A stretch of DNA of 13,170 nucleotides from Candidatus Sericytochromatia bacterium. Lineage in GTDB: Bacteria > Cyanobacteriota > Sericytochromatia > S15B-MN24 > UBA4093. The translations under genes were made by a program, and so were the position numbers. Every line of letters starts with the position of its first letter. The first letter of the stretch is position 1. The notes under the pieces are model-generated. The model saw only the letters and a list, made by a program, of their open reading frames with translations. It ran no database searches and was not told the DNA's origin. Below, in pieces: positions 1-13,170 of this stretch. Where the stretch lies: contig JAKFBU010000046.1 in NCBI GenBank assembly GCA_036676985.1, positions 1-13,170 of the forward strand. Reading direction: 5' to 3'.

Positions 1-253
1 GGCCCAGGATCAGCAGTCGGGCGGCAAGCGCGTCGTCAACTCGATGCACCAGATCCATGCGGCCGCCGACGAGGCCGTGACGGCGACCGAGCAGATCGCG
101 AGCTCGACGAGCCAGCTCCAGGATAGGGCGGAGGGGTTGCGGGAGGCGATCGCCTACTTCAAGGCCGAAAGCACCGCCCTCCCTATACGGACCGTCCCTG
201 AGACCCGGCGTCTAGGGCAGGTCACTATACCGCAGGGCGCGCAGTCGAATTGA
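1..253 (+). CDS. 3' end of a methyl-accepting chemotaxis protein (partial, starts before the window)
   Basis: The frame is open from position 2 (AQDQQSGGKRVVNSMHQIHAAADEAVTATEQIASSTSQLQDRAEGLREAIAYFK). The heptad-like A/Q/E/S-rich helix ending in 'L.EAI..F' is typical of MCP signalling-domain C-termini. Stop is TGA at 251-253. Confidence 0.75.
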   Translation, partial: AQDQQSGGKRVVNSMHQIHAAADEAVTATEQIASSTSQLQDRAEGLREAIAYFKAESTALPIRTVPETRRLGQVTIPQGAQSN

Positions 254-311
254 AAAACTTAAGCGAACCATTTGGTAAATAATGAGCCATTCAGGACCTA
301 TCCTAGAATCA

Positions 312-340
312 TTGACCTGACAATCATATTATCGTAATAT
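312..340 (+). promoter_or_regulatory. sigma70-type promoter for the ncRNA-RT transcript
   Basis: TTGACC (312-317), 17-nt spacer, TAATAT (335-340). Predicted TSS is about 347. Confidence 0.75.
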
Positions 341-404
341 TGATCTGCCTGTAAGGAGCTTCCTTAAAGGAGCTGCCTTGAGGGGGAAAGGTAACCTTCA
401 ACAA

Positions 405-410
405 AGTCAA
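405..410 (-). promoter_or_regulatory. -35 half (TTGACT) of the split junction promoter
   Basis: Plus-strand AGTCAA at 405-410. On the minus strand it lies 4 nt before the predicted end of the repeat. Confidence 0.7.
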
Positions 411-504
411 GTTCACCAAGAACTTGATGAGTACCAGAAGCAGCCGCCACCACGGCGAACTGCCGACGAGAAGGGTGTGCATCCAGCACGCGTCTACCTG
501 TTCC

Positions 505-513
505 ATTCTATCA
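505..513 (-). promoter_or_regulatory. Extended -10 half (TGaTAGAAT) of the split junction promoter
   Basis: Plus-strand ATTCTATCA at 505-513. In the genome the hexamer 17 nt upstream is CCCTGG, which is not a -35. Confidence 0.7.
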
Positions 514-636
514 GTCCAGCCAGGCGGCCAGGGAACATTGTAACCTGGGCAAGTCTTGAGCGCGGGGGGACATTTGACGGGTAGTCGCCGCCTGACGCCC
601 TTGCCCCCCGCACTGACTTTCTCGAGCAATAATTAA

Positions 637-1926
637 ATGTCAAACGATTCATCACATGTGGGGTATCCTGACTGGTTCAGACCTAAGGGCTACCTCCATT
701 TTGATCTACCGATCCGTAACCCAAGGCAGATTAACCAGTATTTAAGCCATGTAAGTGACGACCGATGGGTATCAAGCCATGACTTTCTGCCTTTTATCCT
801 CAACGAGCAAAAAGTTCACCGTAAAAAACCGAGACCAGATAATAGCCATACTAAGCTTCGGCCAATTATGTATGCAAGCCATGCCGATGCTTTAATTTAT
901 TCGTATTACAGCAGCATACTTTCTGACAAATACGAAGACCTAATACGCGATACCAATACTGCCATTACATCTATAGCTTACCGTCGGTTTCCGGATAAAA
1001 AGAGTAATATTACATTCGCAAAAGAAGCTTTTGACTTCATTATGCAAGAGGGAAACTGCATTGCCTTAGCATATGATGTGACAGATTTCTTCGGCACTCT
1101 TAACCATGAAATTCTTAAGGCTAATTGGATTCGCGTCCTAGGGCACCAACATGAAAAGTTGCCTGCTGATCACTATGCCGTATATCGATCGTTAGCAAAA
1201 TTTTGCTTTGTCGATCGAAAGGCACTCATGAATGCTCTAGGCGTCACAAAGAAGGACCAGCTTCGCAAGGATCGGTTTTGTGATATATCAGAATTTCGAA
1301 CCCTAGTTCGAAATAAACACCGCCTAATTAATAAGAATCCTAATACCGATAAAGGGATTCCCCAGGGCTCATCTGTGAGCGCCGTCCTTTCTAACATTTA
1401 CATGATCGATTTTGATGAGCGACTTTCCGATTTAGCTTGCCAATTGAACGCATTTTATCGCCGCTATTGTGACGACATTATATTTGTATGCAAACCGGAG
1501 GTGGAATGGATTGCGACTCAAGCAATCAATCACGAACTTCTCCACCTTAATTTAAATGTAAACGGAGAAAAGAAGGACGTATCTGAATTTGCAATCTCAA
1601 ATGGCCGTCAGCAACTTATTGCGCAGACGAAACCACTTCAATATCTAGGCTTTGTGTTCGATGGTGAAAAGATTGTGATTCGCTCACCATCAATGGCAAG
1701 ATATTACCGAAAGCTCAAGGCAGGTGTTCGCGCTGCCAGGAATGAGAAGAAATTTAACAGATTACAACGGATGAATAAAAAATTACTCTATGGACGATAT
1801 TCATCTCTTGGAAAAAAGAACTTCATTAGTTATGTTAAGCGCGCCAGCAATGAAATGGCTTCTGTTGAAATGCTGAGGCAAATTCGCAAGCATTGGCCCG
1901 TATTGCTAAGAGAAATGGATAAGTAG
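637..1926 (+). CDS. drt2: Defence-associated reverse transcriptase, DRT type 2 (UG2)-like, 429 aa
   Basis: RT motifs: RPIMYASHADALIY, AYDVTDFF, GIPQGSSVSAVLSNIYM, catalytic YRRYCDD (YCDD at 1465-1476), LQYLGFVF. The N-terminal WFRPKGYLHFD, the size, the YCDD variant and the upstream ncRNA fit Drt2. No maturase or endonuclease domain and no retron VTG motif. Confidence 0.88.
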   Translation: MSNDSSHVGYPDWFRPKGYLHFDLPIRNPRQINQYLSHVSDDRWVSSHDFLPFILNEQKVHRKKPRPDNSHTKLRPIMYASHADALIYSYYSSILSDKYEDLIRDTNTAITSIAYRRFPDKKSNITFAKEAFDFIMQEGNCIALAYDVTDFFGTLNHEILKANWIRVLGHQHEKLPADHYAVYRSLAKFCFVDRKALMNALGVTKKDQLRKDRFCDISEFRTLVRNKHRLINKNPNTDKGIPQGSSVSAVLSNIYMIDFDERLSDLACQLNAFYRRYCDDIIFVCKPEVEWIATQAINHELLHLNLNVNGEKKDVSEFAISNGRQQLIAQTKPLQYLGFVFDGEKIVIRSPSMARYYRKLKAGVRAARNEKKFNRLQRMNKKLLYGRYSSLGKKNFISYVKRASNEMASVEMLRQIRKHWPVLLREMDK

Positions 1927-2353
1927 AAGTTACATCTACAAGCCTTCTGAGAGAATTGGGAATGTAGTTCTCGTCGGACGTCCGTCGCGGCGTCAGACGG
2001 GTGAGGCTCGGCTTCGCATCGCGCTTAGAACTCCGCCAACTCGATGAACGCTGGTATGCAACATAAAATTAGCGGCAAAGATCTTCGCTATTGCCCAGGA
2101 CATATGTGGTGGGCTCTGGAATCTCCGCATGGAATTGTCGTGCATCAACTCAACCGTCCGTGCTTTTCAACCCTCCATCAATCGCTCGATATTCGTTAAT
2201 GGCACGCAAGATAATTGCTCGCTGACTGCGCTCTTTACCTTGAGAAAGCCCCTAAGCAGCGCTAATTCGCTCACCAAGCGATTCCCGGAACCCGCCGAGG
2301 GTTAGACACTCTTAGCCGCGCCATCTCTCATCTTCTCGCCTCCCCGGCGTCGC

Positions 2354-2382
2354 TTGACATTGGGGATTGGCGGGCGTAAGCT
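2354..2382 (+). promoter_or_regulatory. sigma70 promoter of the suf operon
   Basis: Perfect TTGACA (2354-2359), 17-nt spacer, TAAGCT (2377-2382). Confidence 0.8.
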
Positions 2383-2388
2383 GAATCC

Positions 2389-2417
2389 AGATAAATCAGA
2401 CCTTTTTTATCTTGTTT
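2389..2417. promoter_or_regulatory. Candidate Rrf2-family operator overlapping the suf TSS
   Basis: AT-rich imperfect palindromes: AGATAAA-N10-TTTATCT (2389-2412) and AAATCAGAC-N7-ATCTTGTTT (2393-2417), just downstream of the -10. Confidence 0.5.
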
Positions 2418-2471
2418 CACCCTCGCCCGGCCGGTAAGGTCGGAGAGGGGCAACGCCTTTCAGGAGCCACC

Positions 2472-4678
<2,207 letters not shown>

Positions 4679-6016
4679 ATGAAGCCCGCGATCGTCGAAC
4701 TCGTCCAGGACCCCACGGTGGCGAGCCTCCTGCGCACGCGGCCCGAGCTCCCCGAGACGGGGCTCATGAGCGTCGCCATGCTGCGCCGCGAGGCCGTCGA
4801 TCGCCTGAGCGCCCTTCCGATGCCGGGCATCAAGGACGAGGAGTGGCGCTTCACCAACCTCGCGCCCCTCAAGGAGCTCACGTTCCAGGCCCCCGAGCGC
4901 AAGCCCGAGGCCGTGACGCTCGAGTCCATCGAGCGCTTCGTCCTGCCCGAGGCCAAGGCGAGCCGCCTGGTCTTCGTGAACGGCGCCTACGCCCCGCACC
5001 TGTCGGACGTGAGCGCCCTGGGCGCGGGCATCGTCGTCAAGAACCTCGCGGACGCGGGCGACGAGGCCAAGCTGCTCGACAGCCACCTGGCGCGCCATGC
5101 GGCCTTCCGGGACGACGTCTTCCTGGCCCTCAACACGGCCTTCCTCGGGGACGGCGCGCTCGTGCACCTGGGCCGCGAACGGGTCGCCCCGGCCCCCTTG
5201 CACCTCCTGTTCGTGGCGGTGCCCGGCGCCGAGACCGTCGTCGTCCACCCGCGTGTGCTGCTCGTGGCCGAGGCCATGAGCGAGGCCATCGTGGTCGAGG
5301 ACTACGTGAGCCTGGCGGACGGCGTCACCCTCACCAACGCCGTGACGGAGCTCTTCCTGGCGGACGACGCCCGGATCAAGCACGTGCGCCTGCAGCGCGA
5401 GAGCCGCCAGAGCTACCATCTCGGCCGGTCGGCCGCGGTGCTCGGCCGCGACAGCTCGTACCACTCGCACGCGGTGACGCTCGGCGCGGCCTTCAGCCGG
5501 CACGAGCCCACGGTGCTCCAGACGGCCGAGGGCACGGACGCCAGCCTCAACGGCCTGGTGCTCCTGTCGGGCGAGCAGTTCGCGGACACCCACAGCGTCA
5601 TCGACCACGCCAAGCCCCACGGCACGAGCAACCAGCTGCACAAGTGCGTCCTGGGCGGCACGTCGCGCGGGGTCTTCAACGGCAAGATCCTGGTGCGGCA
5701 GCACGCGTCCCAGACCAACTCGGCCCAGGCCAACCGCAACTTGCTGCTCACGCAGAAGGCGCGGATCGATACCAAGCCCCAGCTCGAGATCTTCAACGAG
5801 GACGTGCGCTGCTCGCACGGCGCCACCGTCGGCCAGATCGAGCCCGAGGAGATCTTCTACCTGCGCAGCCGCGGCCTCTCGGAGGCCGATGCCCGCCACC
5901 TGCTCATCTTCGCGTTCGCGGCCGAGGTCCTCGACGGCCTGCCGGTGCCGTCCCTCAAGGACGACCTGCGCGACCACGCCCTGGAGCAGATGGCGTCGGC
6001 CAAGGAAGGACGGTAG
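4679..6016 (+). CDS. sufD: Fe-S assembly protein SufD
   Basis: EEWRFTNL, GVFNGKILV, IDTKPQLEIFNEDVRCSHGATVG, FYLRSRG, plus position in the operon. Confidence 0.95.
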   Translation: MKPAIVELVQDPTVASLLRTRPELPETGLMSVAMLRREAVDRLSALPMPGIKDEEWRFTNLAPLKELTFQAPERKPEAVTLESIERFVLPEAKASRLVFVNGAYAPHLSDVSALGAGIVVKNLADAGDEAKLLDSHLARHAAFRDDVFLALNTAFLGDGALVHLGRERVAPAPLHLLFVAVPGAETVVVHPRVLLVAEAMSEAIVVEDYVSLADGVTLTNAVTELFLADDARIKHVRLQRESRQSYHLGRSAAVLGRDSSYHSHAVTLGAAFSRHEPTVLQTAEGTDASLNGLVLLSGEQFADTHSVIDHAKPHGTSNQLHKCVLGGTSRGVFNGKILVRQHASQTNSAQANRNLLLTQKARIDTKPQLEIFNEDVRCSHGATVGQIEPEEIFYLRSRGLSEADARHLLIFAFAAEVLDGLPVPSLKDDLRDHALEQMASAKEGR

Positions 6017-6019
6017 GAC

Positions 6020-7269
<1,250 letters not shown>

Positions 7270-7270
<1 letters not shown>

Positions 7271-7749
7271 TGAGCTCTCCTAGTCAGCTCTACCAGGAAG
7301 TGATCCTGGAGCACAACAAGAAGCCCCGCAACTACGGCCTCCTCGCGGAGTCCAACCGGCGCGCCGAGGGTCGCAACCCGCTCTGCGGCGACCACATCAC
7401 GTTGACGCTCAACGTCGCGGACGACAAGATCGACCAGATCGGCTTCGAGGGCCACAGCTGCGCCATCTGCAAGGCGTCCAGCTCGATGATGACGAGCACG
7501 GTGAAGGGCAAGACCGTCACCGAGGCCGAGGAGCTGGTGCAGCAGTTCCGCGACATGGCCACCGGCAAGCTGAACGCCGAGTCGCCCGAGAGCCGGCTGG
7601 GCCGCCTCAAGGTGTTCTCGGGCGTGGCCGGGCTGCCCTCGCGGGTCAAGTGCGCGGTGCTGCCCTGGCACACGCTGCATGCCGCCCTCCACAACGAAGA
7701 GGCCGTGAGCACCGAGGGCAGCGCCGACCCGGTCGCCAAGCAAGGTTAA
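7270..7749 (+). CDS. sufU: SufU-type sulfur transfer protein (NifU_N family)
   Basis: LYQEVILEH..KPRNYG, NPLCGD, CAICKASSSMM, RVKCAVLPW. TAATG overlap with sufS. Confidence 0.93.
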
Positions 7750-7762
7750 GAAGGATTCGAGT

Positions 7763-8320
7763 ATGCCGAAGATCGCCGAGATCGAGATGACGCCCAACCC
7801 CAACGCGCGGAAGTTCGTCCTGAAGGACCCGCTGACCTACGGGGTCGCCCGCTCGTACGACAACGCCACGGTGGCGCAGTCGGACGCGCTGGCGACGGCG
7901 CTGTTCGCGATCCCGCACGTCTCCAACGTCTACTACCTCGACCGCTACCTGACGGTCACGCAGGACGGCGGCGCCGATTGGAACGACCTCTTGCGCGAGG
8001 TGGCCGTGCCCATCCGGGCGGCCGAGGCCGCGACGGCTCCGGCCGTGCCCCAGACCGCCCAGGACGTCTCGCACCTGGCCTCGGACCCCGAGTCGGGCGC
8101 GCTGCTGGTCCAGATCAACGAGATCCTCGACAAGCAGATCCGGCCCGCGCTCATGATGGACGGCGGCGGCCTGGAGATCGTGGGACTCGAGGGCAAGGAG
8201 CTGCGGATCCACTACCACGGCGCCTGCGGCACCTGCCCCAGCGCCACCTTCGGCACCCTGATGGCGATCGAGAACCTGGTGCGCAGCGTGGACCCCGAGC
8301 TCATGGTGGTGTCGGTCTAA
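7763..8320 (+). CDS. Nfu/NifU-family Fe-S carrier (Nfu_N plus NifU C-terminal domain)
   Basis: N-terminal TPNPNARKF, and C-terminal IRPALMMDGGG...GACGTCPSA with a CXXC motif. Confidence 0.9.
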   Translation: MPKIAEIEMTPNPNARKFVLKDPLTYGVARSYDNATVAQSDALATALFAIPHVSNVYYLDRYLTVTQDGGADWNDLLREVAVPIRAAEAATAPAVPQTAQDVSHLASDPESGALLVQINEILDKQIRPALMMDGGGLEIVGLEGKELRIHYHGACGTCPSATFGTLMAIENLVRSVDPELMVVSV

Positions 8321-8338
8321 CCTGGAAAGGAAGGCGAC

Positions 8339-8791
8339 ATGAAGCTGACGAAGGCCTCCGAGTACGGGATCCTGACGATGGTCCACCTGGCCAAGCAGCC
8401 GCCTGGTCAGCTGTCGGACATCGCCCGCATCGCCGAGGACGAGCGCATCCCCGCGTCGTTCCTGGGCAAGCTCGTGACGACGCTCGTCAAGGCGGGGCTC
8501 ATCCGCTCGCAGCGGGGCTCGCAGGGCGGCATCGAGCTGGCCCGTCCGGCCTCGGACATCACGCTCCGGCATGTCATCGAGGCGACCGAGGGCGAGATCG
8601 CGGTCAACGAGTGCACGTCGAGTTCGGCCTATGCCTGCTTCCGCAGCGGCTGCGCCGTGCAGGGCGCGCTGCGCTCGGCGCAGAACGCCTTCTTGGAAGC
8701 GCTGGAAGGGTTCACGCTGGAGGGGTTGGCGCAGCTGGACCGGTACCAGCCGCAGGCGGTGACGCTGACGCCACTGATGAGCGAGCGGTAA
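8339..8791 (+). CDS. Rrf2-family transcriptional regulator with three Cys (probable Fe-S sensor)
   Basis: MKLTKASEYG, IPASFLGK, LVKAGLIRSQRGSQGGIELARP..ITL..VIEA.EG, and a C-X7-C-X4-C cluster. SD-like GGAAGG upstream. Confidence 0.92.
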   Translation: MKLTKASEYGILTMVHLAKQPPGQLSDIARIAEDERIPASFLGKLVTTLVKAGLIRSQRGSQGGIELARPASDITLRHVIEATEGEIAVNECTSSSAYACFRSGCAVQGALRSAQNAFLEALEGFTLEGLAQLDRYQPQAVTLTPLMSER

Positions 8792-8800
8792 ATAAGTCAA

Positions 8801-8831
8801 AGGGGCGGCCTGGCGGCCGCCCCTCTTTTTT
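8801..8831 (+). terminator. Intrinsic terminator of the suf operon
   Basis: AGGGGCGGCC-tggc-GGCCGCCCCT is a perfect 10-bp stem, followed by CTTTTTT. Confidence 0.9.
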
Positions 8832-8837
8832 GAGGAA

Positions 8838-8894
8838 CCGTTCGCCCCTTCGACAGGCTCAGGACAGGCTTTCGACCAGGCTCAAGACGAACGG
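8838..8894. repeat. REP-like extragenic element
   Basis: Terminal inverted repeat CCGTTCG (8838-8844)/CGAACGG (8888-8894) enclosing two direct copies, TTCGACAGGCTCAGGAC (8849-8865) and TTCGACCAGGCTCAAGAC (8871-8888). Confidence 0.6.
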
Positions 8895-8936
8895 GATTTA
8901 TTGTGGGTATCAAGGGTACTTAGCCGACTACCCCGA

Positions 8937-10196
8937 TTAGGACGCCGCCGCGACCGGCCCCGCCTCGGGGGCGGGCGCGAGCTTGTCCAGGCGCCCGAAG
9001 AGGCGGATGGCAAGCAACATGGCCACGAGCATGAGGGCCGACCCCACGAAGAAGGCGATACCCGGCAACTCCATGCGCGCCTTGGGGCCCGTGAACTCCG
9101 CGAACAGCAAGCTCGAGAACATCGGCCCCACCACGCCCGTGAGGCTCATGAGGCTCGTGAGCGCGCCCTGAACGGCGCCCTGCTCGTAAGGACCGACCGT
9201 CCGAGAGACCAGGCCCTGGATGGCCGGGCCCGCGAGGCCGCCCAGGCTCGCGAACGTGAGGATGACGTACATCATCCAGCCCTGCGTCGCCAACCCGTAG
9301 AAGAGGAACCCGAGGGCCCCGATGAGCAGGCCCACGATGATCGCGCGCTGCTCGCCCAGCTTGGGCATGAGCACCCGGATGAGGCCGCCCTGGACGATGG
9401 CCGCCGTGAGGCCCACCACCGCCAAAGCCGCGCCGTTCTCGGCCGTGCCCCAGTGGAAGCGGTAGGTCGTGAAGAGGACCCAGGTGCTGTGCAGGGCGTT
9501 CTGCGCGAGGCCCATCAGGACGAAGGTGGACGTCAGGCCCATGACGACGGGGTACTTGCGGAGCAGCGTCACCCACGAGAAGGGGTTCGCCTTGTCGAGG
9601 GTGAACTTGCGCCGGTTCTCCACGGCGTGCGACTCGGGCACGATGAAAAGGCCGTACAGGAAGTTCAAGAGCGTGATGGCCGCTGCCGCGTAGAAGGGTA
9701 CGTGCAGCCCGAGGCTGCCCAGGAGGCCGCCCACCGCCGGGCCCACGATGAAGCCGATGCCGAAGGCCGCCCCCACCATGCCGAAGTTCTTGGCCCGATC
9801 CTCCGGGCTGCTGACGTCCGCGATGTAGGTCGTGGCCACCGTCAGGCTCGCGCCCGCGAGGCCCGCGAGCGTCCGGGCCACGAAGAGCCACACGAGGCTC
9901 GGCGAGAGGGCCATCATCAGATAGCTGAGGGCCGTGCCGAAGAGCGAGATCAGGAGCACCGGCTTGCGGCCCACCTGATCCGACCACGCCCCCAGCATGG
10001 GAGCGAACAGGAACTGCATCAGCGTGTAGACCGAGCCCAGAGCGCCGTAGTAGCGCGAGGCCTCCGAGAGGTCCCCGCCCACGAACTGGGCCACCAGCTG
10101 GGGCATGATCGGGATGATGAGCCCGATGCCGACGATGTCCAGGAAGATCGTCGTGAAGATGAACAGCATGCCGGCGGCCCGCCGAGTCGTGGCCAT
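8937..10196 (-). CDS. MFS drug:H+ antiporter, TetA/DHA1-like (substrate unknown)
   Basis: About 12 hydrophobic segments, [11 protein letters not shown], motif [20 protein letters not shown], motif [29 protein letters not shown] upstream. Confidence 0.92.
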
Positions 10197-10213
10197 GAAC
10201 CCCTCCCCCTTGC

Positions 10214-10250
10214 AAGAAAACAGAGCGTTCGCCCCGGTGGGCGAACGCTC
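10214..10250 (-). terminator. Intrinsic terminator between the secreted-protein gene and the MFS gene
   Basis: Perfect 12-bp stem 10223-10234/10239-10250, followed on the minus strand by TGTTTTCTT. Confidence 0.7.
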
Positions 10251-10288
10251 CTCTACATTAGCGCCTTTTAACCCGGCTGAAAAGCCTG

Positions 10289-11014
10289 TTACTGGCCGAA
10301 CAGACCGGTCGCGAGGTCCATGTCGACCCCGATGAACGTCAGGTTGGCGTTGCTGTCCGTGTGGTGGAAGTAGTGGCCGACGCTGAGGTAGGCGTTGGGC
10401 GCCACGCCGTAGGTCAAGTAGACGTTGGAGCCCGAGATCGACGTGGTGCCGGTCATGTGGTCCACCGCGAGGCCGGCCCGATCGCCGATCGGATAGAAGA
10501 CGCCGCCCATCACGCCCATCTGGGAGGCCGTGGTCGTGTCGCTGGGCATGGTGTTGTAGTAGCCGATCGTCCAGCTGCCGAGCGAGAAGCCGCCGAGGCC
10601 GAGCTCCTTGGTGAGCGAGGCGTAGGTGACGTTCTCCGAGGGACCGTTCGTGTTGAAGAGGTTGAGGCCGCCGATCGACAGGGCCGGCAGGAGCTCGCCC
10701 TCGCCGATAAGCTGGAGCTTGCCGTTGAAGACCTCGTTGCTCCCGTAGGTGTCGATGCCGAGCTCCAGGGCGCCGATCCCCGACAGGTCGCCGAAGGAGA
10801 GGCCGGGCAGCGCACCGAAGGTCAAGCCGTCCTGGATGAAGGGCGTGCGGTTGGGCGTGACGTAGGTGTAGACACCGATGTGGAGGTTACCCGGGGCGGT
10901 GACCTTGCCCGTCGGCACGTTCCAGATGGCCGTCGGGTAAGCAGCAGCGGGGCCGGCAGACAGGGTGGCCAGAGCGGCCATGGTGCCAGCCGCGATCAAC
11001 GTCCGTTTCAACAT
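10289..11014 (-). CDS. Secreted hypothetical protein, probable outer-membrane beta-barrel
   Basis: Signal peptide MLKRTLIAAGTMAALATLSAGPAAA. Gly/aromatic-rich alternating strands (SNVYLTYGV, AYLSVGHY, TFIGVDMDL). SD AAGGGAG and host-like codon usage. Confidence 0.75.
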   Translation of the reverse strand: MLKRTLIAAGTMAALATLSAGPAAAYPTAIWNVPTGKVTAPGNLHIGVYTYVTPNRTPFIQDGLTFGALPGLSFGDLSGIGALELGIDTYGSNEVFNGKLQLIGEGELLPALSIGGLNLFNTNGPSENVTYASLTKELGLGGFSLGSWTIGYYNTMPSDTTTASQMGVMGGVFYPIGDRAGLAVDHMTGTTSISGSNVYLTYGVAPNAYLSVGHYFHHTDSNANLTFIGVDMDLATGLFGQ

Positions 11015-11209
11015 TCAAGCTCCCTTATAGCGAGGCGATAAACGACGGTGCGACGCCCCCGACCGGGTCGGGACTCTTGGGGGGCGCCGGTTCTCTCTGC
11101 TTATTCCCCCGTGGCGGCAAACTAAGCAAGGGTTTTCGTGAAATGAGGGGGCGGGCGCCGAAATCGCCTGAGAGGCAAGTCGGGAGGTTTCGCCGACGAT
11201 AACCTCTCC

Positions 11210-12127
11210 ATGACGAAACGATATCGTTCGCTTTACTTCCTGCCCCTGCTGCTGGGCCTGGTGGGCTGCCATGCGCCCGCCACCGCGCTCACGGCGGTCG
11301 AGCAATCGGCCCGGGCGGCGGATAATGGCACGATCTCGGGCGACGTCCGGCGCCACGAGGGCTTCGCGTCCAAGCACCTCAGCGAGAAGCGGGACCTCTG
11401 GGTCTACCTGCCGCCCGGTTATTCCGAGAACACGCGCGATCGCTACCCCGTGCTCTACATGCACGACGGCAACAACCTCTTCGACGCGCGCACAGCCTTC
11501 ATGGGCAATGAGTGGCACGTGGACGAGACCGCCGAGCGCCTCATCCGCTCGGGCGAGCTGCCGCCCCTCATCATCGTGGGCGTCTCCAACACGCCCGCGC
11601 GCCTCGACGAGTACACCTGGCAGCGCGGCGAGGTGCAGGGCAAGCCCATGGGCGGCAAGGGCCCGCAGTACGCGCGCATGCTGGTGGAAGAGGTGAAGCC
11701 CTTCATCGACAAGACGTACCGGACCAAGCGCGATCGCGCCAACACGGGCGTCATGGGCTCGTCGCTCGGCGGCCTCATCTCCCTCTACCTGGCCCGGAAC
11801 AACGGGGACACCTTCGGCAAGATCGGGGCCATGTCCCCTTCGGTCTGGTGGAGCCAGCGCGCGGTGCTCGCGGACCTGAAGGGCCTGCGGACCGACGACC
11901 GGATCTGGGTCGACATGGGCACCCAGGAGGGCAGCGACCCCCAGGAGATGCTCGATGACGCGCGGGCCCTCAAGCGCACGCTCCTGGGCTTCGGCTACGT
12001 CTCCGGCCGCTCGCTCCAGTACGTGGAAGACGAAGGAGCGGGCCACAACGAGGCCGCCTGGGCCAATCGCACCCCGTACGCCCTGCGCTTCCTCTTCGGC
12101 ACGGCCTCCAAGCAAGTGGTAGAGTAA
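11210..12127 (+). CDS. Alpha/beta-hydrolase esterase (Fes/IroE-like putative esterase family), predicted lipoprotein
   Basis: VYLPPGY, RYPVLYMHDGNNLF, nucleophile elbow GSSLGG, SPSVWW, DMGTQE, catalytic GHNE. Lipobox LVGC. Confidence 0.88.
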   Translation: MTKRYRSLYFLPLLLGLVGCHAPATALTAVEQSARAADNGTISGDVRRHEGFASKHLSEKRDLWVYLPPGYSENTRDRYPVLYMHDGNNLFDARTAFMGNEWHVDETAERLIRSGELPPLIIVGVSNTPARLDEYTWQRGEVQGKPMGGKGPQYARMLVEEVKPFIDKTYRTKRDRANTGVMGSSLGGLISLYLARNNGDTFGKIGAMSPSVWWSQRAVLADLKGLRTDDRIWVDMGTQEGSDPQEMLDDARALKRTLLGFGYVSGRSLQYVEDEGAGHNEAAWANRTPYALRFLFGTASKQVVE

Positions 12128-12159
12128 TGAATTCCGTGTTCACTGATAAAGGTCCGACC

Positions 12160-12855
12160 ATGCGCCACCTCCTCACCGTCCTCGTCGCCCTCTCCCTGAC
12201 GGGCTGCGGCCTCGCGCCGAATTCCAGCCAGCGCCTCGCCACGGAGCGGCAGGCCCTCCTCAAGGCCCGCTCGCTCACCTCCGAGTCCCTGTATCCCGCC
12301 GACCTCGGCACCCGCTGGCGCTACCGCACCATGGCCCGCTCTGGCGACGGCCCCGAGCGCCCCGGCGCCGAGCAGGTCTTCACCATCGTGCAGGCCGAGA
12401 CGGCCTCGGGCTCCCACCAGGCGGTCATGGAGCGGCGGTTCGGCGATCGCCCGATGCTGCCCACGCTCATCGTTCGAAACGCCGAGGGCGTGACGTTGTC
12501 GCGCTACCTGCGCCCGGAGGACGGCTCCCTCACGGTCCTCAAGTGGCCTCTGACGCCGGGCATGAGCTGGGCTGGCCGCACCTGGCCCCAGGCCCAGGAG
12601 ACCATCACCTACGAGGGCACGCAGTCCGTCACCGTCCCCGCGGGCACCTACACCGCGGCCAAGCTGGAGCACCGCATCCAGTACAAGACGGGCAACGTGG
12701 ACCAGCTGCACTACTGGTACGCGCCCGGGTTCGGCATGGTCAAGGCAGTCGAGGGCCTTACCGTCGATCTGGGCCAGGGTCCGGTGAAGCACCAGGTAAC
12801 CTGCGAGCTCACGTCTTTCGAGACCGCCACGGGATCGGTGGGCCTGCAACCCTGA
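12160..12855 (+). CDS. Uncharacterised lipoprotein (beta-rich, VTVPAGT/WYAPG.G.VK motifs)
   Basis: Start placed at ATG 12160 (AAAGGT upstream), giving MRHLLTVLVALSLTGC with lipobox LTGC. Motifs LYP...GTRWRY, VTVPAGTY and YWYAPGFGMVK. ATG 12127 is an alternative start. Confidence 0.78.
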   Translation: MRHLLTVLVALSLTGCGLAPNSSQRLATERQALLKARSLTSESLYPADLGTRWRYRTMARSGDGPERPGAEQVFTIVQAETASGSHQAVMERRFGDRPMLPTLIVRNAEGVTLSRYLRPEDGSLTVLKWPLTPGMSWAGRTWPQAQETITYEGTQSVTVPAGTYTAAKLEHRIQYKTGNVDQLHYWYAPGFGMVKAVEGLTVDLGQGPVKHQVTCELTSFETATGSVGLQP

Positions 12856-12911
12856 CGAATCGGCGGGACCGGTGAAGCGGCCCGCCGCCGTTGCTCTCGA
12901 CAGCGCCCAGC

Positions 12912-12960
12912 AAGAAACGAGCGAGGCTCCCCTGCCCGGGAACCTCGCTCGATTGTTGTT
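12912..12960. terminator. Probable bidirectional terminator between convergent genes
   Basis: Stem 12918-12931/12938-12951 (fully paired with one G-U on the minus strand). It is followed by TTTCTT on the minus strand and ATTGTTGTT on the plus strand. Confidence 0.75.
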
Positions 12961-12969
12961 CCTAGGCGG

Positions 12970-13170
12970 CTAGACCCGCTCCGCGAGCGAGAGGGGGCGG
13001 CCGATGCGCACCTCCAGCTGCCGCGAGTCGGCGTTCAGCTTGAAAAGGGCGACGGCCTCCAGGAGCCCCGCCGCCTGGCCCTGCAGCTCGGTGGCGGACT
13101 GGGCGATGAGCGTCGTGGCGCTCGCCGCCTCGCGGGCCGAGCGGTTCATGCTCTCGACGGCCTTGACCAC
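12970..13170 (-). CDS. 3' end of a second methyl-accepting chemotaxis protein (partial)
   Basis: VVKAVESMNRSAREAASATTLIAQSATELQGQAAGLLEAVALFK aligns by eye with the MCP tail at 1-253. Stop is TAG at 12970-12972. Confidence 0.75.
   Translation of the reverse strand: MVKAVESMNRSAREAASATTLIAQSATELQGQAAGLLEAVALFKLNADSRQLEVRIGRPLSLAERV

Follow-up and report, generated by a model that had tools for sequence, protein, structure and literature searches.

What are regarded as the rules of DRT2, i.e. ACA triplets, a 6/11 geometry and a fixed phase, were derived from a single proteobacterial clade, and to our knowledge DRT2 is the only system in which a gene that is absent from the genome is built by reverse transcription. 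Tang et al. (10.1101/2024.05.08.593200) and Wilkinson et al. (PMC12039810) describe the DRT2 effector, Neo, as the product of concatenated cDNA of the system's non-coding RNA (ncRNA), and the former add that Neo annotation is 'more challenging' in divergent clades, for which alternative mechanisms are suggested. A preliminary description of the locus presented here had taken DRT2 to consist of an ncRNA and a reverse transcriptase (RT) without an effector, which is correct for the genome but not for the system, in which concatenated cDNA supplies the gene for Neo. According to published abstracts, DRT10/UG17 and DRT3, which like DRT2 are class 2 DRTs, also combine an RT with an ncRNA that templates repetitive DNA; they differ from the present locus in that DRT10 needs a SLATT effector and DRT3 a second RT, and no partner gene of either type was found near the RT.

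The locus is situated in a stretch of 13,170 nt (here referred to as the window), and its features are listed in Table 1. With a probability of roughly two in three, it represents a divergent lineage of DRT2 (UG2, class 2) in the form of a stand-alone anti-phage system, horizontally acquired and located between host genes, with the 123-nt region of Table 1 as its template. As in KpnDRT2 of Klebsiella pneumoniae, a lone RT of ~425 aa with a YCDD motif and no further domain follows a predicted ncRNA of ~280-290 nt, which is encoded on the same strand, carries a 5' hairpin and has a promoter of its own. Also shared are antisense -35 and -10 halves whose order is reversed and which concatenation would bring together with a 17-bp spacer, a unit length divisible by three with an antisense frame devoid of stops, a hydrophobic alpha-helical repeat of ~40 residues (predicted in the window) and a genome without an effector gene. 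In contrast to KpnDRT2, the RT in the window is ~40% identical to those of the canonical clade, the ACA-1/ACA-2 triplets are missing, the distances of the promoter halves from the junction would be 14 and 3 nt rather than 6 and 11 nt, the codon phase of the -10 hexamer (TAGAAT) differs, the 5' hairpin is longer, and the 3' scaffold is a single small hairpin instead of a tower and a buttress, with models of the canonical scaffold failing to match.

Table 1. Positions in the window of the features assigned to the DRT2 module
Feature	Position	Strand	Basis
Promoter of the ncRNA/RT unit: TTGACC (312-317), 17 nt, TAATAT (335-340)	312..340	+	Consensus scan, alignment, nhmmer
Stop-free antisense frame of 102 codons holding the predicted Neo repeat; ATGs at 506..504 and 482..480	324..632	-	Open frame, weak if taken alone
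Predicted DRT2 ncRNA, ~290 nt	347..636	+	Fold, alignment; start from aligned 'GCCT', 3' end an estimate
5' handle hairpin, 36 nt	348..383	+	MFE pairs 348-350/381-383 and 352-362/369-380
Stretch identical to a 155-nt soil RNA-Seq contig (run X10)	358..512		No mismatch; DNA carry-over possible
Preferred template region of 123 nt (41 codons), putative boundaries	391..513	read on - after concatenation	Promoter spacing, handle distance
Putative split-promoter -35 half, TTGACT	405..410	-	Aligns with TGTCAAG of canonical ncRNAs
Putative split-promoter -10 half, TAGAAT (510..505), with TG before it (513..512)	505..513	-	Aligns with canonical CATTATA
Candidate 5' strand of pseudoknot, GGCGGC	523..528	+	Complementary to GCCGCC at 587-592; aligns with canonical GCGGC
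Terminal G+C-rich hairpin (GCGGGGGG/CCCCCCGC)	562..611	+	MFE; covariance models 5.4 and 8.6 bits
Drt2 reverse transcriptase, 429 aa, YCDD	637..1926	+	ORF, family models, alignment, PDB match

The RT belongs to the Drt2/UG2 family. The 429-aa ORF with YCDD, announced in the preliminary description, was recovered with the active-site motif RRYCDDIIF, and its assignment to DRT2 was borne out by the NCBIfam equivalog model NF041746, which scored 447.4 bits (curated cut-off 390). The NCBIfam model of Drt3a was the runner-up with 66.4 bits (cut-off 200), while the group II intron RT model TIGR04416 reached 65.6 bits (cut-off 300) and the retron St85 model 51.9 bits (cut-off 235). PADLOC, which had been named as a check, agreed: its Drt2 models scored 462.3 and 425.4 bits, followed by RT_UG17 (87.6 bits) and Drt3a (74 bits). 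The best solved relative is Drt2 of Klebsiella (PDB 9c0i; E 2.8e-87, residues 10-417), alignment with Drt2 proteins of 424-445 aa extends over the full length, and catalytic and family-invariant residues were shown to be retained in a six-sequence alignment. That the element is instead a retron, a group II intron or a member of another UG/DRT class has a negligible probability. The RVT_1 core, which is the sole Pfam family in the RT, is common to all of these, and weak matches to RT_UG17, Drt3a and the retron and group II RT models were indeed obtained, but those scores fall far below the family cut-offs whereas Drt2 exceeds its own. Moreover, the Pfam search revealed no maturase, endonuclease or effector domain in the RT, and Rfam returned no group II intron or retron RNA for positions 1-2500 at E <= 1.

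Judged by its sequence, the RT is an unusually divergent Drt2. A protein search yielded 2551 matches at E <= 1e-30, with Drt2 being the name of many of the named ones; the two closest, both metagenomic proteins, share 47 and 45% identity with the RT and the others ~40%. The window clade is not part of the large canonical clade. Closer relatives with accompanying DNA were sought, and none above 43% identity was returned from genome contigs queried with the RT protein (30 loci, <=41% identity), metagenome contigs queried with a three-protein alignment (25 loci, <=43%) or genome contigs queried with a six-protein alignment (80 loci, <=42%).

Consistent with the earlier statement that no effector ORF adjoins the RT, only ORFs of <=58 aa are present between the RT stop (1926) and the start of sufB (2412), and PADLOC produced no match for eight neighbouring ORFs or the antisense frame of the leader. 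The suf operon lies downstream of the RT, while the upstream context ends at the contig end, base 1. The module has a G+C content of 40% and its flanks one of 62-66%. The host, previously characterised as GC-rich and not enterobacterial, indeed proved to be a soil MAG, the rpoB of the bin being closest to those of Obscuribacterales and cyanobacteria, and the uncultured bacterium is allied by its bin to non-photosynthetic relatives of cyanobacteria; SufS matches (68-74% identity) came from inconsistent taxa and SufS was therefore left out of the taxonomy. The module is present in a single copy, and Drt2 was found in one of 40 related genomes. At >=99% identity, the module also occurs in two other metagenomes from another study, with one G>A at position 1377. 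A 16-nt imperfect direct repeat (34-49/2034-2049) was considered as an insertion scar and rejected, as there is no wider similarity.

A structured leader of ~290 nt and a promoter-like site precede the RT on the same strand. The promoter, which the preliminary description had already placed correctly, matches 9 of 12 consensus positions. Taken alone this is no better than chance (seven such sites in 200-2500, compared with 3.5 +/- 1.9 in shuffles), yet the site and the 'GC..' RNA start align with those of 27 canonical DRT2 loci, and an nhmmer promoter profile of these 27 loci, from which the window was excluded, gave its sole match in the window at 309-352 (7.2 bits, E 0.049). The leader, first put at ~285 nt, comprises 296 nt between the -10 hexamer and the ATG, and its structured nature was corroborated: the MFE of 335-640 is -111.5 kcal/mol, compared with -96.4 +/- 5.4 for shuffles (z -2.8), none of 100 of which folds equally well. 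The 5' handle occupies the position of the hairpin that follows 'GC..' in the alignment with canonical loci, where it is shorter (~20 nt). The terminal hairpin contains an inner hairpin, the 7-nt loop of which (587-593) carries the GCCGCC that may pair with the candidate pseudoknot strand, both sequences being located where the canonical layout would have them. In 28 relatives the canonical pseudoknot helix covaries, with compensatory changes at four of five pairs. A hand-made, loose hairpin-plus-pseudoknot descriptor was positive for the window and for 78 of 127 relatives, as well as for 343 of 1500 background tiles, so that the match of the window means little. In a MAFFT alignment, the AGTCAAG, CATTCTA and GCGGCC of the window fall on the columns of the canonical -35, -10 and pseudoknot elements, respectively. 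One RNA library (run X10) contains part of the leader and gives no cover of the RT gene; uncovered parts in runs X3, X4 and X10 carry no meaning. Neither repeat joints nor leader variation were found in the contigs of four runs, such contigs being blind to rare molecules.

Models of canonical DRT2 RNAs did not detect this leader. No DRT2 family of Rfam matched, either in 1-2500 at E <= 1 or in the whole window at the gathering score. A covariance model of the terminal hairpin of 28 canonical loci scored the leader at 5.4 bits (E 0.26 for 300 nt) and had no match at E <= 10 when run on the whole window, a broader model derived from 30 matches, two of these probably spurious, gave 8.6 bits on the leader (E 1.4), and for the canonical 3' scaffold an nhmmer profile reached E 47. 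Of 39 other DRT2 loci that were not used for training, the first of these covariance models fails to detect 14, and of 84 loci in a wider set it fails to detect 56; the lack of a hit in the leader thus weakens the ncRNA part of the assignment without refuting it. The preliminary description had made its reading depend on the grouping of the RT and on detection of the leader by a DRT2 covariance model: the former expectation held, the RT being that of neither a retron, a group II intron nor another DRT, while the latter did not, as the leader escaped Rfam and both of our models.

Placement of the template relies on the split promoter. Across a junction of successive copies, TTGACT and TAGAAT would score 10/12 with a 17-bp spacer, and joining them with this spacer sets the unit length at 123 nt, which is a multiple of three with a frame open through the junction. 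When the leader was dinucleotide-shuffled 1000 times, 8 shuffles (0.8%) had a split-promoter score of >=10, as did 79 of 121 leaders of relatives and 137 of 1500 natural control tiles (9%). The template would start 7 nt past the handle, as in canonical loci, GU at its first two positions recurs at 514-515, and its end is 123 nt from the RT start, the corresponding distance being 92-153 nt in 25 loci with ACA and 6/11 geometry. The leader contains no ACA pair at a multiple-of-three distance, and the only repeat found to flank a unit with a 17-bp promoter is this 2-nt GU, there being none of 3 nt. ACA/ACA with 6/11 geometry was present in 25 of 78 loci in one set and 7 of 49 in another, and the jump triplets of relatives covary (ACA, ATC, GCA, ATA). 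Three other arrangements were rejected: with 6/11 geometry (template 399-521) the partner triplets are mismatched, units starting from ACA at 401-403 measure 119 or 134 nt and are not multiples of three, and the -35-like CTTACA (355..350) combined with the hexamer TACAAT would need a 210-nt unit with the handle inside. Because there is no ACA pair, the covariance models are silent and the -10 phase is odd, we infer the template boundaries from promoter spacing and handle distance.

The most similar locus with DNA, L050 on a metagenome contig, encodes an RT that is 43% identical over residues 10-274 and would share much of this layout. Its template likewise starts 7 nt past the 5' hairpin, its promoter halves have the same 14/3 geometry at the junction and a 17-bp spacer, its unit measures 120 nt, and its pseudoknot strand GCGGCC is 11 nt past the jump site (10 nt in the window). 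L050 differs from the window in having an exact 3-nt repeat (ATT), in a -10 that is read as Tyr-Asp, in keeping two hairpins (tower and buttress, judged by eye) and in a Neo unit that is unrelated in sequence.

The second -10-like hexamer, TACAAT at 542..537, favours a different template within the same system, spanning 382-546 (165 nt, 55 codons), with a GGG jump (382-384/547-549) and a junction promoter composed of TTGAAG, 18 bp and TACAAT. This is the sole candidate to combine an exact 3-nt repeat with a promoter score of >=9, and its flanks (368-383/544-557) pair at -14.1 kcal/mol, compared with -2.4 to -13.6 for the 15 canonical loci listed. TACAAT would moreover be read as Tyr-Asn-Val in the open frame, which corresponds to the phase and residues of relatives, and the ATG at 506..504 is 30 nt downstream of it, a distance equal to that in locus L001. 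Nevertheless, we consider this template unlikely: the -35 matches just 4 of 6 positions and the spacer is 18 bp, whereas the strong calls in relatives all have 17 bp, the template would start inside the 5' hairpin and include the pseudoknot strand, which is outside the template in canonical loci, and a 55-residue unit would exceed all 31 canonical units (33-50 residues) and take in Pro/Gly-rich stretches predicted to be disordered.

The preferred 391-513 template, for which the unit length was taken from promoter spacing, yields a single open antisense frame in a threefold concatemer. An antisense frame that is fully open across the leader occurs in ~8% of shuffles, and a plus-strand frame (321-584) is likewise open. 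The GRAVY of the predicted Neo unit is 0.70, with 31 canonical units ranging from 0.43 to 1.34. For the 102-aa antisense translation, AlphaFold2 predicted helices at residues 44-56 and 60-80 (window 503-465 and 455-393), both inside the preferred template, and disorder elsewhere, in a single-sequence model of low confidence (mean pLDDT 59). The in-frame ATGs are preceded by weak Shine-Dalgarno sequences. All 38 predicted Neo units of relatives read the -10 hexamer as Tyr-X; in the window, this phase holds TGA TAG at the -10, which the open frame reads as D-R-M.

The latter observation also bears on a scenario of decay, in which the RT gene is intact but TGA TAG at the -10 closes the neo frame that relatives conserve, and the jump repeat no longer exists. 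Over 39 codons, TGA TAG is the only closure of the family-conserved phase, the jump homology is down to 2 nt and, as mentioned above, the module is a single copy and Drt2 occurs in one of 40 related genomes. Such decay is nonetheless very improbable, considering that the RT ORF is complete with intact motifs, that another frame is open across the leader, with ATGs and a predicted typical hydrophobic two-helix unit, that the near-identical module recurs in metagenomes of another study, and that leader sequence was recovered from an RNA library.

Somewhat less improbable, though still doubtful, is that the enzyme is of the Drt2 family but that its lineage (the window and the two relatives of 45-47% identity) makes another cDNA and no neo, the promoter halves and frame being coincidental. 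The position of the window clade outside the large canonical clade, the failure of the covariance models and of the ACA test, and the 9% false positives of the split-promoter search in natural sequence are all compatible with this. The split-promoter finder was also null for the divergent loci L051, L015, L071, L010 and L017 and made weak calls for others, and Tang et al. (10.1101/2024.05.08.593200) raise harder Neo annotation and alternative mechanisms for divergent clades. Conversely, the observed score is attained in only 0.8% of leader shuffles, the implied unit is open, a multiple of three and coincident with the sole two predicted helices, and no other effector gene is located nearby.

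If the locus operates as KpnDRT2 does, the leader would be an ncRNA that the RT binds through the 5' hairpin and the 3' scaffold (~514-636). By copying part of this RNA, the RT would generate tandem 123-bp DNA repeats and, following second-strand synthesis, each junction would join TTGACT to TGATAGAAT with a 17-bp spacer, thereby creating a new promoter that is absent from the genome. The resulting transcript would carry an endless frame of 41-residue hydrophobic helix-loop-helix units (DRMEQVDACWMHTLLVGSSPWWRLLLVLIKFLVNLTLLKVT), the translation of which may arrest the infected cell. In this scheme, the precise position of the jump, the phase of reading and the toxicity are predictions.

The module adds a divergent copy to the known DRT2 system and does not constitute a new category. 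A further, tentative possibility, which we hold at clearly less than even odds, is that this MAG and the two metagenomic proteins represent a DRT2 lineage with a reduced and re-wired ncRNA, characterised by a GU jump, promoter halves at 14/3, a neo frame moved by one phase, such that the -10 (TAGAAT) would supply the start codon, and the absence of tower and buttress. If true, rolling-circle gene synthesis would tolerate far more RNA change than the studied clade suggests. Annotation pipelines would detect the RT of such a locus yet overlook the RNA and the hidden gene. As the copy in the window retains the overall logic of DRT2 while breaking several rules of the canonical clade, it may serve as a useful test case for the features that are essential to the system.

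The reverse transcriptase (RT) of the module was assigned to the DRT2 family, as the preliminary description had proposed. It scored 447.4 bits against the NCBIfam equivalog 'antiviral reverse transcriptase Drt2' (curated cut-off 390), whereas the other RT families all fell far below their cut-offs (Drt3a, 66 against 200; group II intron, 66 against 300; retron St85, 52 against 235). PADLOC returned Drt2 (462 and 425 bits) followed by RT_UG17 (88), RVT_1 was the only Pfam match, and the closest solved structures were Drt2 entries (9c0i and others; E 2.8e-87, residues 10-417). The module is a true DRT2, representing a divergent member of a known system. A search at E ≤1e-30 gave 2551 proteins; apart from the RT itself, the two nearest shared 47 and 45% identity with it, and none of the others exceeded 43%. 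In a midpoint-rooted tree of 120 sequences (FastTree, LG+gamma; proteins of <380 or >520 aa and duplicates left out), the RT and these two proteins formed a group separate from the large proteobacterial clade of canonical loci; the clade to which it belongs may already be covered by supplementary data of the DRT2 papers. The RT gene was present as a single copy in its genome, and Drt2 (36% identity) was found in one of 40 related genomes searched.

Features of the DRT2 module and its surroundings
Feature	Position (nt)	Description
Low-G+C island	255-2400	RT gene 40-44% G+C, flanks 62-66%
Promoter	312-340	TTGACC - 17 nt - TAATAT (consensus scan)
Leader, aligned place 1		promoter and 'GC..' RNA start
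Leader, aligned place 2	348-383	5' hairpin, 36 nt in the window
Leader, aligned place 3		AGTCAAG on canonical TGTCAAG (-35 half)
Leader, aligned place 4		CATTCTA on canonical CATTATA (-10 half)
Leader, aligned place 5		GCGGCC on pseudoknot strand
Predicted template, ranked first	391-513	123 nt
Predicted template, ranked second	382-546	165 nt; GGG/GGG; TTGAAG - 18 bp - TACAAT
Candidate pseudoknot	523-528 / 587-592	
RT ORF	637-1926	429 residues, motif RRYCDDIIF
Imperfect direct repeat	34-49 / 2034-2049	16 nt (14/16), 2000 nt apart
suf Fe-S cluster operon, complete	2412-8791	sufB, sufC, sufD, sufS, NifU-like, Nfu, Rrf2-family regulator; directly 3' of the DRT2 island
Three ORFs	8901-12115	456, 241 and 366 aa

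The promoter, structured leader and 429-aa YCDD RT described initially were confirmed by consensus scan, folding, ORF analysis and PADLOC, as was the lack of an adjacent effector gene: no ORF longer than 58 aa lies between the RT stop and sufB, and PADLOC models matched none of the eight neighbouring ORFs, nor the antisense frame of the leader. The three ORFs downstream of the suf operon had no Pfam, NCBIfam or PADLOC match, and some of them may not be genes, the DNA being G+C-rich. The direct repeat that flanks the low-G+C module may be the scar of an insertion or have arisen by chance; the similarity did not extend beyond it. Just past the RT stop, a palindromic stretch (1968-1990) is 78% complementary to 23 nt of the predicted template (450-472); the palindrome at 1972-1987 may be a terminator.

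The window constitutes the entire contig, one of 79 in a 4.68 Mb genome bin. The full-length rpoB of this bin was nearest to those of Obscuribacterales (72-74%), Gastranaerophilales (71%) and cyanobacteria (67-71%). The bin is slightly mixed, as it holds a second, partial rpoB on a separate contig (C29 and C34 carry the two); given this copy and an estimated contamination of 5.09%, the contig can be assigned to that organism only tentatively.

According to Tang et al. (10.1101/2024.05.08.593200) and Wilkinson et al. (PMC12039810), the DRT2 ncRNA of ~280 nt has a hairpin at its 5' end and a 3' scaffold that forms a pseudoknot; two ACA triplets flank a template of ~120 nt, which is copied into tandem repeats by rolling-circle reverse transcription. 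Only across the repeat junction does a TTGACA/TATAAT promoter arise, its halves 17 bp apart, and neo is a stop-free frame antisense to the ncRNA in a unit divisible by three (10.1101/2024.05.08.593200; PMC12039810). The 296-nt leader of the window folded at -111.5 kcal/mol, compared with -96.4 ± 5.4 kcal/mol for shuffled sequences (z -2.8; 0/100 as stable), and MAFFT brought five parts of it into alignment with canonical ncRNAs, with thin statistical support. Of two profiles, the one for the 5' part, from which the window had been left out, matched at 309-352 (E 0.049), and the one for the 3' part found nothing (E 47). The candidate pseudoknot occupies the site of a covarying canonical helix, in a layout whose descriptor also fits 23% of background tiles. 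The leader did not pass the covariance-model check suggested at the outset, being undetected by both models of the terminal hairpin built from relatives (R1 and R2). The R1 structure is borne out by covariation (87% of cells paired; 0/500 shuffles as high). This failure is not decisive, since the models are narrow, R1 missing 14 of 39 non-training DRT2 loci and matching 28 of 84 in a wider set.

The antisense strand carries TTGACT (410..405) and, after a TG, TAGAAT (510..505) in reversed order; only in a concatemer of a 123-nt unit would the two make up a promoter, with 17 bp between them. This unit is a multiple of three with one frame open across the junction. The split promoter of the window scores 10/12, and scores of at least 10/12 were obtained for 8 of 1000 dinucleotide-shuffled versions of the leader, for 79 of 121 leaders of relatives and for 137 of 1500 control tiles drawn from the retrieved loci. 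Setting the template start 7 nt past the 5' hairpin, its distance in canonical loci and in the related locus L050, places the unit at 391-513, where it has the 14/3 geometry of L050 (distances in nt of the -35 and -10 halves from the junction). This is the sole placement of the 123-nt unit with any repeat (GU), and no 3-nt repeat flanks it. The longer template, ranked second, retains the Tyr-Asn phase, and its flanks pair strongly, but its -35 is poor, its spacer is 18 bp, and it would start inside the 5' hairpin and include the pseudoknot strand.

The first-ranked 123-nt unit would encode 41 residues with a GRAVY of 0.70, within the 0.43-1.34 spanned by 31 canonical units. Single-sequence AlphaFold2 modelling of the 102-residue antisense translation (mean pLDDT 59; 82-84 over residues 61-80) predicted just two helices (residues 44-56 and 60-80), both inside the unit (window 503-465 and 455-393), which would fit the repeat of two helices reported by Tang et al. 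(10.1101/2024.05.08.593200). The -10 was read as Tyr-X in all 38 predicted Neo units of relatives that were compared, whereas in the window this phase contains TGA TAG, and D-R-M stands at this place in the open frame. The open antisense frame is weak evidence; fully open frames occurred in ~8% of shuffles, and a plus-strand frame of the leader is open too. An ncRNA and a hidden gene are plausible, with unit boundaries that we infer and departures from several canonical RNA rules.

Parts of the window were found in 11 runs from six studies, including two soil-metagenome runs that may be the origin of this DNA, and the module occurred in two groundwater metagenomes of another study with one change (G>A at 1377). 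No repeat junctions were seen in the run contigs. In a soil RNA-Seq library, a single 155-nt contig matched 358-512 exactly and none covered the RT gene, a pattern suggesting that RT mRNA is much scarcer than the 5' part of the leader, although contigs reveal neither strand, true ends nor DNA carry-over.

Among relatives, the finder returned no split-promoter unit for five divergent loci near the clade of the window (L051, L015, L071, L010 and L017), the product of which may differ. The feature-search script recovered ACA/ACA with 6/11 geometry in 7 of 49 and 25 of 78 loci (two sets), and other clades showed other geometries, e.g. GTT at 8/9 and ATT at 14/3. In some 6/11 loci both jump triplets were changed together, to ATC (L093, L102 and L116), GCA (L109) or ATA (L111), and this natural covariation in other bacteria supports the template-jump model.

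Follow-up and report, generated by a model that had tools for sequence, protein, structure and literature searches.

The window analysed here, a stretch of 13,170 nucleotides from Candidatus Sericytochromatia bacterium, contains a two-part DRT2 locus, in which a putative non-coding RNA (ncRNA, approx. 347-636) is followed on the same strand by a gene for the Drt2 reverse transcriptase (RT, 637-1926). Within the ncRNA we place a predicted template, a predicted pseudoknot and, on the opposite strand, a proposed neo unit together with the two halves of a promoter that come to proper spacing only when the ends of the unit are joined. The coordinates of these features are collected in Table 1.

Table 1. 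Features of the DRT2 locus, in positions of the window.
Feature	Position	Strand	Basis or remark
Low-GC island, ncRNA and RT only	170..2350	.	GC profile; limits approximate
Promoter-like site TTGACC, 17 nt, TAATAT	312..340	+	9/12 matches; implies a start at ~347
Putative DRT2 ncRNA: 5' handle, template, 3' scaffold	347..636	+	Directly upstream of the Drt2 ORF; ends inferred
Basal helix closing the template: 389-393/495-499, extension 385-388/501-504	385..504	+	Predicted fold
Proposed neo unit, 123 nt / 41 codons, reverse complement of the template	401..523	-	Circular frame and promoter spacing; limits not fixed
-35-like hexamer TTGACT of the junction promoter, near the unit 3' end in cDNA sense	405..410	-	Hexamer match; in frame, it makes two codons
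-10-like hexamer TAGAAT of the junction promoter	505..510	-	17 bp from the -35 only once 401 is joined to 523
Pseudoknot strand 1, core GCGGC at 524-528	521..528	+	Aligns with conserved G(C/T)GGC; abuts or overlaps the template 3' end
3' hairpin, 8-bp G/C stem 562-569/604-611	562..611	+	Pair probabilities 0.998-1.0; loop carries strand 2, 587-594
Drt2 reverse transcriptase, 429 aa, YCDD intact	637..1926	+	NF041746.1, PADLOC, RVT_1, solved Kpn Drt2

The protein encoded at 637-1926 reached 447.4 bits against the NCBIfam equivalog NF041746.1 (Drt2), for which the cut-off is 390, and it covers profile positions 1-415 of 416. An RVT_1 domain was found in it, the best of the PADLOC profiles was Drt2 (E 5.8e-139, with UG17 as the next family at E 1.9e-25), and residues 10-417 align to the solved K. 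pneumoniae Drt2 with E 2.8e-87. Judged by these profile and homology matches, the ORF is a Drt2 (UG2) RT. Together with the DRT2-like layout predicted for the leader (described below), this confirms the class that the original prediction, made from the letters alone, had assigned to the locus; the window is a DRT2 system, of a kind already known since 2024.

The RT is a distant relative of the RT of K. pneumoniae DRT2 (KpnDRT2). Among one-per-species genomes, JGI metagenomes and IMG/VR the best matches reached 40-42% identity, against 39% for plasmids and phages; no closer relative was found in 60 related genomes, and none above 43% in genomes, metagenomes, viral contigs, plasmids or phages. 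Of the 65 RTs placed in a quick tree (SH-aLRT support only), L002 came closest to the window RT, with 43% identity. The window RT falls outside a 14-row clade (support 97) that contains all 11 rows labelled with the flank motif ACA, and it groups, with weak support, among Bacteroidota, CPR and cyanobacterial lineages. Canonical DRT2 template geometry was not found in these tree neighbours, nor in two DRT2 loci of Calothrix plasmids. Going by protein identity, we regard the window RT as a deep-branching DRT2 member, at most 43% identical to anything retrieved.

The GC content is 0.40-0.53 within the island and 0.62-0.66 in its flanks. The left neighbour is the 3' end of an open frame whose tail resembles a chemoreceptor signalling domain by eye only, and a Pfam search of this frame gave no match. 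To the right lies an iron-sulfur operon (2412-8791) with SufB, a SufC-like ABC ATPase, SufD, a class-V aminotransferase, a NifU-like protein, Nfu and an Rrf2 regulator, and no defence island was seen in the neighbouring genes examined. The approx. 420 bases between the RT stop and the right edge of the island (1927-2350) hold no ORF of at least 60 aa and no Rfam match. Window DNA occurs in soil and groundwater metagenome runs (20 public runs matched, all as assembled contigs and none recorded as RNA), four of which were compared with the window at the level of these contigs. No back-joint appeared inside 401-523, but contigs cannot display such a joint and so bear on concatemers in neither direction. 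The ncRNA part of the island is identical in contigs of three runs from two studies, and the sole RT difference among the contigs compared is 1377 G>A, at a third codon position and synonymous by reading of the codon. Contigs from two groundwater runs join 168/169 to 2350/2372 and omit approx. 2.2 kb; support for the join is weak, its shorter side consisting of 23-29 letters at a likeness threshold of 80, and it may tentatively be read as an empty site in related strains that lack the island.

The neo mechanism was published in 2024 by Tang et al. (PMC11100668) and Wilkinson et al. (PMC12039810). As described in the available text of these papers and of a later one (PMC12596737), the DRT2 template is bounded by two ACA motifs, and the repeat reaches from the first ACA to just before the second. 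The two promoter hexamers (-35 and -10) stand at opposite template ends, so that only the junction creates a promoter, with a 17-bp spacer; the -10 is followed by a ribosome-binding site and a start codon, and the inferred repeats are all divisible by three with one open frame. In the K. pneumoniae system the template comprises bases 29-148, and G155-C159 form a pseudoknot with G250-C254 (PMC12596737). The DRT2 homologues used here for comparison (L001-L123) share this order, namely 5' handle, flank motif, -35 complement, template, -10 complement, flank motif and pseudoknot, with periods of 84-162, all divisible by three (96-141 in the 20 lineages used for the comparison of peptides and Shine-Dalgarno sites).

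The leader of the window resembles that of KpnDRT2, as far as the latter is described, in lying upstream of a Drt2 RT on the same strand, in a template closed by a stem, and in a pseudoknot that ties the loop of a 3' hairpin to a strand immediately following the template, the last two being predictions in the window. The promoter-like site in front of it is weak on its own, because the region had seven such sites against 3.8 expected; it does stand upstream of the leader, where KpnDRT2 is reported to have its single shared promoter (PMC11100668). In the predicted fold, the pairs of the basal helix have probabilities of 0.73-0.81 (389-393/495-499) and 0.35-0.48 (extension), and inside it stand three hairpins (406-414/420-428, 440-448/454-463 and 475-480/486-491) with probabilities of 0.91-1.0.

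The second pseudoknot strand, 587-594, is the exact 8-nt complement of 521-528. A hairpin stem of at least 8 pairs together with a pseudoknot of at least 8 was found in 0/2000 shuffles, and with looser values of 7 and 6 in 25/2000, the thresholds having been picked after the data were seen. Across the aligned homologues the two strands covary (GCGGC/GCCGC, GTGGC/GCCAC and CCGGC/GCCGG), and they correspond to the published K. pneumoniae pseudoknot (PMC12596737). Searches for similarity of the RNA itself were negative: Rfam returned no family for 200-2400, a comparison of the leader with 122 other loci (blastn-short, nhmmer) returned only chance 12-13-mers and no nhmmer match, and a covariance model with 18 pairs, made for the pseudoknot hairpin from 7 relatives, found nothing in 505-636 at E up to 10, with four weak matches elsewhere. 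The scaffold is also much shorter than in KpnDRT2, with 63 nt between the pseudoknot strands in the window and 95 in the published RNA.

The main support for the predicted period is the geometry of the junction promoter. The complement of the -35 begins at 405 and that of the -10 at 505, and a spacer of 17 bp then gives a period of exactly 123, which is divisible by three and leaves the circular frame open; KpnDRT2 has a period of 120, and shares with the window the 17-bp promoter formed only across the repeat junction, the divisibility by three and the single stop-free frame. The promoter TTGACT-17 bp-TAGAAT scores 10/12 rather than 12/12. We counted how often four features occur together in shuffles of 347-636: a TTGACA/TATAAT-like pair of at least 10/12, a spacer of 17 bp that exists only across the junction, a period divisible by three, and an open frame. 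All four were present in 25/2000 shuffles. Within the window, 123 is the only period that gives a promoter of at least 10/12 at the optimal spacing plus an endless frame. A Bacteroidota-type promoter was also considered and dropped: a 7/8 look-alike of the -7 element overlaps the -35, and no -33 element was seen by eye.

Seven relatives (L001-L005, L008 and L011) have junction promoters of 11-12/12 and periods of 132, 129, 132, 132, 120, 111 and 120, respectively, all divisible by three and open. In these relatives the 17 bp are divided by the junction into 6 + 11, while in the window they are divided into 4 + 13 with the sum kept, which looks compensated rather than decayed. On the first side, only one nucleotide separates ACA-1 from the -35 complement in the window, against three in the K. 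pneumoniae RNA. On the other side, going from the -10 complement to the pseudoknot, the relatives have 11 nt, the flank motif and a linker of 3 nt, and the K. pneumoniae RNA, in its published coordinates, has ACA-2 at 149-151, then 3 nt, then G155; the window has neither ACA-2 nor linker. Between the -10 complement and the pseudoknot strand the window has 13 nt (10 if all 8 pairs form), against 16-23 nt in the 14 lineages whose pseudoknot call was judged credible; 21 lineages besides the window were examined, and the other calls look spurious. With spacer halves of 4 + 13, the template of the window thus ends at the pseudoknot strand, and any landing site for the cDNA lies inside the pseudoknot.

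The original prediction had proposed that this locus builds its own Neo with a period of 123 nt and 41 aa, from a unit running exactly from 523 to 401. The period is supported by the promoter geometry, the frame and the shuffles, and the exact limits are not fixed, as ACA-2 is missing. Any junction placed within the 17-nt spacer keeps both period and promoter but alters the junction peptide.

The arithmetic of the predicted unit is correct: the minus strand of 523->401 is 123 nt, or 41 x 3, and exactly one of its three circular frames is stop-free and yields the repeat that had been claimed. The predicted transcription start at approx. 498 does follow from the minus-strand TAGAAT at 510-505, and the next in-frame ATG does have its A at 482; the in-frame ATGs of the neo frame are 506-504 and 482-480. 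The position of the frame relative to the promoter differs from that in the ACA-clade relatives, in whose frame TAGAAT would be a stop. The open frame is not evidence by itself, since a circular open frame on the minus strand occurred in 1042/2000 dinucleotide-preserving shuffles of 401-523 (exactly one such frame in 891/2000). Nor does it set the limits of the unit, because the stop-free stretch of the minus strand extends beyond it to 102 codons in all (324-632), a length reached or exceeded in 118/2000 shuffles of 300-640.

This run also contains a TTG-initiated ORF of 101 residues at 629-324 on the minus strand, and one could suppose that the antisense frame is simply an ordinary chromosomal gene. 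We consider this highly improbable. The ORF has no Pfam or NCBIfam match, it overlaps the entire RT leader, and its length is within reach of the shuffles just cited. The plus strand likewise has an open run of 87 codons, so the leader is stop-poor on both strands. On that strand there is also a sense ORF of 68 aa at 378-584; neither it nor the 87-codon run has a family match, and both are probably chance products of the stop-poor stretch.

The repeat peptide is moderately hydrophobic, with a GRAVY of 0.54 that lies in the range of 20 other lineages (0.43-1.57) and is not above shuffles, since a fraction of 0.197 of shuffled open frames reaches it. Within the 123-nt unit no Shine-Dalgarno core (GGAG, GAGG or AGGA) was found 4-12 nt before an in-frame ATG, GTG or TTG, unlike in KpnDRT2 as described, and such a core is present at that spacing in 16 of the 20 other DRT2 lineages. 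The start of the RT gene at 637 has no core either, and host genes nearby (suf) carry them. The lack of such sites at both the RT and the predicted neo, along with the low GC content, speaks for recent acquisition from a lineage less dependent on them.

The remaining difficulty is the jump by which the RT would return to the start of the template. The junction 401|523 that had been predicted stands on one side only: the ACA anchor is present at 401-403, and at the place of its partner, 524-526, the sequence is GCG. At periods of 121-125 the longest exact flank match in the window is 2 nt in each case. The value of this comparison can be judged from other loci. From 40 loci with a junction promoter of at least 11/12 at 17 bp (a set that leaves out loci scoring 10 or with 16/18 bp spacing), merging of identical flanks gave 33 flank pairs, 26 of which match over at least 3 nt at the promoter-defined period and 14 over at least 4. 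When the period was shifted by 1 or 2, the same was true of 29/132 and 1/132 controls, respectively. The motif varies by lineage, and the two copies match in each case: ACA, ACAG, ATTG, GATTG, TTTAACT, GTAT(T), CGTATT, GTTTG and AAT. In the available text of the three papers cited (PMC11100668, PMC12039810 and PMC12596737) only ACA is described for DRT2 templates. Since the identity of the motif shifts across lineages yet the pair stays matched, our results support a homology-guided jump as the general rule, and the window, with no matched motif, departs from its homologues; among those with good promoters only L007 is like it. This is a Moraxellaceae DRT2 (L007:1218-1360) with a 12/12 junction promoter, a period of 117 and no matched flank repeat. 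In all, 7/33 of the other lineages are likewise without a clear flank repeat.

Other units bounded by exact repeats were tried and rejected. The only ACA pair that would delimit a unit of 90-165 nt, 401 with 535-537, gives a period of 134, which is not divisible by three and has neither promoter nor frame. Among further exact flank repeats, a 7-mer (period 149), two 5-mers (147 and 142) and a 4-mer (134), none yields a junction promoter, and the best junction promoter among the 163 candidate units flanked by an exact repeat of 3 nt or more was 9/12.

It could be asked whether the system works but makes a cDNA repeat other than 401-523, by another landing point or period, by untemplated bases, or in a role independent of an endless frame. 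Such a reading matches what Tang et al. suggest for divergent clades, in the available text of PMC11100668, and it fits the lack of a flank repeat at 123, the template abutting the pseudoknot, the absence of a ribosome-binding core, and the place of the RT outside the ACA clade (support 97) among lineages in which canonical geometry was not found. Because the frame is open over 324-632, other periods divisible by three would be open as well. Against it, only 123 restores a promoter of at least 10/12 at optimal spacing, the periods 149, 134 and 142 are not divisible by three, 147 has no junction promoter and would put the pseudoknot strand inside the template, and the exact repeats themselves occur at about chance frequency by an estimate from k-mer counts. 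We think it unlikely, though it is the most probable of the alternative readings.

A less probable explanation, which we rate as distinctly unlikely, is that the window carries a decaying or inactive copy: the RT gene is intact, but an RNA stripped of jump motif and translation signals would no longer give a functional Neo. Neither ACA-2 nor an equivalent is present, the stretch between the -10 complement and the pseudoknot falls 3-10 nt short of its length in the 14 credible calls, both hexamers are suboptimal, and a Shine-Dalgarno core is missing, in contrast to the host's own genes. However, the 17-bp spacing is kept with halves of 4 + 13 in place of 6 + 11, as though compensated, and both the RT frame with its YCDD and the neo frame are open. 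The island is moreover unchanged in contigs of two studies, and the want of a clear flank repeat is shared by the 7/33 lineages mentioned, with L007 keeping a 12/12 promoter.

A Neo-type gene with a period of 123 is in our view the best reading of the locus, and we hold this as probable. A single transcript from approx. 347 would carry both the structured ncRNA (approx. 347-636) and the message for the Drt2 RT (637-1926), the two parts of an anti-phage system. The RT would copy the template over and over into a tandem-repeat cDNA with a 123-nt period, and, once this cDNA became double-stranded, each junction would set TTGACT and TAGAAT 17 bp apart and so create a promoter. The repeat RNA transcribed from it would carry one stop-free frame for Neo, a moderately hydrophobic repeat of 41 residues, and translation of this frame would bring the infected cell to arrest. 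For this locus the concatemers, their transcription and translation, and the toxicity of the product are inferred from KpnDRT2-like features of the sequence. The exact junction and the junction peptide are candidates only, because there is no flank repeat, the template stands against the pseudoknot strand and there is no Shine-Dalgarno core; for the first two of these reasons the reading also does not account for how the jump would be guided.

To hypothesize, the lineage of the window might repeat without a matched flank motif, in that the cDNA end copied from AACAA (400-404) lands on the pseudoknot strand at GGCGG (523-527). At a period of 123 this is the only run (400-404 against 523-527) in which the cDNA end could pair with the 3' flank. 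The landing would then use one G-C pair and four G-T wobbles, or the RNA fold alone, and the pseudoknot strand would double as a re-priming site that must open in every round; both points are speculation. A jump of this structure- or wobble-guided type would differ from the homology-guided jump described for KpnDRT2. Mismatches in the flank motifs of other lineages, counted by eye, comprise approx. 4-5 of a G-T-compatible kind against 3 of the reverse kind, and as this is no clear bias, the wobble landing remains speculation; we give the proposal as a whole only a small chance.

The original prediction was also right to flag that standard annotation would miss an endless neo gene, as ordinary annotation cannot see such genes. 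Most relatives of KpnDRT2 already have a bioinformatic Neo prediction, and DRT2 loci have been catalogued by the thousand (a 2026 preprint counts 13,034). The interest of this locus is rather that a deep-branching RT is accompanied by a template that keeps the promoter-and-frame logic without the flank repeat thought to guide the jump. The window locus is a natural test of whether the flank repeat is truly required.

Similar arrangements are known from other systems. In circular insertion-sequence junctions of the IS911 type, a promoter likewise exists only after two ends join, an analogy drawn in the available text of PMC11100668 and PMC12039810; the IS911 joint is made by transposase on DNA and not by reverse transcription of RNA, and it involves no endless frame. 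DRT10, with its telomerase-like synthesis, resembles the proposed mechanism in that an RT repeatedly copies a short RNA template, and differs, as far as it is described, in being protein-primed, in its short repeats and in a separate SLATT effector. One abstract equates DRT10 with UG17, the model on which the window RT scored E 1.9e-25 against 5.8e-139 for Drt2.

Follow-up and report, generated by a model that had tools for sequence, protein, structure and literature searches.

The closest described relative of the locus studied here is the DRT2 system of Klebsiella pneumoniae (Wilkinson et al., 2024; Tang et al., 2024). There, a lone reverse transcriptase (RT) gene follows a non-coding RNA (ncRNA) of about 280 nt that has its own promoter, the length of the RNA being given as 280-281 nt (PMC12039810; bioRxiv 10.1101/2024.05.08.593200). 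The RT copies a 120-nt template of this ncRNA into concatemeric cDNA by repeated template jumping, the jump relying on a conserved ACA triplet at either end of the template (PMC12039810; bioRxiv 10.1101/2024.05.08.593200). The homology between these triplets is needed for defence (bioRxiv 10.1101/2024.05.08.593200). The template contains TATAAT and TTGACA hexamers that are out of order and 91 bp apart, and that come to lie at 17 bp across adjacent repeats; the repeats encode a stop-free toxic open reading frame, neo, antisense to the ncRNA (PMC12039810; bioRxiv 10.1101/2024.05.08.593200). A GFP reporter was active solely in the concatemerised arrangement, a template hairpin pairs with the -10 region, and the elongating state has a six-pair duplex (PMC12039810).

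Two further systems offer partial parallels. Both DRT2 papers cite as an analogy the junction promoters of circular insertion sequences of the IS911 type, in which -35 and -10 elements located on opposite ends of the element form a strong promoter once joined. There, however, the ends are joined in DNA circles made by a transposase, whereas in the present case it would be the copying of an RNA into tandem repeats by an RT that joins them. In DRT10 and telomerase-like synthesis, an RT likewise copies an ncRNA template repeatedly into tandem DNA, but the repeats are short, priming is by protein, the effector is separate, and neither a promoter nor a reading frame is created.

Here, we analyse a window of 13,170 nucleotides (positions 1 to 13,170 of contig JAKFBU010000046.1, assembly GCA_036676985.1) from Candidatus Sericytochromatia bacterium. 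An earlier note on this DNA had drawn attention to positions 405-513, where it saw a promoter whose -10 and -35 elements lie in the wrong order in the genome and unite only across a cDNA junction. We find it very probable that the neo promoter of a DRT2 (UG2) anti-phage system is encoded at 405-513 as two separate halves. This reading is not new in kind, because the Klebsiella DRT2 papers describe this very arrangement.

Results

The Reverse Transcriptase and Its Genomic Setting

Two PADLOC models assigned the RT to Drt2 (PDLC03757, E 5.8e-139; PDLC02173, E 7.2e-128), the next family being RT_UG17 (1.9e-25), and the Pfam model RVT_1 scored 44.3 bits with a cut-off of 29.6. The protein matches Drt2 and not the DRT10/telomerase-like families. 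Its catalytic YxDD motif is intact in the translation, as YCDD. When the whole 4.68-Mb assembly was searched, this was the single Drt2 match (E 1.5e-140), and none of nine other genomes of the same taxonomic family contained one.

The RT is distant from all homologues that were retrieved. In a protein search its best non-self matches were 47 and 45% identical, both being proteins from short assemblies, and the rest were at most 43% identical. Drt2 homologues were found at 30 loci among genome contigs (best 41% identity), at 80 loci among metagenome contigs (best 42%), and in 28 plasmid records (best 39%); the homologous loci compared at the DNA level were all at most 42% identical in the RT. 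Grouping with the RTs of ACA-type loci, to which it is about 40% identical, was not observed. A quick maximum-likelihood tree of 89 RTs placed it on a long branch (0.93) and outside the clade with all 12 ACA-type entries (support 98), its placement being resolved only to that extent.

The DRT2 unit is embedded in about 2.1 kb of low-GC DNA (39-50% GC, about 250-2400) with flanks of 60-68% GC. Directly downstream, from 2412 to 8791, is a suf iron-sulphur operon with sufB, sufC, sufD and sufS, NifU-like genes and an Rrf2 regulator. The ORFs scanned included no further defence gene and no integrase or transposase; the absence of a transposase from the window is a further difference from the IS911-type junctions. 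The approximately 480 nt between the RT stop and sufB (1927-2411) are of intermediate GC content and contain no listed ORF of 60 codons or more, and nothing was identified in them apart from a chance Rfam match (see below).

In public sequence data, the locus was found in contigs of soil runs, one of which (X1) may be the source of this DNA, and of two groundwater runs (X3 and X4) of one other study. The ncRNA is identical in X3 and X4, and the sole difference is a G>A change at 1377 within the RT gene. Over the ncRNA the public contigs show no joints, loose ends or variants; they are assembled contigs only, and as such uninformative on the existence of a junction. A soil RNA library contained a 155-nt contig that matches 358-512 exactly, the rest of 200-2000, RT gene included, being uncovered. 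This contig is consistent with an abundant small RNA that corresponds to the 5' part of the ncRNA, and proves neither transcription nor strand. Reading its two ends (358 and 512) as branch points of the assembly graph was rejected as uninterpretable at a depth of 4.7.

Architecture of the Non-coding RNA

A predicted ncRNA of about 280 nt is located directly upstream of the RT gene on the same strand, with its own promoter (Table 1). Both of its ends are predicted, and 290 nt separate its start from the ATG of the RT. Homologous loci have a similar promoter just 5' of the 5' hairpin, as judged by eye.

Table 1. Coordinates of the features of the DRT2 locus (positions in the window)
Feature	Position	Strand	Basis or remark
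ncRNA promoter, sigma-70-like (TTGACC, 17 nt, TAATAT)	312..340	plus	Consensus scan; start predicted near 347
DRT2 ncRNA (predicted), about 283 nt	347..629	plus	Both ends predicted; 3' end placed at GCAA 626-629 by analogy with GCUA/GCAA tails of homologues
5' handle hairpin	348..384	plus	Fold of 347-400; core stem 352-362 with 369-380
Template hairpin, left arm	381..393	plus	Pairs with 495-509, including four bases of the -10 complement
Candidate ACA-1 (template 5' end)	401..403	plus	1 nt from the -35 complement
Template region proposed in the earlier note, 123 nt	401..523	plus	Length supported, exact ends not; 391-513 equally possible
-35 hexamer of the rebuilt neo promoter, TTGACT	405..410	minus	Reverse complement of 405-410; 224 nt before the RT start
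First in-frame ATG after the predicted start site (near 498)	480..482	minus	Reading of the frame; no convincing Shine-Dalgarno sequence (by eye)
Extended -10, TGaTAGAAT (TGATAGAAT)	505..513	minus	Hexamer 510-505, TG 513-512; 324 nt before the RT start
Pseudoknot strand 1, CAGGCGGC	521..528	plus	Core GGCGG 523-527
Small hairpin CCAGG/CCUGG, loop with second ACA (535-537)	528..548	plus	Fold, z -2.07
Linker CUUGAG	555..560	plus	Pairing possible with CUCGAG 621-626, close to the 3' end of the RNA; fold of 553-630
3'-terminal long hairpin	562..610	plus	G run 564-569 with C run 604-609
Pseudoknot strand 2, GCCGCCUG	587..594	plus	Loop CCGCC 588-592, in the apical loop of the 3' hairpin
Stop-free frame, 101 codons, across the whole ncRNA; contains the neo frame	324..629	minus	Stop at 324-326
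Drt2 reverse transcriptase, 429 aa, YCDD	637..1926	plus	PADLOC and Pfam models

The predicted architecture shares with the Klebsiella RNA a 5' handle hairpin, a template hairpin that involves the -10 region, and a 3' hairpin whose loop takes part in a pseudoknot. The 5' hairpin is no more stable than shuffled sequences (z -0.61), and homologues have a hairpin at the same place. The fold of 381-510, which includes the template hairpin, reaches -45.2 kcal/mol (z -3.64), and none of 200 shuffles was equally stable.

The homologues form a pseudoknot between a strand located 3-5 nt past the acceptor triplet and the apical loop of their 3'-terminal hairpin. The matching strands of the present RNA could form eight pairs, the strongest such pairing when compared with the homologues. 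Strand 1 begins 10 nt after the -10 complement, or 13 nt after it if the GCGGC core is considered, and in 11 of 13 homologues, those in which a matching strand was found, it begins 17-19 nt after it; the -10 thus sits 4-8 nt nearer to the pseudoknot than in those 11, and the same shift is seen relative to the Klebsiella RNA. Five covarying strands were found among the homologues (GUGGCC, GCGGC, CCGGC, GGGUGG and UCGGUA), each with a matching loop. Shuffled loops offer a 5-bp complement in 26.5% of cases, so that the case for the pseudoknot rests on position and covariation. These results come from an anchored search, which was used in place of an unrestricted search for the longest complement that had returned mostly local hairpins.

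Other parts of the RNA differ from what is described for Klebsiella. The linker after the 5' hairpin is longer here, and there is one hairpin between the pseudoknot strand and the terminal hairpin where the Klebsiella RNA has two. By analogy, the CUUGAG/CUCGAG pairing near the 3' end may resemble the six-pair duplex of the Klebsiella elongating state.

A direct repeat was also observed: CUUGAG followed by a G run is found at 377-386, after the 5' hairpin, and again at 555-569, where the 3' hairpin has its base. Since there is a single C run (604-609) with which either G run could pair, the RNA may adopt two alternative conformations.

Neither Rfam nor a covariance model matched the ncRNA. The Rfam scan of 1-2500 returned no family match, only the chance SCARNA6 match at 2373-2421 (E 0.51). 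A covariance model named R1, made from 13 homologous 3' domains, had no match on the ncRNA at E up to 10, its best match being a spurious one inside the RT gene (E 7.3). This result says little and is no evidence against homology, because R1 is a weak model with nine base pairs and a poor MAFFT alignment.

The Split Promoter and the Neo Frame

On the minus strand the extended -10 comes before the -35, as the reverse complements of both elements confirm, and they are separated by 94 bases (411-504) where the earlier note had counted about 95. In this order the chromosome does not contain a promoter. There is no -35-like hexamer 16-18 nt upstream of the -10 in the genomic arrangement, and a consensus scan of 1-2500 listed no minus-strand promoter at 405-513.

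Joining 401 to 523, as had been proposed, generates a unit of 123 nt in which the spacer measures 17 nt and exactly one frame lacks stops. Our recomputation gave the same spacers as those claimed before, including the 14 and 20 nt that result from units of 120 and 126 nt. When units of 113, 123, 134, 141 and 147 nt were compared, a junction-spanning promoter was formed only at 123 nt (10 of 12 consensus matches), the others having 6-8 of 12. It is thus reasonable to support the length of 123 nt, as it is the sole promoter-building length, is divisible by three, and agrees with a pseudoknot that sets the template end at or before about 523; the single frame that runs stop-free through the junction is to be read with this in mind, since the length itself was derived from the promoter. 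In Klebsiella, too, the out-of-order elements reach 17 bp only across the repeat junction, and the unit is divisible by three with a stop-free, hydrophobic antisense frame.

The point of joining is a different matter. Whichever template start from 388 to 404 is chosen, a 123-nt unit has identical hexamers, a 17-nt spacer and one open frame, and the frame is kept in every register because the minus strand is stop-free from 629 to 324. As these registers are equivalent, the sequence fixes the length of the unit and not the join point.

By analogy with the published model, the ncRNA would be bound by the Drt2 RT and reverse-transcribed into head-to-tail cDNA. Once this cDNA is made double-stranded, each junction would set TTGACT 17 bp upstream of TGaTAGAAT. 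The repeats would then be transcribed antisense from a start near 498, and the transcripts would encode the stop-free hydrophobic repeat of 41 residues (Neo), with arrest of the cell as the predicted outcome. Rolling-circle reverse transcription, triggering by phage and toxicity are likewise attributed to this locus by analogy, and may apply to it.

The Neo repeat has a mean hydropathy of 0.7, with a range of 0.4-1.5 in homologues. Its first in-frame ATG lies about 22 nt after the -10 and is not preceded by a clear ribosome-binding site, whereas the distance is 13 nt in Klebsiella. A second in-frame ATG (506-504, minus strand) overlaps the -10 and would be usable only in later repeats. Our frame script relied on an arbitrary join 3 nt ahead of the -10, and for this reason 12 of 34 loci, among them 11 of the ACA type, came out without an open frame. 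The position of the neo frame relative to the -35 was considered as a constraint and dropped, as two different frames occur among homologues.

A terminator-like element was flagged on the minus strand at 407-427, where a T-rich run follows an 8-pair hairpin. The -35 hexamer overlaps the 3' arm of this hairpin, which corresponds to a stem-loop of the template on the plus strand and would recur in each repeat of a neo transcript.

Conservation of the Split Promoter

It had been proposed that conservation of both hexamers be checked in homologous ncRNAs, and we find that the arrangement is conserved. The survey covered 82 loci with distinct 450-nt upstream regions, taken from the 30 genome and 80 metagenome loci, and considered pairs that are spaced by 17 nt and leave an open frame in a unit of 90-150 nt divisible by three. 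Permuted promoters with at least 11 of 12 consensus matches were present in the antisense orientation in 38/82 loci, compared to 2/82 in the sense orientation and 0/82 after shuffling. Perfect pairs (12 of 12) were found in 16/82, 2/82 and 0/82, respectively. In most homologues the -35 is located 218-235 nt and the -10 305-339 nt before the RT start, and the distances of 224 and 324 nt at this locus fall within these ranges.

Could the hexamers be chance matches in a structured RNA gene, with no role as a promoter? Their 10 of 12 matches are modest, and many homologues have 11-12; at the level of at least 10 of 12, 57/82 loci score in antisense, but so do 11/82 in sense and 9/82 after shuffling. 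We examined this with 1000 dinucleotide shuffles of 187-636, in which a permuted pair was counted if it had 10 or more of 12 matches and a 17-nt spacer, with an open frame and a unit length that is a multiple of three. Any pair of that quality appeared in 38 shuffles, a pair with TGn before the -10 in 2, and a pair with the -35 at a homologue-like distance from the RT start in 6. Such low frequencies, at a Drt2 locus where this arrangement is expected, make a chance origin extremely unlikely.

The elements of the present copy have a character of their own. They read TTGACT and TAGAAT preceded by TGn, whereas the Klebsiella template is described with TTGACA and TATAAT. The TGn was found before the -10 in 8 of 34 loci examined, this one included; as just 7 of 33 homologues have it, it is a peculiarity of this copy.

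TGn-extended -10 elements can function without a -35 in sigma-70 promoters, and some -35-independent antisense transcription might therefore take place from the chromosome. Taken further, the extended -10 could be an ordinary antisense promoter that already fires in the genome, TTGACT adding little. Control would then lie in concatenation of the frame and not in assembly of the promoter, an idea that suits the rarity of TGn among homologues and the fact that a genomic antisense transcript would encode a single unit, ending at the stop at 324-326. We regard this as unlikely. TTGACT is found at the -35 position of homologues, and at exactly 17 nt at the sole in-frame length; TAGAAT is moreover imperfect as a -10. 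In Klebsiella, the non-concatemerised arrangement was inactive in the reporter (PMC12039810).

The Repeat Junction and the Missing ACA Acceptor

The length of 123 nt proposed in the earlier note stands on the promoter and the frame, but its exact join 401|523 does not. No exact identity of 3 nt or more, which could play the role of ACA-2, exists between the donor and acceptor sides at 123-nt spacing, the best being GU (391-392 and 514-515) and a single C. Exact microhomology pairs do occur at 113, 133, 134, 141, 147, 148, 149 and 160 nt, and the units of 113, 134, 141 and 147 nt that they define do not form a promoter. The join 401|523 is therefore a prediction, and 391|513 is equally possible, the same promoter arising from either. 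With G·T wobble permitted, GGCGG 523-527 could accommodate the cDNA copy of AACAA 400-404, which corresponds to the join 401|523; this match does not single out 123 nt, because runs of equal length occur at 113 and 127 nt.

Unlike the Klebsiella RNA, this copy thus lacks an ACA-2 at the acceptor and has GCG (524-526) at the 123-nt position. The candidate ACA-1 is also closer to the -35 complement, at 1 nt instead of the 3 nt found in Klebsiella and in the ACA-type homologues.

A pair of ACA triplets does bracket part of the RNA, at a length that is not divisible by three. If the ACA rule of the Klebsiella clade applied, the repeat unit would be the 134 nt between ACA motifs (401-534), and the copy would be defective or act without Neo. 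Its basis is AACA at 400-403 and 534-537, the only ACA pair and the sole exact 4-nt match with the canonical motif, and extraction from ACA to ACA recovers the unit in 13 of 97 homologous loci. Such a unit would, however, place the hexamers 28 nt apart with at most 6 of 12 promoter matches, and stops would close all frames. Its second ACA (535-537) falls in a hairpin loop on the 3' side of the pseudoknot strand, whereas homologues always have the acceptor on the 5' side, 3-5 nt away from that strand. An intact RT gene with its YCDD motif, and an ncRNA that is identical in the X3 and X4 contigs of another study, do not suggest a defective copy. In addition, other DRT2 loci use other junction words. 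Taken together, we consider the 134-nt unit very unlikely, and retain a unit of 123 nt.

Those 13 of 97 loci obey the Klebsiella rule in its strict form, in which the unit runs from ACA to ACA and has 6 nt at the -35 end and 11 nt at the -10 end. Others (for example L041, L008, L036, L005, L058, L077 and L093) carry a permuted promoter that is perfect or nearly so, but their junction words are not ACA; in RNA sense these are, for instance, GUUU in L041, AG in L008 and the 7-nt UUUAACU in L036. As many DRT2 loci keep the promoter with other junction words, the ACA rule belongs to one clade and is not family-wide. These loci share with the present one a permuted TTGAC(A/T), 17 nt, TATAAT-like promoter, an open frame and the lack of an ACA junction. 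They differ from it in that most keep 3-7 nt of exact identity, compared to at most 2 nt here, and none is close (at most 42% identity).

The longest exact repeat between the flanks of the template is a 7-nt direct repeat, GTAACCT, at 391-397 and 540-546. Its spacing of 149 nt is not divisible by three, and its second copy is located 3' of the pseudoknot strand.

Discussion

The published mechanism, the permuted promoter in homologues, and an RT that is both distant from its best matches and placed outside the ACA-type clade make this locus a divergent new member of DRT2. The earlier note had read 405-513 as a switch that keeps a toxic gene silent until double-stranded concatemers form. By analogy with the Klebsiella model, such a role finds support in the Drt2 RT, in hexamers located at the distances seen in homologues, and in the antisense enrichment of the permuted promoter at homologous loci. 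It does not add new biology, since it is already established for DRT2 that promoter and gene come into being only through reverse transcription.

The value of the locus is that of a natural variant, from a GC-rich soil bacterium and an isolated branch of RTs. It keeps the 17-nt promoter arithmetic and the open frame, and has lost the ACA acceptor that is essential in Klebsiella. Its TGn extension bears on how tightly a split promoter is silenced in the genomic arrangement, and its junction bears on what defines the jump, sequence homology or the geometry of RNA and protein.

With regard to the latter, we tentatively put forward one explanation, which is possible but doubtful. Template jumping in this lineage may take place without a shared trinucleotide, the acceptor being set by RNA architecture and abutting or overlapping the pseudoknot strand at 521-528. 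The nascent cDNA end would re-anneal through at most two exact pairs or through G·T wobble (cDNA TGT on GCG 524-526). The halves of the promoter would have slid by 4-8 nt relative to the pseudoknot in the course of evolution, with the summed spacer still being 17 nt. If this were true, repeat addition in DRT2 would need no homology of the ACA type, and the length of the unit would be measured by the ribonucleoprotein.
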